Shown here: in pieces, positions 1-64,000 of the stretch
How positions within the stretch are numbered: position 1 is the first letter of the stretch
Layout: every line of letters starts with the position of its first letter
Source: a virus
Taxonomy: Duplodnaviria; Caudoviricetes
IMG/VR virus record: IMGVR_UViG_3300047382_000771
Coordinates: 136,095-200,094 of that record
Reading direction: 5' to 3' (one strand)
DNA length: 64,000 nt
Position numbers and translations under genes: made by a program
Notes under the pieces: generated by a model
Database searches by the model: none
What the model was told of the DNA's origin: nothing
The model's input: the letters and a program-made list of their open reading frames with translations, nothing else

Positions 1-905
1 GAATCGAAAGATTTTGCTATGTTTTGTAAAACTTTATCTGCAGGCAGTAAATTACCTTGTAAATTTTTAACCTGAACACCCATTTCTTCTAGCTGCCTGA
101 TGGACTCAGGTCTTCTTATTCTTGTGAATATTGTTTTAAGTCCATTACCAATCACAGAACCACCTCTAGCAGTGGTTTGTTGTAGCGAGGTTACAATACC
201 AATTAAGTTATTCAACTTAACACCTGCATCAATTGCTACAGCACCCGTACGCTCCAACGCATTAATTAAATCTTCAGAACTAACCGCAAAGTTGACATCA
301 ACAGCGGCCAACTTATCAATAATGTCGGTCGTCGTGACACCGCTATCCCCAAATGCATTGACTGCTGCAGTTAAACCAGATACAGCCTCTTCAGCCTTTA
401 AGCTTGTCAATCGAGTTAAAATTAGTGCATCATTTGTCCTTCTCAAGGTTTCCTCCATGGACAAACCCTGTCTTGAAAACTCTAATGCGGCCTCTGCCAC
501 CTGATTAAAAGACTGCCCCGTATTTTTAGCAGTATCAAACAACGCCATCCCAAAAGCTTCTATGCTTTGTTGTGATGAACCCATTATGACATTTATGTCA
601 GCCATAACCTTTTGGAACTTAATAGTTTCAGCAACTAACCCTTTAAAGGCATTACTGACAGCGTTAATTATTCCTACGGAAAGACCAAAAGCTATAACAC
701 GGGCATTTGATGCTTCTAGTGACTTAGTAAATTCGTTAGCTGAAGCAGTGATTCTCCCCAAAGGCTGGGTAAAAGATTTTGAGTTTACTGAAAAATTAGC
801 CTGCCTACCAGATAGCCTAGACATCATTTTGTTGAATTGCATTTCAACAGAACGCATGCCTTGAGCATCTAGCTCTGGTCTTATTCCTACTCTAACTCCT
901 GCCAT
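1..905 (-). CDS. Tail tape measure protein, N-terminal part (runs off the left edge; not in the ORF track)
   Basis: I translated the minus strand from the ATG at 905: MAGVRVGIRPELD...LAAVDVNFAVSSEDLINALERTGAVA...QQTTARGGSVIGNGLKTIFTRIRRPESIRQLEEMGV. This is a TP901-type tape-measure motif, located downstream of tail genes. Confidence 0.85.
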   Translation of the reverse strand, partial: MAGVRVGIRPELDAQGMRSVEMQFNKMMSRLSGRQANFSVNSKSFTQPLGRITASANEFTKSLEASNARVIAFGLSVGIINAVSNAFKGLVAETIKFQKVMADINVIMGSSQQSIEAFGMALFDTAKNTGQSFNQVAEAALEFSRQGLSMEETLRRTNDALILTRLTSLKAEEAVSGLTAAVNAFGDSGVTTTDIIDKLAAVDVNFAVSSEDLINALERTGAVAIDAGVKLNNLIGIVTSLQQTTARGGSVIGNGLKTIFTRIRRPESIRQLEEMGVQVKNLQGNLLPADKVLQNIAKSFD

Positions 906-982
906 AATTACCTTGTTCCTTTATAATCATACTATTATTACACAAGAACTATGGATCTTGCATATAAAATATATAAGACTTT

Positions 983-3900
983 TTAAACTTGACCACCGCA
1001 ATCGCTCGCAGTTCTTATGAAAGTATTACCTCCACCTAGTGAAGTTCCATTACTATGATTGGTTATTGTTAGGTTTCCGTTACTATCTGTTGTGTAATTT
1101 GATGTATTAGATACATTTGTATCATATATAATTTCTCCTTCACTACCTGCAGCTGAAATAAACCCATTTGGGTTAATATTAGCGAACAGAGGATGGTACC
1201 CAGATGGAATATAATTTGTATTAGCCAGTATAGTTGAAATCTTATAAGCATTATTCCCAGCTGTTCTATCTATATTACCAGTAAACCTAACACCATAATA
1301 AGGTAAAATCTGGTTTACGGAACTTTGGAAAGTATTATGGTCTGTTATAATAAATAAACCCCCACCTTCGTCAAAGTAATCCAGCAAACCTTGTATAAGG
1401 CTATTCGGCAAATACGCACCACCCGTATAATTAGTCCCTAGCCATACTATTACATCGTATCCGTTAAAATATGTTTTCCATGCTGATCGCGTGGTGTGCA
1501 AATTTTGCAAATACCCACTATGAGTGCTTGCACTCTCACTACCTATAGAGGAAGCTGTAAACCCTGCAACTCTAGCAATATCGAGTACAGTATTGTGAAA
1601 TACTTTTGCAGTGTAATTTCCGCCTGGTGCGTCATTGATATATAAAAGTTTTTTCTGTGACCCCTCTTCTCTTTCCACGTGGCTTATGGCATTATAAAAA
1701 TAAGGATACTGGGCTGGCACAGAAGAATCATATATAGAAACACTTCCATTTTTAATGCCCGCGCTATAAGATGCCCACTTGCTATTGTAAAATTTAGGAA
1801 AGCCTCCATCGAATACAAGCCTACCTCCAGGGCCAGATGTCTGGGTCCTGACTTGGCCAGAACCCTCCGCTATGAATAAATTATTAAATTGATCATTAGC
1901 TATAGGCCTAACCAACCCTCTTGTTTCTAGACTTCCTGTTTGTTCAGATATTGTTATTCCGCTATTCGGGGCGGCTCCTGAAATCTGCAAGTTATTATTG
2001 GAGTCTTTAGTCATAGTGTAATTGCCGCAAGGGTTAGTTACAAACTCTACAGTATTTGATGTACCCGTGACAGCTCCCGCGTTCACATTCCCTGTAGCCC
2101 TACATCTACAATAATACTTAGTGTAAGCTATTAAGTCACTAAATATAGTGGACGTTTGAAATGTGGTGAAAACTTTTGCTTCAACTAATTGATTAAAACT
2201 TGAACTCGTACTTATTTCATAAGTATAAGTAGTAGTCCCGTTGTCATTTATAGCCTGATTATCCAAAGCTGACCTAGTCCACCTAAACTCTAATTCTTTA
2301 AATGCTTGGTATGCAGTTGTGCCTACAATATTCTGTTGTCTTCCAACAAATACAAAATTAGCAGTAATTATATCGTCTGATAGTCCCACGGTAAAAGTAG
2401 TTGAACTACTATTTGGATCACTGATTGAGCCGATTCCAGTATTACTCCAATTTGAGAATTCATAATTAGTATTTGCTGTTGCCTGAATTTGAATTGCCGA
2501 TTCGTAATAATATTGGTTAGCCCCAATAGTGGATGGAGTAGTGGTTACCCCAGAACCATTAGAGTCTCCATTAACTGTCACGGTGTAAGGCACACTATTA
2601 TACACAGCACTAATAACTATATCCGAAGCAGGCATCGACAAAACAGCCTCTGGATTATACTGGTCGCTATATGTGATTCCAGATATATTACTTTCCCATC
2701 TATCGAATGTAAAACCTCGTTCAGGAATAGCTCTAATTGTTACACTATCCCCATAGTTTGCTACAGAATTAGATGTATTTAAGGTTGTGCCATTAATATT
2801 TAAAATTGCTTCCTCACCAGATAACCCATCAACTCTTACATTATAATTAACCATTTCGTATTTCGGGGTAATGATTGAGTCTCCAGCTCCTACAGTAAAT
2901 ACCGCTGGATTACTGGTGGGATTGTCTAAAGAACCTGGCCCAGATATTTCCCAACTAGAAAACTGCCATCCAATGTCAGGGGTAGCAGTAACCGTCATAG
3001 TTTGAAATATATTATTAGGGAAAGCAGCCTTGCTCGCAACCGCAGTCCCGTTAGACCCATCAGCCACATTAACTGTGTAATCTATGGGGCTGTACACAGC
3101 TCTAATAAAAGAGTCCGCTGGACCAACAGTTAAAACTGTCCTAGCCGAAGTTATATCGTCCAATAATCCAACTCCCTGAATTATCATCCAACTTTCAAAC
3201 TTGTATCCTGCATCGGGTACGGCTAAGATCTCTACTTTATTATCTATGTTGTATAAGCCAGAACCTAATTCTTGAAAATCTAAAGGCCTGCCTGTTGTAT
3301 CAAAACTATCAATATCGCCATCTACTGTAATTAAATAATCTATTGGGTTAATATTTGCCCTGATTAATGTGTCAGAATTATCAACCCTATAAACTGTCGA
3401 AGCATTTAATTCGTCCCCAATTTCACCATTACCATTAACTATTGACCATGATGCAAAAGAATATCCAGGTCCAGGATAAAATACTAAATTTAATACATCA
3501 AATATGTTATATATTCCACTATTATCTTGCAGCGTACCTATGTAACTATAAGGAAGATTATTGGAGTCAGTCCCCCCTGTTAATATATTTCTATCTGGAT
3601 ACCCATTTACAATAAAGTCCATTTTAATATCATAATCTATTAACCCAAACACACCCTTGATCTGAGCATCAGCATTAAAAATTCTAAAATTTGTAGACGA
3701 CTGCAATGGCTCTTCTATTATCCCAAAACCAGTTTGTTCCCAACCTATGAAGTAATGCCCCCTTATGTCGTTAGCATTTAATGGGATTAAAGTGTCTTGT
3801 GTGCCGCTGACTTCTATATTTGGCTGTGGTAAAAGTGGGTGGGTGTCAAATTCAATACTTATATTATAAATACTAAAATAAATATTTCTTGTAGCTGAGA

Positions 3901-4417
3901 TAAACCCATCTACATTTAAAGATTCCACGGTGAGTTCATGTTCTTGTCCTGTTGGCAAATCTAGCTCTTGGTCCACAATTAAATCATCAATAGATTTATT
4001 TATATATTCACCATCGTTTACTTTCCATCTCCATGAAAACGCATCAGTCCCTCCTATTTCAACATCAAAACTTAATCTTCCTGGACTAAATGTTTTGTAA
4101 TCAAAATTATTAATAACAAGTTCCACATCCGCAAGGAAATACATATCTATTTGTCCAGGAGATATCCCCGCTTTATTTTTAGCAAATACTGCATAGTACC
4201 ATTCACCCCTCTCTTTTTCTTCATCTATAAAAGAGTATTCTTCTTTCGTAAGGTCTACAGTCCTATATACAAGCTCCCCCTTTTCTGCGACCTCTTCCAT
4301 GTCGGTGGTTAAACCTTTAAATGGCTCAAGCCGATATCTAAAGACCACTATTTCATCAGATTCTTCCACAAGCTCTGGTTGACCAAAAGACACATTTAAA
4401 TCTACTTTTTTCATCAT
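983..4417 (-). CDS. Large virion-surface/tail adhesin-like protein: FN3-like N-terminus, multiple InlB-B (Listeria-Bacteroides)-type repeats, FN3, C-terminal GATase-like fold
   Basis: Repeated units such as A.P..GY.F..W (PDAGYKFESW, PDIGWQFSSW, PERGFTFDRW, ANTNYEFSNW). The C-terminal region contains GRLVFDGGFPKFYN and LLDYFDEGGGLFIITDH. Confidence 0.65.
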   Translation of the reverse strand: MMKKVDLNVSFGQPELVEESDEIVVFRYRLEPFKGLTTDMEEVAEKGELVYRTVDLTKEEYSFIDEEKERGEWYYAVFAKNKAGISPGQIDMYFLADVELVINNFDYKTFSPGRLSFDVEIGGTDAFSWRWKVNDGEYINKSIDDLIVDQELDLPTGQEHELTVESLNVDGFISATRNIYFSIYNISIEFDTHPLLPQPNIEVSGTQDTLIPLNANDIRGHYFIGWEQTGFGIIEEPLQSSTNFRIFNADAQIKGVFGLIDYDIKMDFIVNGYPDRNILTGGTDSNNLPYSYIGTLQDNSGIYNIFDVLNLVFYPGPGYSFASWSIVNGNGEIGDELNASTVYRVDNSDTLIRANINPIDYLITVDGDIDSFDTTGRPLDFQELGSGLYNIDNKVEILAVPDAGYKFESWMIIQGVGLLDDITSARTVLTVGPADSFIRAVYSPIDYTVNVADGSNGTAVASKAAFPNNIFQTMTVTATPDIGWQFSSWEISGPGSLDNPTSNPAVFTVGAGDSIITPKYEMVNYNVRVDGLSGEEAILNINGTTLNTSNSVANYGDSVTIRAIPERGFTFDRWESNISGITYSDQYNPEAVLSMPASDIVISAVYNSVPYTVTVNGDSNGSGVTTTPSTIGANQYYYESAIQIQATANTNYEFSNWSNTGIGSISDPNSSSTTFTVGLSDDIITANFVFVGRQQNIVGTTAYQAFKELEFRWTRSALDNQAINDNGTTTYTYEISTSSSFNQLVEAKVFTTFQTSTIFSDLIAYTKYYCRCRATGNVNAGAVTGTSNTVEFVTNPCGNYTMTKDSNNNLQISGAAPNSGITISEQTGSLETRGLVRPIANDQFNNLFIAEGSGQVRTQTSGPGGRLVFDGGFPKFYNSKWASYSAGIKNGSVSIYDSSVPAQYPYFYNAISHVEREEGSQKKLLYINDAPGGNYTAKVFHNTVLDIARVAGFTASSIGSESASTHSGYLQNLHTTRSAWKTYFNGYDVIVWLGTNYTGGAYLPNSLIQGLLDYFDEGGGLFIITDHNTFQSSVNQILPYYGVRFTGNIDRTAGNNAYKISTILANTNYIPSGYHPLFANINPNGFISAAGSEGEIIYDTNVSNTSNYTTDSNGNLTITNHSNGTSLGGGNTFIRTASDCGGQV

Positions 4418-5160
4418 TCTGGTTTATAGTGAGCGATTAATTCTACATTAGACATTATTCTTGCATTAGTTGTACTAGAAGTTATATCTTCAAATACAGC
4501 CGAACCCTGAGTTTCCCATGTGTCAAAAACATATCCAGGCTTTGGATCTGGAGCAACTATTTCGAAAAAATTATCCCACATTTGCTGGAAACTTATAGAA
4601 TCCTCCCCATTGTACTTTAAAGAATTTCCATCTTCTAGCATGGTTACAGAAAATACATCCAAATGATATTCAACTGTTTTAGTTACAGATAGATTTTCAT
4701 CTCTTCCCTCTATTATTATTTTTTGAGGACCACTATCTATATTTACTGTTTGAGTAATATTTGTCTCTGATAGGTCGTAGTCAGTTGCAACATAATCTCC
4801 ATAATACCAATGCCAACTACTGACATCTAAACCGCTAATATTTAATTCTAAATATAATATTCCTTTTACATATTCTAAATTTATTATTTCGATATCAGCG
4901 TCTATTGTTAAATAATTTTTCATCGCGCCAGGACAAAGTAAACCCTTCCTGTTTTCCGCAAATATAGCATAATACCAATCCCCCCTCTCAACGGTGTCTC
5001 TGTGGTATCCAGAATATATTTCACCTGTTTCAAATATCTTCTCTCCGCTTTGGGGCATTTCTTCTATAGACACCTCCCCGCTGTGTCTGTATATTAATAT
5101 ATTCCTAGTGTCGCCACTAAACAATGGAGTCTTCCATGATAAATGTAATTCTGTAGACAT
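4414..5160 (-). CDS. FN3-like plus InlB-B-repeat protein; short paralogue of the N-terminus of 983..4417
   Basis: ERGDWYYAIFAENRKG matches ERGEWYYAVFAKNKAG. One PKPGYVFDTW repeat. Confidence 0.65.
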   Translation of the reverse strand: MSTELHLSWKTPLFSGDTRNILIYRHSGEVSIEEMPQSGEKIFETGEIYSGYHRDTVERGDWYYAIFAENRKGLLCPGAMKNYLTIDADIEIINLEYVKGILYLELNISGLDVSSWHWYYGDYVATDYDLSETNITQTVNIDSGPQKIIIEGRDENLSVTKTVEYHLDVFSVTMLEDGNSLKYNGEDSISFQQMWDNFFEIVAPDPKPGYVFDTWETQGSAVFEDITSSTTNARIMSNVELIAHYKPE

Positions 5161-5161
5161 A

Positions 5162-7219
5162 TTAAAAAAATTCTATCTCATACAGGTCCCATCCAGTTGA
5201 TGATGTGACCGCCTCAACTCTTATAAACGCTATAAAGCCTGTGGTTTGCCCTTTGTCTAAAGATATAGCTACATTACCGTCTGCTTTGTGAAGATTCTGC
5301 ATAATAGTTTTGTTAGCATCAACTATCGTTCTGTTTTCTACACCAATTTGACCTGGACCATTTGGGCTGGCGTTACTCCTATTCCCAAAACTTGCTACAG
5401 CCGAATCGGCACTTGTGTTTGTTAATGTAACCTGCGGTTGAGTTTGAAATTGGCCATTAACCGCATCTCCACCTCCGCCAGTATATAAAAACCTTGTAAC
5501 TGTAAAAGTACCTACTCCATGAGGGTTATTGCTATTTCTCAATGCATCCCCAACATAAAGCGAATCTGCCACCAAATGAGCAGGATCCCCTGGGTTAGTA
5601 GCACCGTCAGGGTTAAAATATATCTGAAACCTGTCTGGAACATTATAGGCATTAAAATGACAAACAACTTTCACGGGATCTGTCCCTATAACCAAGGGTA
5701 TATCGTAAAGGCCCTGGCGAGCACTAAAGTTGACAGAATCCCCCCTGGAAACCCCAACACCTATTTCTACCGATGTTTCGTTACTGTCAGACTGACCATC
5801 ATTGACTTTGTATTTAAATTCATCCACCATATCGAAACTATCGTCATGTTGATATTTAATATGACTTCCATTTGGGTCAGGGTTTCCACTTGCGTCTGTA
5901 ATAGTTGCGGTTCCATGTGCGGGCACCTGTGTAATTATGATTGTTAATACATCTCCATCTGGGTCAAAGTCGTTACTCTTAACATCGATTATAATAGACC
6001 CCCCTTTTTTTCCAACGGCTCTAGGGTCTTTATTGGCTATGGGCGGAGCATTGTCAAGAAAAACTCTTGCTAGTAAATCTATTTTGTTTTCAGTTACTTC
6101 GAAGCTGTAACTATTTCCATCAACAATCTTTCCATTAGTATCATCAATAGATTGCACTAAATATCTATCTCCAGGATCAGGTATAGTGAATGTTGCGATA
6201 TCTCCACACTTATATGTTTGATCAAATAAAACTTGGCCATCCCTGCTATCACCATAACCTATCGATTTAACTTGGACTTGATAGCTTGGAACTTCAACAA
6301 TCGCTGTAAGATTAACATCTTGAGTCATCCTTACTTTTGTCTTATTGGAAAATTTATCTAATACAGCGGCACCACTCCATTCAACGAATTGCAGACATGC
6401 ACTCCCAACATCAGCCTCAAATTCAACAAGATCGTTTCTTTCATAAGGCCCTGCTCCTATAAAATCTAAAGTGCCAGGATCTTGAAGGGAGTCTTTGTCA
6501 AGAGCACTAAGTGTTAAATCAAATGTCACTAGGCCAAAATGTCCAGTTATTACTTTGTCCCTATCCATAATTATAGTACTATGTGGATCTAGCGGGTCAG
6601 TTACTTCATCTCCATCCCAATATTTAAATTCTAAATTATCAGTATCATTACCTACTCCTCTTAATTGAATTTCTCCACCATTTGGATATATACCAGTAAA
6701 AGCACTAGTACCATCTCCATGTCTAATAATTAATTGTCTATTGTAAAATAATGGAAATGGATCATCTTCATCTAACACACCATCATTATCATCATCAAGA
6801 TCATAATCATTAGTAATTCCATCTCCATCAGTATCTAGCTTTAAATAATTTAAACCAAAATCAGCATCTTGAAGATCGGGAATACCGTCATTATCAAAGT
6901 CATATGGATATATGTCTTCGTCGTCAGGTATCCCATCTCCATCTGAGTCTGGGTAAACTTTAAAAGTTTTTAAAGTACATTCTGTATAGCTAACTTTATT
7001 TCTTGCAATAGCTATATATTTAAACTCGCCAACTGAATTCAGTTGATCAATATATGTGCCATTAGATATTCTATTGGTAACGTATATAGGCTGTGTAGAG
7101 TTAACTATTCTATCGCAACTTCTCAACGCACTACCTTTATATATTTCAATGGTATCAATATCAGATGTGTCATCTGGTGTTTCCCATGAAACTAATATAT
7201 TGTAAGGTAGGTAGCTCAT
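5162..7219 (-). CDS. Virion-surface protein: FN3-like, thrombospondin type-3 Ca-binding repeats, InlB-B repeats, Big_9/cadherin-like Ig domain
   Basis: DSDGDGIPDDED, DFDNDGIPD, DTDGDGITND and DDDNDGVLDEDD repeats. Ig motif NAPPIA...IDVKSNDFDPDGDVLTI...DEFKYKVNDG. Confidence 0.7.
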   Translation of the reverse strand: MSYLPYNILVSWETPDDTSDIDTIEIYKGSALRSCDRIVNSTQPIYVTNRISNGTYIDQLNSVGEFKYIAIARNKVSYTECTLKTFKVYPDSDGDGIPDDEDIYPYDFDNDGIPDLQDADFGLNYLKLDTDGDGITNDYDLDDDNDGVLDEDDPFPLFYNRQLIIRHGDGTSAFTGIYPNGGEIQLRGVGNDTDNLEFKYWDGDEVTDPLDPHSTIIMDRDKVITGHFGLVTFDLTLSALDKDSLQDPGTLDFIGAGPYERNDLVEFEADVGSACLQFVEWSGAAVLDKFSNKTKVRMTQDVNLTAIVEVPSYQVQVKSIGYGDSRDGQVLFDQTYKCGDIATFTIPDPGDRYLVQSIDDTNGKIVDGNSYSFEVTENKIDLLARVFLDNAPPIANKDPRAVGKKGGSIIIDVKSNDFDPDGDVLTIIITQVPAHGTATITDASGNPDPNGSHIKYQHDDSFDMVDEFKYKVNDGQSDSNETSVEIGVGVSRGDSVNFSARQGLYDIPLVIGTDPVKVVCHFNAYNVPDRFQIYFNPDGATNPGDPAHLVADSLYVGDALRNSNNPHGVGTFTVTRFLYTGGGGDAVNGQFQTQPQVTLTNTSADSAVASFGNRSNASPNGPGQIGVENRTIVDANKTIMQNLHKADGNVAISLDKGQTTGFIAFIRVEAVTSSTGWDLYEIEFF

Positions 7220-8649
7220 TTTAATCTGTCGATGTCAATTTCAACAATATTTGATTCGTCAAGCACTCTTATTACTTCTAAATCTTCAGGAGCATCAACA
7301 TCTTCAAGAACCCTAGTAATATCAAAATCATGCGGAGTATGCTTGTGTGAAGGAGTACATTTGTCATCTCTCCAATTTGGAAATGAACCGCTAGCAAACA
7401 CTCCATGCTCAGTACCCACACAGAATGTAAAACTACAAGATACGGTAGATTGAGAACCTCCTATACCTGCGTTTAAAGAGTAACTTTCAAATTTAGCATT
7501 ATCAATAACAAAACGCATAAAGCTATCTTTACTCCTAGAAGGCAAACAAGATATAGTACAACTGTTATTTAATAATAAATCTATTTTGTATTCTCTATCA
7601 CTGCATAACATTGGCTTAATATTCCCAGTGTTAAAAGCGCTAGATAATAGTTCAATAGTAAGGGAGCCGATTTGAGGTAATTTTAACCTTCTACCATAGA
7701 CATGTAAAGATTCCATTCCGTATAAATCTTCCCTCTCGAAGGGAACACTCAAATCAAAAGCTTGTATATTTGCGTGACCTCTAGAGCATTCCCCGACATA
7801 ATCCCCAGAGATTATTGGTCCCCCAAACTCTAAATTATCTAATTCGATTGTAATCCCACCAGGTGCTATTGCCGATGTAGCGGATTTATATATATTAGGG
7901 TCAAAAACGTACCCAGTCCCTTCTATAATAGAAGCTCTACCTGTTAGGTCTAAAGATGGGATTGGGACTCCAGAAACTTTTTCGATCTGCTCGTCTCCTT
8001 GTAGTGTAACTTTTCCAGCCTCTTCTTGGAGTCTTATGAAATCAAAATCATTTACATCTTCATTGTTGAGTAGGCTAGCCAGCTCTTTAAGCTCTCTCTC
8101 AAACTCAAAAGACCCGACACAAGAATAAGTCATGTTAGAGCAAGCCATAGATACATTAGCTGTAGCAAAAGAGCCTACAGATGCACTGACGGAATAGTTT
8201 GTTATAAAACAATTACCAAACCCTGCTGCGTCTGTACCCCCGAAATTATTATCCTGCCTATAATAACTAACTAAATCAAAAGGCTCTTCTCCTACTAAAA
8301 AATAAGCCGATTTATCTTCTTTAATTCCCTTGTGAATTGTGCCATTCATGGGGTCATATCCAGACGCAATATTTAAACCCATGACATGCTCTTCATGTCC
8401 GTCTGTTAAGAAGTATTGAAAACTCAGATCAATTGTCGGCTGAGAAATTACTTTTCTAGCAAGGTAGTCATCCGACCCTATTTGAGCTACATCTTGCCTG
8501 ACAGCGGAAACATTAAAAGTTGCCGTCTGAACCCTGTTAAGAAATGTTAATACATCTGAGTCGGGTTTATGTGCTGGAGAATCTGTAAGAAATAATCCTA
8601 CAGAGTTGTATCTTATAGCGTTCCGTATATGTTTAGGGGAGGTGGACAT
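7216..8649 (-). CDS. Tail tube-like protein, divergent paralogue 3
   Basis: LNRVQTATFNVSAVRQDVAQIG...QPTIDLSFQYFLTDG aligns with LKRIQSANYGFTINKQDINQYG...SPTVNLDFSYYLLDG in 10193..11749. Confidence 0.6.
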   Translation of the reverse strand: MSTSPKHIRNAIRYNSVGLFLTDSPAHKPDSDVLTFLNRVQTATFNVSAVRQDVAQIGSDDYLARKVISQPTIDLSFQYFLTDGHEEHVMGLNIASGYDPMNGTIHKGIKEDKSAYFLVGEEPFDLVSYYRQDNNFGGTDAAGFGNCFITNYSVSASVGSFATANVSMACSNMTYSCVGSFEFERELKELASLLNNEDVNDFDFIRLQEEAGKVTLQGDEQIEKVSGVPIPSLDLTGRASIIEGTGYVFDPNIYKSATSAIAPGGITIELDNLEFGGPIISGDYVGECSRGHANIQAFDLSVPFEREDLYGMESLHVYGRRLKLPQIGSLTIELLSSAFNTGNIKPMLCSDREYKIDLLLNNSCTISCLPSRSKDSFMRFVIDNAKFESYSLNAGIGGSQSTVSCSFTFCVGTEHGVFASGSFPNWRDDKCTPSHKHTPHDFDITRVLEDVDAPEDLEVIRVLDESNIVEIDIDRLK

Positions 8650-8701
8650 ACATAATGTATATACACCTCCCCTAAGAAAGTAAGAATACTAAATTCTTAT
8701 T

Positions 8702-10174
8702 TTAGTAACGATAAATAAGAGTTTGATCAGTTGTTGGAGGAAATGTTTCTCTCCACACCAAATCACTAGATCCATTTTCTGTAGCAATGCCTCCACTACT
8801 GTAACTGATGTTAGCTCTTCCAGCTGTACCGTCGAGACGGAATTGATTATCATTAACAACGTCAATTGTAAAACTTCCATCGTATGCAACATCTACACCA
8901 GAGATTACAATCGTATCTCCATCTGTTAGCCCATGAGCTGATACAGTTACTACGGCGTCCGTAGTAGCTTGAGCAGATGCAAAGGATTCAATTTCTAAAG
9001 CCCTAACAGTATTGGATCCTCCTGAAGCTACATAACTTCCAGCATAATTTCCTGCTGGGTCAGCACCTGCAACACCTGCAGAACCTACTGATTGATCATA
9101 GTCTTCGATGAAGTTTTCTGAAAGAAGATTCCAGTAATCAAGGTCTGCAAGATCGTTAGCTGTCGTGATAGCTAATACTGCAGCATCAGTAGCAGTAGCT
9201 GTACCAGATGAAAACTGCAAAGGAGTAGCGAGCGCTGGAATTTCTTCCCAGTATTCGTTACTTGCAGAAGGATCAGCTAAACGTGTGATCTGTGCGGCAT
9301 CAAGAAGGTCAGCGACCTCTGTAGTCTCTAAAGCATAACCTGTGGAATTTGAAAGAATAACTTGAACTCCACCAGTATTAAGCGCCCATACATAACTTGC
9401 CAAGCTTCCTGAAACGACTGCACTTTGGTCTGCGAAGATAGCACTTGTAAATGTATTTGCATCAGTGAAATCTACATCGCCTGCAGTAGAGTTAAGGTAG
9501 TAACCAGCGGCGCTAGGAGCAGTTCCAGCTCCGATGTCATCACCAGCATAATAAAACCATGCTCCGCTTGGTACTATACTAGTAGCGGAAATCTTACCGA
9601 AGTAAGGAGCTGTAAACCTCCTATGTCCACCTGTTCCAGCAAAAGTAAAATCAAGGACATTAACAGTTCCGCCACCTGTGAAGGCAGCAGCTACAATATC
9701 AGATGTAAGTAAAGCAGGGACTAATGTTTTGTCTGAAATTAAAATATTCTCATCGACATAAGCATCCGTAGTGGTGGAATCATTAACTCCGCCAGTAAAG
9801 ATTTCATAAGAGCGTTTAAAATATTTGTTGTTCTTCTTGTAAAGCCCATCGGCATCAAAAGCTTCCATTTCCGCAGAAGTGGTAGCTGTTGTGTCAATTG
9901 CAGCAAGATCTCCATTTTTAACTAAGTTAAAAGAAGATTGTGATTCAAGAATAGAAGTGTGTGCATCTCCAAGGTCGTCAACAGTTGTGAACCTCATAAG
10001 GTCACCTGCGACGATATTAAATCCAGCAGCTGTAGCTGGGTCATATTCTTTGGCGGCCCATCGGCACTCATAAACGAAACCTTCTGTGGCTCCACTATCT
10101 GTTGCGTCGAAGGAATTTAACACTGTTTCGCCTTTGGCGACTTGGGCTAATGCTGATTGTTTTAGTAAACTCAT
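8702..10174 (-). CDS. Ala/Thr/Asp-rich structural protein with a C-terminal FCCH-like beta domain
   Basis: 490-aa ORF among tail genes. The motif VTVSAHGLTDGDTIVISGV...YDGSFTIDVVNDNQFRL recurs in 13998..14687. Confidence 0.55.
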   Translation of the reverse strand: MSLLKQSALAQVAKGETVLNSFDATDSGATEGFVYECRWAAKEYDPATAAGFNIVAGDLMRFTTVDDLGDAHTSILESQSSFNLVKNGDLAAIDTTATTSAEMEAFDADGLYKKNNKYFKRSYEIFTGGVNDSTTTDAYVDENILISDKTLVPALLTSDIVAAAFTGGGTVNVLDFTFAGTGGHRRFTAPYFGKISATSIVPSGAWFYYAGDDIGAGTAPSAAGYYLNSTAGDVDFTDANTFTSAIFADQSAVVSGSLASYVWALNTGGVQVILSNSTGYALETTEVADLLDAAQITRLADPSASNEYWEEIPALATPLQFSSGTATATDAAVLAITTANDLADLDYWNLLSENFIEDYDQSVGSAGVAGADPAGNYAGSYVASGGSNTVRALEIESFASAQATTDAVVTVSAHGLTDGDTIVISGVDVAYDGSFTIDVVNDNQFRLDGTAGRANISYSSGGIATENGSSDLVWRETFPPTTDQTLIYRY

Positions 10175-10192
10175 TTTAATTATTCCTGTCTA

Positions 10193-11749
10193 TTAGTTAA
10201 TGTAGTTCATGGCAATCTTAGACTCGTAGTACTTAGTGCCTACTTGAATGACTTTGCCAGCAAGATATTGTCTTGAAATATCGAAAGGTTCCGCATCGGG
10301 TGGTACCTCAGAAAAGAAAGGAACATTTTCCTCACCTTGTTCATTGATCCATGCTGGAGGAATGCCTGGGATAGAAGCTTTAGTATTTTCTTTGCCCCAT
10401 AGGAATAATCCTCTATTAGCATCATCGGCTCCACCAATTTGGGTAGAAAATACCAAGTCAACACTTTTATTTTCTCCGATAGAAGAACTAAAGTTTTCAG
10501 ACTCAAGTCTAGCTCCCTTTAATGTGAATTTAATAGCTTCTGCATCAGACTTAACTTCACATCCATAACATTCTGGATCAAATACTGTGACAGACACTTC
10601 GTGTTCATCGCATCCGCAAAGAAGATCAATCATGTTTCCTGCTTGTAAATCGGAAAGTGTCGCACTAACATTGAATGTCGCTGTTAATGGGAAGTCGATT
10701 GACTTAGAAAAACCAAATGTAGAACCAAGACGTTGCAAGGTTGTTCTAGCTAAAGGAAGGTTGATAGCACAAGACTGGATATGAGCACTTCCACGAACTG
10801 GAGCGTCAAGACTTCCTGTTACCTGCTTACTAATCAACGATTGTCCAGCTAAATCTAGAACCACATCTCCTGGTCGAAGGGCTGCGGTATCTTCGCATCC
10901 TGCATAACCACTGTCCGCTTGAGGAAGAGAGAATAATCCAGTACAACCTGGTGCTGAAGCTGGCTTGCATTTACCGCGTTCTCCGTTGTGCCATGCATCA
11001 CTAATTACAGCTGAATTAGCTGTGTCAACAGAAGGAAGGTCTAATCCAGTAGCTCCAACGTCACTACGGATATTCATGCCTTCAACCGTGCAGCTTACAG
11101 TAGGAATACTTCCTACAGAAATGTCAATACTATAGTCGGTAAGAAAACCATTTCCAAGAGAAATAACCGTTTTCTTCTCATCTCTTCCCTCTTCATCCAA
11201 AGTAACATCTGCGCCAATTGCATCACGAGCCTCAGGAACAGTTAAGATGAAGAAGTTGTGGCCAGCTTGGTAAAGCTCTGGAGACATAGCTCCACTCAAA
11301 GCATTAGTTACACCATTGGTTACGAATTCAAGCATACGCTCATTGTAGCCATCAAGCAAGTAATAAGAAAAGTCTAAGTTAACAGTTGGGGAGTCAATGA
11401 CAATAGAGTCAAGCTTAGAAAGTTGACCGTATTGATTGATGTCTTGTTTGTTGATAGTGAAGCCATAGTTCGCACTCTGGATTCTCTTTAACTGTTTAAT
11501 GATAGAACCGTGGCCTTCTGCATAATTAGCATCAGATCCATCTGGATTCCACTTTGGCCATTGGTCGCCGCAGCGCCATCCAACCATTTGACCCTTTGAA
11601 TTGACCCCGCCAGCAGCTTGGTCAGAATTAAGAGGAGGTGTCATTAGACCGTAACCGCCTTTACCAGTAAAATGGTATCCAGTGGAGTCGGGGCTAATGA
11701 AGAGCGCCTCTGATTGATAAATTACTCGATTTCTGTGAATAGATGACAT
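10193..11749 (-). CDS. Major tail tube-like protein, paralogue 2
   Basis: Beta-rich, with an internal repeat (RIQSANYGFTINKQDINQYG / HIQSCAINLPLARTTLQRLG). Lies upstream of the tape measure and is near-identical in places to 11784..13343. Confidence 0.65.
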   Translation of the reverse strand: MSSIHRNRVIYQSEALFISPDSTGYHFTGKGGYGLMTPPLNSDQAAGGVNSKGQMVGWRCGDQWPKWNPDGSDANYAEGHGSIIKQLKRIQSANYGFTINKQDINQYGQLSKLDSIVIDSPTVNLDFSYYLLDGYNERMLEFVTNGVTNALSGAMSPELYQAGHNFFILTVPEARDAIGADVTLDEEGRDEKKTVISLGNGFLTDYSIDISVGSIPTVSCTVEGMNIRSDVGATGLDLPSVDTANSAVISDAWHNGERGKCKPASAPGCTGLFSLPQADSGYAGCEDTAALRPGDVVLDLAGQSLISKQVTGSLDAPVRGSAHIQSCAINLPLARTTLQRLGSTFGFSKSIDFPLTATFNVSATLSDLQAGNMIDLLCGCDEHEVSVTVFDPECYGCEVKSDAEAIKFTLKGARLESENFSSSIGENKSVDLVFSTQIGGADDANRGLFLWGKENTKASIPGIPPAWINEQGEENVPFFSEVPPDAEPFDISRQYLAGKVIQVGTKYYESKIAMNYIN

Positions 11750-11783
11750 GATTTTTTTTCCTCGTGTATTAATGTATTAAAGT

Positions 11784-13343
11784 TTAAGCCCTATAACCTA
11801 AGATTTGCGCATCCGTGATACCATTACCAAGAAGATCTGCAGCGACAGCTGCAGTTAAAGCTCCGTCACTTGGATGTGTTGGTATATTTACCGCTCCTCC
11901 TGCTCCTGTCCATGCTGGAGGGATGCCTTTATGGGAGTTTTGGCTAGCACTATAGCCAGACAAAAATACTCCATTTCTTGAATCATCTGCTCCTCCTACT
12001 TGTACTGTAAATGTCATATCTACAGTTTTATTGTCGCCGATTGTTGATGAAAAATTCTCAGACTCTAGACGACAGCCTTTAAACCCAAACTTCATGGCAG
12101 CTTCACCTGTTTTCAGGTTACAAGAAGCACACTCTGGTGGGTAAATTGTTACAGTTAAATCTACAGATCCACATTCACATAATAGATCAGCAACATTTCC
12201 ACGCTTCACATCTGCGAGAGATGCCGAAACATTCATTGTTGCTGTAATGGGTACATCGATAGATTTCGAAAATCCAAAAGTATTACCAAGTCTTTGGAGC
12301 GTGGTCCTAGACATTGGAATGTTCATTGAAACAGACTGGATATGAGCAGTACCCTTTTGAGGTACATGACTATCTCCAGAATTCGTAATTGCAATAAGAG
12401 ATGAGTCTTTTAAATCTACCACAACATCTCCAGGCCTAAGTGCCGCAATATCGCCACACCCTGAAAAACCAGTTACTGCTGCGGGTAATGAATAAAGCCC
12501 CGTGCATGTGTTTGGATCACTGTGTATAACTTGATTGTTGTCATTATCATACTCCCATGCATCACTAATTTTAGAACCGTCGGTTAACCTAATGGCTGGA
12601 AGATTTAATCCAGTTTCTCCAATATCACTTTGCATATTCATGCCTTCAACAGTTACATTGGCTGTAGGAATAGAGCCTACGGCTACATCAATATTATAGT
12701 CTGTAATAAATCCGTTACCTAATGCTATTACTGTTTTCGATGTTGAACCGAATCCTGATTCAGTATCAAGTCTAACATCTCCAGCTACCGCATCACGGGC
12801 TTCAGGTACAGTTAGTAAGAAAAAGTTGTTTCCAGCTTGGTAAAGCTCAGGGGACAGTGCTCCGCTCAAAGAGTTTGTTCCCCCATCAATATTAAATTCT
12901 AGTAATCTTTCGTTTTCTCCATCAATAAGGAAATAACTAAAATCCATGTTTACAGTTGGCTGTTCTGTAACAATTGAGTCAAGCCTAGATAGTTGGCCGA
13001 ACTGATTGATATCAACCCTGTTTACAGTGAATCCGTAATTAACAGACTGGATTCTTTTTAGCTGCTTAATAATTGAACCATGGTCTTTAGCAAGATTAAC
13101 GTCATGCTTAGGGTCGTCGTAAGGAAAAGCGTTCCATTTTGGCCAAGCTGCTTGCGTATCATTCGGGTGCCAACCGCAGAGATATTCGCCCAGGGTACTG
13201 GACCCTGCGATTTCGGTACGGGTTTTGGGGGGAGTCATTAGACCCATTCCTCCGTTTCCCGTGAAGTGATAACCTGTGGCGTCTGGACTTAGAAATAAAG
13301 CTTCAGACTGGTAAATTACTCGGTTTCTGTGAATTGCAGGCAT
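11784..13343 (-). CDS. Major tail tube-like protein, paralogue 1
   Basis: Starts IHRNRVIYQSEALFLSPDATGYHFTG, as in 10193..11749, and is colinear with it throughout. Confidence 0.65.
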   Translation of the reverse strand: MPAIHRNRVIYQSEALFLSPDATGYHFTGNGGMGLMTPPKTRTEIAGSSTLGEYLCGWHPNDTQAAWPKWNAFPYDDPKHDVNLAKDHGSIIKQLKRIQSVNYGFTVNRVDINQFGQLSRLDSIVTEQPTVNMDFSYFLIDGENERLLEFNIDGGTNSLSGALSPELYQAGNNFFLLTVPEARDAVAGDVRLDTESGFGSTSKTVIALGNGFITDYNIDVAVGSIPTANVTVEGMNMQSDIGETGLNLPAIRLTDGSKISDAWEYDNDNNQVIHSDPNTCTGLYSLPAAVTGFSGCGDIAALRPGDVVVDLKDSSLIAITNSGDSHVPQKGTAHIQSVSMNIPMSRTTLQRLGNTFGFSKSIDVPITATMNVSASLADVKRGNVADLLCECGSVDLTVTIYPPECASCNLKTGEAAMKFGFKGCRLESENFSSTIGDNKTVDMTFTVQVGGADDSRNGVFLSGYSASQNSHKGIPPAWTGAGGAVNIPTHPSDGALTAAVAADLLGNGITDAQILGYRA

Positions 13344-13414
13344 TTTATATACTATGGTTTAATTGTGTTTACTTGCTAAGAATTACATTATCTTTTTCAT
13401 AATGTGAAATAAAA

Positions 13415-13996
13415 TTATTCTTGTTCATTTTGGTTATCGCAAAGATTCAAGCAGTCATCACCAATAGCTTGCCTAGGTACAGATCCATACATATTATATG
13501 CATATATCAAATCTTTTAATCTGCTATCTACTACCTTTGACATGTCTTGGAATTTTGCACTAACACTCGTTTTGTTTACAGCTGAATTAGAAAGAGACGC
13601 AGAACTTCTTTTTATTACTGTGTCACCTTCTCTTAATTCAATCCAATCGTTATCTGCTTGAGCCGCGCTTGTTGTAGTAGAGGCGGTAGCATTATTATTA
13701 GTAGCTACATTGCTATCGTATATTCCTCTAAGTATTTTTTGAGACTCTCTTCTATTATAATCTCTTAGGTATATTAATTGAAGTATTTCTGATTCCTCAT
13801 ACTGTAATCTTGGGTATGGGTTTCCATCGTCACCAGTAAAATGAAAGCTTTGGTTAATTAATGCATTCAGCTCCCCCAATCTACCACTCAATGTTCCAGA
13901 GATTGTTTGTAATTCCGCAGTCCTGTTGTCTGCCCCAGTAATGTAAGCGAATTCATATTCCATTAATCCGCTCGCTATTTGTCCTATTTGATTCAT
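13415..13996 (-). CDS. Hypothetical structural protein (possible adaptor)
   Basis: 193-aa ORF tightly packed in the tail operon. Confidence 0.5.
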   Translation of the reverse strand: MNQIGQIASGLMEYEFAYITGADNRTAELQTISGTLSGRLGELNALINQSFHFTGDDGNPYPRLQYEESEILQLIYLRDYNRRESQKILRGIYDSNVATNNNATASTTTSAAQADNDWIELREGDTVIKRSSASLSNSAVNKTSVSAKFQDMSKVVDSRLKDLIYAYNMYGSVPRQAIGDDCLNLCDNQNEQE

Positions 13997-13997
13997 T

Positions 13998-14687
13998 TTA
14001 TAATATTCCTTCTACCCTGCCCCATGCATTTTCTCCATCTATATTTAAATAAAGAGCAGGCTTTTTGTCGTAATATACTTCTTTAACAGTAGATAAGTTT
14101 ATTGATAATCCTGATTCGAGTTTCCTTGTGTCGTATTCTTTTTGGTAAATATCTAATCTATACCCACCTCTTTTCCAACAAAGACCTCCTTCTCCTGGGT
14201 AAATATTAGCATGGTCTGCACTACCCCTAGTTCCTTTGAGGAAAAAAGAATCTTCATCTATCACTTCTATTTCCCATTTTTGATTAACAGTAACATCTAC
14301 ATTAAATATTTCTACATCATCAAAATCTAAAAAACCATGCTGTGGGCAAGTTATAATACAATTAGCAGCATCTGTTTGCGGTATAACATCTACAATATTA
14401 ATTTGAATATCAATCTCTGTAATTTCATAGTCAGCTGCACCAATTCCTTGACCACCACAATATAGCACCTTAGACTCTGGTTCAAATACAAACGCTTTTG
14501 GTTTTTCTACAATAACTAGCTGGTTACTATCTTTATCGTATGTAACTTTAGTGGTAATCATCGCATCTGAAATCGCACACATAAATGTCTCATTAATACC
14601 TATGTCTGTTGGACTTGCTACGGGAATCAAATAACCAGTAGTTGGAACTATTGGTTCTAATTGTCGTATCTTTCTAAACCCTAACAT
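13998..14687 (-). CDS. Fibre-associated protein with an N-terminal KIRQL anchor motif and an FCCH-like domain
   Basis: RKIRQLEPIVPTTGYLIPVAS and IITCPQHGFLDFDDVEIFNV...DEDSFFLKG. Confidence 0.55.
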   Translation of the reverse strand: MLGFRKIRQLEPIVPTTGYLIPVASPTDIGINETFMCAISDAMITTKVTYDKDSNQLVIVEKPKAFVFEPESKVLYCGGQGIGAADYEITEIDIQINIVDVIPQTDAANCIITCPQHGFLDFDDVEIFNVDVTVNQKWEIEVIDEDSFFLKGTRGSADHANIYPGEGGLCWKRGGYRLDIYQKEYDTRKLESGLSINLSTVKEVYYDKKPALYLNIDGENAWGRVEGIL

Positions 14688-15610
14688 AATTTTGACTCTA
14701 GTTTATTTATTCTTTCTTCTTGGTTTTTTATACACTCTATTAAAAGTGGAATTATCTTATGATAAGCTACTGTAAGTTCCCCTCTACTATTTGGCTCAAC
14801 AGCTTCAGGAATTATAGATTCGATTTCTTGAGCTATAACTCCTATATCTTCTTCACCATTTTTATTGGTTTTATCATTCCAAGTAAAAGTTACACCATTT
14901 ATTCCATCTATCAAAGATATAGGGTTTTGTATTTTTTTAACATTATTTTTTAGAGATATGTCTGATGTATAGACTGCACCTTCTGATGAAGCGCCCCAAT
15001 TAGTTATAGATAAAGTTCCGTCCGCTGAAGCAGATAATCCTCCTCCGACTTTTACCCCTCCTAAAACACTATTAGTTGCAATAGGGAGGCTGTCAAGCGC
15101 TGCACTTAGTATACCATTACTATCTATATTTAACCCGTCCCCAACTCTTATAACTCCTATAGAACTATCAGAAGCAACCCTGAATGCATCGTAATTTAAT
15201 GTAGTGGTTCCATCTGAAGTTACTAAAAAACCATTGCCTACTTTAATTCCACCCAAAGTAGTTGCTGTCGCTTTAGGTAAAACATTGTAGGTCTCATCAA
15301 AAAATTGATTCAAAGTAAAAGAGGCTAGCTCGGTTTGGTTGCCATCCTCAAGGATTATTTTTGAGTCTTCTATAACTCCTGTTGCAACAGGCACCCCACT
15401 TACCTTAAGAAATTCTGTGAAATCCCCTCCTCTCACATATCCAGTAAAGTCTCTAGCCGTACCAGAGAACATATCATCACAAGTAAACGAACGGGTTTCA
15501 TATGGCATGTCTGGGTGATTTATCGCAATAGCCAATAAATTCTCCCCAGTAAAGTCTTCTGGTGATCCGCTAGGTAAATTTCTAAGTTTGATTAATCCCA
15601 TATATCTCAT
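14681..15610 (-). CDS. Tail fibre protein with a C-terminal peptidase S74 intramolecular chaperone
   Basis: Three A....LGG(I/V)KVG.G(L/F)...DG repeats. C-terminal SDISLKNNV...GVTFTW...DIGVIAQEIE..IPEAV...VAYHKIIPLLIECIK. Confidence 0.85.
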   Translation of the reverse strand: MRYMGLIKLRNLPSGSPEDFTGENLLAIAINHPDMPYETRSFTCDDMFSGTARDFTGYVRGGDFTEFLKVSGVPVATGVIEDSKIILEDGNQTELASFTLNQFFDETYNVLPKATATTLGGIKVGNGFLVTSDGTTTLNYDAFRVASDSSIGVIRVGDGLNIDSNGILSAALDSLPIATNSVLGGVKVGGGLSASADGTLSITNWGASSEGAVYTSDISLKNNVKKIQNPISLIDGINGVTFTWNDKTNKNGEEDIGVIAQEIESIIPEAVEPNSRGELTVAYHKIIPLLIECIKNQEERINKLESKLC

Positions 15611-15644
15611 GGGATATTACACCTATATTTATATCAGGCGAATA

Positions 15645-16631
15645 TTAAAAACCGTTTAAATCCATCAAGTCTTTCATGGATAACCTGCCACCTTTAGCTT
15701 TGGCTGCTTCATGCATAGACTTTTGGCTTGACTGCGTTTCGACACCCATATCTTCGTAATCTTGTTTTGTGGCCCCAACTACAGAAGATACTCCACCTTC
15801 ATTATTTTTTAATTTTTGCTCCATCTTTTCTCGGCTTGATTTGCCTTCTGCATAGTCCAATAACGCTGATGGGTTAGTTTTTACTCTTTCTGGGATATCT
15901 TTATTGGTTTCAAATATGTTTTTGAATATTTTTGTATAAATCAACAAGTGAAGCTGGAAATTAGTTAAATACACCACAGGCTTACCGTAAAAATCGTTTG
16001 AGGTTTCAGAAAAAGTATAGTAAGTTTTAAAAAAATCTTGAATAGCTAAATACTGTATTGACTCTTCAGAGAATCTTTCATTGAATTCATTATATGCAGA
16101 TATCATTGATTTTAATGTTTCATCATCTAGGAACTCAAATTCTTCTTCTGTATACAAGGGCTCTTTCTGCCTCACATCTTTGTAAAAAGATTTAGTTATA
16201 TAATAATCATTAGCCCTATTAGTTGCGTATCTCTCTGCCGAGTTTGAAATGATAATTTCCTTCTTTGCTTTCAAGACCTGAACATGCGCCTCTGCATCTT
16301 CTATTTGAGACTGCAATGTATCCTTTACCGACTGTAGAACCATTTCACTTTTAGTCGCTTTTAAATTCTTTATGAAATGCTCTTTTTCTACAATAACTTG
16401 ATCGTCATTAGGATCCCATTCACCAGCTTCTATTTGTTCTTCTAATACATCTTTTTCTTCAGGCATACCTTTCTGGATAGCATAATCTAGAAAGTTTTTA
16501 TATACTAGGTCGTAATCTACAACATCAGATATTTTCTTGTGTTGTATGTATACTCTTTTGTGCTTAATGAATGCGGTTGAGCATCCATCAATTATTTCTA
16601 CGAAATTTCTTCTGTATTCAGACTGTTCCAC
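15645..16631 (-). CDS. Hypothetical protein (possible tail assembly chaperone)
   Basis: 328-aa charged, helical ORF. Function is suggested by position only. Confidence 0.5.
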   Translation of the reverse strand: MEQSEYRRNFVEIIDGCSTAFIKHKRVYIQHKKISDVVDYDLVYKNFLDYAIQKGMPEEKDVLEEQIEAGEWDPNDDQVIVEKEHFIKNLKATKSEMVLQSVKDTLQSQIEDAEAHVQVLKAKKEIIISNSAERYATNRANDYYITKSFYKDVRQKEPLYTEEEFEFLDDETLKSMISAYNEFNERFSEESIQYLAIQDFFKTYYTFSETSNDFYGKPVVYLTNFQLHLLIYTKIFKNIFETNKDIPERVKTNPSALLDYAEGKSSREKMEQKLKNNEGGVSSVVGATKQDYEDMGVETQSSQKSMHEAAKAKGGRLSMKDLMDLNGF

Positions 16632-16639
16632 ATAGAGTC

Positions 16640-17401
16640 TTACACTGCTCCATCATCCATGTCTTGCTCTAATTTCTTAAAATCTTCTTCAGTAGTGTTT
16701 TGGCTGAAGTACCAAAAACTAACAAAAGCCATAAGTTTTTCTTTTGCTAGATCATAAATGGGATCTCCATTCTCGTCTTTTTCATAATAAGAGTCGAGCT
16801 TATCCTCGTAATCTTCACCCTGAAATAAAGGTCTATCAACACCATCGGGACCCTTACTGAAAGTTAGATTTACAAGATACCATAAAATAGTTTTGTTCTG
16901 AGCTTTTGTGTCAGCGGTATGGTTGAATACTGCTTGGTAAGTTGTTTCAAGATCCACGATAGCTCTTCTTACTTCAGCAAACTCTTCAGTAAGGCTCGTT
17001 ACGGATTCTTCATCTTCTTTGCTTTTAGACTTTTTGCTCATTAGCTTGGAAAGATTTGTTTGGATTTCTGCTAACTCAGAATAGCTCCTAACTAACTTTT
17101 GAGAATCTTCTTCGCTGAGTAACCCCCCAGAGTCACTGTATTTTTTAGCAAGCATAGCTTTAGTGAGAATGCCTTTTTTAATGCACTTACTCATTTCTAT
17201 AGAAAATTCCATGTCGGCATCTTCCACTTGCCTCCTGGAGGGCTGGTAAATAGTCACATCATGAGATGTTGGCTTTTTCACTTTTTTTGTTTTAGTGATT
17301 TCCTCCATTTCCCCAGTTTCTTTATTTTTAACTTTTGAAGTAGTACTTTCCTCTACTTCGCGCTCAACAGTAACCTTAAAGCTGTATATAACTTTTTTCA
17401 T
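16640..17401 (-). CDS. Hypothetical protein (possible tail assembly chaperone)
   Basis: 253-aa charged ORF. Function is suggested by position only. Confidence 0.5.
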   Translation of the reverse strand: MKKVIYSFKVTVEREVEESTTSKVKNKETGEMEEITKTKKVKKPTSHDVTIYQPSRRQVEDADMEFSIEMSKCIKKGILTKAMLAKKYSDSGGLLSEEDSQKLVRSYSELAEIQTNLSKLMSKKSKSKEDEESVTSLTEEFAEVRRAIVDLETTYQAVFNHTADTKAQNKTILWYLVNLTFSKGPDGVDRPLFQGEDYEDKLDSYYEKDENGDPIYDLAKEKLMAFVSFWYFSQNTTEEDFKKLEQDMDDGAV

Positions 17402-17425
17402 TTATTATTCCTTATACCTTGTAAT

Positions 17426-17716
17426 TTAATTATTAAATTTAAAACTTATTGTGAAGTGCTCTATATTATTATCATAATCTCTCATAACTTCGTTTCCCAT
17501 ATCTAAGATTTTCTTTCTTAAATATTTGAGTTTACTCTCGTCAAAATAATCTGCCTGCTCAATGATTGGGCCTAGAGCAGTTGGCATATTTGACTTAAGT
17601 TTACCAAAATGTATCTGGTGTTCTTGATGCAGATCTTCTACTAAAACAAGATAAGACTTAAATAAGTTCTTAATATTTTTCTTGTTTTTTTCTAATAATA
17701 TTTTTTCCGCTTCCAT
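17426..17716 (-). CDS. Hypothetical protein
   Basis: Start re-assigned to MEAEKILL (ATG 17716) to avoid overlap with the divergent gene at 17793. Confidence 0.55.
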   Translation of the reverse strand: MEAEKILLEKNKKNIKNLFKSYLVLVEDLHQEHQIHFGKLKSNMPTALGPIIEQADYFDESKLKYLRKKILDMGNEVMRDYDNNIEHFTISFKFNN

Positions 17717-17775
17717 ATTGCACCTTTTTCCTTGATATATTATATTAAAAGAATTACCTGTTTTTTTCAACTCGT

Positions 17776-17792
17776 GTGTAATAATATTTGTT
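17776..17792 (+). promoter_or_regulatory. Putative late-promoter motif GTGTAA
   Basis: GTGTAA-11 nt-ATG. The same motif precedes about 10 late units (see findings). Confidence 0.5.
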
Positions 17793-18239
17793 ATGTCATA
17801 TTTATCCTCCTCACAAAAGCAACTTTTTGAAAATGCTATGCAAAAAGTGCATGACACATTTGCTCGTTCAATTTTTGTCTACAAAGAGTCTCTGAAAGTT
17901 ATAGTTAGCACTGATCCAAACTTTAATTATTTATATAATAATGTAAAAGGGGTTAGTCAGACTGTCCGCAAATCTCAATTTAGTGTCATCACTGCTAGAA
18001 TTCATTACATGAATAAACAAGACGAGATAAGCTTTGACGGAGAAGCTAATTCACAATTAAACTTAACTCAAAATGTCGGAGAAGTTAGAATAAAAGTTGA
18101 CACAGAAGGTTATAAATATTTTAAAGACGCACAAAGAGTAGAGATAGATGGAAGAATGTTTTTTAAAGTTTCAGATGTAAGGAAACATGGTTTATTTTCT
18201 CCTAAATATTATACATTTTATTTACAGCCAAGTGATTAA
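17793..18239 (+). CDS. Putative head-closure/head-tail connector
   Basis: 148-aa beta-rich ORF (GEVRIKV...RVEIDGRMF), first of an inverted trio next to capsid genes. Confidence 0.5.
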   Translation: MSYLSSSQKQLFENAMQKVHDTFARSIFVYKESLKVIVSTDPNFNYLYNNVKGVSQTVRKSQFSVITARIHYMNKQDEISFDGEANSQLNLTQNVGEVRIKVDTEGYKYFKDAQRVEIDGRMFFKVSDVRKHGLFSPKYYTFYLQPSD

Positions 18240-18876
18240 TCCAAGAATAACACTGCGCGTAGATTCTGCGGGCCTTAGAAAAGATATACTATCTAGCTTA
18301 CCTAGGATGAATAACCACAAGGTGTTAGAGAGAAATCTAAGAGACTCTTCGGGGCAATTAATTTACAAAAAAATATTAAGATATAAAAACGAAATGATTA
18401 AAGAGTTCCTGCAGCATCCTGTTACAAAAGAGATTCTTGCTGGAGCTTCCTCTGGGAATCAGAGTGGTACATTAAGCGGCTATGGAAACCTTTTTACTTT
18501 TATTGGTTTCAATAAAGGGGACAACCCGATACAGCCAATTATACAATTATTAAATCAAACTAATTACCATTTTACTAAATTCGACAACAAGGGAAGCTTT
18601 ACTGTCAATATAGAAATACCTAGTGCCGACCAAATATTTAGAGCGACACCCTTGCCTTGGGCCCCTGGAATGAGCTGGGCACAAAGAATAGAAGTAGGCA
18701 TGCCTGGATTTGGTCGATACATGAATAAAACTAGTGATACAAGTCGGTCTGGCTTAGGTATACAAACAAAAAACCCTATTAGAGGTGGTGGATTTAAAAA
18801 CACAAGATATATATCTGATTTAATAAACAGGTGGACGAAGAAATTTAAAACAATAGGAAGTGTAACTACGCTATAA
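18232..18876 (+). CDS. Putative neck/tail-completion protein
   Basis: Likely GTG start at 18232 overlapping the upstream stop. Basic C-terminus (SRSGLGIQTKNPIRGGGFKNTRY) typical of neck proteins. Confidence 0.5.
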   Translation: MINPRITLRVDSAGLRKDILSSLPRMNNHKVLERNLRDSSGQLIYKKILRYKNEMIKEFLQHPVTKEILAGASSGNQSGTLSGYGNLFTFIGFNKGDNPIQPIIQLLNQTNYHFTKFDNKGSFTVNIEIPSADQIFRATPLPWAPGMSWAQRIEVGMPGFGRYMNKTSDTSRSGLGIQTKNPIRGGGFKNTRYISDLINRWTKKFKTIGSVTTL

Positions 18877-19781
18877 TGAAACCTCAATTCCAACACGAAG
18901 CAACCACAAGCTTTTCCTTATGGCTGGACAATTATTTTGTCAAAAAAGGTGAAGCTTTTTCCAACAAAACTGGAGAGCTATTCTATAAAGAAGATTTTAG
19001 AATACCTAGTTACCCTGACGATCCAGCAGGCTACATAACTTATTCAAGTGAATACAAGCAATGGGTATATAATGCAGACATGACAGACGCAGCTATTCCC
19101 GATGGAGTTTATGTCGATAGTGGTGATGGATATAAGTTTGTTAATAGAGGTGAAAATGGATTAGTTATAGATTTTGACAATGGCAGAGTTTTATTAAGTG
19201 GTGCATACTATGCAGGGGTTCATGATCAATTAAAGATAGAAGCAGATTTTGCGGTTAAAGATTATAATGTATATTTAGCTAGCGAAACAGAGGAAACACT
19301 CATATTAGAAAATAAATACAATACAAATAGTAGAACTATACCAGACTATGGAAAAGGCACAGGCATACCTCCTTACGAGCCAGTTGCCCCAGCCGCTTTC
19401 ATTTCCATGGAGAGTACGAACAATACTCCTTTTGCTTTGGGAGGAGAGGACTTAACAACACTTTACTTCAGGGTAGTTTTATTTGCTGAAAATTTATATC
19501 AACTTGATGGAGCAATGTCCCTGTGCGCAGATGCATATAATCTAGGTGTCTGCAATATAGGTTACGATGATTACCCCTTAACAGAATATGGGGATGTTAA
19601 GGATGGTAATTTTTCTTACTCAGATACAGTTAAGAATTCTACAAAAGTTCCAAAAATAATGTTTATTGAAAATGTAAATTCTTCAAAGATAAGTGATAGG
19701 GTTACGAATAAATCAAACCCTGGACTGCACCTAGGCTATGTAGATTTTACTGTTGCTCAGTCTAGGTTCCCTAGGCATTAA
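18876..19781 (+). CDS. Putative tail terminator/head-tail junction protein
   Basis: 301-aa ORF coupled by a TAATG overlap. PAAFISME...FALGG...FRVVLFAEN resembles tail terminators. Confidence 0.45.
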   Translation: MKPQFQHEATTSFSLWLDNYFVKKGEAFSNKTGELFYKEDFRIPSYPDDPAGYITYSSEYKQWVYNADMTDAAIPDGVYVDSGDGYKFVNRGENGLVIDFDNGRVLLSGAYYAGVHDQLKIEADFAVKDYNVYLASETEETLILENKYNTNSRTIPDYGKGTGIPPYEPVAPAAFISMESTNNTPFALGGEDLTTLYFRVVLFAENLYQLDGAMSLCADAYNLGVCNIGYDDYPLTEYGDVKDGNFSYSDTVKNSTKVPKIMFIENVNSSKISDRVTNKSNPGLHLGYVDFTVAQSRFPRH

Positions 19782-21415
19782 GGAGCGGACCAAGCTGTAT
19801 AGTTATCGTAATAAGAATCTAATTCGTATACAGTTCCATTAGATATTGCTGCTGCGTTTCTAACATCTACATTTTCTATAACCGCTGGACTATAAAAAGT
19901 GGCACCTGGCCACCTATTAGTTTCCTGGCTTCCGTCCTCTTTTCTTAAAGTTGTATTTGTAGCTATTGTGCAAAAACCTTCAGCATATATTGAAAAATCA
20001 ACACCCAATGTTACACCAAGAGCTCTAGTGACCAAAGCGTTCTGTTGAAATGTTGAGTTTCTTTTTAAAGCTACGAAATTACTTATATTATTAACATTAG
20101 ACGAAAAACAAATTCTTGATGGTAGCTCTGTATCAGGATCGTATAAACCACCTTGGTATTCTATGGTTAAAATTTTAGCAGAGTCTTCGGCTAAAAACAG
20201 ATTACCCGCATAACTTAAATCATCCAGGTCTAATTCTAAACCCGATACAAAGCCACCTTTATTTGCAGGATCTCTAAGGTCGTCTGTAGGTGACCCGTCG
20301 TATATGTTTTGTATGTGTAGTCTACTACCATCTCTGACATCGAAAATTTGAGCCATGCCATGCCTGTTTCCATCACTAGCATTGTAATCTCTAATAGACC
20401 ACTTGCATTGGGCAAAATAACCATCTGTTCCCTTGGTTTGCCTGTAAGCCGCAAAGACACCAAAAGTGTATGTTTCCAATACAAAATGTATACCTCTCCA
20501 ATATGTATTGGTTGTAATCCAAAAAGGTAAAGTTGTAAATTGGTATAAATCTACTCCCGCTGGCAAAGTAGACATAACTGCACCAGTTTTGCCTTGATAG
20601 ACTCCTGCTTTTTGCTGGGGCACGCGATCCCACTCTGCAGATAACGCTGGATCAGATGCTAAAGTATACCCAACACCTAGTCTTAATTTAATAACTTTTA
20701 ATGAAGACGCATTGTAATCAGAGCCATAAACATTTATTCTGTTTATAGGTAAATTCAAACTATAACCATTACCGTAAATAAATCCTTCATCCGTATCAGT
20801 TTCAATAAAAATATTTACTGTAATAGCGGTAGACACAATCTCGTCATTTATATATTGGTATGCACCCCTTAAATTAAGAAATCTCTGAGATACAGCCCCA
20901 TCAGAACCAACCGTAAAACCTGACTTATTGTTCAGGTAGTCTGACCCTGTGTTGTTTACATATAAAGTTAATGTCTTAGATGACGCACTCTTTGCGAACG
21001 ACAATTTCTTCTTTTTGTACTTTACGAGAGGGTTTAAGGTGCCTGGAGGGCTCTCGCAAAGAATTTCTGTATACGATGCATCATAACAGGTGCTAACGAC
21101 CTCTAGGCCACTCCCTGGGTCTACAAGACTATCTAGGTTAGCGGATGTAATTGGTGTTGCGTCTACAATTACTTCTTGGCCATTAATAATTTCAACTTCT
21201 GAAGCGGTACTGTTGCCTAGTGGGTTGTTAGGGTCAGCTTGCTCGTTGGCTTTTTCTTTATTATATTCACCAACGAGGTCGCTAACCTTTATCCTGAAGG
21301 TTTCTTCAACGGCGGAACCGTCAGGATTAGATGCAGCTATAAAGTAATCACTTGTCTTTACAGAAGCGTCTTGTTGAAACTCCCTAAGTTCTCTGATTAA
21401 TTTATAACTACTCAT
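19778..21415 (-). CDS. Tailspike/fibre-like protein
   Basis: N-terminal KLIREL...KVSDL anchor. TLYVNNTGSD...FLNLRGAYQYI resembles the start of beta-helix tailspike domains. Confidence 0.55.
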   Translation of the reverse strand: MSSYKLIRELREFQQDASVKTSDYFIAASNPDGSAVEETFRIKVSDLVGEYNKEKANEQADPNNPLGNSTASEVEIINGQEVIVDATPITSANLDSLVDPGSGLEVVSTCYDASYTEILCESPPGTLNPLVKYKKKKLSFAKSASSKTLTLYVNNTGSDYLNNKSGFTVGSDGAVSQRFLNLRGAYQYINDEIVSTAITVNIFIETDTDEGFIYGNGYSLNLPINRINVYGSDYNASSLKVIKLRLGVGYTLASDPALSAEWDRVPQQKAGVYQGKTGAVMSTLPAGVDLYQFTTLPFWITTNTYWRGIHFVLETYTFGVFAAYRQTKGTDGYFAQCKWSIRDYNASDGNRHGMAQIFDVRDGSRLHIQNIYDGSPTDDLRDPANKGGFVSGLELDLDDLSYAGNLFLAEDSAKILTIEYQGGLYDPDTELPSRICFSSNVNNISNFVALKRNSTFQQNALVTRALGVTLGVDFSIYAEGFCTIATNTTLRKEDGSQETNRWPGATFYSPAVIENVDVRNAAAISNGTVYELDSYYDNYTAWSAP

Positions 21416-21419
21416 CTAA

Positions 21420-21785
21420 TTAACCATTCATAATCTCTATGAATTTTTTTGCAGCATCACTACTGGGAGAAAGAATTGATTCACTCTTTCTCGGCATAGG
21501 GGTTCTCCCGTTAGCTGCTACGAACTGTTTGAAAGCTTTCTTTATTTTATTTTTAAGAGAGAGCTTTGTCCCAGAAGGGAAGATACTGGCGGTTACAGCC
21601 ATTGCTTGTAATTCAGATAAACTAGAGGATTCTAATTTCTTATCAAGTTCATCAGCACTAGATGTGCCGAAATGATTTTTTTCCTTAAAACCCAAAAGAT
21701 CGTTGATATCTGGTTGCTTAGTATCTTTTGCTTTTCCGTCTGAGAATTCTATTTGATTCTTTGTTTGTTTCCTTTTCCTTGGCAT
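21420..21785 (-). CDS. Hypothetical basic protein
   Basis: 121-aa ORF with a strong AAGGAGG Shine-Dalgarno sequence and a GTGTAT motif upstream. Confidence 0.7.
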   Translation of the reverse strand: MPRKRKQTKNQIEFSDGKAKDTKQPDINDLLGFKEKNHFGTSSADELDKKLESSSLSELQAMAVTASIFPSGTKLSLKNKIKKAFKQFVAANGRTPMPRKSESILSPSSDAAKKFIEIMNG

Positions 21786-21844
21786 AATAACCTCCTTTTT
21801 CTAGATTTGAAAGAATATACACTATTATAGTAATATTCAGAAAC

Positions 21845-21872
21845 AAAAAATCCACCCGAAGGTGGACTTTTT
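21845..21872 (-). terminator. Rho-independent terminator after the major capsid gene
   Basis: Minus strand reads TCCACC-TTCG-GGTGGA-TTTTTT. Confidence 0.85.
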
Positions 21873-21896
21873 GAAGAGTCGCTTTGTATCTTAGTA

Positions 21897-23000
21897 TTAC
21901 AGATCAAGGACGATTCCAGTCAAGACCCTATTATCAAGGATCATACGACCTTCTTCCATAGAACCGTAGTAACCGATCTTGGACTGACGAACACTGTATT
22001 GGTCGTCTGCAAGCAAGGACATTTCTGAACCAGACTCAGCGTCAAGAGCAATAGCACGGAATAAAGATTCACGGCTACGATCAAGACCAAGTACCAATTC
22101 ATCAGAAGATCCGAATGAGAAACCATGGTTAGTGTTGATCTTTCCACCTGCTGTTTCAAGAGCTGCAAAAGCTGAGTTCAACTTTTGGCCAGCGCCGAGC
22201 TCATTGATTTCCATGATAGAAATACCATAGAATTCAGGAACTCCTGCGTTGTTGTAGATAGCGTTACGCATATCATCTGTAGCAGCGATGTCAGTGTTAG
22301 AACCAGAATGGACAGGCTGATAGGCAAGGGCACGAAGACCTTCTACCATTTCAGGACTCATAATGAGGTCAGTCACACCTTTGATGCGGCCACCCTCAGG
22401 AGAAGAACCAGTCCAAGCTGTGTTGATTCTTTTGGCTTTAGTAAGTAACTTATTGAAATCGTCAAGATTCAATGATTTACCAGCAGCTTTAACAAGATGG
22501 TCATCACCATTTGTTGCGGCATCGTAAAGAGCTCCAAGGATCAAAGAAGAGGAAGTACTTTCCATCTTCAAGAGAACTTCTTGAGCGATACGTGTAAATG
22601 TTTTTCCGACTACATCCATGCGGGATTTAGCAGCATAACGCTTATCAAAGTCAACAGAACTGTCGAGGCGATAAGTGTTAAACTTCATTTCAGAAACAGT
22701 AGGAGTAACAGTATTGGTTGGTAAACCACCAGGTACTGTAGTACTGTAAACTGTTACGTAGTCAGGAGCTGAAACATCATAGTAAAGGTCAAGCGGAATA
22801 CTTGGGCTATCCATTTCGTTGAACTGGAAGCTAGTAAACAAGTTACTAAGAACTGGTGCTTGATTAATGACTTTGACGAGAACTGGTCCGATGAATTCTG
22901 CTAATGCCATTTGTGCTTCGTATGCAACATCTCTGTTGCGGGATGCCATAGCTTTAACAAGTTCGACTTGTTCTTCTGTGCGCTTAAGTGTAATTTTCAT
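21897..23000 (-). CDS. Major capsid protein (HK97-type fold inferred)
   Basis: 367 aa, in the order terminase-portal-protease-decoration-capsid. Followed by a terminator. Confidence 0.85.
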   Translation of the reverse strand: MKITLKRTEEQVELVKAMASRNRDVAYEAQMALAEFIGPVLVKVINQAPVLSNLFTSFQFNEMDSPSIPLDLYYDVSAPDYVTVYSTTVPGGLPTNTVTPTVSEMKFNTYRLDSSVDFDKRYAAKSRMDVVGKTFTRIAQEVLLKMESTSSSLILGALYDAATNGDDHLVKAAGKSLNLDDFNKLLTKAKRINTAWTGSSPEGGRIKGVTDLIMSPEMVEGLRALAYQPVHSGSNTDIAATDDMRNAIYNNAGVPEFYGISIMEINELGAGQKLNSAFAALETAGGKINTNHGFSFGSSDELVLGLDRSRESLFRAIALDAESGSEMSLLADDQYSVRQSKIGYYGSMEEGRMILDNRVLTGIVLDL

Positions 23001-23027
23001 TGTAATATATTATGTCCTCTCTACGAA

Positions 23028-23693
23028 TTAAAGTTCCAACTTGATAACATAATAAGAACCATTACCAGTGGAGGGAGCTCCAGCGAAGTAATCGTCTTTA
23101 CCATACGCTTCACGATCACCAACAGCAAGACACTTGCCGATACGGTTGGTACCTGTTCCGTCGAGTTGTCCGTTAGCTCCAGCGAATACATCAGCGCCTG
23201 CTGCAGGAGCTGTTGCTGGATCTACGAATGCGGAAGCGGCCAATGTGACAAGTCCTCGTGTAAGAACGGGAACAACTTCACCTGGAAGTACAGCTTGCAT
23301 TTCAAGTGCTTTTTGACGATAGTAGAGAAGTTTTTCTCCATTTTCATCGTGGGTTAAAGTCTGATTAAGAGTTACCCCCAAAATATTAGCTTCGTCTCCT
23401 GCAGGCTCAATTGTGAGTTGAGCGAAGGGATATGCGTTGCCTCCAATGTGGGGGTAGTCTGTTTTGCCGAGATAGCTGTTGTCAACATACTTGACTGGTT
23501 CCCATGGCTGGCCATTGGATCCTGTCAAGGAAGCATTCTTAACTTTAACTAAAACTCCGTTATCGTTTACGCCGTTAGCTCCGTTAAGAACTTGGTCAGC
23601 GCTGATTGCGTCTGTAATAGTTTTGTCAAGTGCATAGAGGTTGACAACATCATGCTCGTTGTATTGCCTGAACGGTAATAATCTTAGTGCCAT
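23028..23693 (-). CDS. Head decoration/cement protein
   Basis: Between protease and capsid. VPVLTRGLVTLAASAF...AGADVFAGANGQL...IGKCL is typical of decoration proteins. Confidence 0.65.
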   Translation of the reverse strand: MALRLLPFRQYNEHDVVNLYALDKTITDAISADQVLNGANGVNDNGVLVKVKNASLTGSNGQPWEPVKYVDNSYLGKTDYPHIGGNAYPFAQLTIEPAGDEANILGVTLNQTLTHDENGEKLLYYRQKALEMQAVLPGEVVPVLTRGLVTLAASAFVDPATAPAAGADVFAGANGQLDGTGTNRIGKCLAVGDREAYGKDDYFAGAPSTGNGSYYVIKLEL

Positions 23694-23709
23694 TTTTGTT
23701 TCCTCGTGT

Positions 23710-25284
23710 TTAGTATTGAATTGTTATGCTATCTTCTGAGAAAGCTTGTAGAAATTTTTCTCGAAGCGATTTTTCTTCTTCAGTGCTGGAACCGTTGTTG
23801 TTAGCTAATGCTTCGTCTTCGACTTCTGCATTCTCAATCGCTTCTTCAACGATTTCTTCTTCGGAAGGTGTTTTTTCGGATGCTTCGCTTTGCAAAGATG
23901 CCAAGCGTTCTTGCACTCCAGCTTCGATTTTATCCTGAAGAGCTTTTTCAGTCTCTTCAAGGTGGGCTTTATTTTTATGTTTCCATAATACAGACATCTT
24001 TTCTTTAAAAGATGCGTAAGCCTCTTCGGAATCTAAAGATTGAATTTCATCAGCAAGTAAAGTACGGTCTTCGTCTTCAAGAGCGAAAAGCTCGTCAAGC
24101 TCGTTCATGCGATCATTGAATAGATCGACGGCTTTCTTAGCTTCAACTTCCGACTTAATTGTGCCGAGTTCTTCTGATGTTTCTTGAAGTTGCTGTTTAA
24201 TAGCCTCTAATTCCTGGGCTGTGGATTCAGCAACTTTTTCGAGTTCTTCCTTTTGTCCTAAGAGCTGGTCTTTTTCTGATTGCCATTTTTCACTACGCTC
24301 GATAATAGCATCATGAAAAATTTTAGTCATGTTAGCAACAGCCTCTTCAGACAACTTCTTGGAAGATTTACTCTCCTCAAGAACATTTTTGAATTGGTCT
24401 AGAATTTCTTGTTCCATAATTTGTTTGTTGTGAATGTTATAAGATTGTACATTCCCTTTTTCTGTTTGGGAAATTTTTTGTTCAGTTTTTATTTCTATTT
24501 TATTGAACTGAAAATCATCTTCTGAGGCAATTAAATCCTCAGGTATATCGTCATGAGCCATAGTGATACCTTCTACTGATGCAGCGGGATTGGCAGTAAA
24601 GCCTATTCCTAGGGGGTAAATATCTCCTTTAATTAATCGGTAGACATTTTCTCCTTCTTCGGTTTTGCCTGAACCGCCGTAGCATTTAAGGCATTTTGTG
24701 AGTTTTTCTTTTTCTTCCGAACTTGTGACTATTTTTGCTTCAGATAAATTTTCGCTACCCACTGCGATGTCATATTCATTGAACCCAAGCTCCCAACTAG
24801 CGGAAACTTTATGGTGAAACTCACTTGATTCATCGGTTGATTTTTCTATCAATTTTGCAAAATCGGGGTTAACTGATTTATATACAACAGCTGACAGTGC
24901 AATATTAAAAGGCTCATTAGATGCAAGGAGTTCTGATGACTCTGTAATCTGACTACTCTCATAAGAAGAAAGAGATGATCCAACTATATGACCAACAACT
25001 TTATCTCTTTGGTGCTCTATATTCGTAGGCTTATGCATGAAGTGATCCTTAATTGCAACTGCCGTTATCCCATTTATTCCATCTCCATTTTTATTAAATA
25101 AGTTAGCTACCGCAGCATTAAAAGCAACTCCGATTATATCTATATTTTTCTTAAAGTCTATGTCTTGAGGTATGAGGCTTTTTAGATCTTCTAAATTCGA
25201 AGCACTTGAAATAAAATCTTCTTCTACTTCTTGTGTCGAAATCTCACTAGCAAAGGACGCAATATACTTGAATGGTAAATTCAT
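23710..25284 (-). CDS. Prohead protease fused to a coiled-coil scaffold
   Basis: FNKNGDGI...KPTNIEHQRDKVVGHI...SASWELGF...GIGFTANPAASV, followed by a long E/K-rich coiled coil. Confidence 0.8.
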   Translation of the reverse strand: MNLPFKYIASFASEISTQEVEEDFISSASNLEDLKSLIPQDIDFKKNIDIIGVAFNAAVANLFNKNGDGINGITAVAIKDHFMHKPTNIEHQRDKVVGHIVGSSLSSYESSQITESSELLASNEPFNIALSAVVYKSVNPDFAKLIEKSTDESSEFHHKVSASWELGFNEYDIAVGSENLSEAKIVTSSEEKEKLTKCLKCYGGSGKTEEGENVYRLIKGDIYPLGIGFTANPAASVEGITMAHDDIPEDLIASEDDFQFNKIEIKTEQKISQTEKGNVQSYNIHNKQIMEQEILDQFKNVLEESKSSKKLSEEAVANMTKIFHDAIIERSEKWQSEKDQLLGQKEELEKVAESTAQELEAIKQQLQETSEELGTIKSEVEAKKAVDLFNDRMNELDELFALEDEDRTLLADEIQSLDSEEAYASFKEKMSVLWKHKNKAHLEETEKALQDKIEAGVQERLASLQSEASEKTPSEEEIVEEAIENAEVEDEALANNNGSSTEEEKSLREKFLQAFSEDSITIQY

Positions 25285-25308
25285 ACTTTAAGTAGATACA
25301 CCTTTTTT

Positions 25309-27372
25309 TTACTTTTTACCATTTTTACTGTGATATAAAATTGCAGCAGGATAAGATACTACTTCATGTTCTACAGATATATTAAGTATTTCAGGTAATG
25401 TATCAAGTGTTTCTATTTTATTAAAATCTTGAATGCATTCCTTTAAGGTATCACTCCAAGAAGTTTTTTCAGTTGACACAATAACTGACTCCACCAAATT
25501 ATCAAGTAAATCTTTTTGGTTTTTGGAGAGTCTTTTTTTATTGTAATGAGACTTCATTAATTTTTCAGCATCTTTAGACAAAGACTCTATATCATATACC
25601 ACAGACTGAATATCTTGCCTACTATAAAAATTATCAGTAGATGCAATTGAATTAGTTTTAGTATTTGTTCCTGCTGGTCTACCAGGCTCACCAGAGGGCT
25701 TTTGCTGAGGATCTTCTTTGCTAGGCTCATTTTGAAGGTCTTGGCTTTCCATCTGTGAGTCATGCTGCTCTTGCTTCATCTCTTGATCTTCTTCGGTAAG
25801 AATAGGCTGAGCTGCAGCAAGAGGAGTGTAGTAGCCTTTTCTCCTGTCTTCTACAAGTTTTTCTTGAGCACTCTTGAGTTCTGAAGGGTTGGGGTAAATA
25901 CCCTGCTTGATAGCGGTCATTCCTTGCTCAGGAGTAATAATACCCATCTCAATTAATCTAGACGCAACTCTTTGTAGTTGGACCTCATCCTTAATATCTA
26001 TCTCTACAAATTTAGCTGTTGGAAAGTTTTTTAATCCAACCATTTTGCAAACCTCTTTGATTTGAGGTTGAAGAAAATCGTTAAGGAATGAATTTCTAGC
26101 TTCTTTTAATCTTTCAAGAAATATCTGAGCCTTTACCTGCGTACTTGAGTAATTTTCTTTACCCACAATAATGTTCTGCAAACCTTCCTTGATATCTTCA
26201 TTTACAATCTGGTATTTTTCAGGGCCTAAAACTTTATTTAAATCAGGTATAACGAAATCAGCTTTAGTTGTATAGTCTGCAATCAATGCCCTTCCAACAC
26301 TCTCATTTAAGAATAGTTGCTGCATTGCTTTTAAGTTGTTAGGATTAACCCCTCCTTTGTCAGGAGTGTTACCCATGGTAATTAAAAGAATTACATTTTC
26401 TACTGTTCTACTAATTGCTTGGTCAACTTTTTTTAATTCTATTTTCCAGTTAATATCATCTAGCACAGGAAAACCAAAAGGAGTCGCAAAAGGTTCGTAA
26501 TCTTGTTTTTTATAAAAAGAATAAATTAATTTATCTGGGTCAAGATCAATAAGAACACCATCACTCTCGAATGAATTTTGGCTTATTTTTTCTTTTGCAT
26601 CCTGAGGCAAAGAGTCGTATACTTCTTTATCGTAATCCGTTTTTGGGTTTTTTAACCTTTCGATATCGTACTCACTTAGTAGTTTTTTATATACTCCATT
26701 TTTTTCCTCGAATGTAATACTCCTGTGAGCTACAAAGTCATAAGGATTGAGGAATACATACCTCATTGGAATTTTTGTTGCAGCAGCGGTAGATTGCTCT
26801 GCGTATATTTTATTTAACTTAGACAAGTCCGAAGACTTAAACTTACCATCAAGCTTGTATACAAATATATTACCAGACCTATAAAACTCTCTAAAATATT
26901 GATCTTTAATTTTCCAGCCCTGAATTTTTTCGAGCCACTTGTAAATAAAGTTCTTTGATTTTTCCGATCCGCCATCTAAATATATATCCGAATTAGCAAA
27001 CTCCGCCATTACATCTACAGCATTTCTAAAGATGGGTACATTAGCATATGCTTTTTGACATAACAGTATAGTATCACGAGGAGAAATATATGAATCCTTA
27101 TAAGAATAAGGTAAGTCCATATTTTTTATGTGAGAATATTTATCGCACGAAGGTTCCCTTGCATGTATAGCTCTCCTAGACCTACTTGAGTCTGCTGAAG
27201 TGGTCTGGTTTATATTCCTTGAATATGCAGCGTTACTGTAAAATGTTTCCCCTGCGAATACTGGACCAGTATTATCTGCAGCCGATGAGCTTTCTAAAAG
27301 TTGATCAATCGACTTTTCTTGACTTTTAAACTTGTTCCAGTAGTCCGACTTCTTAGTGTATTTCCTAGCCAT
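25309..27372 (-). CDS. Portal protein
   Basis: CQKAYANVPIFRNAVDVMAEFAN and YEPFATPFGFPVL. Located between terminase and protease. Confidence 0.85.
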   Translation of the reverse strand: MARKYTKKSDYWNKFKSQEKSIDQLLESSSAADNTGPVFAGETFYSNAAYSRNINQTTSADSSRSRRAIHAREPSCDKYSHIKNMDLPYSYKDSYISPRDTILLCQKAYANVPIFRNAVDVMAEFANSDIYLDGGSEKSKNFIYKWLEKIQGWKIKDQYFREFYRSGNIFVYKLDGKFKSSDLSKLNKIYAEQSTAAATKIPMRYVFLNPYDFVAHRSITFEEKNGVYKKLLSEYDIERLKNPKTDYDKEVYDSLPQDAKEKISQNSFESDGVLIDLDPDKLIYSFYKKQDYEPFATPFGFPVLDDINWKIELKKVDQAISRTVENVILLITMGNTPDKGGVNPNNLKAMQQLFLNESVGRALIADYTTKADFVIPDLNKVLGPEKYQIVNEDIKEGLQNIIVGKENYSSTQVKAQIFLERLKEARNSFLNDFLQPQIKEVCKMVGLKNFPTAKFVEIDIKDEVQLQRVASRLIEMGIITPEQGMTAIKQGIYPNPSELKSAQEKLVEDRRKGYYTPLAAAQPILTEEDQEMKQEQHDSQMESQDLQNEPSKEDPQQKPSGEPGRPAGTNTKTNSIASTDNFYSRQDIQSVVYDIESLSKDAEKLMKSHYNKKRLSKNQKDLLDNLVESVIVSTEKTSWSDTLKECIQDFNKIETLDTLPEILNISVEHEVVSYPAAILYHSKNGKK

Positions 27373-27417
27373 ACATTATAATACACAAAAAAGTTAAAAG
27401 TTACAATAAAAGTTACA

Positions 27418-29295
27418 TTAAATTAAAATCGGGGTAAAAGTAGAAGCAACATCTTGGTCTTCTACATTTATCATATCGTAATATGTCTTAATCATCCAGT
27501 TCCCTAGAACCAAAGCTGAATAAGAGTCTTTTCTAGCTTTGCCTGGACCAGTCTGCCTCCTTAGATTTGACGGTAAATTAAATGTTTGAGTCCCCTGTGG
27601 GGTTGATGTGACCTGTATCAATGCACATTGATTCTTTGTGTAATTCAACATGTCATACTGGTGGTCAACAAAGTCAATCATCATTGCCTGACCCTTAGCT
27701 TTGATTAGTTCTTTCTGGTTAGGCATGAATGTCAGATCGTCAATAGGTATTTTTTTACCTATTTGCTCTCTGTAATCTTTATCTAAGGCCCTAGAGGCAA
27801 ACCATATTCTCTTATGGTCAAAGTTAGCTTGCAGCAGCTCATTGGACCTCCTAATCCAATCTGATGTAGCTTTCCTTAATACGCAGATTCTTTTATCTTT
27901 AACATTATACTGCGTTTTAGCTACCCTCAACTGTTCTTGATAGTTTTCAAGGTCATCAAAATTTGCTGTTATTTCTTCTAGCTTTATTTTGTCGTTACTA
28001 AATTTTTGGCTAGCATTAGCCGCCTGCATAAACTGTACACCTCCACCGTAGTCACCTACAATTGCTACAATATTAAAACTATGCAATAGATAATGAAAAT
28101 AATTAATATGGTCATTCATCTTTAAGCCAGGCATAGCATAACTATGAACCAATGTACCAGTTTTAGTATTATCGTTCAACTTGAAGACATGCATTGCAAA
28201 GTCGTCAGAACTCTCACTCTCAGCCCAACTAGGATCAAATGCTAAAAGATACTTCGAATCTTTATGGCCAGCGACTTCCACACAAGGGCCTTGCCCGTCT
28301 TCAACCGTGCAGGCAGCCATAGTAGATGTCTTAAAGAAGCCAGAGCTATCGTCAGTAAATATAGCACCAAACTCACGGTCGAATTGAGATTGGCTCATGG
28401 TCTGCCTTGATTGATTAATCAAGTTTTGATCGTAGAGAGCTTTAGGTGCCACATCATAACTAAAATGCATAATCACTCTATTGGCTTCATCCATTTCTTT
28501 AGCTTCCTTTGGGCCATGAATTATTAGGTCTTCAAAAGTTTCATATACCTTGTATAAATATTCAAATTTATAACTAGCAGAAGATAGGGCTATTAATTTA
28601 TTGTTTGGCCAAACTTTTCTCTCATCTTCATTCATTTTGCCAGAAGCTATTAATTGGTTCTCCATCTTTGTGAACCTCTCTCTTTCTGTAGGGTTTTGAA
28701 CGACACTCAAAAACGGCAATATAACTTCATTATATACATGCTCAGGCATCAACAAGAATTCGTCAATAATAATTCTATGAAACCTAAAACCACGAAGCTT
28801 AGAACCGTCACCCAATGGCAAAGCAATTATTTTAGAATCCCCAATCTCTAAGGTCCACTGATCATTCTTTTTTGATTTTTTTGTAATGCATTGACCCAAA
28901 AACGCAGCCTCTGGTTTTTTAGCGATATCTTCAATCTTTTCAAAAATCATTTTAGACTGCCTAAATGTAGCAGCCAAGATACCTATCTGTATTCCTTGGT
29001 TGAATATAGCATCCAAGAAAGCATATATAGCAGTACTGAATGACTTTGACATACCACGACTCCATATGCCAAGAAAGTAATCTGCTTCTAGCATAGACTT
29101 GATAGCTAAATGCTGAAAAGGAAACAAGTCAACTCCTGCTATGAGGTTTGAAGTGAAAGTAATATTTGACCTTAAAAATTTATACAAATAATATTGGGCT
29201 TCCTCCTCATCCAGGTATCCTTGTAGATCAAGTATTTCTTGGTTTGTTTTATCGAACTCAAGATTGTATTTTTGTACTCCTGGTTCCCAAGTCAT
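27418..29295 (-). CDS. terL: Terminase large subunit
   Basis: Walker A SRGMSKS, Walker B RIIIDE, GDGSKLRG, and an RNase H-like C-terminal domain (AFDPS...KDSYSA). Confidence 0.92.
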   Translation of the reverse strand: MTWEPGVQKYNLEFDKTNQEILDLQGYLDEEEAQYYLYKFLRSNITFTSNLIAGVDLFPFQHLAIKSMLEADYFLGIWSRGMSKSFSTAIYAFLDAIFNQGIQIGILAATFRQSKMIFEKIEDIAKKPEAAFLGQCITKKSKKNDQWTLEIGDSKIIALPLGDGSKLRGFRFHRIIIDEFLLMPEHVYNEVILPFLSVVQNPTERERFTKMENQLIASGKMNEDERKVWPNNKLIALSSASYKFEYLYKVYETFEDLIIHGPKEAKEMDEANRVIMHFSYDVAPKALYDQNLINQSRQTMSQSQFDREFGAIFTDDSSGFFKTSTMAACTVEDGQGPCVEVAGHKDSKYLLAFDPSWAESESSDDFAMHVFKLNDNTKTGTLVHSYAMPGLKMNDHINYFHYLLHSFNIVAIVGDYGGGVQFMQAANASQKFSNDKIKLEEITANFDDLENYQEQLRVAKTQYNVKDKRICVLRKATSDWIRRSNELLQANFDHKRIWFASRALDKDYREQIGKKIPIDDLTFMPNQKELIKAKGQAMMIDFVDHQYDMLNYTKNQCALIQVTSTPQGTQTFNLPSNLRRQTGPGKARKDSYSALVLGNWMIKTYYDMINVEDQDVASTFTPILI

Positions 29296-30218
29296 GACTT
29301 ATCTAAAAAATATTGCATATCTGTATTCCATAATTTTTTTCCGTGAAACAATAATCTAGGTATCAGGAATTTTGATTTTTCTCTACTACCAGAAAATATA
29401 AATTGACATGTACCCGCATAATCATGAGATATAGCTCTAACATTATGCCAAATATAGGAAAGGTTTGATTTATGTGGACCATAATCATTATTCTCTATAA
29501 TACTATCGATACTCGATTCCGTAACAATAAAAACATAAGAAGAGAATTCCTTAGCCCTATCGAGTTCTCTGCGAAACCTCTGTATACCTGTCGAAAAAGT
29601 TCCCTTAAAATCTGATTCACTTTTTCGATCTATGTAAGTATAATCATAATGAGGCTTACCTATAGCATAGTCGCCGAAATCTAGCTTCATGAACATACTG
29701 CGCGGAAATTTCAAGGGCTGTTGTTCACGTGTGTCAACTAATATTTTAAGTTCATCAAAAAAACTATCTTCTGTAAAAAAGCCCGCCATTATATTCTTGT
29801 TGAATAATGGCCTTATTTTCAATTCGTCGCAAGCCGACGAATAGGAACCAAAAAAACTTTTATATAAATCTATATCAGGTAATTTATTTAATAGAAGCTC
29901 TATATGACTTGGAGCAAACTCTAACTTCTTTTCTTCTATTCTATTCTTAAGTCGCTTAAGCAAATATAATTTAACATTATCTGGATCAGCATATTCTACC
30001 CATTTAAGAAAATTATCATAATTAATAAAATCATTATTAAAATAATCATTCTTATTTTTAAAAGGCAAAAGTTCACCTGAATGTAAATCTTTTCTACTAT
30101 AGAAATTAACATAATACTCAGCAAGAGTAATTTTATGTATTTTAGATACATGCATATGCAGGCCCTTATCGTTCTTAAAGGACTCGCCGCAAACCTTACA
30201 CTTAGCAGGCATAAACAA
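29292..30218 (-). CDS. C2H2 zinc finger plus ERCC4/XPF-type endonuclease
   Basis: CKVCGESFKNDKGLHMHVSKIH, then ILVDTREQQP...LDFGDY...IDRKSESD. Confidence 0.8.
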   Translation of the reverse strand: MFMPAKCKVCGESFKNDKGLHMHVSKIHKITLAEYYVNFYSRKDLHSGELLPFKNKNDYFNNDFINYDNFLKWVEYADPDNVKLYLLKRLKNRIEEKKLEFAPSHIELLLNKLPDIDLYKSFFGSYSSACDELKIRPLFNKNIMAGFFTEDSFFDELKILVDTREQQPLKFPRSMFMKLDFGDYAIGKPHYDYTYIDRKSESDFKGTFSTGIQRFRRELDRAKEFSSYVFIVTESSIDSIIENNDYGPHKSNLSYIWHNVRAISHDYAGTCQFIFSGSREKSKFLIPRLLFHGKKLWNTDMQYFLDKS

Positions 30219-30222
30219 ATAA

Positions 30223-30591
30223 TTAATAAGGCCTTACAACGCCTTCAGACAGCATGAGGTCATTGATACATACTTTTGTATCTGAATCGTCGTAATATAA
30301 CTCACCCAGTACACGCCCGTATTTACCACTACCCACTGAATGCAAATATATAATATGCTCCTTACATGTTTTTGCCAAATGTGATTTGGCTATTAGCCCC
30401 AACTTTTTCTCATGTATTCTATCATCTAGATTTTTAATTTTACTTTGTAATCTAGTCTCTGGTGCATTTATTCTATTTAATCTTATTCTTTGTCTAGTAG
30501 ATACTTTAAAGCCTAAGTCTATATCTGCATCTATAGTATCTCCATCTACAACTCTTATATTGGAGAGCTTATAGTAATATAGTTGACTCAT
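30223..30591 (-). CDS. Thermonuclease (SNase-like)
   Basis: RVVDGDTIDADIDLGF...RIRLNRINAPE...GKYGRVLG. Confidence 0.9.
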   Translation of the reverse strand: MSQLYYYKLSNIRVVDGDTIDADIDLGFKVSTRQRIRLNRINAPETRLQSKIKNLDDRIHEKKLGLIAKSHLAKTCKEHIIYLHSVGSGKYGRVLGELYYDDSDTKVCINDLMLSEGVVRPY

Positions 30592-30846
30592 TTAGATTTT
30601 GAACTCTACATCACCAGAATCGAGATCTTTGTCTTCTGGCTCTAAGACTTTACTTACGGTTAGAGACTCGGTCTCTGCACCACCTACATCTTCTTCCTTT
30701 AGGTTATTTGGGCTAACGATAGCCCTCATTGCCTGAATTAAGATTTTGTCTGTCTCAGTCATTGGGTTAAACTCCTCTTCGCTATCAAAGAGAGATTTGA
30801 TTTGATTGTATTCGTGATCACCGATTAATAATTCTACTAATTTCAT
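30592..30846 (-). CDS. Hypothetical acidic protein
   Basis: 84-aa ORF abutting both neighbours. Confidence 0.6.
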   Translation of the reverse strand: MKLVELLIGDHEYNQIKSLFDSEEEFNPMTETDKILIQAMRAIVSPNNLKEEDVGGAETESLTVSKVLEPEDKDLDSGDVEFKI

Positions 30847-31896
30847 TTATATTGCATCCTTTTTTGAGATTCCTAATATTCTAGCCTTCCAGCTTTCCAT
30901 ATTGTCAAGCCGTTCGACTTCTTCCTCGACTAGAGCTTTTTGCATGTCAGCTAACTGAATCATTTGCTTCCTCTGCTCCTCTAGTTGGAAATTCTTAACA
31001 AGCGATAATATACTGGCATGATCGTCACGCCGATTCTTTAGTCGCTCTGCACGGTCACCATTTAATTTCTTAATAAGTGATTCCATGCGTTTCTCACATT
31101 TGTCGTATTCGTCAGTTTTAGATTTTAATACTTCTGCTAGTCTAACAGTCATATCTTGCTGATCCTCAACCTCATTAAACATATTATTTAACTTTTCTAT
31201 ATGAGAAGATATATTTTTTAAATTAATATAATCCACACAGACATTAATATATAAATTTATTTCGTCTGCTGTAAGATCTGGTTTATCCCATGTAGCCCTT
31301 ATGAATTCAGCCTCAAATAATTTTCTATCTTTATCACTACTATAGTTACCTATTACCTGAATGAATCTAGGAGAAGAAAGGTTCCTGATAAGGTTCTTGG
31401 CACATTCTATATCATCGTGTGTCATCTTATCTTCAACGAACTCTGTATGAGCAAATTCGTTAATTTTACCTACAGCTGTTTTTATTATTTTAGGCGGATG
31501 GTATTGCCTGTTAATAGCTGTTTCGCTTTCATGGACAAAATTAGGCTCATATTCTCTTAAAAACTCTAATACGCAGACATGGTGCTTGGAGAATCTTTTA
31601 ACAGTGACATCTGGAAACAGTATTTCTGCAATTTGAAATGCACTCAACCCGTTCTCAGCCTGAGCCTTAATAAAATCTACTTGAGCTTCGGTTAAATCTA
31701 TATCTTCCATTTTCTCCCAAGCACTAGTCTCATATTCCAAGTTTTGACTTGCTAGAAATTTCCTAACCGCCCTGCCTTCTTTTGTGCGACCATCTAAGTC
31801 GGGATCGCCGAACAGTCTTCTAGTTAAATCAATAAGACTTGGATTTTTCTTAAACTCTTCAGTTAAGAACTGTTGCTGCTCGTCAGTTAAGTCCAT
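30847..31896 (-). CDS. Hypothetical protein (possible terminase small subunit)
   Basis: 349 aa, with HTH-like segments (GLSAFQIAEILF) and a C-terminal coiled coil. Upstream of terL. Confidence 0.45.
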   Translation of the reverse strand: MDLTDEQQQFLTEEFKKNPSLIDLTRRLFGDPDLDGRTKEGRAVRKFLASQNLEYETSAWEKMEDIDLTEAQVDFIKAQAENGLSAFQIAEILFPDVTVKRFSKHHVCVLEFLREYEPNFVHESETAINRQYHPPKIIKTAVGKINEFAHTEFVEDKMTHDDIECAKNLIRNLSSPRFIQVIGNYSSDKDRKLFEAEFIRATWDKPDLTADEINLYINVCVDYINLKNISSHIEKLNNMFNEVEDQQDMTVRLAEVLKSKTDEYDKCEKRMESLIKKLNGDRAERLKNRRDDHASILSLVKNFQLEEQRKQMIQLADMQKALVEEEVERLDNMESWKARILGISKKDAI

Positions 31897-32626
31897 CTAG
31901 ATCGTCCTCCCCTTTTAGGAATGTGATACCCTTATCTTGCAGTATTTTTACCGCTTTTTCTTTTAGTAAATTTTTAAGGTTTTTTATTTGTTTGTAGCCA
32001 GCCTTCCTTCCAGACTCACTGCTTTTAAAGCCCATCTCTTTGGCTGCTTCTTCGTCTGTTAATTTTTGTACATATAGTAATTGAAATGCTTGCCACTGCC
32101 TTTTATTTAAAGCACCCTTTAATTCATGTATTAATTTACCAATAGATTTATCTATATTATGGTCATCATACTCTTCATGATTATTTATTTCGTGATAATG
32201 ATTTTCTATAGATAATGTAATCTTTACATTGTATGCTTGTCTTTTTGTTTTTTCCCACTTAGCATATAAAGGACAGCCCCCATCTTGCTTGCCGCTAACA
32301 GTAAACTTACATTCGTTTTCTATAGAATCATTAGAGAAAGGACAATTCAAACAAGGTCTAGCGTAATTACTGTAATTATTTCTTAATATATTTTTAAATT
32401 GATTACTTATTATTTTATTAAGCCAAGGCTTTATTGGTCTGTCTTGATCCCATTGAGCCCATTTCTTATGTATGTGCGCACGGATGATTTGGCAGACGTC
32501 ATCAAAGTCAAGCCAGGATACGGATGTCAAGAACCAGTTGTTGCGCCTTTTATTTAATTCAGCGTCAATTAATTCTGAGAAATCTTCGTATTTGTATTCT
32601 GGGTCAGGGTCTTTCTTTGTCCTCAT
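31883..32626 (-). CDS. Phage RNA polymerase sigma factor (sigma70/ECF-like) with a Cys-rich insertion
   Basis: Region 2-like DFDDVCQIIRAHI...WLNKIISNQFKNILR; insertion CLNCPF...C...CPLY; region 4-like LNKRQWQAFQLLYVQKLTDEEAAKEMG. Confidence 0.85.
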   Translation of the reverse strand: MRTKKDPDPEYKYEDFSELIDAELNKRRNNWFLTSVSWLDFDDVCQIIRAHIHKKWAQWDQDRPIKPWLNKIISNQFKNILRNNYSNYARPCLNCPFSNDSIENECKFTVSGKQDGGCPLYAKWEKTKRQAYNVKITLSIENHYHEINNHEEYDDHNIDKSIGKLIHELKGALNKRQWQAFQLLYVQKLTDEEAAKEMGFKSSESGRKAGYKQIKNLKNLLKEKAVKILQDKGITFLKGEDDLDGLN

Positions 32627-32906
32627 TAAATATATCTGACATTTTGTGTATATTGTCTTGAGGTACGTCTACATCATACTCCAATTTAGCGATAGAAGGA
32701 ACCTCGTCGATATCCGTCTCGTCTTCCTTTAATTGCTTAGTTGGAGTTTTTTTAATTAACCCTTTTCGTTTTGTTTGTGTAGTTGATGGCGATTTACTAA
32801 ACGATGCTAATGAATCGAACGGTGCACCGCAATTACTACAGAATTTCGGAGGTTGATAAGAAAATTCGTTTTTCCCTCCGCAGTTTGGACAAAATTTAGA
32901 CCTCAT
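32604..32906 (-). CDS. Double zinc-ribbon protein
   Basis: CPNCG...CSNCG. Confidence 0.7.
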   Translation of the reverse strand: MRSKFCPNCGGKNEFSYQPPKFCSNCGAPFDSLASFSKSPSTTQTKRKGLIKKTPTKQLKEDETDIDEVPSIAKLEYDVDVPQDNIHKMSDIFNEDKERP

Positions 32907-32941
32907 GTTTTATTATAAAAACAAAAGACTAAAAAATCTAA

Positions 32942-33565
32942 TTAAATTAAATAAGCCGAAAGTATTCTCCCCTGGCAGCGCATGAATTCTTTCATTTGCT
33001 CTTTACTGGTGATTTCCAACTTGTCGCATTTTGCAAATATTGGGTCAGCTTTATTTTTAACATAGTCCAACCCTAACATTCCGATTATCTTTCCATCTAA
33101 AGTTTTTAAAGGTATATTATACAACGATATCACACCTTTTGAAAGAACGAGATTTTTTAGTGTTTCATCTTTTATCTGAGAAGTATTACTATAATAATAC
33201 TCGCCATTATTAATTAATAGATGTATGTAATTATGGTAATTTGAAACTAAATGGTTTTGTGACCTTGTCGCCTCCCTACTTGTTCCTGGGGTGCAGGACT
33301 CATGCGTGCAACTAAATTTCTGTTGGCTTTTTCCAGAAACATAATACCCACCATTATGGAACTGCAATACATACGCACGGTCAGCCCCAGTCTGCTCAAG
33401 TATATAATCTAGGCATAATAATATATTTTCGTTAGTCTCTAGATCGTCTCTTATCGGGTCTTTTTTAGCTTTAGCTCTTCGACTAACAACAAACTTACCT
33501 AGCAGCACACTAGCGATAGTGGCTGAAGCACTTATAACTGCAACAACAATTTCTGTCCAATTCAT
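32942..33565 (-). CDS. Single-TM plus GAF-like domain protein (T4 holin T-like candidate)
   Basis: N-terminal hydrophobic helix, then LEQTGADRAYVLQFHNG...SLYNIPL...IIGMLGLDY. Confidence 0.55.
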   Translation of the reverse strand: MNWTEIVVAVISASATIASVLLGKFVVSRRAKAKKDPIRDDLETNENILLCLDYILEQTGADRAYVLQFHNGGYYVSGKSQQKFSCTHESCTPGTSREATRSQNHLVSNYHNYIHLLINNGEYYYSNTSQIKDETLKNLVLSKGVISLYNIPLKTLDGKIIGMLGLDYVKNKADPIFAKCDKLEITSKEQMKEFMRCQGRILSAYLI

Positions 33566-33585
33566 ATCTAAAATAGTACACAGAT

Positions 33586-34311
33586 TTAACTTTTGTGTGA
33601 TTTTAGTTTTTTTATTATAAATTTTAATATTTCACTGCGCATAATATCGTTCTCTGTAAATCTAAAGCAATATATTCCTTTTTCTTTACTTTCGTCGTCG
33701 TCGAACAAATCAATCATTGGCTTTAAGCCAGATTTTCCGTTGATATCACTTTGCATTAAGTCGCCACAAATAAAGAGTTTTGAATTTTCTCCTAGCCTAG
33801 TCACCATGGTTACTAGCTCTTTAAAAGTGAAGTTCTGAGATTCATCCGCAACGACAATTTTATTTAACCAACTAGCTCCCCTAAGAAAGTTGATTGGCAT
33901 AGCCTGGATCCTGTTGCTCTTGAGTAATTCTGTCTTCAGCGTTGTGTTGCTAGGTAAAAGTTCGGCCAACTTATCCTCAAGGGGAGCCATGTAGGGATTA
34001 AATTTCTCCTCCAAGGTTCCTGGTAAGGCACCTAAGCCTTTTTCAGCACTCTCAATTGCGGTGCGCACATAAAATAAATCCAAGGCATCATCTTTTTGTA
34101 AATGACGTAGAGCTGACATTACAGCCATGTAGGTTTTCGTGGAACCAGCTGGCCCTAGCACGAAAACTATCTTGGCATCGTCTCTAAGTGAAAGTTCTAG
34201 GAATTTTTTCTGCTTTTCGGTTAATTTAAGACCTTTAATTTTTACCTTAGCCTTAAGTGCGTTATCGTTTAAGTTTAAATCTTCGGGGTTGGTAGCTTTT
34301 TTTCTAGCCAT
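33586..34311 (-). CDS. phoH: PhoH-like ATPase
   Basis: GPAGSTKT, LGALPGTLEEKFNPYMAP, FLRGAS, VADESQN, TRLGENSKLFICGDLMQSD. Confidence 0.95.
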   Translation of the reverse strand: MARKKATNPEDLNLNDNALKAKVKIKGLKLTEKQKKFLELSLRDDAKIVFVLGPAGSTKTYMAVMSALRHLQKDDALDLFYVRTAIESAEKGLGALPGTLEEKFNPYMAPLEDKLAELLPSNTTLKTELLKSNRIQAMPINFLRGASWLNKIVVADESQNFTFKELVTMVTRLGENSKLFICGDLMQSDINGKSGLKPMIDLFDDDESKEKGIYCFRFTENDIMRSEILKFIIKKLKSHKS

Positions 34312-34333
34312 ATAAAATTGGTTGTAACTGTAA

Positions 34334-34354
34334 TTACACTTGAAATTAGTGTAA
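34334..34354. promoter_or_regulatory. Back-to-back pair of GTGTAA late-promoter motifs
   Basis: TTACAC(34334-39) and GTGTAA(34349-54) lie between divergent phoH and the plus-strand island. Confidence 0.5.
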
Positions 34355-34383
34355 TATATATTAATAATAACATTATTATTTAT

Positions 34384-34590
34384 ATGTCAAGAATTTCTAA
34401 ATCCGAAATAATGAATCTGCTATGCAAGAACTTCACTGCATACGCATCAACTCAATGGCTAAAAAACCCAAACAAACACATGGATGGGTTAACACCTTCT
34501 GAGTGCATGACTAAAGACCAAAATATAAAAAAAGTCTACAATGCACTCAGCAAGGAAATAGCAGAAACAAAAAATAAAAAATGCAAATAG
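34384..34590 (+). CDS. MbcA/ParS/Xre antitoxin toxin-binding-domain-like small protein
   Basis: Start re-assigned to MSRISK. The motif ASTQWLKNPNKHMDGLTPSECM fits the A..WL..PN..L.G.TP pattern. Confidence 0.55.
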   Translation: MSRISKSEIMNLLCKNFTAYASTQWLKNPNKHMDGLTPSECMTKDQNIKKVYNALSKEIAETKNKKCK

Positions 34591-35729
34591 AATATTTATC
34601 AGATGAAGAGGTTGTCTCCTGGGGGACTGTGTTTGAGTACGATACACGCGATTGGTTATTCAATAATAGCAATATAGAAAACTATGTGCAGTACCCTTCC
34701 GCTCAACTTATGACGGCTCAAGGCGACCCGCCCTGGAAGGGGGCTACGGCATTAATACTTGATATTGATGTAGCAGACGAATCCCCTTATACAGCCTCCA
34801 ATGTAAAGGTTAAACTAAGAAAACAAGCCACAGGAGGAGGTATACTTATTCCTGGTGGCGGAACAGTAATGAATGAAGAAATTACTGCGGTAAACCTTAG
34901 GGGTTTTGAGTCTTCTCCTAGTTGCAAGCAGGTTCAGGTCATTGTACCTCTTTCCGCACTTGGAACCTTTGAATACGCATACGAAGTAGAAGGAGAACTT
35001 CCTCTTCTCAAACATATAAAGGTTATAGGGAAAATTTCTGAATTTGATTTGTCTTCACTTAATAGTGGTACAAAAATAAGTGACCTTAGTTATGTAGAGG
35101 GTAGAGATGATGACCTTTTTGTTATCTCTAGATGCTCCGACACAGAAGGTGAAAGAAAATTTATTACAGATGAGAGATCTGGATCTAGGATCCCAGATTT
35201 TTCAGGAGATAGTAGGAAGTGGGTATCAACACACGCTGTCTCAATGTACCACCTAAGGCAGGGTTTAGGATTAGGGGCCTATGCAGTCATAGAGAAAGGC
35301 GGCGGAGGTGATAGTGTATTTGTTAACTGTTTTATGGTTAACCAAGGTGGTTCAGATACATATACCATCAAAACCCTAAATGGACTTTTCCCTAATAAAC
35401 AGTGCGTCGTATTAACATCTTCCACTATGAGTAAAAAAGCTGGCAACCCAGGCATGGGAGATTTGGATGGAGGATACCTCGCCGTGGGCAAAGTATCATT
35501 CCCAAGTGCAGCTGGATCTCCTGCAACTTTACCTAATCAAAAAATTAATGAAAGTTATGATGCCCAAGTTGATGTGACTCAATGCCAGCCAAATATGAAG
35601 GTGGTCCAGGTAAGTACTGGTGGTGACGACAGAAAAGATTATGGTAAGGCCAAAGTTTATGCCCCTGTAGAGGGTAACCCACTTACATACCAACCTGGGT
35701 ATATGTACATAGCATTTATAGGAAGATAA
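34581..35729 (+). CDS. Tail fibre/adhesin-like protein
   Basis: Internal TKISDL...DDLFVISR anchor motif and a Gly-rich C-terminal domain. Followed by a fibre-assembly-like gene. Confidence 0.5.
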   Translation: MQIEYLSDEEVVSWGTVFEYDTRDWLFNNSNIENYVQYPSAQLMTAQGDPPWKGATALILDIDVADESPYTASNVKVKLRKQATGGGILIPGGGTVMNEEITAVNLRGFESSPSCKQVQVIVPLSALGTFEYAYEVEGELPLLKHIKVIGKISEFDLSSLNSGTKISDLSYVEGRDDDLFVISRCSDTEGERKFITDERSGSRIPDFSGDSRKWVSTHAVSMYHLRQGLGLGAYAVIEKGGGGDSVFVNCFMVNQGGSDTYTIKTLNGLFPNKQCVVLTSSTMSKKAGNPGMGDLDGGYLAVGKVSFPSAAGSPATLPNQKINESYDAQVDVTQCQPNMKVVQVSTGGDDRKDYGKAKVYAPVEGNPLTYQPGYMYIAFIGR

Positions 35730-35731
35730 TC

Positions 35732-36178
35732 ATGGCTACTCGAATATTTATAAAACCAGAACCAAACAAAAGTTTTTCAACTTTAGAGTTTGATGATTTA
35801 GATAACGAAGTTATGCTGAATTACGCAGCAACTAATGGTTATGTAGAGTTTCAAAAACCTCTTACCCTTGAAGACCCTGAGGGATGGTTTGCTCGTGCAT
35901 ACGAATACGACCCAGAAGCTAAAAAAGTTACCATCAACCTAGATAAGGCTAAAAATGGTTACATGGAATTCTTAAAAGAAGCAAGGAGCAACAAACTGAA
36001 GGAGCTAGACGCCCTACAACTCCGCTACTTGGTTCAAAAAAATGAAAAAAAGGTAGAAGAAATTGAAGAAATAAAAATCGCACTCAGAGACATGCCTGAA
36101 ACTATCCCTATGGATAAAATCAAAAATGTGTTTGAATTGGTTCACTTATTTCCTCCGATTTTACTACCTGATGAATAG
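35732..36178 (+). CDS. Tail fibre assembly/chaperone-like protein
   Basis: C-terminal ARSNKLKELD...IKIALRDMP motif. Confidence 0.6.
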   Translation: MATRIFIKPEPNKSFSTLEFDDLDNEVMLNYAATNGYVEFQKPLTLEDPEGWFARAYEYDPEAKKVTINLDKAKNGYMEFLKEARSNKLKELDALQLRYLVQKNEKKVEEIEEIKIALRDMPETIPMDKIKNVFELVHLFPPILLPDE

Positions 36179-36710
36179 ATTTACTCCTGAAGGAGACCTG
36201 CTTAAGGCTGTAAATGTCTTAAGTGAAAAATATGGAGAACTCCCCCCCGAAACTTACGAGGGTGGTGATGCTAAAAAATATATATCTGAAGAATATTATA
36301 ATATTCATAAATCATCAGATATTCCCGAAGCTGAAATGAGTGTCCTTAGGAATTTGTATCTAAAACCAAAAGAAAAATATGACATGATCAGAGGGTTAGC
36401 GAAAGTATATAACTCTGCGTCTATAATTCAAAGCGGAGATTTCTATTACCCACCAAAAGGGTATATGGGATGGCATACTAACTCAAACACCCCTGGCAGG
36501 AGGGTATATATAACTTACTCCGCAAAGGCTGGAGAGAATAGTTTTCTATACATAAAAGAGGGTAAAATCGTAAAAGACTACGATGACGCAGGTTGGACTG
36601 CTAGAGAATTTATTGTAGGAGACCAGCCTAATAATTTATTCTGGCATGCCGTGGACGCACAGGCAGCTAGAATCTCTATGGGGTTTAGGGTTTTTGACAA
36701 TCTTACATAA
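36171..36710 (+). CDS. Cupin/2OG-Fe(II) oxygenase-like protein
   Basis: Start MNRFTP. Motif FYYPPKGYMGWHTN...FWHAV...RISMGF. Confidence 0.65.
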   Translation: MNRFTPEGDLLKAVNVLSEKYGELPPETYEGGDAKKYISEEYYNIHKSSDIPEAEMSVLRNLYLKPKEKYDMIRGLAKVYNSASIIQSGDFYYPPKGYMGWHTNSNTPGRRVYITYSAKAGENSFLYIKEGKIVKDYDDAGWTAREFIVGDQPNNLFWHAVDAQAARISMGFRVFDNLT

Positions 36711-36734
36711 AAAGCCCTCTGAAGAGTGCTTTTA
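36708..36734. terminator. Probable bidirectional terminator between convergent genes
   Basis: AAAAGC-CCTC-TGAA-GAGT-GCTTTT hairpin with A and T tracts on either side. Confidence 0.6.
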
Positions 36735-36738
36735 ATTA

Positions 36739-37713
36739 TTAAACCTCTTTGAGGCCTAATCCTTTTTGGTAATTATTGTCGGAGTATACATATAAATCAT
36801 TACCCATTGTGGTCGGGTGAGCGGTACAATAATATCGATAAACTCCATGCTGTGATGCAGTCCAGGTTGTTACTGTCCCACTTTCTGTAGCAATATCATT
36901 ACCGTCGGCATCTTTAATTGCTAGAGGGTGTCCACCAGTATTGTTGGTAAAGCTTATAGTGTCACCAACTCTCATTGTTAAGACTGGGTCAGTTTGATTG
37001 GCAAGCGGTCCTGCTCCAAATTTATAGCCATTAGAAGTTCCGTTTACTGATGCCAGGATATAGTCAAGATTAGTTGCTGGGGGTTGCACAAAATGATTAG
37101 CACCATTTACTCCAATATCTGGAATTGTTGTTAAACCTGAAGATTCTCCTAAGCGCCAGTAATGCTTTGGTTGTTTTTGTAAATTCATCCAGTTTCTCGT
37201 GACTCCTTTGTTGTAAATTTCTGGAGCTATGTCACTAATATCTTCATCCCAGTATGCCAAATCTCCGACTTGCATATTGCAGGCATTATTTGGATCAAGT
37301 TCCCAATCAAAATTAGGATCGGGATAATAACTTGCTGTATCTGTATTGTATGCAACCTTTTCGCCGTTAAACCAAAATTCCATCGAAGTTGGATTTTTCT
37401 TCAAGAACAACCAATTATTTAATTTTTTGGGTTGGTAATTAACTTTAAAAGTTGAACTATTTGGTTCAACAATATCTGGATTATACCAAGATGTTGCTGT
37501 GGTAATAAATCCGTGACTCCTAGGTTCTATTTTTTTGGTATGTTGATTGAATGTTACACCTGATATTTGGCCACCCGTTTGCCCTCGCAAAAATACTGAA
37601 TTATGAGCTGGAATATCACTTATATCTTCGTATGGATCGTAAAACCAAAATGAATAGCCGTACCCAGATGCGTTATTAAAGGTTACACCACCGTTTTGAG
37701 TAACTAATTTCAT
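36739..37713 (-). CDS. LamG/concanavalin-like domain plus C-terminal cupredoxin-like domain
   Basis: WFNGEKV...DLAYWDEDIS...HYWRLGE (LamG-like). GHPL...YYCTAHPTTMG (type-1 copper-like). Confidence 0.65.
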   Translation of the reverse strand: MKLVTQNGGVTFNNASGYGYSFWFYDPYEDISDIPAHNSVFLRGQTGGQISGVTFNQHTKKIEPRSHGFITTATSWYNPDIVEPNSSTFKVNYQPKKLNNWLFLKKNPTSMEFWFNGEKVAYNTDTASYYPDPNFDWELDPNNACNMQVGDLAYWDEDISDIAPEIYNKGVTRNWMNLQKQPKHYWRLGESSGLTTIPDIGVNGANHFVQPPATNLDYILASVNGTSNGYKFGAGPLANQTDPVLTMRVGDTISFTNNTGGHPLAIKDADGNDIATESGTVTTWTASQHGVYRYYCTAHPTTMGNDLYVYSDNNYQKGLGLKEV

Positions 37714-37718
37714 AATTA

Positions 37719-37979
37719 TTATTCTATAGCCCCAGGGAAGCCCATTAAATTAATGTTTGTTAATTTTGCCGTTAAATTTGCAGCCTTGTAAATGCTGCAG
37801 GAATCAACGGTAGATGTTTCTTTAGCTATATATAATGCTGGGGCATCTCCAGTTACTAATAACATCTCACCTGCAACTGCATCGCCAGTAGCATTTGTGA
37901 TATCTCCTCCTGTGCGTATTTTTAGACGGTAAGTTTGATTATTTAAATACTGCCCGCTATATCCTATATCTTCTTTCAT
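37719..37979 (-). CDS. Short protein consisting of the shared fibre N-terminal module only
   Basis: YRLKIRTGGDITNATGDAVAGEMLL matches the N-termini of 37982..38881 and 38862..39899. Confidence 0.65.
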   Translation of the reverse strand: MKEDIGYSGQYLNNQTYRLKIRTGGDITNATGDAVAGEMLLVTGDAPALYIAKETSTVDSCSIYKAANLTAKLTNINLMGFPGAIE

Positions 37980-37981
37980 TA

Positions 37982-38881
37982 TTAAATCCCTGGGTATTCT
38001 GGTGAAAATACTACATTGCTAGCTGTGGGGTGAAATTGATTTACCCCATCATCATAAAGAACTCCATCCAAAGCTAGGTGTTGTACTGGATTAAGTTCAT
38101 CAATCAAAGTCTTAGGATTCGAAAGTCCATTACCGTAAAGAAAACCTATCTGAGCTGCTGAAAGTGATTTATTAAATATAGCAATATCAGCCATATTTCC
38201 TTCTAGCCATTGAGTGCTAGGTGTTCCTCCAGACACGGTACTACCTCCAGAATAAAACCCCTGACCAATATCAACCATACTAACTCCAGTACTTGGAACT
38301 TGTTTAGATAAAACACCATTCATGTATACAGAGATAATTGCATTAGCGATATCAAAACTCAGAGCAAAATGATTCCATTCGCCTTGTACAAATGTAGCTA
38401 CATTGTCATCCCTGAAAGTTTGAGTAGAGCCATTAAAACCTATGAGTCTTACTGTTGGCGCACCTCCAGTACAGTCAATTAAAAATCCATCGGTTGCTGA
38501 CTGCCTATAATTTACTGTCGTAAGCAAAGTTTGAGCAATAAGCTGGTTAGGTTTAAAAAATAAAGAAAGAGCGATATCTCCAGAAAAATTAAAACCAGGG
38601 GATGCGGCTCCAGTAAGGTAGGAACTCGTGCCATTGAAATTAGCAGAAAGACTATTGTAAGGAATTTCTTGGTTTTCTGCGATATCAAATAGTGCCGACA
38701 CTCCATGGTTAGTCGGATTAGAGGTTTTTTGGCCTACACAGACCCCATTAACCTTTGTGTCATACAAGATTTCGCCAGGGATTGCATCCTTTATACCTTT
38801 GTATATATCGCTTCCTGTTTTTTTCTTAATGCGATATGATTTATCGCCAAGCAATTGTAAGTTATGATCTTTGTTTTCCAT
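37982..38881 (-). CDS. LamG-like jellyroll fibre/adhesin
   Basis: FSGDIALSLFFKP...GEWNHFALSF...VYMNG...DIAIFNKSLSAAQI. Confidence 0.8.
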   Translation of the reverse strand: MENKDHNLQLLGDKSYRIKKKTGSDIYKGIKDAIPGEILYDTKVNGVCVGQKTSNPTNHGVSALFDIAENQEIPYNSLSANFNGTSSYLTGAASPGFNFSGDIALSLFFKPNQLIAQTLLTTVNYRQSATDGFLIDCTGGAPTVRLIGFNGSTQTFRDDNVATFVQGEWNHFALSFDIANAIISVYMNGVLSKQVPSTGVSMVDIGQGFYSGGSTVSGGTPSTQWLEGNMADIAIFNKSLSAAQIGFLYGNGLSNPKTLIDELNPVQHLALDGVLYDDGVNQFHPTASNVVFSPEYPGI

Positions 38882-39899
38882 ACCTAATATTATTGTGAGG
38901 AGAATCGTAACTTAATTCGTAAGGAGCATTACCCCCTGGGCCAGAAACATTATCGTCATTCAGGTCTTGGTCTGTTAGATATAATGCTGCATCTGAATTT
39001 ACTCCATGGCTACTAAAAGCTTCTAATCCTTGTGGAGCATTACCGAAATTCCACCAATAAAGTGGGTTATAGCTACCAGCGCTTTTATTATCGTATACGC
39101 CTTGGACTTGGGCAGAGGTCAACTCTGCATCAAAAAATGCTATCTCATGATATTTTCCAAAAAGAGTATACTGCATTGCATTTGTTCGTTGACCAAATGC
39201 CCAGGATGAATTAAGTCCAAGCATCCCAGTAAAGCTACCAATATCATTGCGAGTAATAGAATTTGTTTGCTCCATGCCGTCTATATAAAGTTTCAAACCA
39301 CTTGAGACTGTTCCCCCATCATATGTTAAAACGAAATGATGCCATTTGTCTTTGGTTATGGGTGCATTATTTTGAATAAGCTGTATTTTGTCGCCCGTAC
39401 CACCTCCACCGTTAGAGCCAGTATAAACTGTAATTGATGTATCATTGTTGGACGGATTGTAAAACCATTCTAAATCATAAGTATAACTATTTCCAGCTTT
39501 TCTTGCGAAGAATGTTGATCCTTTTTGTCTAGGGTCAATCTTAATCCAAAGAGAAATTGAAAGTGGGCTGTTATTCTTGAAATGCATTTCGTGGCTATTA
39601 TTTGACCCAATAAAAGTTCTAAAAGCTGTATCCCTAAAAATCTCTTGAGAAAAAGCATAATTATTGTAATCTCCTCCAGAAATTAAACCACCAGCGTCTG
39701 CGACCTTGTAAATACCAAAATCATCATCTATGGAAGTTTCAGTACATACATATAAACTTTGGTCGGAAACCCCTGTTGTTAAAAACATTTCTCCTGCTAC
39801 TGCATTTCCAGTAATATTTGCAATATCTGATCCTGTTCGGATTTTCAATCTAAACTCTTTACTGTCGAGAAACTGCCCACTATATACTATATTTGACAT
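38862..39899 (-). CDS. LamG-like jellyroll fibre/adhesin
   Basis: LSISLWIK...KWHHFVLTYDG...LYIDG...EIAFFDAELTSAQV. Confidence 0.8.
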   Translation of the reverse strand: MSNIVYSGQFLDSKEFRLKIRTGSDIANITGNAVAGEMFLTTGVSDQSLYVCTETSIDDDFGIYKVADAGGLISGGDYNNYAFSQEIFRDTAFRTFIGSNNSHEMHFKNNSPLSISLWIKIDPRQKGSTFFARKAGNSYTYDLEWFYNPSNNDTSITVYTGSNGGGGTGDKIQLIQNNAPITKDKWHHFVLTYDGGTVSSGLKLYIDGMEQTNSITRNDIGSFTGMLGLNSSWAFGQRTNAMQYTLFGKYHEIAFFDAELTSAQVQGVYDNKSAGSYNPLYWWNFGNAPQGLEAFSSHGVNSDAALYLTDQDLNDDNVSGPGGNAPYELSYDSPHNNIRYGKQRS

Positions 39900-39904
39900 A
39901 AAAT

Positions 39905-41542
39905 TTACCCTATTAGTATTGACACTCCAGCTCCGTTAGCTAAACCGTTTCCAAATGCTCTGAAATTTTGTCCAGCTGGTACAGTTAATGAACTTCCGAC
40001 TGCACCGCCATTAAGACCTGTTGCTCCACCACTTGTTATTGTTATAGCTGCCCCAGTGCAATTTAAAAATGTAGCATGCCAACCTTCTCCGTAACTCGCA
40101 TTAAACCCTACGCTAGTGACTCCAGCGTCTAGACGCACGACTTTAGCCAACATAGTACCATTTGCGGTAAAGTTGCCGCTCTGCACCATAAAATCAGGCC
40201 TTTTTGAGAAAAGTGGCTGAAGAATGCCTTTTTGTTTGAAAAAGAATGTTCCATTACCCAAGTCAAATAAAGCTTGCCCGTCTTCAACAAAATCACCAAT
40301 AGTAGTACCTGCTACATTTACCCAACTTTGGTTTGTAGCATCGTATTGAAATGTTTCGTTTGTTTCAATATTAAATACGAGATCATTGGTTGCTGCATCG
40401 GCAAATGCCGCACCTTGCTGAGCAATAAATAATTCAGTCCAAGAACATCTTGGTTGAGATCTTGCAACTAGTCCCCATCTGCATGGGTTTTGAAATCTAG
40501 CCATAGTAGCTTGTGGTACTGTAGCTAACCTAGTGGCCATAGACACGTTACTTGCAAGACTATTAGCTGCCTGAGTTAAATCTATACTCATATATCCAAC
40601 CCATGATGGATCATCATCAGGCGGGACAGTAGCTACATTATATGCAACCCATACTTCAATTTGATTTGATTTTCTTGATACTTTAAATGCGTCACCGTTT
40701 GGATAATAGGTCTGCCAACGTTGACTACTACTATATGGTACCGTGCTTTCTGCTTCCGCAAGCCAAGATTCATTGGATTTATTAAAATTATAACAAACAC
40801 CCCATCGATATGCCGCCCCGTCTCTGCTAGTACCCTTAGTATTTGACCTAATAATACTAAGAGTTTCATCAGATCCAGTGGATTGATCTAGAGCTATAAC
40901 AAATCCAATGGCATCATCTTCGTCAGCACTTCTTGCTATAAGTCTAGCTTCGTAACCACTGTAAAAATCTTGACTAGCAAAACCTACTGCATATTGAGTA
41001 TTTGTTGGTTGAGTAATGTTTCCATTTCCATCTATAGACCAACCTTGTTCTCCAGAAGGGGAATTGTGATCATCATTTAAATAATGACTAAACCTATAAA
41101 AATTATCTAAAATATCTTGGAATGATATGTAAATCGCAGTCTGATTAAAGATAACTTCAGGAGCACCTCTTCCAGCCAAAGCTTTTTGAAGAAAAGGTTT
41201 ATTTACTAGATTAGTACCATTTGTACCCTCGTAAATTAAATGTTCTCCAGCATCTGTGTTTGTGGGAATTGCAAATACAGGTTGACCGCCAATTGTTGGG
41301 GGATTATTTGTGGTATATGTAACTGTTGTGTTTCCAGCTGAGTTGATTGTATTAATCGTATCACCAAGTTGGGTTTGAACAGTTGGATCCGTAAGAGCTT
41401 CTTTTACAATTTCACCTACGGTTGCAGATACTGTTTGGTTTGCACCGCCCGCACTTCTTGCTACAGGAATTAAATCCCCTGGAAGTATTGTTATACTCGC
41501 TCCTGACGCGGAAGTAAGTTGTCTTATAGTCTGGAATGACAT
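39905..41542 (-). CDS. Tail fibre/adhesin with a lectin-like central domain
   Basis: N-terminal TIRQL...GDLIPVAR anchor; central EDDAIGFVIAL segment. Confidence 0.6.
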   Translation of the reverse strand: MSFQTIRQLTSASGASITILPGDLIPVARSAGGANQTVSATVGEIVKEALTDPTVQTQLGDTINTINSAGNTTVTYTTNNPPTIGGQPVFAIPTNTDAGEHLIYEGTNGTNLVNKPFLQKALAGRGAPEVIFNQTAIYISFQDILDNFYRFSHYLNDDHNSPSGEQGWSIDGNGNITQPTNTQYAVGFASQDFYSGYEARLIARSADEDDAIGFVIALDQSTGSDETLSIIRSNTKGTSRDGAAYRWGVCYNFNKSNESWLAEAESTVPYSSSQRWQTYYPNGDAFKVSRKSNQIEVWVAYNVATVPPDDDPSWVGYMSIDLTQAANSLASNVSMATRLATVPQATMARFQNPCRWGLVARSQPRCSWTELFIAQQGAAFADAATNDLVFNIETNETFQYDATNQSWVNVAGTTIGDFVEDGQALFDLGNGTFFFKQKGILQPLFSKRPDFMVQSGNFTANGTMLAKVVRLDAGVTSVGFNASYGEGWHATFLNCTGAAITITSGGATGLNGGAVGSSLTVPAGQNFRAFGNGLANGAGVSILIG

Positions 41543-41559
41543 TATTTAAAAATTCGGGG

Positions 41560-42534
41560 CTATTTAGTTTTTTTCTTCTTATATCCAGATTCTGCTGGAG
41601 TATGAGTATAACCCATTTTTTTGTATTTCAAGTGCTCCTCTTGACTTTTAGCTTTGTAGGCTTTTCCAGTTTTGGGGTCATACATGTCATGAGGCTTGAA
41701 AGCTTTAGCTTTTTCGTCCATCTCGTCATGGTCGCCACAATCACTTGCTTTACCCTTTTTTTCTAAAATCTTTTTTTGTATAGCGGGAGGTAAACTTTTT
41801 TGCTCTTTTGTTAGGCTGTCTTTTTTTTCGTCGCCTTTTTCATCTTCAGCTTTAGATTTCTTATCTTTACTGGATTTTTGGGCTTTCTTTAAAGCTTTAG
41901 GGTCTGGGTAATCTTTATCACCTGGTTTTGCAGGTTTGTAGTTTTTACCTTCACGTTTCTTTTTGTCACGGATATTCTCCCATAAGCCCTTTTTGGCATC
42001 AGACTCTTTTTCTTCCTCCTTGGAATCCTTAGAATCTTTCTTGTCTTTTGAACCGCCCTTTTTGCTTTTTTCAATTTTTTCTTGAATAGCTGGAGGCAAT
42101 TTTTTTTGCTTTTCTGAAAGTTCTGCTCCACTCTCATCTAAAAAGTCTGCCATCTCATCTTCTAAGTCAGCTTCTCCTTTAGTCACACTTTTCACACTTT
42201 TCTTACTCCACATTTTGCAACTCCAGTATTTAGCCTTAGTCTTGGGCCCAGGATTATCGCAACCATGACGGGCACGAAAACTTCGGCGGCGTGCAGGATC
42301 ATCACGTTTAATTTCCATGTTGGGGTCACCAAAGTTTACTTTTACTACATTGCCCTTCTCGTTTTTCACATATACGGAAAACTTCTTTGGCCCACCTGAA
42401 GTCCTAAAAGGTTTGTTTAGTTTTTTTCCTTTTTTTTCTTCTTTTGCCCAGGATTCTGCGTTAATTTCTTCTTCATTACCCTCGCTTGCGAGTAATTGAA
42501 GTCTAATTTGTTCTGTAAAATCTAGTTCTTCCAT
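41560..42534 (-). CDS. Highly charged mosaic protein; first gene of the leftward late region
   Basis: Modules KLNKPFRT...RARHGCDNPGPKTKAKYWSCKMW, 2x LPPAIQ(E/K)KI, KGLWENIRDKK and FKPHDMYDPKTGK. Confidence 0.8.
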   Translation of the reverse strand: MEELDFTEQIRLQLLASEGNEEEINAESWAKEEKKGKKLNKPFRTSGGPKKFSVYVKNEKGNVVKVNFGDPNMEIKRDDPARRRSFRARHGCDNPGPKTKAKYWSCKMWSKKSVKSVTKGEADLEDEMADFLDESGAELSEKQKKLPPAIQEKIEKSKKGGSKDKKDSKDSKEEEKESDAKKGLWENIRDKKKREGKNYKPAKPGDKDYPDPKALKKAQKSSKDKKSKAEDEKGDEKKDSLTKEQKSLPPAIQKKILEKKGKASDCGDHDEMDEKAKAFKPHDMYDPKTGKAYKAKSQEEHLKYKKMGYTHTPAESGYKKKKTK

Positions 42535-42776
42535 TTTTTTTTAATTTGGTGATTTATTAATATTACACTTATTATAAACTTTGTACTAGTTATTTTTCTA
42601 GTTTTATTTTATAGCCTCCAAATTTTTTTCGATTAAGCAAATATTTGAAAGTATACTTGTTTATTTTGAGAATGAGAAATACCACCCCCCGCCGCTATTT
42701 GAAAAGACCTATTAGTGATTTATTCAAAAAATGGGGTGGGTAGCAATAATTAATTTAAAAAAAAAGTTCAATTAGC

Positions 42777-42811
42777 TTGACTCGACCCCCCTGTTTTGCT
42801 ACCTTATATAT
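42777..42811 (+). promoter_or_regulatory. Sigma70-type early promoter, leaderless
   Basis: TTGACT-17-TACCTT-6 nt-ATG(42812). Confidence 0.7.
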
Positions 42812-43030
42812 ATGACAGTTAAAGATATAAAGTTCGAAATTCAATCACTAAAGCGCCGACTTGTTTCTGATCATTACGATCATGAAAAGCATACCTTTGT
42901 TCCTGCTGAAGGAAAAACTAGAGATTGGATCTTGTCAGCGATTGACGAATACACAAAGATGCTACCACGTGCGAGCTATGATGACGACGTGCGCCGTTAT
43001 GGTTGGAAAAGTGTTGAAAGAAATGCCTAA
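42812..43030 (+). CDS. Early hypothetical protein
   Basis: 72-aa ORF directly after a promoter. Confidence 0.7.
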   Translation: MTVKDIKFEIQSLKRRLVSDHYDHEKHTFVPAEGKTRDWILSAIDEYTKMLPRASYDDDVRRYGWKSVERNA

Positions 43031-43072
43031 AAAGCTTGACTCGCACGCCTTAAAACGTTAACTTACTTATAT

Positions 43073-43264
43073 ATGAAAATCAAAAACGGATCAATCTATC
43101 ATAGCAAAACAAATAATAAAGCCGTGCGAGTTGTTCGCGCACATCAAGACGAGCAAATTGCATACGTCAAACACCACGAACAAACGCAAATCGAAACAGA
43201 GGTTTTCTTCTCTGACTTACAGCCCGCAACAAAAATGCAAGTAAAACTTTACTTGGGTCGATAA
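43073..43264 (+). CDS. Early hypothetical protein
   Basis: 63-aa ORF after TTGACT(43036)-17-TAACTT. Confidence 0.7.
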   Translation: MKIKNGSIYHSKTNNKAVRVVRAHQDEQIAYVKHHEQTQIETEVFFSDLQPATKMQVKLYLGR

Positions 43265-43333
43265 TCATGTTAATAGCAGAATTCATCTTGGGCATAGTAG
43301 TAACATTAATTTTAGTTTCAAAAGGATAAGAAA

Positions 43334-43642
43334 ATGAGAAAAGTAACACAACAAATCAAGGAAGCTTTCGAGCAAGGCAAATCTTTAAAAGTAGGTAATA
43401 CCAAGACAGACGGCAAGACTGTTTGGTTGCATGGCAACGCTATTGTTAAGCGTGATCCTGACGGGCTTGTCAGGTGGTCGCTTGCGGGATGGAATACCCC
43501 CACCACACGCGAACGCGTCAATGGTATAGCAAATGCAGGAGTTTGTCAATATAAATTCGAGCCTGTGTTAAATGGTCAAGAAATTGACTCATCCGATTGG
43601 TTCGCCTGTAATACCACATTGCCTGATCCTCTCATTTTCTAA
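43334..43642 (+). CDS. Early hypothetical protein
   Basis: 102-aa ORF (WLHGNAI...LAGWNTPTTRERVN) ending just before repeat 1. Confidence 0.75.
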   Translation: MRKVTQQIKEAFEQGKSLKVGNTKTDGKTVWLHGNAIVKRDPDGLVRWSLAGWNTPTTRERVNGIANAGVCQYKFEPVLNGQEIDSSDWFACNTTLPDPLIF

Positions 43643-43655
43643 CAAAAGCCTTACC

Positions 43656-43721
43656 TAAGTGCTTGACTATCAGGCACTTAGGCGGGCCCGCCCGCATAAG
43701 TCGTTGGTATTCAATGACTTA
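43656..43721. repeat. Double-palindrome element, copy 1
   Basis: TAAGTGCTTGACTATCAGGCACTTA + GGCGGGCCCGCCCGCA + TAAGTCGTTGGTATTCAATGACTTA. Confidence 0.95.
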
Positions 43722-43837
43722 TGAAACATCCGTACAAACATCGCGCCAATTCACATGGTCGGATAGTGCAATAAAATAGTTGCTAGATAATTGCGAATAA
43801 ATTTGACTTTAGCTATAATTTCCCTTAGTTTATATAT

Positions 43838-44188
43838 ATGAAATCATTATATAACACAGACACACAAGAATTCACTTTTAACTTTATCATGGGCATCGAT
43901 GGTACATCCTACCGAGTCGAAGCGGTAGCTTGTCAAGATGATATCCTATTGAATGATCAGTATCGCGCCGAATACATCGACGTTTACATGGCTAAATTGA
44001 CTGAGGAGAAAACAGGTGAATTGACCGAATCAAACACCTACAAGAACACAGATCTTTTAAAGGTTGTAAGCGATAAGCTCACAGAAAGGTTAATCACTAA
44101 TGCAAGCAAAACATGGTTTGTGACTGATGCGCCAAGACTTTTCCTTGAGCAATTGGACACTTGTTTAGAAATAATGTTTGATAAATAA
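43838..44188 (+). CDS. Early hypothetical protein
   Basis: 116 aa; TTGACT(43803)-17-TAGTTT-6-ATG. Confidence 0.75.
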   Translation: MKSLYNTDTQEFTFNFIMGIDGTSYRVEAVACQDDILLNDQYRAEYIDVYMAKLTEEKTGELTESNTYKNTDLLKVVSDKLTERLITNASKTWFVTDAPRLFLEQLDTCLEIMFDK

Positions 44189-44234
44189 TTGTTTTAGTGT
44201 TGACTCAAGCAAGCCGATAATCTACCTTATACAT

Positions 44235-44570
44235 ATGAATATAACAAATATAACATTCTCAAAAATCGATCACAAACTAATCACAGCACATCTATCCTTT
44301 GCTGATGCTAATCATGAGTATGGAACTATACGTGCCGAAGGTGTATCTCGCAAGCAGTGCATATATAACTTATGCAAGGAGGGCAAGTTGCCGTGGAAGT
44401 TGTTTGGCGCAGCTCGCGCGATGGCAATGCGTCACACCGACCCCAGGTTTCCCAGGGTTAGTAGTAGCAGAGAAGACGACAGACTCGCAGACATCTGCGA
44501 CGATCTGAATTGCTCGGTTAGTGAAGCTCGCCACTTTCAGGAGACAGGCGAACACCCCGTAAATTGGTAA
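44235..44570 (+). CDS. Early hypothetical protein
   Basis: Start re-assigned to MNITNI; TTGACT(44200)-17-TACCTT-6-ATG. Confidence 0.7.
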   Translation: MNITNITFSKIDHKLITAHLSFADANHEYGTIRAEGVSRKQCIYNLCKEGKLPWKLFGAARAMAMRHTDPRFPRVSSSREDDRLADICDDLNCSVSEARHFQETGEHPVNW

Positions 44571-44579
44571 AAGTTTGCC

Positions 44580-44645
44580 TAAGTGCTTGACTATCAGGCA
44601 CTTATGCGGGCCCGCCCGCGTAAGTCGTTGGTATTCAACGACTTA
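44580..44645. repeat. Double-palindrome element, copy 2
   Basis: TAAGTGCTTGACTATCAGGCACTTA + 16 nt GC spacer + TAAGTCGTTGGTATTCAACGACTTA. Confidence 0.95.
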
Positions 44646-44764
44646 TGTAAAAATCGCTATAACGCGGCTTTTAGCCCGTGTCAAGATTATTTGGTAAAAA
44701 ATAAATCACAATTAAACATCTTTTTTCTTGCTATGTATTAGTATATCCCTTATGTTGTATATAT

Positions 44765-45004
44765 ATGACAGATAATTACGATTCACTCGACCGCCTCGCT
44801 CACGCCTCAGGGATGACTGACCTTGAATATGAAGCTCAACAAAAAGAGCTTGCTCGCCTTGCTCGTTTCGACAAAATCATCGAAGACGTTAGGGACAGCG
44901 ATGAGCCTGCTGAAATGCCTGAGGTTCATCGCAACCATGAAGAGCCTAGCATAGACGCTTATGATGACTATGACTATGGCTACCATGACCAATACGAGCA
45001 ATAA
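44765..45004 (+). CDS. Early acidic hypothetical protein
   Basis: 79 aa; TTGCTA(44728)-17-TATGTT-8-ATG. Confidence 0.7.
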   Translation: MTDNYDSLDRLAHASGMTDLEYEAQQKELARLARFDKIIEDVRDSDEPAEMPEVHRNHEEPSIDAYDDYDYGYHDQYEQ

Positions 45005-45009
45005 GCTCG

Positions 45010-45076
45010 TAAGTCGTTGGTTATCAGCCCTTTATGCAGGGCGGCCCGCCATAAGCCGTTGAATACCAAGGACTTA
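45010..45076. repeat. Double-palindrome element, copy 3 (opposite orientation to copies 1-2)
   Basis: TAAGTCGTTGGTTATCAGCCCTTTA + TGCAGGGCGGCCCGCCA + TAAGCCGTTGAATACCAAGGACTTA. Confidence 0.95.
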
Positions 45077-45182
45077 TGTAAAAACTTCTATAGCGCGGGC
45101 TTAGTCCCGTGTCAAGATTATTTGATGGAAAATAAAACACAATTATGTTTGACATTCGCCCTCAAATATAGGATAGTAAGGT

Positions 45183-45371
45183 ATGACAAAAATTAAAGAA
45201 CCATTCAATAAAGGCGATGTTCTTATATCGCGCGACAATCAAATACTGCAATACCAGGGCGAGTTCAATCATCCCGAGCTTGGTCTAATAGCTGAAGTGC
45301 GTATCTATCGTACAGATCGCATAGTAGGCATTCGTTTCGAGGATGTAAAACTTCACCCGTTTTTCGCATGA
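45183..45371 (+). CDS. Early hypothetical protein
   Basis: 62 aa; TTGACA(45149)-17-GATAGT-5-ATG. Confidence 0.65.
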   Translation: MTKIKEPFNKGDVLISRDNQILQYQGEFNHPELGLIAEVRIYRTDRIVGIRFEDVKLHPFFA

Positions 45372-45583
45372 GTGAACGCGAACCATATCCTCAACTTGAC
45401 TGCGCTCTTGCTATGAGTAAGGCTCGTGGTAATCTTAACTTTCTTCTAAATAGAACAAAAGAAGAATGGAGCGAAACCTTTACTACGGCAGAAGCCATAA
45501 GGGATGCTCATGCCGCGCTTGACCAAGCTCAAAAAGAATACAAAAAAGTCTTGACTCTACTAACAAACTCTAATACATTGTAA
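45368..45583 (+). CDS. Early hypothetical protein
   Basis: 71 aa; ATGA overlap with the upstream gene. Confidence 0.65.
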   Translation: MSEREPYPQLDCALAMSKARGNLNFLLNRTKEEWSETFTTAEAIRDAHAALDQAQKEYKKVLTLLTNSNTL

Positions 45584-45587
45584 ACAT

Positions 45588-45773
45588 ATGATCTCAATCA
45601 AAAAAAATCAAAACTTCTCTAATTGGTTTCAAGTATTCGCTTTCGGTAAAATGATAGACGAATTCAGTCGCAGAAGCAAGGCGGTGCGTCGTGCTGAAGA
45701 ATTAGCGATACAAGCAAACCAAAAATACATCAATGTCGAAGGACTTGCACAAAAAATTAAATATGGCAACTAA
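45588..45773 (+). CDS. Early hypothetical protein
   Basis: 61 aa; TTGACT(45551)-17-TACATT-8-ATG. Confidence 0.65.
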   Translation: MISIKKNQNFSNWFQVFAFGKMIDEFSRRSKAVRRAEELAIQANQKYINVEGLAQKIKYGN

Positions 45774-45972
45774 AAAACTCGTACTCACCACAATATCCCA
45801 AGGCAAGATTGCCGTTGTAGAAAGTGCCGAAAGGGCAGATGACAAGAGGGGAGAAAGATACATAAGCGAAGATTGCTTGGCTGTCAATCTTAAAAACGGA
45901 GCGTTTACTGACATTACCGCAACAGGTGCAAACCCCGAAGGTAGATTGTATATGTTCACCGAAGATATGTAA
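45763..45972 (+). CDS. Early hypothetical protein
   Basis: Likely start MATKKL. Its TAA stop is the first three bases of repeat copy 4. Confidence 0.6.
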   Translation: MATKKLVLTTISQGKIAVVESAERADDKRGERYISEDCLAVNLKNGAFTDITATGANPEGRLYMFTEDM

Positions 45973-46036
45973 GTCGTTGATTATCAAGCCCTTAGGCGGG
46001 GCGGCCCGCCATAAGTCGTTGACTTACAGGGGTTTA
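45970..46036. repeat. Double-palindrome element, copy 4 (at the convergence of plus and minus early genes)
   Basis: TAAGTCGTTGATTATCAAGCCCTTA + GGCGGGGCGGCCCGCCA + TAAGTCGTTGACTTACAGGGGTTTA. Confidence 0.95.
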
Positions 46037-46041
46037 TGTAA

Positions 46042-46269
46042 TTAATCTTCCAAGAGCAACTCATCAAGTGCATTGATGTCAAGATCGGGATCGTTGTAGC
46101 TCGCCCCGTCAGGAGTCTGAAATGTTTCCATTTCTTCCAAACGATCTGCAAAATCAACATACCTCACACATCTGCGAGCTAACTTGTAAAGCAATTCGTC
46201 ATTAGATAACCAAAGTGCAACATTCCAAGTTGCCCAATTTTTCCATCCGTGATATGTTGTATCTGTCAT
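46042..46269 (-). CDS. Early hypothetical protein
   Basis: 75 aa; YHGWKNWATWNVALWL motif, which I recall from aquatic phages (not verified). Confidence 0.7.
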   Translation of the reverse strand: MTDTTYHGWKNWATWNVALWLSNDELLYKLARRCVRYVDFADRLEEMETFQTPDGASYNDPDLDINALDELLLED

Positions 46270-46271
46270 AA

Positions 46272-46475
46272 TTAACTTTCTTTAAATTCTTTTATAATTT
46301 GCTCCATTTGTGAAAGTACAGATTTTTTGTTTCCTTTGAATCCGTATTGTTCTTTAATGATTGAATATGCTGATTGACCTCTTCTCTTCATTCCGACGCA
46401 CTCCATTTTGAGAGCGGATCTGAGACTGAGAAATCGAAACATATCTTGTTTTTCGGGTGTGTCTAATGTAATCAT
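46272..46475 (-). CDS. Early hypothetical protein
   Basis: 67 aa; TTGACA-17-TAGATT-6-ATG. Confidence 0.7.
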   Translation of the reverse strand: MITLDTPEKQDMFRFLSLRSALKMECVGMKRRGQSAYSIIKEQYGFKGNKKSVLSQMEQIIKEFKES

Positions 46476-46506
46476 AATAATAATCTAGTTCAGTTTGTTT
46501 TGTTTG

Positions 46507-46746
46507 TCAAGCTACTTCAGCCAAATCCTTTGCCAATGCTTTTTCTGCATCCACCTGCTGTTGTAGTAAGTTGAGTTTGTTGAGTAAACCTTTGTAGCCG
46601 ATATAGTCGCCACGAAAGTGACCCTTCCAAACCCCGTCAACTCTTTGGAATGTAACATCCCAAGCAGATTTATAGTCATAAGTTCTTAGCAAGCCATTTG
46701 GCAAGCGCTCGAAGTAGAATTCTTTTCCGTTGTCTTTAATTGTCAT
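46507..46746 (-). CDS. Early hypothetical protein
   Basis: 79 aa; TTGCTA-17-TAGTGT-6-ATG. Confidence 0.7.
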   Translation of the reverse strand: MTIKDNGKEFYFERLPNGLLRTYDYKSAWDVTFQRVDGVWKGHFRGDYIGYKGLLNKLNLLQQQVDAEKALAKDLAEVA

Positions 46747-46811
46747 ACCAACACACTAAGGCATCTAACTAACTATAGCAAGAAAAAACTTCAATAAAAA
46801 AAAGATTGTTC

Positions 46812-46878
46812 TAAGTCGTTGAATGTTAACGGTTTACGCAAGGCGGCCCGCCGTAAGTCGTTGACTTACAGGGGCTTA
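46812..46878. repeat. Double-palindrome element, copy 5
   Basis: TAAGTCGTTGAATGTTAACGGTTTA + 17 nt GC spacer + TAAGTCGTTGACTTACAGGGGCTTA. Confidence 0.95.
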
Positions 46879-46883
46879 TGAAA

Positions 46884-47612
46884 TTAATGGGCTAAGTAAG
46901 CAATGCCTTTCTTGCATCCTTTGATGAAGCATAAGTTGCAATTATGGGCTTGACAAGTTGCAAGAATCTTGCCGTCCTCACCTTTAACATAAGTTGCGGG
47001 GCAAACAAAATGTCCGTCTTGCTCGGCTTGCTCTTTGCTAGTATAAACCGAAGTGCCTGCGTCAAGCCCGTCTACTTGAGGGGCTGGCTCGTCAACATAG
47101 ATTGCGCTCGGCTTAATGCAAACATTTTTAAGACTAGCTAACTTTTGCAAGTGTGGAAGTTGAGAGTCGCGTTTCCATTCTCTAGTTGGAAACCAAAATT
47201 TAATAGTTGGAAATTGCTCGCAAATTCTAACCCATGCAGAAATATACCTGGGGGAAAAGAGGTCGCCTGAATCATGAACGCGAAACAAATCCGTGTTTGT
47301 CTTTTTGAGTTTTTTCTTGTTGCCATGCTTGTCGAAATACTTTGCGCGAATTTGTTTGCACATTGCATTAACAAAAGTGTCTCCATTGTCTTGATGTAAA
47401 GACTTTGTAATGAGATCCGCCTTGCCTTGCAAGCTTGCCTTGACATTGGAAAACATATAAAAACCTTTGCAAGCATAGCAAGAATCGCAAATGAATTTCT
47501 TGCCCGCTTCTTTAATCTTTGCTAATAGCTGCGCGGCAGGGCAATACTTGAAAGCAGGAATGTTGAACGAATAGCAAGGCATCTTGCTCGGGTTGGATAA
47601 TAAGTTAATCAT
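46884..47612 (-). CDS. Gp88-like protein (Cys-rich, radical-SAM-related fold)
   Basis: SKMPCYSFNIPA..CP...CDSCYA...FRVHDSGD...KFWFPTRE...C..HNCNLC; TTGTGT-17-TAATGT-6-ATG. Confidence 0.75.
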   Translation of the reverse strand: MINLLSNPSKMPCYSFNIPAFKYCPAAQLLAKIKEAGKKFICDSCYACKGFYMFSNVKASLQGKADLITKSLHQDNGDTFVNAMCKQIRAKYFDKHGNKKKLKKTNTDLFRVHDSGDLFSPRYISAWVRICEQFPTIKFWFPTREWKRDSQLPHLQKLASLKNVCIKPSAIYVDEPAPQVDGLDAGTSVYTSKEQAEQDGHFVCPATYVKGEDGKILATCQAHNCNLCFIKGCKKGIAYLAH

Positions 47613-47677
47613 AAGAATACATTACCACCGAACTTAACTAAACACAAGAAAAAAGTGAATTAAAATAAAAGTTGTCA

Positions 47678-47744
47678 TAAGTCCTTGGTAGTCAAGCACT
47701 TACGCGGGGCCGCCCGCCATAAGCCGTTGAGTATCAACGACTTA
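47678..47744. repeat. Double-palindrome element, copy 6
   Basis: TAAGTCCTTGGTAGTCAAGCACTTA + CGCGGGGCCGCCCGCCA + TAAGCCGTTGAGTATCAACGACTTA. Confidence 0.95.
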
Positions 47745-47896
47745 CGGGGTTTCTTATCCGCGTCCCGCTAAAAGGGTGAGTTCTTATTTACCTGAACTCT
47801 ATTTCGTCCCTGTCGCTGAACATACATTCAAACATAAGAAAGAAAGCAAAAAAGGTTGGCATGAGAAAGAATAAATAAACAAAAAATTCTAATATA

Positions 47897-48172
47897 CTAT
47901 CCATTGTAGACTCCTTTCATTTGGTCAGATATACCTAAGCCCATGAAGTTGTCTTCTTCGTCAATGTCTTCGGCATTTGGGGAATGCTTTAACAATGAGG
48001 ACTCATCTTCAATGTCTGACTTTTGCGCGTCTAGTAAACCATGCTCGCCCAAAACCTCTTGAGACTTAATCTCTGAGACGAAATCCTCAAGGGAAGTTTT
48101 AAGACCAAGACCCTTGGAGTCTTGGACGGCGTGCTTAATGATGGCGATTCTTTGATCTTCTGTTAATGTCAT
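47897..48172 (-). CDS. Early hypothetical protein
   Basis: 91 aa; TTGACT-17-TACCTT-6-ATG. Confidence 0.7.
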   Translation of the reverse strand: MTLTEDQRIAIIKHAVQDSKGLGLKTSLEDFVSEIKSQEVLGEHGLLDAQKSDIEDESSLLKHSPNAEDIDEEDNFMGLGISDQMKGVYNG

Positions 48173-48193
48173 AATAATAAGGTAATCTAGTTT

Positions 48194-48538
48194 TTAGTGA
48201 GAGTCAACAAGTTTTTGATTAAAGTCTGCCCGTATTGCTACAAGCAAATCTTCGTGAGCTTTGCCGTCCATCTCAAATTGATGCATAAGAGAAGTAATTC
48301 TGTGTGGCTCTTGCCAACCTAGCACATCATCAGAGACAGATAAAGGAACCCAACTTCCGTCGGGATTAAATACTGCAACTTCAAAAGTATCGGGATAACG
48401 ACCATAAAATGGCTCAAATGCTCCCTCATTTTTACCCGCAATAACTGAAAAAGAATATCCGTTGTCAAGTGTGAGCGATGCCATCCATCTTCTCATGGAT
48501 TCATCGTAAGTGAATTTTAAATCATCGAATGTTTTCAT
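48194..48538 (-). CDS. Early hypothetical protein
   Basis: 114 aa (NGYSFSVI...YG...FEVAVF...DDVLGW). Confidence 0.75.
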   Translation of the reverse strand: MKTFDDLKFTYDESMRRWMASLTLDNGYSFSVIAGKNEGAFEPFYGRYPDTFEVAVFNPDGSWVPLSVSDDVLGWQEPHRITSLMHQFEMDGKAHEDLLVAIRADFNQKLVDSH

Positions 48539-48574
48539 ATAATAATATATATACTATTGGTTATTGTCTGTCAA

Positions 48575-48781
48575 CTAAAACTTTAGCGCTTGAATGGAAG
48601 TATTCTCTCTGCACCATTTTCTTAATGGATGATGAGCCTTTGGACTCAAGTGAGTCAAATACTGCTTCCCATTAGTTGCCATAAGCATATAGCCTTTGGC
48701 GGTTGCGCGGATGTCTTTGATTTCTGGACATTTACGCAATTGCTTTAGTATCTTTAAGTTTCCGCTATCTCTGTGTTTCAT
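48575..48781 (-). CDS. Early basic hypothetical protein
   Basis: 68 aa; TTGCTG-17-TAATGT-6-ATG. Confidence 0.7.
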   Translation of the reverse strand: MKHRDSGNLKILKQLRKCPEIKDIRATAKGYMLMATNGKQYLTHLSPKAHHPLRKWCRENTSIQALKF

Positions 48782-48847
48782 ACTACTACATTAAGACGGA
48801 TAGCAAGTGACAGCAAGAAAAAAAGTGTTTTTTTTTACTTAGCTACA

Positions 48848-48914
48848 TAAGTCGTTGGTTATCAAGCATTTATGCGGGGCGGCCCGCCGTAAGTCGTTGA
48901 ATATCAACAACTTA
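48848..48914. repeat. Double-palindrome element, copy 7
   Basis: TAAGTCGTTGGTTATCAAGCATTTA + TGCGGGGCGGCCCGCCG + TAAGTCGTTGAATATCAACAACTTA. Confidence 0.95.
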
Positions 48915-48932
48915 TGAAATAAATCAGCCCAC

Positions 48933-48960
48933 AAAAAAGCCCCTCCGTTTGGAGGGGCTT
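48933..48960 (-). terminator. Rho-independent terminator after the DUF932-like gene
   Basis: Minus strand reads AAGCCCCTCC-AAAC-GGAGGGGCTT-TTTT. Confidence 0.85.
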
Positions 48961-48982
48961 TCTATATTTGTCAAGCTTTTAT

Positions 48983-49846
48983 TTAAGCTTCGACTAATTC
49001 ACCTTCAACTACCTCCATATCGAGAACATTTTCGACATGGTTTTTAATATCAAAGTTGACCTCGCCATCAAGAACGGAGTGCAAGGCATCCGAGCGATTA
49101 GGTAAGGCAACTAAGTTTCCTTTATACACCTCAGTAAAAGCATTGTAAAGAGAATTTACATTGCGATCCCAAAATTCGGGGTGATCGGAAGACTCCCATT
49201 GATTGACAACATCCATGATTTTAGACTTAGGCAAAGCACCTGCCTTGCAAGCCCTAATCACAAGATCGTTAGCATGGGAATTTGAAAGATCAAAATCTTT
49301 ATAGGCATTGATGCGATTGTCTTGACCATTCCAAAAGCCAAACAATTTGCCCAATGCACGATTGATAGTAAAATCAAGATCTTGCAAAATGTTGCGAGTG
49401 TGGCGACGCGCTAATTTAATAGTATTGGTAAAAATAAGATTATCGCACACAAAGGGAGCATCACCTGCACACAATCCCGCAGGAAATGTTTTGTCGTGAG
49501 AGTTGCGAAGACCAACTACACAACCACGATCACTAGCCTTACGATTAGGGTGATCGACTGAAAATAAACCAAAATAGTGGTTATCGTTGCGAGCAAGAGA
49601 GTGAACCTCATCTTGAATGGTGAAGCCATTGGTTTCCAAAAAACCTTTGGTGCGATGCACTAATGCCTCATGGGCGATAGGCTGATAAGAGACGGCTCTT
49701 TCGCCATTGGCATTTTCTTTCTTGCGATACTCTACGGGCGGAGTAGGAACCCCGACTACTTGATCGAAATCTACAAGAGTACGATTGCCTCCGCAGATAT
49801 GAAGATTAACTTTGGGTGAGTTGTTGGTATTTTCTGTAGTATTCAT
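48983..49846 (-). CDS. DUF932-like protein
   Basis: YQPIAHEALV...YFGLF...GLRNSHDKTFPAGLCAG..PFVCDNL. Confidence 0.7.
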   Translation of the reverse strand: MNTTENTNNSPKVNLHICGGNRTLVDFDQVVGVPTPPVEYRKKENANGERAVSYQPIAHEALVHRTKGFLETNGFTIQDEVHSLARNDNHYFGLFSVDHPNRKASDRGCVVGLRNSHDKTFPAGLCAGDAPFVCDNLIFTNTIKLARRHTRNILQDLDFTINRALGKLFGFWNGQDNRINAYKDFDLSNSHANDLVIRACKAGALPKSKIMDVVNQWESSDHPEFWDRNVNSLYNAFTEVYKGNLVALPNRSDALHSVLDGEVNFDIKNHVENVLDMEVVEGELVEA

Positions 49847-49884
49847 AATAGTGATAATATAGTAGTGATTGTTTTTGTCAATAG

Positions 49885-50118
49885 TTAATTTTTATAAACT
49901 TGAGATAGTTGATCGTAGGCATAAGCTTTTTCAGCGATACTACCGAATACCTCTTTTAATAAAGAGTAGCCTAGTAAATCCCTAGCATCTAAATCTGCCT
50001 TGTCAATAATATTGACTTCTAATAATTCAGTCGCTGTATCCATTGCTTGTATGGAATCTAAATTACTAAAGTCGATTTCTGTGTCGCCTTCGTTGTGTGA
50101 GTTAGGTATATAATACAT
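49885..50118 (-). CDS. Early acidic hypothetical protein
   Basis: 77-aa ORF. Confidence 0.6.
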   Translation of the reverse strand: MYYIPNSHNEGDTEIDFSNLDSIQAMDTATELLEVNIIDKADLDARDLLGYSLLKEVFGSIAEKAYAYDQLSQVYKN

Positions 50119-50227
50119 AATTTTTCTTGTGTTTAACTTTGCGGTCTAAGACTTTGTTTCTCATTTTGAATGCTCTTGCCTTAGTGAAAAGGATTGGCTT
50201 TCTTACTTTTACTTCTCTTGCTTTCAT
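50102..50227 (-). CDS. Small basic peptide (41 aa)
   Basis: Start re-assigned to MKAREV; TTGCTA-17-TACTAT-6-ATG. Confidence 0.6.
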   Translation of the reverse strand: MKAREVKVRKPILFTKARAFKMRNKVLDRKVKHKKNYVLYT

Positions 50228-50293
50228 ATAAGTATAGTAAGCTATAAAAGTAATTATAGCAAGAAAAAAGTTAAGTAAATTGGCATTTTGTTG

Positions 50294-50360
50294 TAAGTCG
50301 TTGAATATCAACGAGTTGCGCGGGGCAGGCCGACCTAACCCCTTGATAACCAAGGAGTTA
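50294..50360. repeat. Double-palindrome element, copy 8 (most diverged)
   Basis: TAAGTCGTTGAATATCAACGAGTTG + CGCGGGGCAGGCCGACC + TAACCCCTTGATAACCAAGGAGTTA. Confidence 0.9.
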
Positions 50361-50377
50361 GGCCTTTTAACTACTAA

Positions 50378-50548
50378 CTAAGCTGTAATGTGGCGAGTTC
50401 TTTTCTCCGCCCTATAGAGTTGATATAATAAATCCTGGTGGGACCTTTTTAAGGTGAAGTACTCGGGGGTGTTTTCCCCGTATATTTCTCTGACCGCTAA
50501 TTGGTACCCAAGTTTACGAATGTTTTCTCTGAGAGTTTTAATTTGCAT
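50378..50548 (-). CDS. Small hypothetical protein (56 aa; below the ORF-track cutoff)
   Basis: My translation: MQIKTLRENIRKLGYQLAVREIYGENTPEYF...RHITA. Confidence 0.55.
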   Translation of the reverse strand: MQIKTLRENIRKLGYQLAVREIYGENTPEYFTLKRSHQDLLYQLYRAEKRTRHITA

Positions 50549-50553
50549 TTTTT

Positions 50554-50787
50554 TTATCCTTTGTTAAGTGAGATTATACGATCATAACGAAAGGAGCGAA
50601 CAGCTCCCCTGTTGAAGCAGTAGCTCCTGAAGCCCGCAACAGCGAGACCTTCTTTGACATTACCGAACTCATTTTTGTGTTTCGGCTTTGTGATAGTGTA
50701 CATCTGCGTTTTACCGTCTTTAGTATTGTAAACAACACTGTATACGGGGAGTAATAACTTAAGCAACTTCAATAACATTTTCTTCAT
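50554..50787 (-). CDS. Early hypothetical protein
   Basis: 77-aa ORF ending RSFRYDRIISL (WYL-like ending, unverified). Confidence 0.6.
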   Translation of the reverse strand: MKKMLLKLLKLLLPVYSVVYNTKDGKTQMYTITKPKHKNEFGNVKEGLAVAGFRSYCFNRGAVRSFRYDRIISLNKG

Positions 50788-51013
50788 GTTGATCCTTTCT
50801 TACGGGGTTTAAGTTGTAGTGATTGTAAGCATCAGTCACTTCCTGTGCTGATTCGAAACTTACAGAAATTAAATCTCTCTCTTGGCTTGGATGCCATGGT
50901 GTCTCTGATTCCTCAAAGAATAGTAACCAAAGTTCTGATTCCTCGTCCCATTCGGGCAAACCCAAAGGCTTCCCGATACAAGTTGCTTCTATGTAATTGT
51001 TCATGATTATCAT
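50759..51013 (-). CDS. Early acidic hypothetical protein
   Basis: 84-aa ORF with TTGACA just upstream. Confidence 0.6.
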   Translation of the reverse strand: MIIMNNYIEATCIGKPLGLPEWDEESELWLLFFEESETPWHPSQERDLISVSFESAQEVTDAYNHYNLNPVRKDQHEENVIEVA

Positions 51014-51048
51014 AATGTACTACTTAGTTGTTGGTGTCAACTCCTTAA

Positions 51049-51270
51049 TTAACAAGGAATTGGTGAATCTTCTTCTGTTTCAATGGTAATGCAAAAGTGG
51101 CTTGCGAGCTCCTTGATCATTACATCATTATTGAAATAATTATAAGCAAAAGTTAAAAGTTGCTCTTGCTCTTCCCCTGTATGGCCGTCTCTGAGTTCGT
51201 CATATATCTCAAAGATATTCATATTCCAATTCCATCCCTCTACTCTTGATTCTATCTGTGATTTTGTCAT
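51049..51270 (-). CDS. Early acidic hypothetical protein
   Basis: 73-aa ORF; AAGGAA upstream. Confidence 0.6.
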   Translation of the reverse strand: MTKSQIESRVEGWNWNMNIFEIYDELRDGHTGEEQEQLLTFAYNYFNNDVMIKELASHFCITIETEEDSPIPC

Positions 51271-51283
51271 AATGTTCCTTGTG

Positions 51284-51517
51284 TTATAGTTGTGCTGATT
51301 GAAAAGATGATTCTATCCTAATCTCGTTTTGTAGTGATGTCAAACTCAAAATGATATCTTCCAAGGTTTCTTCGGCAGACATTATAGTCGCACCAAGTGG
51401 AAACTTTTCAGGATGACGCTCGTGTTGTTGAAGACATACCTTGGACATTGGATCTGCCCACGCAAGTTCTCCTCGAACTATGTTTAAGATTTCTTCTCTA
51501 ATTTTACTTTGCGTCAT
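51284..51517 (-). CDS. Early hypothetical protein
   Basis: 77-aa ORF. Confidence 0.6.
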   Translation of the reverse strand: MTQSKIREEILNIVRGELAWADPMSKVCLQQHERHPEKFPLGATIMSAEETLEDIILSLTSLQNEIRIESSFQSAQL

Positions 51518-51677
51518 TTTTTGCCCTTTCGTTTAGATTGTCCGCTATCTTTGCAAGACGAAGAATTTCCGCTTGAACAAACTTTTTAGCTTGTGGTTCT
51601 GCTTTTGGGTTCTTCAGCACCTCGATCATTGGAAGAATGAGCGCTGACCATTTAGGTGTTACATCAATCGTTTTCAT
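51504..51677 (-). CDS. Small hypothetical protein (57 aa; below the ORF-track cutoff)
   Basis: My translation: MKTIDVTPKWSALILPMIEVLKNP...; TTGACA-17-CATACT-7-ATG. Confidence 0.55.
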   Translation of the reverse strand: MKTIDVTPKWSALILPMIEVLKNPKAEPQAKKFVQAEILRLAKIADNLNERAKNDAK

Positions 51678-51818
51678 GTTTTACAGTATGCTTTAATTCT
51701 TGGATGGTGTCAAATATAATTTTATGAATTTCATCAGTAAATTCGATTGGAGCACCCGCGTCTGATAAGTAATCACGAACTCTATCTTGAAGTTTTACTT
51801 GTAATTTGTGTATTGGAT

Positions 51819-52025
51819 TCATCTGTGCAAAGCTACCCTCACTTCATTCTCATGTTTTTTTTGTTCAACTAAATCTTTTAAGTCAAAGCTAATACTGCAG
51901 AGAGTACTACTGATATTCTCCATCACCTTGACGAGATCCCCCATGTTTGCGTGTCTACGATTTTCTAACATCTCGTCAGCGACTCCGTCAATGGCGGTTT
52001 TAATTGCATATAATTCTTCTTTCAT
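51819..52025 (-). CDS. Early hypothetical protein
   Basis: 68-aa ORF in a tightly packed run. Confidence 0.55.
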   Translation of the reverse strand: MKEELYAIKTAIDGVADEMLENRRHANMGDLVKVMENISSTLCSISFDLKDLVEQKKHENEVRVALHR

Positions 52026-52223
52026 TTAGCTATACTTTACTCCTTCTAATTCTGATTGCAACCATAAAATGGCTTTTTGTCTGATGTCACAGTGTGAGAC
52101 TTCAGTAAATACATTGTCATTGACTCGAAGATAAAGATCGTTTCCGTTCTTTTTTTCTGTCTCTAAGTCGTTTGCTTCATACCACTTTTGGGCATAATCT
52201 ATCATTCTTTGTTCGTGGCTCAT
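52026..52223 (-). CDS. Early hypothetical protein
   Basis: 65-aa ORF in a tightly packed run. Confidence 0.55.
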   Translation of the reverse strand: MSHEQRMIDYAQKWYEANDLETEKKNGNDLYLRVNDNVFTEVSHCDIRQKAILWLQSELEGVKYS

Positions 52224-52346
52224 TTTAATCCTCGCTGTTTATGAAAGCATTGTATAATTTTATTAAATCTGCATCAGATCCATGCTCAATGATGCTCATT
52301 AGATAATCAACTATGTCTGATTGTGATAAGTTTTGTGTTTCTTTAC

Positions 52347-52748
52347 TCATGGTATGTAGGCGGTTACTTGGTTGTGTGATAATAAAACTTCATCTGCGTA
52401 GTATACAAACTTTTCGGTGTTCTTGTCAACAAAAGTCTCATACTTGTATGGATTATATGTTACCTGGGTAGCGGGTCTGTCGGTGTTTACATTCTCAGCA
52501 TCCTGAAGGTAACCCTTGACAAATGCGTGAACATTCTTCTTCTTTTCACGAAGAACTTTTTCTCTACCCTTGATATCAACATGAAAGTAGCAATCCCACA
52601 AACCAATAGAATGATCCTTTGGGATGTGAGCCTTAACTAACCCGTGTTGCTTGACTGACCAGCAGTCCTTGTGGAGATTCTTGTATACATAAACAGGTCG
52701 ATTGGACTTGAGAATGTATCTTGGGTCTTGTTGGTTTCTCTTAATCAT
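52347..52748 (-). CDS. Conserved-looking phage hypothetical protein
   Basis: VYKNLHKDCWSV...GREKVLREKKKNVHAFVKG...VTYNPYKY; TTGCGT-17-TATTGT-6-ATG. Confidence 0.75.
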   Translation of the reverse strand: MIKRNQQDPRYILKSNRPVYVYKNLHKDCWSVKQHGLVKAHIPKDHSIGLWDCYFHVDIKGREKVLREKKKNVHAFVKGYLQDAENVNTDRPATQVTYNPYKYETFVDKNTEKFVYYADEVLLSHNQVTAYIP

Positions 52749-52814
52749 ATAACCACAATAGTCTACTTAGGCAGTTGACGCAAGAAAAAAGTGAAATTAA
52801 TTTCAATGTTGTCG

Positions 52815-52881
52815 TAAGTTGTTGTTTACCAAGCACTTACGCGGGGCGGCCCGCCATAACTCGTTGACTATCAAGCACTTA
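52815..52881. repeat. Double-palindrome element, copy 9
   Basis: TAAGTTGTTGTTTACCAAGCACTTA + CGCGGGGCGGCCCGCCA + TAACTCGTTGACTATCAAGCACTTA. Confidence 0.95.
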
Positions 52882-53071
52882 CGGAAGTCAAGTTTTTGAG
52901 CAAAAAAAATGACAACTAATTATTTAGCTGCCACTTATTTATAATATATTTATTTGTAATTGATTTGTAATATATGTATTTGTAATTTAATAATTTATTA
53001 TGTCTTATAGTTTTGTACTAGTATAAAAAACACTATAGCTGTAAAAGATAAAAACATTATTGCATCCACTG

Positions 53072-53362
53072 TTATCTAGCTCTTATTTTGTTTATAGCTA
53101 ACTTGATAAAATTTGGTGTTAAGTGGTGCTCTAACATGGAGTCTAATTCCCTAGAGGATAAGAATACTTCTCTGCAGTAGTCAGTATTGTCACTTTCTAC
53201 AGCTGCAATTCTTGCCGATGCTTTAGACGCAGCTATCTGCTCCCTAGGCATCCCGCCCCATTTAATAATAACGGGAAGATCGGGCAACTCTGCCGATAAA
53301 GCTTTTAATTGAACGGAGTCTATGTAACCCCAATTATCGATGATGTCTTTTAATATAGTCAT
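53072..53362 (-). CDS. Early hypothetical protein
   Basis: Start re-assigned to MTILKD; TTGCCT-17-TATATT-6-ATG. Confidence 0.65.
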   Translation of the reverse strand: MTILKDIIDNWGYIDSVQLKALSAELPDLPVIIKWGGMPREQIAASKASARIAAVESDNTDYCREVFLSSRELDSMLEHHLTPNFIKLAINKIRAR

Positions 53363-53410
53363 AAGAGTAATATAGATTAAGCCCCAGGAAGAGGCAAGAA
53401 AAAAATACAT

Positions 53411-53451
53411 AAAAAAAACCCCACTCGCCGAAAGGAAAACGAGTGGGGTTT
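53411..53451 (-). terminator. Strong hairpin terminator
   Basis: 12-bp perfect stem (53416-53427 / 53440-53451) followed on the minus strand by a T run. Confidence 0.8.
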
Positions 53452-53922
53452 AGGGATGGGGGACGTGAGCTTTCGCTCGAAATAGATGTGGGACAGGAAT
53501 ACTGAATACCTGCAACTTTCGGTGTGAACATCAGTTCATTGGTTATCCTACTTGTACTACAATTGAATTGGACATTCTACCTCAGACATTTGTCCATTGG
53601 CACTCCACCACAGAGAATCATATACCTTACCTCGCACACAAAGAGGTCTTCGGTCACCCACAGGGAGGATTATAAGCCCTCCCAAAGAGAATCACGAAGG
53701 AGAAACAAAACTGACAACTCTGCTTGGCGCCTTCTTTGCAGGGGTTCGTCAACCAATGTCATATCAAGTTTCTGCTTAGCGAGCAGTCTTCAATCAGTAC
53801 GGAGATGTAAGATTGTAAGTACTGAAGCTAAAACTTCGTAAAATTATTTAAAATGTAAAAGATCGAAAAGTCTGGGGTTATTTTATTTGATTGAGTTACC
53901 CCTTCTCAATTATGGAGAATAT
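53411..53922 (-). ncRNA. Candidate large structured non-coding RNA (about 510 nt)
   Basis: TTGACA-17-TACTAT promoter (53957-53929) with ATA rather than ATG at +1. Many local hairpins, one long-range helix, and a terminator at the 3' end. Confidence 0.55.
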
Positions 53923-54188
53923 ATTAGTATAGTACTATATATGCCCCAATTTGTCAACTATTTTTTTGAATATAGATGACTTTTTTCCAACGGATCATCA
54001 CATAGAAAGCAAGGTCCATGACCTGCCTTTGGGCAAGAATGGCTGAAGTCAGGCTCTTCTTGCAAGCAATGATTACATCCTGCAGACAATAACACAGATA
54101 ATAGAATAAAATATTTCATTGAATTATAATTATAGTTTATAGATTTGTAAATGTATTATATAATTACTAGTATGTTTATCAAGATAAA

Positions 54189-54386
54189 TTATGCAACCCC
54201 CTTGGCTAGACGCAACGCCCTTTGGGCTTGAATTTCTTTTAACCTGCGATCTGCCTCCATCTGTTGGGCTAATATGCCCTCCGTTTTAGCATTGTAACCT
54301 GCGAACCTAGAATTAAAAGCATGAGGGTTTTGTCCTTTTACTTTACTTAATACTTCTGATGCTCTTGCACATTTTGCTACGTTCAT
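54189..54386 (-). CDS. Hypothetical protein
   Basis: 65-aa ORF; AAGGAA upstream. Confidence 0.55.
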   Translation of the reverse strand: MNVAKCARASEVLSKVKGQNPHAFNSRFAGYNAKTEGILAQQMEADRRLKEIQAQRALRLAKGVA

Positions 54387-54450
54387 TTTATTCCTTTCGT
54401 TAGTGATTGTTTTGGTTATAGAGTTACTATATAAGATTTAAAAATTAAAG

Positions 54451-54702
54451 TCAAGCCCCTTTTTGCAATAATCTGCATTCTCTTAAAATTTGTTTTAATT
54501 TAAAAAATGCTTGGTCGGGCGGAAACAACTTAGCGTTAGCTTCGGAAGTAGTAGCACGATACAAATCTTCTACGAACTCTTCTGCTTTAACCAAATTAAT
54601 TAAAGTAATTTCTTTTGAAGTTAATTTGTCGTACATCTCTTCTTTAGAGGCGAATAGACCTATGTTTTTAATTCCTTGTTGTTCTGCTATATTTTTTATC
54701 AT
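54451..54702 (-). CDS. Hypothetical protein
   Basis: 83 aa; TTGACA-17-TAGTAT-6-ATG. Confidence 0.7.
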   Translation of the reverse strand: MIKNIAEQQGIKNIGLFASKEEMYDKLTSKEITLINLVKAEEFVEDLYRATTSEANAKLFPPDQAFFKLKQILRECRLLQKGA

Positions 54703-55099
54703 AAGGGGATACTAAGGGATATTCTGTGTTGTGTCAACTATCTTTTTGATATTAATTAAAATTTTGGGGCACGCTCGCATAAATTACTGATGAGCAAATA
54801 CTTGTGAATCAAATTGGAAACAAGCGGGGCAATAGGTCTTCCTCCATATGGGGTTGTCGGCGCGACAAAATGGACAAATTTTTCCTCCAATTATTTGAGA
54901 CTTCGGTGCGCAACTAGAAAGTAAGCAAGTTATTATTAAGTATTTTATAAAATTTTTCATTCAATTATTTATAATGCCAAACAAATCGAGTGTTCAATGA
55001 AGGCACAAAACCCCAGTAACAAAGGGTAAAACAACCTCGTCCGATAACATCTATCGACTCTATGCCTCGATTTATTATTTGGCAAAAATTTATTTACAA

Positions 55100-55405
55100 T
55101 TATTTGGGCTTATTCTGTTCCTGTTCTACTATTAATTGATCCTGTATTACATCATTCACATAGTATATGTTGTCGAATAACCCTTTGGCTCTCTTTCCAT
55201 TATTTGTAATTTTATTTAATTCAGTAAAAATTCTGTCCAACATATCATCCACTACCTTATTTGCCTCTTCTACATCCACCTTCTGCCCTGTCTTGATGTT
55301 TGTTATTTGGGCATCTGCGTTTATATTTTCGAGCATCCTGTTCATTTCTGACTTGATGGACAAGATTTCATCTAACTTGATATTAATTTCTTTTGCTAAA
55401 CTCAT
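55100..55405 (-). CDS. Hypothetical protein
   Basis: 101 aa; TTTACA-17-TATACT-9-ATG. Confidence 0.6.
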   Translation of the reverse strand: MSLAKEINIKLDEILSIKSEMNRMLENINADAQITNIKTGQKVDVEEANKVVDDMLDRIFTELNKITNNGKRAKGLFDNIYYVNDVIQDQLIVEQEQNKPK

Positions 55406-55571
55406 AATAGAAGCAGTATATTAAATTATTTGGCGTTTGTAAAGTATAAAATTTATTATTTATTGCCCCGATTATTGTATTAAAATTTTTATTTAATTAT
55501 TTGGGGCTTTCTATTTACAATTATATATTTATCTTATTTAAGTTATATTCAAAAAGTGGGCGGTTTTATTC

Positions 55572-55814
55572 TTATTTAAATTTTTTATGATTAAATGGGG
55601 GCAATAATAATATTAAATTATTTGGCTCATCTCTATTTATAGGCATAACATCCAAGAACGGATAGACTTCTTCTTTACTCAAGTCAGTCCAACATATGTC
55701 ATCCAAGACATGGGAGCAAGCCTTTGAGGGGTCAAGAAGACTACCTAGAATGTGTGCGTATCCACTCTCGATGCAATCTTCTACGTGCTTTATGCTTGCT
55801 TCTTGTAAATTCAT
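55572..55814 (-). CDS. Hypothetical protein
   Basis: 80 aa; TTGACT-17-TATTTT-6-ATG. Confidence 0.6.
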   Translation of the reverse strand: MNLQEASIKHVEDCIESGYAHILGSLLDPSKACSHVLDDICWTDLSKEEVYPFLDVMPINRDEPNNLILLLPPFNHKKFK

Positions 55815-56290
55815 AAAACTAAAATAAGTTATTATTTATTAAAAGTCAATACATAAAACTAAACAAATTTAAAGTAAAACAAAATCAATTAAAATTTATT
55901 AAAATTAACTCGGCTTGTTTTTATTATGTTTTTGACTTAGTTCAGTTGGAAAGCCAAATTTATTATACATAATATTATCTTCAGTTATTTCGGGCTTATT
56001 GTCTGATTTTTTTTGTTTAATTGCTTTGCTATCTTTGCCTTGCTTTATATTTAAGTATTTTTTTTTGCTAATTATATTCATTTAATTTGATAAAATATTT
56101 TAAAGAATTAAGTTCGCCACACCACTTCAACCCACTTCAACCCACAATACTCCATCAATAATCGGCTGAATCCCTTTATTTAAAGGCATTTTATTTAAAT
56201 TATAAAAAATAACATTCATCTTATATTAAGTATATTGTATTTATATTGATTAGTATATATGTATTGTATCAAATTATGTTACTAATTATA

Positions 56291-56479
56291 TTAATCTTGT
56301 ATATATGGTTGGCTTTTGGGGTGATCGTCCGAATCAAATAAAGAAGAACAATTACAATCATTACCACAACAATCGGAGTCATCTTCGTGTTGGGGAGCAA
56401 ACCCTGTTTCGGGAATGGTTTCTGCTCTCAAGCCCCCAATTTTTTTTATTATATATTTACTAATCTCTTGGTCTTGCAT
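56291..56479 (-). CDS. Hypothetical protein with a Cys cluster
   Basis: 62 aa; DCCGNDCNC. Confidence 0.5.
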   Translation of the reverse strand: MQDQEISKYIIKKIGGLRAETIPETGFAPQHEDDSDCCGNDCNCSSLFDSDDHPKSQPYIQD

Positions 56480-56696
56480 TTTTACCTTCCATTGTATCTA
56501 GCTCATTAATTAGATTAAATAATTCTTTAAGTATCTCAGAGGATTCTTTTACATTTTCTTGTATATCTTCTTGTTTAACTGCATTAGGATTATTTAATAA
56601 ATCTTTTAAAAAAGCCTGTTTAGAAACTGAATTATCTCTAAATGCTCTAACTTGATTTAAAATTTTGTCCACTAAATTTGGTATTCCGTTATCCAT
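56460..56696 (-). CDS. Hypothetical protein
   Basis: 78-aa ORF coupled to rIIB. Confidence 0.55.
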   Translation of the reverse strand: MDNGIPNLVDKILNQVRAFRDNSVSKQAFLKDLLNNPNAVKQEDIQENVKESSEILKELFNLINELDTMEGKNARPRD

Positions 56697-56697
56697 A

Positions 56698-57822
56698 TTA
56701 AACTACCTTATGTAAGTAAAGAGGGGTTGAATCTTCATGCTCAACTTCATACCCCAAATCTTCTAAAATGTCAACTAAATCTGCACATTTTAAGTTTCTT
56801 GATCTTGGAGCAGTTAAGTCGGCTAAACTTTTAAGAGTAACATCTTCGCCTTTTTTTCTCTTCTTGTTAAGATACTTGACAATAGATTGATGTAATTCTG
56901 CGTCTGTTGTTTCGCCTTCAACGGATTCATTGTACAAATCATCATCTTCTTCATCTACATAATCATAATCATCATCGTAATCTTCGTTATAATCATCATT
57001 ATCGACATAATCATCAGATATTTCATTGTAAATAGGCTTATTAGCTTCGTAGACAGGTCTTTCTAACTCTACCTTTTGGTCAGTAATGTCTTCGATCACC
57101 TTGTACTTAGAAACGCGTAATTTTTGGAAGTTGCAATCAGTAGGAACTGAAACCGCATCAGCAGGATCAAACTCTACAAGAAGCAATTTACCATCTGCAC
57201 CCGACCAATCACTAGCATAATCAAAACTACCAACATGAAGACCGAAAGAACAATGGTTGTCCTTGTTGTCATCGACACTTCTTCTTGCAACCTCAATAGT
57301 TGACCCAACTTTGTTGAGAATTTGATGATTGTCATTGGTTTCACCTTGAACAACAATGGTATCAGCATTACCTGTTGAACTAAAGTAGTTGGATTGTACA
57401 CCTTTGTAGCCCAAAACTTTACCTTCGGGAGTGGTTGGAAGAGATTTATAACCCAAGAATGTGTATAATTCTGCTACGGAATTTGCACTTGGATTAGCTT
57501 GTAACCTTGCGATAAAGTTGACGATTGGCGCAGAATCTTTAGCACCTTCACGTAACATTGAGAGTAATTTGTCAACCACAACCCCATGCAAGCGATAACC
57601 CTTGTAGTAAACTACTTCGTCCTTGACCTCAATATCACCTTGAACAAAGTTCTCGATTGCCTTCTCAATGTCGAGCAAATCTCCAAGATCATCATACCTT
57701 GCGTCTAGCAATGCTTTACGAACTTGAGTGAAGTTCACATTCTCTTTGCGAATTGTATAAGGTTTGCCATCCCAAAAGATAGTAATTGAAGATTCAGATT
57801 GAATATATGGTACTTGATTCAT
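56698..57822 (-). CDS. rIIB: rIIB-like protein
   Basis: KVLGYKGVQSNY...CSFGLHVGSFDYA...VEFDPADAVSVPTDCNFQKLRVSKYKV; directly follows rIIA. Confidence 0.9.
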   Translation of the reverse strand: MNQVPYIQSESSITIFWDGKPYTIRKENVNFTQVRKALLDARYDDLGDLLDIEKAIENFVQGDIEVKDEVVYYKGYRLHGVVVDKLLSMLREGAKDSAPIVNFIARLQANPSANSVAELYTFLGYKSLPTTPEGKVLGYKGVQSNYFSSTGNADTIVVQGETNDNHQILNKVGSTIEVARRSVDDNKDNHCSFGLHVGSFDYASDWSGADGKLLLVEFDPADAVSVPTDCNFQKLRVSKYKVIEDITDQKVELERPVYEANKPIYNEISDDYVDNDDYNEDYDDDYDYVDEEDDDLYNESVEGETTDAELHQSIVKYLNKKRKKGEDVTLKSLADLTAPRSRNLKCADLVDILEDLGYEVEHEDSTPLYLHKVV

Positions 57823-57934
57823 AATAATTTTTGTTTTTTGTTTTTGTCTTATCGGTTAAATTTATATTGGGAGTATAGTTTGTATATATATCTATGTCAA
57901 CATTTTTTTTTAAAAAGTTGGGGAAAGGGAGCAA

Positions 57935-60229
57935 TCACTCCCCCTCTCCCCTATCACACAAGGAAACATAATCACGAATTTTATCCTTGACGTTTCCAAA
58001 TCTAGTATCTTCTGCAAGATTACCCCAAGCATGGATTGCAGAGGAAATTATCTCAAGTAAAGGGTAAGTCTTTTGGACATGATCGACATTTTTCCTTACT
58101 GCATCAACATCAAAAGAATAGTCAAAGAAATTTTCCAACCATTTTGGTTCTTTATTGATTAATAAATTAACACAACGAATGTTTAATTGAGATACATCTG
58201 CGTTTGCAGTATGATAATGTTCATGCAACATTTTGATTGGGTGAGAAGATGAAAGAAAATCCAAATCTGAATCTGATTTCGACAATAATGAACTATATTT
58301 GAAGTCGATTTGAACACTAGAGGCATTTAAGGTTTTCGCTTTATATGCTTTAAAGGCATTATCTTTGTCTGTTCTCATTTGAGTTTTAGCAAAGTCAACA
58401 TATACATCTGTAAAGGACATCCACAAATCTTTATCTAACTTAGATACATCTTTTGTCCTTACTCCGAACAATTCGACTTTAGGTTGATCTAACTTGTTGC
58501 CTTCGTCATCGAAAACGTCATCTAATTTTGCGCGAATTATCTTCATTGTCGCATGAACATTCTCAAGATTGAATTCTTCATTGTCAATTTTGAAATTCTT
58601 GATTGGAGCATAAACCATTTTACCCTTATACTTGCCATCCACCGAATCCATTTCCATAGAATTAATTGGGTTCTTGACATCTTCCCAATAATCTGCATTG
58701 CGATAAACATATCTACTTCCAAACTGCATTTTGAAAACAGGAATGGTTGCGCGACTTTTTGTACCACTCACATTGTTGCGAGTAATTTTCTCTTTCTCAA
58801 CTTCAGAAGTATTGAAAAGATATTTTTCATTAATTAAATGAAATGACCAAGAATTATCCATGTAATCTCTTGCGTCTTGGTTTTTCGGATGAATAACATA
58901 AACAATTTGTAATGATTCATCATTATTGAAAAGAGTCCTTGCACGTAAGTTGTTCCCATGAGCAGAATCCAAATCTTGAATCATAAATACCACATTTTCT
59001 TCTGCGATTACTCTTGTAGTCTTTTGACTTTGCACGCGAAAACCATTGCGAGAATCTTTATCGGCACTTTTTTCCATGCGAGTAATAATTAAATCGTCTT
59101 GCATTTCATAGTCTCTTGACCATTGTGGGCTTGAGATTTGAACGGATTGCCATTCAAAAGAATCCTTCATTACATGAGAGATACCTTGAGGCAAACTATT
59201 AACGATAGTAGCGTAATTTCTTTTTGCCATGTACAAGCAAGTAGAATCTGCGAGTTTTGCGACTGCAATAACTTTAATCTCTTTAGCGATTCCGACTAAA
59301 ACCCTGCAAATTTCTTTTTGAGTTGACTTATTGTACTCTAATGATTCACGACTATGATGCAACTTAACTGAACCAAGAGGCAAGCGAAAATGGAAATTTA
59401 CATCATGCAAAAGATTGCTGACAACTTTCCTTAAAGATTCATCAGAGATAAAATTTTCTACTTTTATCGCATTGGAATCAATAGGGTAAGCAACTCTGCC
59501 CATCAATACACTAGCATTTGAGCGATAATAATAACTTCTGTCCGATTCTAAGAAAAACCATGAGTTCTCATCATCTGTCAAAGTGATCTTGGGAGTTGGA
59601 ATAAAATCGGGTTCAACTCCTAAAAATTTAGGCATCTCAGAGTCACCAAAGAACTTAAAGAAACTCTTGACAAAATCTTGAAATTCTGATATGTCAGTAT
59701 CAGCAACTGCAACCTCGATCTTTAACCCTGTTGGATCGTTAGTTGGTTCGGGTTCACCGATTCTAGCAATTTTTGTATCGTCATCATCATTGACAAATAC
59801 ATTGTAAGTAGTCTTCATCCCATTGTGGAATGATACGCAAGTAAAACTATCACCATAAGACAATGGAGCAAACTTGCCAATACCGAAAGCACCGATATAG
59901 TTGTTACTCTCCCTTTTGGTGGACTTGCCATACTTAGAGTAAAGACCAAAAATATCTTCCTCACTTAATCCACCCCCGAAATCTCTAACGGAAAAATTTG
60001 GGTGCATTTGAGTTGGCACACTAATCTCGATTCTGCGATCAGAACCTGCTTCTGTATTCGCGTCAAGAGCATTAGCACTAATCTCACGAACAACCGCAAG
60101 ACGAGTATTGGAATAATTGTTGCGTAAAAGACTTGCAACGTATCTCATATCTTCTGCATCTATCGTGCAGTTGACCGAATCAAAGTTGTGTGATTGAACT
60201 ATTTTTTGTTTTTCTTGTGTGATTATCAT
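57935..60229 (-). CDS. rIIA: rIIA-like protein (N-terminal GHKL/Hsp90-like ATPase)
   Basis: AVVREISANALDA, FSVRDFGGGLS, YSKYGKSTKRESNNYIGAFGIG. Confidence 0.9.
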   Translation of the reverse strand: MIITQEKQKIVQSHNFDSVNCTIDAEDMRYVASLLRNNYSNTRLAVVREISANALDANTEAGSDRRIEISVPTQMHPNFSVRDFGGGLSEEDIFGLYSKYGKSTKRESNNYIGAFGIGKFAPLSYGDSFTCVSFHNGMKTTYNVFVNDDDDTKIARIGEPEPTNDPTGLKIEVAVADTDISEFQDFVKSFFKFFGDSEMPKFLGVEPDFIPTPKITLTDDENSWFFLESDRSYYYRSNASVLMGRVAYPIDSNAIKVENFISDESLRKVVSNLLHDVNFHFRLPLGSVKLHHSRESLEYNKSTQKEICRVLVGIAKEIKVIAVAKLADSTCLYMAKRNYATIVNSLPQGISHVMKDSFEWQSVQISSPQWSRDYEMQDDLIITRMEKSADKDSRNGFRVQSQKTTRVIAEENVVFMIQDLDSAHGNNLRARTLFNNDESLQIVYVIHPKNQDARDYMDNSWSFHLINEKYLFNTSEVEKEKITRNNVSGTKSRATIPVFKMQFGSRYVYRNADYWEDVKNPINSMEMDSVDGKYKGKMVYAPIKNFKIDNEEFNLENVHATMKIIRAKLDDVFDDEGNKLDQPKVELFGVRTKDVSKLDKDLWMSFTDVYVDFAKTQMRTDKDNAFKAYKAKTLNASSVQIDFKYSSLLSKSDSDLDFLSSSHPIKMLHEHYHTANADVSQLNIRCVNLLINKEPKWLENFFDYSFDVDAVRKNVDHVQKTYPLLEIISSAIHAWGNLAEDTRFGNVKDKIRDYVSLCDRGEGE

Positions 60230-60415
60230 AATTGTGATTGGTTGTGATTGAAGTTATATTGGTATTATGAGTGAAGTCTTGATTTGTGTCAATACTTTTT
60301 TTTAATTTCTTTTGTGATTGTTTGTATTATATTATAACCTTTTTATCAATATATTAAATGAAATAATACGAAAAATTTATTTTGAGAATTATTTTGGCAT
60401 CTATATTTAGTTGGA

Positions 60416-60646
60416 TTATTTACTTCCTCCATTTATATTTTCTAATTCATTCTCTCTAGCTTGTTTATCTTGAGCCACTTTAATTTCGTCATCAATTAAA
60501 TCTGTTATTCTGCTGATGTCTTCTATTTGAGTGCCAAAATACATATCTAACAAATCTGCTATTTGATCGGCACACTCATAAAATCTATATTGGAATCCAC
60601 CATTTTGTGGAACATTAAAACTGATTTTCTCTGTAATATGATTCAT
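60416..60646 (-). CDS. Hypothetical protein
   Basis: 76-aa ORF; AAGGAG upstream. Confidence 0.6.
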   Translation of the reverse strand: MNHITEKISFNVPQNGGFQYRFYECADQIADLLDMYFGTQIEDISRITDLIDDEIKVAQDKQARENELENINGGSK

Positions 60647-60704
60647 GTCGATATTTTCTCCTTTTGTAAACGTGTGATTAATAATATGTACTCAACATAA
60701 ACAT

Positions 60705-60914
60705 TTAAAATGGTTCTGTCAACACTAAACCGCGCAAATCTTCAGATTCCCACAAATTCCATAAAGATTCATAAGCATGATCCCAATTATCGTAATCTCC
60801 ACACTCAACTGCAAGAGTTGCTTCACGTTGAATTAAATCGTCATCAATTTCTTCCCAATTAAAATTGAGAGACATTTGATCTTTATGGTAAACTACTTCT
60901 TCTGTATCATTCAT
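60705..60914 (-). CDS. Small, very acidic protein
   Basis: 19 D/E versus 3 K/R in 69 aa (hand count). Confidence 0.6.
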   Translation of the reverse strand: MNDTEEVVYHKDQMSLNFNWEEIDDDLIQREATLAVECGDYDNWDHAYESLWNLWESEDLRGLVLTEPF

Positions 60915-60923
60915 ATTTGCACC

Positions 60924-61130
60924 TTAAACATTTTTTTTATCATTGTCAACATTATTATCCGACCAATCTTCAATTTCTTTGTATTTTAATTTAACTTTAA
61001 TTTTGATTGAATGATTTTCTTCTATTGATAAGTATTCGTTATCTATTTCTATATTTCCATACAATAAATCATTTAATTGATCCTTATCTAAGTCAATAAC
61101 AATATTGTATTGTTCACCCATTGTCAACAC
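60924..61130 (-). CDS. Small acidic protein; paralogue of 61114..61317
   Basis: QYNIVIDLDKDQLNDLLYGNI versus EYNITLGLSHEDIMSLLSGEI. Confidence 0.6.
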   Translation of the reverse strand: MLTMGEQYNIVIDLDKDQLNDLLYGNIEIDNEYLSIEENHSIKIKVKLKYKEIEDWSDNNVDNDKKNV

Positions 61131-61317
61131 TTAAATTCATGCACTCTGATAAGGGAGTATCTTCTTCCACTTCCTTAATTGATACAGAGATGCGATCATC
61201 GTAATCTGTATCTTCTGTTGGCACAAAATTAAACGTGTTAATTTCTCCGCTAAGTAAACTCATAATGTCTTCATGGGACAAACCCAAAGTAATATTATAC
61301 TCTTTCGCAGTATTCAT
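61114..61317 (-). CDS. Small acidic protein; paralogue of 60924..61130
   Basis: Same alignment as 60924..61130. Confidence 0.6.
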   Translation of the reverse strand: MNTAKEYNITLGLSHEDIMSLLSGEINTFNFVPTEDTDYDDRISVSIKEVEEDTPLSECMNLSVDNG

Positions 61318-61504
61318 TTAAATAAATTCCTTCTTCAACTAATTCGTCAGCAGTAAACTCCATAGGTTCTTCCCATTCTTCGTCATGCAAGAAATAAGTT
61401 CCTGTGAAACTATCGTAATAAAATTTTTCTTCAACAGAAGAATCTTGGTATATGTGATTAATATTCATGTTTGTAACTTTATGTTGTTTTTGTGATTGAG
61501 TCAA
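61295..61504 (-). CDS. Small acidic protein
   Basis: 69-aa ORF coupled to its neighbours. Confidence 0.55.
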   Translation of the reverse strand: MTQSQKQHKVTNMNINHIYQDSSVEEKFYYDSFTGTYFLHDEEWEEPMEFTADELVEEGIYLNEYCERV

Positions 61505-61758
61505 GAGTTATTTTCATATTTATCAATTAAATCTTCTAAGCTCCATTCAGATAAATGCTCGAAATTTTTTGTGGATTTAAATTCTCCATCTAAATAAGTT
61601 GCTCCACCCATGCCATCATTGCATATTTGGACGCCATCTATATTTGTTTCACATTGATAACCAACTAAACCTTTATTAGTTTCAAAATATCTTATACTTG
61701 TAACCTTTAATAAGGGGTTGTCGGTATTTTGCCTAATAATTCCTTCTATTGTACTCAT
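61501..61758 (-). CDS. Hypothetical protein
   Basis: 85 aa (ICNDGMGGATY). Confidence 0.65.
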   Translation of the reverse strand: MSTIEGIIRQNTDNPLLKVTSIRYFETNKGLVGYQCETNIDGVQICNDGMGGATYLDGEFKSTKNFEHLSEWSLEDLIDKYENNS

Positions 61759-61985
61759 AATTCTAAATTTGCAGTTATTGTTACATCTAATACTCCATGA
61801 TTAACTGCACTTTCAACATTTAAACCTAAATCAATTAACTTGTCAATAATAGAATGTCTATAATTCCAAATGTCTTTATCCCATCCACTATAATCACAAG
61901 TGGAAAAGGATGATGAGCCTTTTTCAGCTACTCTTTCTACATGATACTCAATGTTTTTATTTAATTTTTCTTTTAACTCATTCAT
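61755..61985 (-). CDS. Hypothetical protein
   Basis: 76 aa; ATGA overlap. Confidence 0.6.
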   Translation of the reverse strand: MNELKEKLNKNIEYHVERVAEKGSSSFSTCDYSGWDKDIWNYRHSIIDKLIDLGLNVESAVNHGVLDVTITANLEL

Positions 61986-62263
61986 TGTATATATTCCCTT
62001 TCTTTTAAATATTCTTTAAACTCTGTGCGAAAATGTTCTAACCAATTAGGACAATCTTCAGCAATTTCTGCCACAATCTCCCAAGGATCACCTATAAAGT
62101 TATCAATGTCAACATCATAATAGAATTTAATTTGTTCTACTAATGGCATATCTTTTATATATTGTTCGTATGTTGGTAATTCCATGATTACATTGTCGTA
62201 ATATTCGCACTCATCTTCGTTTGTGCCATCGTATATTGGTTGTTTCATTTTATTTCCTCGCAA
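61982..62263 (-). CDS. Small acidic protein
   Basis: 93-aa ORF coupled to its neighbours. Confidence 0.6.
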   Translation of the reverse strand: MRGNKMKQPIYDGTNEDECEYYDNVIMELPTYEQYIKDMPLVEQIKFYYDVDIDNFIGDPWEIVAEIAEDCPNWLEHFRTEFKEYLKEREYIQ

Positions 62264-62454
62264 CTCAAAACTCCTCTATCTCCATGAGTATGATCGCCTT
62301 GATATTTAGTTAAATTATGATTGTAAAAAAGATCTTGACAACCATGTTCATTAAGTAATTCTTCCGCAATTTCTTCTGCTTCGTCTACATTTTTAGCTTC
62401 AACTACAATGTATCCACCAATTTCTTCTGTTATTGATAATTTGTATTTTTTCAT
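62245..62454 (-). CDS. Hypothetical protein
   Basis: IVVEAKNVDEAEEIA motif; TTGACA-17-TAGTTT-6-ATG. Confidence 0.7.
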   Translation of the reverse strand: MKKYKLSITEEIGGYIVVEAKNVDEAEEIAEELLNEHGCQDLFYNHNLTKYQGDHTHGDRGVLSCEEIK

Positions 62455-62640
62455 ATTGTTAAACTAGGTTGATTTGCATGATATGTCAAGCATTTTTATG
62501 GTTTTTTCGTAAAAAGTTAGTATTTATATAGTTAAACAATTATTTTGCATCTTTTATCATGCTAAACAATATGTCTTGTGAATCATTTTTACAAATTTTG
62601 ATTGACAACTCGATTTATCCATCACCCATGATGCACAAAT

Positions 62641-62874
62641 TCATTGCAATCTGCCCCCTGCATCTAATACATTGCGAAGACAACTTGATTGACCTGCGCG
62701 AGCAGTAACTTTCTTAGCGTTGGCAAATGCACTAGGATCATTGAAAGTTTGCATAACCATAGTAGATTTGTCAAGATAAACATTCATACCCTTGCGAGGT
62801 ATAGAGTTAGCTACTTTTTCTGCTTTTGTGATTGATTTAGCGATGTCTGCTAAGAATGCTTGTGCGGTATCCAT
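62641..62874 (-). CDS. Hypothetical protein
   Basis: 77 aa; ACACAAGGAA upstream. Confidence 0.6.
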   Translation of the reverse strand: MDTAQAFLADIAKSITKAEKVANSIPRKGMNVYLDKSTMVMQTFNDPSAFANAKKVTARAGQSSCLRNVLDAGGRLQ

Positions 62875-62935
62875 AATTTTTCCTTGTGTTAAGTGTGATT
62901 AATAAGAAGGACAATAAACGAAGTGATTGGTATTG

Positions 62936-63382
62936 TCAATAGTTTTTTGTAAACTTTATTGGCTTTCTGCATTTAGGACAACTATATGTGCGACCTCTGC
63001 CCATCCTATGCTTGCCATAAGTTTTACCGCAACAAGCAACCGAGTATTTATAATGACCTTGAGGCTTATCCACCTCTTTAGAGCATCTTTCGGGGTTAGC
63101 TCCAATGCGAACGCAGATTGCTTTCCATGCCACATCATGATTAGAATAACCTCTATCCAAGTAATCTAAAGCATGAGCAATTTCATGCAAGATAGTGTCT
63201 TCAACCAATGCCTCATCATTTAACTCTACATACCATTTGGATAAAGTAATTTTTTTAACCTTACCATAATGACATCTACCAAGACTGCGTTTGCAATCTT
63301 CAAAGAAAAATTTAAATTTATTTAAAATGCCATGCTCTTCCATGTGGAGCAAGGCTAATGTTTTTGCTTCTGCGATATTCAT
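62936..63382 (-). CDS. SprT-like zinc metallopeptidase domain protein
   Basis: RSLGRC...ITLS...DTILHEIAHAL...HDVAWKAIC..IG, plus a C-terminal CCGK...CPKC zinc ribbon; TTGACA-17-TAATGT-6-ATG. Confidence 0.9.
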   Translation of the reverse strand: MNIAEAKTLALLHMEEHGILNKFKFFFEDCKRSLGRCHYGKVKKITLSKWYVELNDEALVEDTILHEIAHALDYLDRGYSNHDVAWKAICVRIGANPERCSKEVDKPQGHYKYSVACCGKTYGKHRMGRGRTYSCPKCRKPIKFTKNY

Positions 63383-63419
63383 ACAACCACATTAAGCAAA
63401 AGAATAAAATATGTCAATA

Positions 63420-63677
63420 CTATTTTACATATTTTTTAAGTTCATCATTCTTGAGACTCAAAACATTCTCGATCTCGTCTGCTACATTGCTTTTGACAGA
63501 GATTTCGTGATCTCTTGAGAGAGAATTTAATAATTGAACTAAATTTTCTCCTGTTTTATTTCTATACTCTTCTCCTGCAAGAAATAAATTTTCAGTAGTC
63601 ATCAAAGTCAAATCATCTATTTTAAGTAGAATGTGATTGACTGAATCTACACTACCTCTGACCCCTAACTTAATCAT
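63420..63677 (-). CDS. Hypothetical protein
   Basis: 85-aa ORF. Confidence 0.5.
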   Translation of the reverse strand: MIKLGVRGSVDSVNHILLKIDDLTLMTTENLFLAGEEYRNKTGENLVQLLNSLSRDHEISVKSNVADEIENVLSLKNDELKKYVK

Positions 63678-63892
63678 TATTTATCTCCCCAAAATCCACA
63701 AACACAAGGTTTATCCGAAACTTTATCAAATAAATTAAATAAAATTTTTTGATTATTAAATATATTTCTTGCTAAAGAATTGATTTGATCATCACTTAAA
63801 TCATTATCAATCTCATATAAGAAGTTTTGTATTTCTATCTCTGTTATCATATTAATACCAACAACTATAATAAACTCTATATTTTTTGTCAA
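63677..63892 (-). CDS. Hypothetical protein
   Basis: 71-aa ORF; the true start may be the downstream MITEIE. Confidence 0.45.
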   Translation of the reverse strand: MTKNIEFIIVVGINMITEIEIQNFLYEIDNDLSDDQINSLARNIFNNQKILFNLFDKVSDKPCVCGFWGDK

Positions 63893-64000
63893 GCATTTTT
63901 CTTGCTTGTTCTACAAGCATTAAATCGTTTTTCTTATACCAATACTCGTTTTCGGGAAATGGTTCGTCATTTTCATCATTCCAAAAATAAGAATCACTAC

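Follow-up and report, generated by a model that had tools for sequence, protein, structure and literature searches.

Composite elements of the early gene region

Within 9.3 kb of its early gene region, the 200-kb genome of this uncultured marine phage carries nine copies of a composite element, each consisting of two 25-bp imperfect palindromes (arms; 18 in total) around a GC core of 16–17 bp, which can fold as a hairpin of 4–6 bp with a 4-nt loop. This anatomy, which the original prediction had read from the sequence, holds in all nine copies. Arm starts are spaced 41 bp apart in copies 1 and 2 and 42 bp apart in copies 3–9. A search of the 64-kb window (the whole stretch of DNA analyzed) for TAAG-N3-TTG-N5-CAA-N3-CTTA, allowing up to two mismatches, returned 19 matches, comprising the 18 predicted arms at their expected positions and one stray, compared to 0.65 ± 0.86 in dinucleotide shuffles, none of which reached 19 (0/100). 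An arm HMM (nhmmer --max) recovered the 18 arms and nothing else in the window, and the same scan over the entire 200,094-bp genome added only three weak hits. The arm center had been described as a variable N5 loop; it is instead N3, as positions 11 and 15 are a conserved A and T, and the palindrome reaches outward to CG...CG, giving a 13-3-13 layout. Copy 2 is 93% identical to copy 1, and copy 8 is the most diverged of the nine.

The elements follow gene ends, with 0–15 nt separating the stop codon from the element start in seven of the nine copies, and eight precede sigma-70-type promoters of leaderless early genes. Copy 1 (43656–43721, plus strand; arms 43656–43680 and 43697–43721, core 43681–43696) lies 14 nt past the stop of the plus-strand ORF 43334–43642, with the promoter of the 43838 gene approximately 80 nt downstream; its core is flipped relative to those of copies 3–9. 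Copy 2 (44580–44645, plus strand; arms 44580–44604 and 44621–44645) is located 10 nt past the stop at 44570; the promoter that follows it, at 44728, serves the ATG at 44765. Copy 3 (45010–45076, minus strand; arms 45010–45034 and 45052–45076) begins 6 nt past the stop at 45004 and is unique among the copies in having a polarity opposite to that of the downstream, plus-strand gene. Copy 4 (45970–46036, minus strand; arms 45970–45994 and 46012–46036) fills the gap between convergent genes: the TAA stop of the plus-strand ORF 45733–45972 forms the first three bases of its first arm, and the minus-strand ORF 46042–46269 ends 6 nt from its second arm.

The remaining copies, all on the minus strand, share a recurrent promoter module. 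Copy 5 (46812–46878; arms 46812–46836 and 46854–46878) sits 6 nt downstream of the stop of a GP88-family gene (46884–47612, minus strand) and is followed on the minus strand by a T-tract and a promoter (46781–46753) for the ATG at 46746. Its module (46747–46811, minus strand) comprises a T6 tract, a −35 box TTGCTA, a 17-bp spacer and a −10 box TAGTGT, with only 6 nt between the −10 box and the ATG of a leaderless start. Corresponding modules occupy 47613–47677, 48782–48847, 50228–50293 and 52749–52814 next to copies 6–9, respectively. In copy 6 (47678–47744; arms 47678–47702 and 47720–47744), the promoter of the ATG at 47612 has its −35 box at 47647–47642, 30 nt beyond the arm. Copy 7 (48848–48914; arms 48848–48872 and 48890–48914) lies between a promoter with its −35 box at 48816–48811 and a canonical intrinsic terminator (about 48926–48965, minus strand), a GC hairpin with a T run that separates it from the gene at 48983–49846; the element is thus not the sole terminator at that boundary. 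In copy 8 (50294–50360; arms 50294–50318 and 50336–50360) the −35 box is found at 50262–50257, 31 nt beyond the arm, and in copy 9 (52815–52881; arms 52815–52839 and 52857–52881) at 52783–52778, upstream of the ATG at 52748 of an L5-gp82-like gene.

As originally noted, core orientation reverses between copies 2 and 3, and copy 4 lies between convergent genes. The accompanying idea that orientation is independent of gene direction hinges on copy 3, the sole exception among the eight copies with a downstream promoter; in the other seven, the polarity of the element is that of the promoter. Across these arrays, 115 of 141 leaderless early promoters lack a neighboring element; promoter function therefore does not depend on it.

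Sequence and pairing in the arms

Related arms number at least 471 across 111 viral loci, of which many share one terminase clade, with the consensus CG-TAAGTCGTTGA-nWn-TCAACGACTTA-CG, whose fixed positions are partly ascertained, the collection having been made with patterns and an HMM seeded by them. The 12-letter word ATCAACGACTTA recurs at gene-cluster boundaries in more than 100 related phages and in one cultured phage, the Stenotrophomonas phage DLP6. The information profile of the arm HMM is high at TCAA and TTA and lower over the four bases in between. Since arm spacing varies across the family (41/42, 47–53 and 58 bp), helical phasing is not conserved. Among 160 doublets, 114 lie between co-directional, 30 between convergent and 16 between divergent genes; the stop codon is at most 12 nt from the element in one quarter, and the next start at least 52 nt away in 90%. 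Promoter-like sites are enriched 2.5-fold in the element flanks, with a peak 30–39 nt from the element.

What selection maintains in the arms can be gauged from 405 unique arms of the 111 loci. No compensatory covariation was found within them, as no stem pair exceeded column shuffles (|z| ≤ 2; the shuffles ignore phylogeny). Watson–Crick pairing at variable positions reaches only 47–77%, and mismatches occur at chance frequency (31–53% at positions 4/22 and 7/19). Nor do the first and second arms of an element covary in a complementary manner; they share variants in direct orientation. In a relative with a 203-kb contig and early genes in common (L244), the word occurs as single sites approximately 28 nt upstream of a −35 box, with an A/T-rich half in place of the palindromic partner. 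In DLP6, ATCAACGACTTA forms some 15 pairs of direct repeats with a 25-bp spacing, overwhelmingly in one orientation (28 forward vs. 4 reverse). The pairs come after stop codons and are followed by a sigma-70-like promoter, in some cases with a GC terminator in between. The absence of covariation in the arms, together with a polar word that persists without a palindrome in L244 and DLP6, indicates that hairpins or cruciforms are not what selection preserves. The proposals that symmetry rather than sequence is selected and that the elements are extrudable cruciforms are both contradicted; what is conserved is sequence. The putative functional unit is a polar word of 12–13 nt, (W)ATCAACGACTTA(YG), and an arm is probably a protein site rather than a hairpin. 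Because symmetry is kept without compensatory covariation, the suggestion of paired sites for a dimeric protein appears to fit better than any structural reading.

The strongest case for pairing is made at the RNA level, where a transcribed triple hairpin, or one long one, would serve as terminator or 3′-end stabilizer of the upstream early mRNA in the manner of REP sequences. Whichever strand is transcribed, the RNA of every copy folds far more stably than shuffled sequences (z = −1.6 to −7.3); most copies begin shortly past stop codons, copy 4 occupies the gap between two converging genes, and the family has more convergent than divergent contexts. In some subfamilies the core is a terminator-type hairpin: one has UUCG/GAAG-loop cores, and a T4 run, when present, lies on the transcription-downstream side in 17 cases vs. 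1. However, the predicted fold is not constant from copy to copy, canonical terminators already adjoin several elements, the 83% GC cores lack a U run in this phage, and their hairpin potential across the family hardly exceeds shuffles (mean z = −0.49). Given also the arm mismatches and the word that is kept without a pairing partner, we regard an RNA-level role as unlikely.

A further reading of the same word is that of a phage-specific promoter or activator box, recognized either by a phage sigma factor or by an RNA polymerase that the phage has modified. The DLP6 authors, using PHIRE, annotated it as such and listed 25 "phage promoters," 22 of them in pairs ahead of gene clusters (Peters et al., 2017; PMC5349666), and the polar word faces downstream genes in DLP6, in L244 and in seven of eight copies here. 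The PHIRE call is nonetheless the output of a repeat finder rather than an experiment, and the function of the word in DLP6 is a software prediction only. Complete sigma-70-type promoters with 17-bp spacers lie downstream of the elements, at a fixed 6–8 nt before the ATG, so the word is not the core promoter. Moreover, copy 4 has no downstream gene, and the palindromic form would fire both ways, into gene ends. A box of this kind is very unlikely.

The word also forms iteron-like arrays in other small viral contigs (3–4 direct copies at 21–22 bp spacing), which could be read as initiator iterons, as fork barriers or as signals that halt DNA injection between steps. In this phage, by contrast, one site lies at each transcription-unit boundary over 9 kb rather than clustering beside an AT-rich unwinding region, and no initiator gene is associated; a replication or entry function is accordingly highly improbable. 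None of the observations hints at stepwise entry or at a role as decoys.

Candidate binding proteins

The word conforms exactly to the E. coli IHF consensus WATCAANNNNTTR (PMC9452768). The information profile of the arms parallels this consensus, to which 246 of 451 arms have a perfect match, in most cases on a single strand, and arm positions 12 and 14 show an anticorrelation (z = −2.9). Left unexplained by the consensus are the strongly conserved CGAC at its NNNN positions and the flanking CG. No HU/IHF-family protein is encoded by the phage genome, and no DNA-binding domain was found in the 30 ORFs of the array and beside it. DLP6 and this phage have in common only RNR, PhoH and an S74 chaperone domain, and the lack of a shared phage-encoded binder favors a host factor. 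We infer that the word is most likely a binding site for a DNA-bending protein and not a hairpin-forming sequence, and a host protein of the IHF/HU type is the leading candidate for the putative binder.

That the binder is IHF specifically is doubtful. Two overlapping inverted IHF sites cannot be occupied simultaneously. In addition, a Shine–Dalgarno-like motif precedes just 23% of large ORFs, a low level also typical of hosts like Bacteroidota or cyanobacteria, which are not known to have canonical IHF.

Cassette flux among relatives

The region had been read as an array of gene cassettes bounded by the element, and comparison with relatives bears this out, with the addition that the cassettes carry promoters: they are gained, lost and re-ordered, and breakpoints are enriched at elements. 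Gene families occur in different order among the related loci L068, L040, L088 and L115. Homology to L068 starts exactly at 47678, the first base of copy 6; L068 has two extra cassettes at the point of copy 7 and an orthologue of copy 8. Of 30 homology-block ends, eight fall within 30 nt of an element, compared to 11% expected (p = 0.014), a modest enrichment, as the other 22 lie elsewhere.

Such flux, cassettes bounded by repeated composite palindromes, and contigs from seawater runs that connect different copies could be taken to mean that the array arose by the spread of REPIN/RAYT-, attC- or MITE-like sites, either mobile or used in site-specific recombination. Most of those read joints, however, have short sides and could be cross-alignments of repeat copies. 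The window had been noted to encode no integrase or transposase; no Y1/HUH transposase, tyrosine recombinase or serine recombinase is present in the whole 200-kb genome. The copies are limited to one 9-kb region, arm evolution is not hairpin-preserving, and the cassettes have their own promoters, unlike integron cassettes. This is the least probable of the explanations weighed here. Of the analogues originally proposed, membership in the REPIN or attC families is unsupported, and the PeSL and BIME comparisons are apt.

Probable boundary modules and their known counterparts

There is good reason to regard the nine copies as boundary modules of an early, hyperplastic gene region; for the package of boundary module and protein site, with IHF identity set aside, the chances appear even. 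The most likely description is a PeSL- or BIME-like boundary module with a new, widely shared putative protein-site word. Each arm would be a double-stranded DNA recognition site of a sequence-specific architectural protein, the word being present on both strands of every arm, hence the palindrome, with two arms per element; the GC core would be a terminator-type hairpin or merely a melting-resistant stretch. The element, the A/T tract next to it and the sigma-70-type promoter would jointly close one early transcription unit and open the next, in the order gene end, optional terminator, element, UP-like tract, promoter and leaderless gene. Bound and sharply bent, the DNA could insulate neighboring strong promoters and may assist the downstream one. 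Because the same module of approximately 70–140 bp recurs, it may double as a homology patch, at which general recombination would add, delete and re-order cassettes.

Several features of such a module have parallels. In E. coli, BIME-1/RIB/RIP elements, described by Boccard and Prentki and by Oppenheim et al. in 1993, reportedly consist of REP pairs with a central IHF site at the 3′ ends of transcription units. They resemble the present elements as extragenic palindrome mosaics with an IHF-consensus site after gene ends, and as candidate topological or transcriptional boundaries, a BIME having been described as a supercoil barrier (PMC6907758). The layout here is inverted, however, with IHF-like words forming the palindromic arms and the GC-rich part in the middle; moreover, these nine copies lie in one region of phage DNA, with no RAYT and no sequence similarity to REP.

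The promoter-early stem-loops (PeSLs) of T4-type phages (Arbiol et al., 2010, PMC2839356; Comeau et al., 2014, PMC4122927) likewise combine a sigma-70-type early promoter with a stem-loop or terminator; they recur among the small ORFan genes of a hyperplastic region and are tied to indels and replacements between close relatives, with homologous recombination as the proposed mode of action. This phage is not T4-type; its TerL shares approximately 23% identity with the TerL proteins of Clostridium and Bacillus phages. Its genes are leaderless, and in place of the stem-loop stands a tripartite element whose two palindromes of 25–29 bp are strongly conserved in sequence; PeSL stem-loops are short and variable between phage pairs, whereas the arms are conserved clade-wide. 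The DLP6 motifs share the identical 12-nt word, paired after stops and ahead of gene clusters, often with a GC terminator hairpin and a sigma-70-like promoter next. They differ in forming direct repeats spaced by 25 bp, where the present elements have two palindromes 41–58 bp apart, in having the GC hairpin after both words instead of between them, and in belonging to an unrelated lineage.

A parallel on the promoter side may also exist. The lambda pL and Mu Pe promoters are IHF-stimulated phage early promoters, in which, as putatively here, an A/T-rich, UP-like tract and a sigma-70 promoter are preceded by a consensus IHF-type site. The putative sites in this array are doubled and palindromic, and most of its early promoters are without them; in copies 5–9, the nearer arm is centered approximately 80 nt upstream of the start.

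The early-region array and its transcriptional setting

The 64-kb window is the terminal part of an IMG/VR virus record of 200,094 bp, complete according to CheckV. A sequence re-check places nine elements exactly where the original prediction had them (starting at 43656, 44580, 45010, 45970, 46812, 47678, 48848, 50294, and 52815), and each consists, as described there, of two 25-bp imperfect palindromes, here termed arms, around a 16–17 bp GC core. The arm starts are spaced 41 bp apart in copies 1–2 and 42 bp apart in copies 3–9. A degenerate arm pattern yields 19 matches in the window versus 0.65 ± 0.86 in dinucleotide shuffles, and an arm HMM recovers only the 18 element arms in the window, with three weak hits added by the whole genome. 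Therefore, the elements are real, non-random, and limited to 9.3 kb (43656–52881) of the 200-kb genome. In copies 3–9, the minus-strand half reading CAACGACTTA is nearly invariant and the partner half degenerate; copies 5–9 share an extended module of ~135 nt, comprising the element, a T6 tract, a −35 box, 17 bp, a −10 box, 6 nt, and ATG.

The elements occupy a consistent position relative to genes. Seven of the nine start 0–15 nt past a stop codon, copy 4 exactly fills the gap between two convergent genes, and eight lie upstream of sigma-70-type promoters (TTGnnn, a 17-bp spacer, TAnnnT). Polarity relative to the downstream promoter is the same in seven of these eight promoter-linked elements, copy 3 being the sole exception. 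The early promoters of the window (13 sites, 43803–52783) end 6 nt, sometimes 7–8 nt, before the ATG with no Shine-Dalgarno sequence, a layout from which the early mRNAs should be leaderless. Across the genome, a Shine-Dalgarno-like motif precedes only 23% of large ORFs, compared to a 10% background. Relatives' arrays contain 141 promoters of this leaderless type, 115 of them with no element nearby. Two stricter couplings were considered and rejected, namely, a fixed distance between arm and TTGAC −35 box, which is not general across the family, and weaker −35 boxes at element-linked promoters, which hold in the window and not family-wide (35% vs. 45% TTGAC). When the promoter pattern is relaxed, element flanks show a 2.5-fold enrichment of promoter-like sites, with a modest peak 30–39 nt away.

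A family of elements in uncultured marine phages

An exact-pattern scan of IMG/VR returned at least 120 stretches, many with several arms arranged as doublets (the two arms of one element), and an HMM collection comprises at least 471 arms (451 unique) at 111 loci; the arms were gathered by patterns and by an HMM seeded from those patterns, and ORFs were called naively. The element family extends over more than 100 uncultured phage contigs, and its doublets fall into spacing classes of 41/42, 47–53 (mode 50), and 58 bp. Of 160 doublets, 114 lie between co-directional genes, 30 between convergent ones, and 16 between divergent ones. Several family loci exhibit nucleotide-level similarity to the terminase region of this phage, and others have early genes in common with it at 55–98% protein identity; the array thus dates back to the ancestor of a clade of 100–200 kb uncultured phages. 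Seawater metagenome runs from 18 studies contain this phage or close variants. The early genes found most often beside relatives' arrays are DUF932-like (16 loci) and L5-gp82-like (17 loci); their counterparts in the window lie on the minus strand at 48983–49846 (a match below the Pfam cut-off) and 52347–52748, respectively.

Beyond this clade, the phage collection includes no cultured relative of this phage, near-identical DNA was not found in cultured phages, a search for distant matches to one element turned up nothing above chance level, and no Rfam covariance model matches any element at E ≤ 1. A match in Colwellia phage 9A was rejected as one single imperfect site. In bacterial genomes, a scan run without a control pattern located the perfect palindrome at 45 loci in many phyla. 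Most of them, found beside tRNAs or T runs, are single unrelated hairpins whose stem extensions are not homologous; two repeat families occur as well. The loci are read as a sampling of a very large pool of terminator hairpins and are not taken to indicate a universal factor. As to the repeat families, the perfect 25-bp palindrome is central in a multi-copy MITE-like repeat in two Treponema MAGs (loci L139, L143, and L147, and other contigs), and it lies inside a repeat of >140 bp, present in at least seven copies, on the Verrucomicrobiae chromosome OX638380.1.

Half-site sequence and pairing in the arms

The original prediction suggested that symmetry rather than sequence is selected in the arms, with extrudable cruciforms as one possible form. 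The family alignment speaks against this reading. Across 405 unique arms, not one of the 12 stem pairs is Watson-Crick above column shuffles that ignore phylogeny (|z| ≤ 2), variable positions pair in only 47–77% of arms, and the variants of the two arm halves assort independently. The arm consensus is CG-TAAGTCGTTGA-nWn-TCAACGACTTA-CG, and its information peaks at TAA, TTGA, TCAA, and TTA and falls to near zero immediately outside. As RNA, the elements form very stable predicted folds, with three hairpins in some copies and one long hairpin in others; such copy-to-copy switching is an expected by-product of two conserved half-sites. A single long hairpin joining arm 1 to arm 2 was rejected, given that there is no complementary covariation and both arms carry the same variants in direct orientation. 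Because stem pairs perform no better than shuffles and folds switch between copies, selection probably acts on the sequence of the half-sites, as in a protein-binding site, and not on their pairing.

In the GC core, the constant property across 133 unique cores is composition (83% GC), and hairpin potential is only slightly above that of shuffles (mean z = −0.49). Cores of the 58-bp class are clean hairpins with UUCG, GAAG, GUAG, or UACG loops, and among the 114 co-directional elements of relatives, 17 have a T4 run downstream of the core in the direction of transcription versus one on the opposite side. The cores of this phage form a GC hairpin of 4–6 bp that lacks a U run. At copy 7 and in relatives, canonical terminators already intervene between gene and element; the element is thus not just the terminator.

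A polar word within and beyond the arms

Within each arm lies a polar half-site of 12–13 nt, the word ATCAACGACTTA. The two arms of family doublets tend toward the same polarity (r = 0.35). L244, a 203-kb contig with early genes in common with this phage, carries sites that are single: an A/T-rich half stands in place of the palindromic partner, and the TGA-N3-TCAACGACTTA half is retained, ~28 nt upstream of a −35 box. The cultured, unrelated Stenotrophomonas phage DLP6 carries direct ATCAACGACTTA repeats in ~15 pairs, with the two words of a pair exactly 25 bp apart (28 words forward vs. 4 reverse). The pairs follow stop codons, and downstream of them come a GC terminator, which is optional, and a sigma-70-like promoter. 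These arrangements point to the polar word as the functional unit of the arm. The DLP6 authors described the repeats as software-predicted "phage promoters," paired ahead of gene clusters (PMC5349666); in the literature, the word was otherwise found only in primers and in the DLP6 terminator table.

Perfect direct word doublets occur in 57 other viral contigs, some with three to four copies at 21–22 bp spacing. L216, L188, L218, and ~30 similar small viral contigs (46–49% GC) carry iteron-like arrays of three to four direct TATCAACGACTTA copies at this 21–22 bp spacing, placed in a long intergenic stretch that divergent genes flank; no initiator gene was identified among the neighbors of these arrays. 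In L206 and ~12 near-identical contigs, three copies of the same word surround a small hairpin directly 3′ of CHASE2-adenylate cyclase and FecR-like genes, and this cluster may mark the edge of an integrated element.

Candidate binding factors

No HU/IHF-family protein (PF00216) is encoded by the phage, no DNA-binding domain was found by Pfam and PHROGs in 30 ORFs of and beside the array, and BLAST detects no DNA-binding protein common to DLP6 and this phage; what the two share is RNR, PhoH, an S74 domain, and a single antisense ORF that is spurious. This makes a conserved host factor the simplest candidate for the binder. Protein binding at the arms would bend the DNA and, in turn, insulate the early units or support their promoters.

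The E. coli IHF consensus is WATCAANNNNTTR (PMC9452768), and the word is an exact instance of it. It is matched perfectly on at least one strand, mostly one strand only, in 55% of the 451 arms, and 10 of the 34 perfect matches in the whole genome fall within the 9.3-kb array. In sequence, the arms thus count as candidate IHF sites. Their information profile tracks the consensus (high at TCAA, lower over four bases, high at TTA), and the A/T-rich 5′ half of the L244 sites recalls the A/T-rich 5′ segment often found beside IHF sites. E. coli IHF is not known to read either the conserved CGAC or the flanking CG, and the scarcity of Shine-Dalgarno motifs in this phage is a further caution. Host IHF as the binder of the arms is therefore entertained only tentatively. 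Were it to be IHF, the word would in addition carry a hint about which hosts the marine clade infects.

A second possibility, likewise speculative, is that a DNA-binding factor of its own, host- or phage-encoded and distinct from classical IHF, recognizes the word, written in full as (W)ATCAACGACTTA(YG), and thereby punctuates early transcription units across unrelated phage lineages. If so, these lineages would span the abundant 100–200 kb marine clade, DLP6-like phages, and small mobile elements with iteron-like word arrays; the word would constitute a boundary code common to phage early regions, and its palindromic double form a bidirectional insulator.

Exchange of cassettes between elements

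The proposal that the region is an array of exchangeable gene cassettes is upheld by comparison with relatives, in which cassettes have been gained, lost, and re-ordered: the order of the gene families, and the units to which they belong, differ among L068, L040, L088, and L115. At copy 7, L068 carries two additional single-gene cassettes, each with its own element, and L115 is without the unit between copies 5 and 6. Ends of homology blocks fall within 30 nt of an element in 8 of 30 cases versus 11% expected (p =.014). Seawater-run contigs over the region contribute many joints at elements, and these are ambiguous, given the short sequence on either side of a joint and the repeated nature of the elements.

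The original prediction had seen no integrase in the window, and a search of the whole genome agrees, finding no Y1/HUH, tyrosine, or serine recombinase; neither RAYT (PF01797) nor tyrosine integrase (PF00589) has a match in the 200-kb genome. General recombination between the repeated modules is thus the likely route of cassette exchange, as has been proposed for the promoter-early stem-loop (PeSL) cassettes of T4-type phages (PMC2839356, PMC4122927).

Relation to known systems

Among the analogues named at the outset, PeSLs have several features in common with the elements. Here too, a stably folding element is coupled directly and repeatedly to a sigma-70-type early promoter (copies 5–9), the small ORFs mostly lack Pfam matches, and close relatives differ by indels, as in a hyperplastic region. 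However, PeSL hosts belong to the T4 superfamily, whereas TerL here has no T4-like match, its best matches being ~23–25% identical proteins of Clostridium and Bacillus phages, and rIIA is only ~28% identical to T4-like rIIA. REP/BIME and REPIN elements have maintained stems and a RAYT, unlike the arms described here, and integron attC sites depend on IntI and promoterless cassettes, in contrast to cassettes with their own promoters. Membership in these families was therefore not sustained: given a phage that is not T4-type, no RAYT, and stems without covariation, the elements are not members of the PeSL or BIME family. They nonetheless appear to work like PeSLs and BIMEs, as repeated modules that bound transcription units and also serve modular exchange. 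The novelty lies in the conserved word, in its doubling as palindromes around a GC core, and in how widely it is distributed.

Small phage early genes are often anti-defence or host-takeover genes. If the arms bind a bending protein that insulates early units, they would provide a handle on immediate-early expression from leaderless mRNAs in large uncultured marine phages, a mechanism by which small early genes are rapidly exchanged, and a sequence tag with which to find early regions in metagenomes. That cultured DLP6 carries the same word makes this hypothesis open to bench testing.

Other features in and beside the array

Several non-coding segments accompany the elements. A 150-nt gap after copy 6 (47747–47896) is partly conserved in L068 and L115, and a 107-nt repeat with a small GC hairpin (family D5) follows copies 2 and 3 (non-coding segments 44648–44714 and 45079–45145). 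Farther along, the AT-rich stretch 54876–55993 contains ~8 copies of a different repeat with AATTATTTGR (families D6, D8, D9, D12, and D13), which may represent another promoter or regulatory class. Just past the last element, in a region conserved in L040, the minus strand at 53483–53683 carries a full-length match to the manA RNA motif (RF01745; 61.8 bits vs. a gathering score of 55.2, E = 5e-14).

What the first reader, a model, noticed from the sequence alone, without database searches (positions are those of the whole stretch)
53411..53957. Candidate large, multi-stem non-coding RNA (about 510 nt) with its own promoter and terminator
Seen: a consensus promoter TTGACA-17-TACTAT (53957-53929). 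Its siblings have ATG about 6 nt after the -10 box, but this one has ATA. A 12-bp terminator with a T run lies at 53411-53451. The interval is visibly more GC-rich than its flanks and has only a 30-codon internal ORF plus one ORF crossing the terminator. Helices: GGGAGGG/UCCUCCC (53663-53683; a G-U wobble on minus but an A-C mismatch on plus), GAGC-GAAA-GCUC (53467-53478), CUGCU/AGCAG (53772-53786), CAGUAC/GUACUG (53795-53824), UGGACA/UGUCCA (53569-53596), and a long-range CAUUGGUU/AACCAAUG pair (53751-53758 with 53537-53544). Established: phages carry large ornate RNAs of unknown function (GOLLD and ROOL classes). I could not see tmRNA, RNase P or group I/II intron hallmarks. One stem (53712-53751) fits the plus strand slightly better, so the strand call rests mainly on promoter and terminator. 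Inference: a novel or divergent ornate phage RNA, possibly a protein sponge or anti-defence RNA.
Basis: partly seen in the sequence, partly recalled or inferred. Interest (0 to 1): 0.75.

Follow-up and report, generated by a model that had tools for sequence, protein, structure and literature searches.

The report
Free-standing manA RNA gene in phage
The flagged 510-base stretch is a real, separately transcribed folded RNA of an uncultured marine phage. Its core belongs to the known "manA" RNA family, but here it is laid out like a miniature ribosomal-RNA operon rather than as a switch in front of a gene.

Summary
Window 53411-53957 (minus strand) is an ORF-poor transcription unit with a sigma70-type promoter and a strong intrinsic terminator.

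It is not a new RNA class. Positions 53483-53683 match Rfam manA (RF01745) at 61.8 bits against a cut-off of 55.2.

Forty distinct relatives from uncultured phages share the layout:
- promoter;
- small hairpin, which is a pseudoknot in 12 loci, including this one;
- a box that matches the NusB/S10 site "boxA" of rRNA leaders;
- an optional stem-closed insert;
- the manA core;
- terminator;
- then a fresh promoter for a leaderless next gene.

The core is 98.5% paired, and 30 of 52 pairs covary. Loops L8/L9 and L5/L7 are complementary and covary. These are the loop pairs that a 2026 cryo-EM preprint reports as the kissing contacts of manA cages.

The same boxA-like box sits 1 nt before the phage's own tmRNA gene. 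The 150-nt insert (53692-53841) is lineage-specific. The nearest relative carries a 24-nt hairpin at that site instead.

My reading is a free-standing early structural RNA gene, made under Nus-factor antitermination, that probably self-assembles. Its role in infection is unknown.

The scan has found free-standing manA-type RNAs before on other DNA. It is a new variant of a known kind, of moderate interest.

The parts
53929..53957 (-). Sigma70-type early promoter: -35 TTGACA at 53952-53957 and -10 TACTAT at 53929-53934. Predicted +1 is near 53922.
   Evidence: A promoter of this type lies 58-267 nt upstream of the core in 37 of 39 related loci that hold enough upstream DNA.
53874..53909 (-). 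Leader hairpin that forms an H-type pseudoknot. S1 is UUGAG (53905-53909) with CUCAA (53891-53895). S2 is GGGGU (53898-53902) with ACCCC (53874-53878). An A-rich loop lies between them.
   Evidence: S1 has compensatory variants: UUAAG/CUUAA in L039 and L054, AUGAG/CUCAU in L010. S2 shows seven different complementary pairs in the 12 loci that have the long loop, and is absent where the loop is short.
53847..53865 (-). boxA-like box. The core GAUCUUUUACA is at 53854-53864, followed by UUUUAAA.
   Evidence: Measured against the consensus GYTCTTTAANA of PMC5725501, 8 loci match perfectly, 19 have one mismatch and 11, this one among them, have two. A at position 2 also occurs in the B. subtilis rrn boxA, which likewise follows a small hairpin (PMC13753749). 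The same box lies 1 nt before the tmRNA genes of this phage and of 5 relatives.
53692..53841 (-). Lineage-specific insert. It is a Y-shaped domain closed by the 8-bp stem UUACGAAG (53834-53841) with CUUCGUGA (53692-53699).
   Evidence: It folds at -41.6 kcal/mol, z -2.92. It was found only in L136/L137 and L148, with 3 compensatory pairs. It has no match in 129 other loci and no Rfam hit. L144 carries a 24-nt hairpin at this site.
53483..53683 (-). manA RNA core (RF01745), helices P1-P9.
   Evidence: 61.8 bits against a gathering score of 55.2, E 2.6e-13, model positions 1-192. Covariation across 40 relatives. L8-L9 pairing ACUGA/UCAGU and L5-L7 pairing UGG/CCA.
53467..53478 (-). GNRA hairpin GAGC-GAAA-GCUC, directly after the core.
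   Evidence: Conserved in L144, L136 and L148. Compensatory AAGC/GCUU in L140.
53452..53466 (-). C-rich, G-poor linker containing CCCAUCC.
   Evidence: Similar C-rich linkers lie in many relatives. Its role is unexplained.
53411..53451 (-). Intrinsic terminator: a 14-pair stem followed by U8.
   Evidence: A hairpin plus T-run lies within 200 nt of the core in 34 of 40 relatives, mostly at +43 to +71.
53072..53397 (-). The next transcription unit, not part of the RNA. Promoter TTGCCT-17-TATATT is at 53369-53397, the ATG 6 nt after the -10 box is at 53362, and the 96-aa ORF runs 53072-53362.
   Evidence: An ORF96-family gene lies within 1.2 kb downstream in 25 of 40 loci. 27 of 40 loci have a promoter with ATG 5-7 nt after the -10 box right behind the terminator.

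Best explanation
Window 53411-53922 (minus strand) is a free-standing early gene for a stable structured RNA. It is not a 5' UTR switch.

Host RNA polymerase starts at a consensus-like sigma70 promoter. The first ~75 nt form a small pseudoknotted hairpin followed by a boxA-like sequence.

By analogy with rRNA leaders, I infer that this sequence recruits NusB/S10 and the other Nus factors. That would keep the untranslated transcript from being cut short by Rho, and it would help the RNA fold as it is made.

Next comes a lineage-specific 150-nt Y-shaped domain, then the ~200-nt manA-family core, a GNRA hairpin and a strong intrinsic terminator.

The core keeps the loop pairs L8/L9 (5 bp here) and L5/L7 (3 bp here). 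These are the loops that form the intermolecular kissing contacts in cryo-EM structures of other manA RNAs. I therefore think the product most likely self-assembles into closed pentamer-based oligomers. The 5' insert and the 3' hairpins would then be peripheral decorations.

What is shown:
- family membership;
- the conserved transcription-unit layout;
- covariation of helices and loops;
- the shared box with tmRNA.

What is inferred:
- Nus-factor use;
- self-assembly of this particular RNA, and of any manA RNA in cells;
- any role in host takeover.
For: Family membership: full-length Rfam manA hit above the gathering score. Eight relatives tested scored 71-89 bits.

Core structure: 40 distinct relatives are 98.5% paired, against 32-54% when partners are slid. 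30 of 52 pairs change on both sides.

Free-standing layout:
- promoter in 37 of 39 loci;
- terminator in 34 of 40;
- a new promoter with ATG 5-7 nt after its -10 box in 27 of 40.

No switch platform: terminator sequences and linker lengths vary freely while the core is fixed. Some loci place extra hairpins in between, so no conserved antiterminator pairing is visible.

boxA reading:
- matches to GYTCTTTAANA, counted against the consensus read;
- the E. coli and B. subtilis boxA consensus, and the hairpin-then-boxA order in rrn leaders;
- the same 14-nt box 1 nt upstream of the tmRNA 5' end in this genome;
- the same box behind a promoter plus hairpin in 5 related phages.

Loop pairing: G185-C214 becomes A-U in L056/L092 and L117, and L117 reaches a 6-bp ACUAAA/UUUAGU. 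UGGU/ACCA alternates with UGGC/GCCA, and extensions also covary.

Self-assembly precedent: the cryo-EM preprint reports 8-, 10- and 60-mer manA cages held by L5-L7' and L8-L9' kissing loops.

Contrast case: the manA of cyanophage P-SSM2 has no box and no terminator, and it abuts the next ATG.
Against: No transcript data exist for this locus. Three metatranscriptome libraries hold only contigs of relatives' cores, and contigs cannot show ends or strand.

The window's own box departs from the gammaproteobacterial boxA consensus at two positions. Short boxA-like words are not enriched in the genome. The host and its own rrn boxA are unknown.

The box could instead be an RNA-processing signal.

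In at least three relatives (L026, L015, L079) the core runs straight into an ORF with no terminator. The free-standing layout is therefore not universal.

In the window's subgroup L5-L7 is reduced to 3 bp. Self-assembly was shown only in vitro and for other members. My loop numbering is matched to the paper's by position, not by its sequences.
Confidence: 0.7

Rival explanations
1. It is a cis-acting riboswitch or attenuator. The manA core senses a ligand and controls read-through of the terminator at 53411-53451 into the 96-aa gene downstream.
For: Rfam files manA as cis-regulatory, and Weinberg et al. rated it a riboswitch candidate found in 5' UTRs. An ORF96-family gene lies downstream in 25 of 40 loci. 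P-SSM2, L026, L015 and L079 have a true 5' UTR layout.
Against: The next gene has its own promoter, with the ATG at the predicted +1, in 27 of 40 loci. Terminator arms and linkers are not conserved and do not overlap the core. Extra hairpins sit between core and terminator in several loci. L010, L090 and L108 separate the core from ORF96 by other genes, and in L003/L017 the two lie apart on one contig. A boxA leader shared with tmRNA points to a stable-RNA gene.
Confidence: 0.1
2. The conserved leader box is not a Nus-factor site. It is a processing or stability signal, such as an RNase E/G or phage endonuclease site. It would trim the leader from both manA RNA and tmRNA precursors.
For: The box ends 1 nt before the mature tmRNA 5' end. 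It is AU-rich and predicted to be single-stranded. The window's copy has two mismatches to the boxA consensus.
Against: tmRNA 5' ends are made by RNase P, which reads the tRNA-like fold and not the leader (established knowledge). Eight manA leaders and all five relatives' tmRNA leaders match GYTCTTTAANA perfectly. The hairpin-then-box order copies rrn leaders. The two roles do not exclude each other.
Confidence: 0.2
3. A short ORF inside the unit is the real product. Candidates are the 30-aa ORF at 53670-53762, the 65-aa ORF at 53334-53531, or the plus-strand 105-aa ORF at 53524-53841.
For: The ORFs exist.
Against: They have no credible family match. One- and two-nt indels among close relatives shift the frames, and L144 lacks the insert that holds the 30-aa ORF. 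Substitutions follow base-pairing rather than codons.
Confidence: 0.02

Closest known systems
manA RNA motif (Rfam RF01745; Weinberg et al. 2010, PMC2864571; cryo-EM assemblies in Ren et al. 2026 preprint, doi 10.64898/2026.07.01.735769)
   Same: It has the same core fold and the same conserved nucleotides, and it scores above the gathering cut-off. It occurs in a marine phage. It keeps the L5/L7 and L8/L9 loop complementarity.
   Different: It has its own terminator, and the next gene has its own promoter, so it is not a 5' UTR. It carries a 240-nt 5' extension of pseudoknot, boxA-like box and 150-nt insert. The outer stem of P8 is non-canonical, and L7 is rebuilt so that L5-L7 is only 3 bp. 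In P-SSM2, the classical type, the promoter abuts P1 and the ATG follows 15 nt after the core.
rRNA-operon antitermination leader (boxB-like hairpin plus boxA; NusB/NusE/NusA/NusG/SuhB complex), also used before suhB and CRISPR arrays (PMC5725501, PMC13753749)
   Same: A small hairpin is followed by a (G/U)GAUCUUUAACA-type box near the 5' end of a long untranslated structured transcript. The relatives' boxes match GYTCTTTAANA.
   Different: It lies in a phage, in front of manA RNA and tmRNA genes. No Nus binding was tested. The window's copy has two mismatches. The hairpin is a pseudoknot in some lineages. I found no description of this use.
GOLLD and ROOL large phage-associated RNAs
   Same: These are phage-borne, free-standing structured RNAs of unknown function whose relatives form RNA-only multimers in vitro.
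   Different: There is no sequence or structure match. The conserved core here is far smaller, at about 200 nt.

Membership tests
manA RNA (RF01745) | Covariance-model score at or above Rfam's gathering score, over the whole model | tested here: met
   61.8 bits against 55.2, model positions 1-192 of 192, E 2.6e-13 for the 64-kb window.
manA RNA (RF01745) | Consensus helices supported by covariation in homologues | tested here: met
   40 distinct relatives are 98.5% paired, and 30 of 52 pairs have double-sided changes. In the window itself, cmscan marks non-standard pairs in the outer P8 stem (4), P6 (2) and P3 (1).
manA RNA (RF01745) | Lies in the 5' UTR of a protein-coding gene (the basis of the 'Cis-reg' label) | tested here: not met
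   A strong terminator and a second promoter separate it from the next ORF. This is a matter of context and not part of the Rfam model.
manA RNA (RF01745) | Complementary L5/L7 and L8/L9 loops, the kissing contacts in the cryo-EM structures | tested here: met
   L8-L9 pairs as ACUGA/UCAGU (5 bp). L5-L7 pairs as UGG/CCA (3 bp, weaker than the 4-5 bp of most relatives). Both covary in the family. Loop numbers were matched by position.
manA RNA (RF01745) | Self-assembly into closed oligomers | not testable with these tools
   Shown only in vitro, for other members.
Riboswitch | An expression platform whose alternative pairing overlaps the aptamer | tested here: not met
   No conserved antiterminator was found. 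Linkers and terminator arms vary, and extra hairpins intervene.
Riboswitch | Ligand binding | not testable with these tools
   No ligand is known for manA.
rrn-type boxA antitermination leader | Match to the boxA consensus near the 5' end of the transcript | tested here: inconclusive
   The window reads GAUCUUUUACA, two mismatches to GYTCTTTAANA. Among relatives, 8 match perfectly and 19 have one mismatch. A at position 2 is natural in B. subtilis boxA.
rrn-type boxA antitermination leader | A hairpin upstream of boxA, in front of an untranslated stable RNA | tested here: met
   The hairpin or pseudoknot precedes the box in 27 of 33 distinct leaders that hold the box. The same order occurs before tmRNA in L160 and L162.
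rrn-type boxA antitermination leader | NusB/S10 binding and protection from Rho | not testable with these tools
   This needs biochemistry or genetics.
GOLLD / ROOL | Covariance-model match | tested here: not met
   No hit at the gathering score, or at E up to 5, in 53000-54400.

The most novel reading that the evidence does not exclude
In this phage clade, manA RNA is the product of a miniature rRNA-like operon. A Nus-antitermination leader, shared with the phage tmRNA, drives early mass production of an RNA that builds protein-free cages in the infected cell. The hypervariable stem-closed module inserted just 5' of the core would be an exchangeable surface or cargo adaptor, under diversifying selection through an arms race with the host.
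Probability: 0.12. Interest if true: 0.85.

Novelty: new variant of a known kind. Interest (0 to 1): 0.45.

Why it matters
manA has been listed since 2010 as an orphan riboswitch candidate. In 2026 it was shown to build RNA-only cages in vitro, but its biology is unknown.

This locus and about 40 relatives show a clade in which manA is plainly a gene of its own. It has an rRNA-style leader, which it shares with the phage tmRNA, and a swappable add-on domain.

That recasts the question from "what ligand?" to [quoted passage not shown]. It also gives concrete handles for experiments:
- boxA mutants;
- L8/L9 compensatory mutants;
- constructs with and without the insert.

The use of boxA before phage non-coding RNA genes may itself be undescribed.

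Tried and rejected
- blastn of the unit, and of a relative's core, against 50,697 GenBank phage records found no match.
- A first IMG/VR pattern was too strict and gave 0 hits.
- 72 of the 119 stretches from the looser pattern were chance matches with no manA.
- No homologue of the 150-nt insert exists in 129 loci. A subgroup-specific pattern brought only one more member (L131), plus other RNAs.
- No RNA holder is listed for this exact DNA. The RNA-library contigs that I laid cover only relatives' cores, and parts without cover prove nothing.
- Minimum-free-energy folding does not separate the strands.
- ORF96, the conserved downstream neighbour, has no Pfam or PHROG family. Its model is confident (pLDDT 92) but has no informative match in PDB. 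In AlphaFold DB its only significant match is an uncharacterized relative.
- A host search with the 19-nt box in 185,579 genomes gave 10 hits, none next to rRNA. One (L169, a marine 'Rickettsiales' MAG contig) carries a manA unit and may be a mis-binned phage.
- The short boxA-like word is not enriched in the genome. One extra match lies in coding sequence.
- The genome has no psbA. Syn9 and S-RSM4 have no manA.
- I considered a conserved pairing of the C-rich linker with P1 or P2 by eye and dropped it.

Full report
**What is there**

The minus strand of window 53411-53957 carries a TTGACA-17-TACTAT promoter at 53957-53929. It also carries a 14-pair hairpin with a run of eight U at 53451-53411. 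The ORFs between them are short. None has a credible Pfam match. Among close relatives, 1- and 2-nt indels break their frames.

In this phage, many early promoters are followed by ATG 6-7 nt after the -10 box, which means leaderless mRNAs.

The genome is an IMG/VR virus record of 200,094 bp, rated complete by CheckV. It carries rIIA and rIIB just upstream of this early region. It occurs in seawater and marine viral metagenomes. It has no psbA, and its rIIA is only 28% identical to that of cultured phages.

**Identity of the core**

Rfam cmscan gives one hit in the whole window. It is manA (RF01745) at 53483-53683 on the minus strand, scoring 61.8 bits against a gathering score of 55.2 over all 192 model positions. 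No other family reaches E 5 in 53000-54400, apart from a chance match on the terminator. GOLLD and ROOL are therefore excluded.

manA was described by Weinberg et al. 2010 as a riboswitch candidate of marine metagenomes and T4-like cyanophages. A 2026 preprint reports that manA RNAs assemble in vitro into 8-, 10- and 60-subunit closed particles. These are held by intermolecular kissing loops L5-L7', L8-L9' and L3-L8', and by a GNRA-receptor contact.

**Relatives and structure**

Homologues of the downstream 96-aa ORF led to 9 IMG/VR loci. Seven of them carry manA upstream of the ORF: directly upstream in six, and about 0.8 kb away in L010.

A pattern scan, followed by a covariance model built from six sequences, brought the set to 43 hits, of which 40 are distinct. 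Eight that I re-tested against Rfam score 71-89 bits.

On this alignment, 98.5% of cells are paired, against 32-54% when the partners are slid. Thirty of 52 pairs change on both sides.

The hairpin loops that I number L8 and L9 are complementary in every sequence. Most read ACUG/CAGU, and the window reads ACUGA/UCAGU. The central G-C becomes A-U in L056/L092 and again in L117, where the duplex grows to ACUAAA/UUUAGU.

L5 and L7 pair as UGGU/ACCA. They switch together to UGGC/GCCA, and their extensions covary as UGGUA/UACCA, UGGUG/CACCA and GUGGU/ACCAC. In the window's subgroup L7 is rebuilt, and only UGG/CCA remains.

These are the loop pairs named in the cryo-EM work. Sequence alone cannot tell whether they pair within one molecule or between molecules.

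**The transcription unit**

The counts across the 40 loci are as follows:

| Feature | Loci |
|---|---|
| TTGAC[AT]-N16-18-TAnnnT promoter 58-267 nt upstream of the core (the window's is the longest) | 37 |
| Hairpin plus T-run within 200 nt downstream, mostly at +43 to +71 | 34 |
| New promoter directly after the terminator, with ATG 5-7 nt after its -10 box | 27 |

Linkers and terminator arms differ freely between loci, and some loci place extra hairpins in between. In the window, the terminator and the GNRA hairpin fold independently. I therefore see no riboswitch expression platform.

The layout is not universal. In L026, L015 and L079 the core runs straight into an ORF.

In cyanophage P-SSM2 the manA core scores 181.6 bits. 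There the promoter abuts P1, and the next ATG follows 15 nt after the core, with no box and no separate terminator. That is the classical 5' UTR layout on which the Rfam label rests.

**The leader**

Between the promoter and the core, most relatives have a 5-bp hairpin, UUGAG/CUCAA. It shows compensatory variants: UUAAG/CUUAA and AUGAG/CUCAU.

In 12 loci, the window among them, the loop is longer. It carries 4-5 nt that are complementary to a stretch lying behind an A-rich run. Seven different complementary pairs occur:
- GGGGU/ACCCC (the window);
- GGAU/AUCC;
- GAGGC/GCCUC;
- GGGU/ACCC;
- GGGC/GCCC;
- AGAU/AUCU;
- AAGCU/AGCUU.

Loci with the short loop lack the partner. This is an H-type pseudoknot supported by covariation.

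Directly after it lies the most conserved leader element, (U)UGAUCUUUAACAUUUUAA. The window reads CGAUCUUUUACAUUUUAAA at 53865-53847.

I measured it against the gammaproteobacterial boxA consensus GYTCTTTAANA (Baniulyte et al. 2017). Eight loci match perfectly, 19 have one mismatch and 11, including the window, have two. Only 25 perfect matches exist in 2.77 Mb of all fetched DNA.

The E. coli consensus is UGCUCUUUAACA. The B. subtilis rrn consensus is AUGAUCUUUGAAA, and it lies immediately after a small 5' hairpin. The phage box is a blend of the two, in the same hairpin-then-box order.

**The tmRNA link**

The only other exact copy of the 14-nt box in the genome ends 1 nt before the 5' end of a tmRNA gene. 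That gene lies at G000 30645-31043 (L150 1101-1499). ARAGORN calls it, and Rfam scores it at 124.8 bits.

Five related phages have the same arrangement. Two of them show a clear TTGACA-17-TAATAT promoter and a small hairpin in front of the box.

The box therefore marks the two stable-RNA genes of this phage clade. I infer that it is a boxA that recruits NusB/S10 and the Nus complex. In rRNA operons, before suhB and before CRISPR arrays, such a site protects untranslated RNA from Rho and aids folding.

From my own knowledge, cyanobacteria lack Rho. That would fit the absence of the box in P-SSM2.

A processing signal is a rival reading that does not exclude this one. Short boxA-like words are not enriched genome-wide, so the argument rests on the extended identity and on the conserved position.

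**The insert**

Between the box and P1, the window has 150 nt (53692-53841). This stretch folds into a Y-shaped domain closed by an 8-bp stem.

Only three metagenomic relatives carry it (L136, L137, L148), with three compensatory pairs. L144 is the closest relative, with an ORF96 that is 89% identical and a nearly identical core. At this site it has a 24-nt hairpin instead. L140 has yet another module.

Among the IMG/VR loci, at least three further shared insert types occur, and many loci have none. None of the inserts matches Rfam.

The site is thus a hot spot for stem-closed add-on modules. L117 shows the same cassette-like behaviour: its upstream gene is 93% identical to the window's, yet its manA unit differs.

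**Expression**

No RNA run holds this exact DNA.

Three metatranscriptome libraries from different studies hold contigs 80-95% like the core only, over about 53480-53680. Two of these contigs, 175 and 178 nt long, align over nearly their whole length. This is a weak hint that relatives' cores are present in RNA. It gives no evidence on ends, strand or this locus.

**Verdict**

The object is a member of a known family, in a layout that differs from the catalogued one:
- it is free-standing;
- it has an rrn-like leader shared with the phage tmRNA;
- it has a lineage-specific 5' domain.

This scan has already met free-standing and extended manA-type RNAs on other genomes, so the class itself is not new here. 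As far as I could find, the boxA-like leader, its sharing with tmRNA, the leader pseudoknot and the hypervariable insertion site are new.

Noticed in passing
L150:1101-1499 (minus) = G000 contig 1, 30645-31043, outside the window: The phage encodes a tmRNA (Rfam 124.8 bits; tag peptide AESSQRVVDLDSIELGLEMAA). Its 5' end is preceded, 1 nt away, by the same boxA-like box as the manA unit. Five related phages (L158-L162) have the box in the same place. L160 and L162 also show a clear TTGACA-17-TAATAT promoter and a small hairpin in front of it.
   Followed up: partly
window 42777-63892, both strands: Many sigma70-type promoters have ATG exactly 6-7 nt after the -10 box, with no Shine-Dalgarno sequence. 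This implies leaderless early mRNAs. The same spacing recurs behind the manA terminator in 27 of 40 related loci.
   Followed up: partly
window 53072-53362 (minus): A 96-aa protein family lies downstream of manA in 25 of 40 loci. It has invariant KWGGMPRE and DYxREVF motifs. Its AlphaFold model is confident (pLDDT 92) but matches no named fold or family.
   Followed up: yes
L130:12580-13400, L133, L134, L135 and L132:4900-5400: The 21-nt module CCRAUGGRCAAAUGUCUGAGG, which is P6 of the window's manA subgroup, also occurs inside other ORF-free, helix-rich stretches of IMG/VR contigs. Model R1 does not call these stretches manA. L132 looks distantly manA-like.
   Followed up: no
window 53452-53466 and the same place in relatives: The linker between the manA core and the terminator is C-rich and G-poor, with a recurring (C)CCAUCC. 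I found no pairing partner for it.
   Followed up: partly
L117:1027-1240 and flanks: The gene upstream of this manA unit is 93% identical to the window's 83-aa ORF (54451-54702). Yet the manA unit differs strongly, with a different leader length, different L8/L9 and no ORF96. This suggests cassette-like exchange.
   Followed up: no
window 53958-54119 and 54784-54960 (minus): Two very small Cys-rich predicted lipoproteins (53 and 58 aa) lie among the early genes. They are absent between the 83-aa gene and manA in several relatives.
   Followed up: no
L169:1476-1697: A contig binned as a marine 'Rickettsiales' MAG carries a full manA unit with the box. It is either a mis-binned phage contig or a hint about the host.
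   Followed up: no
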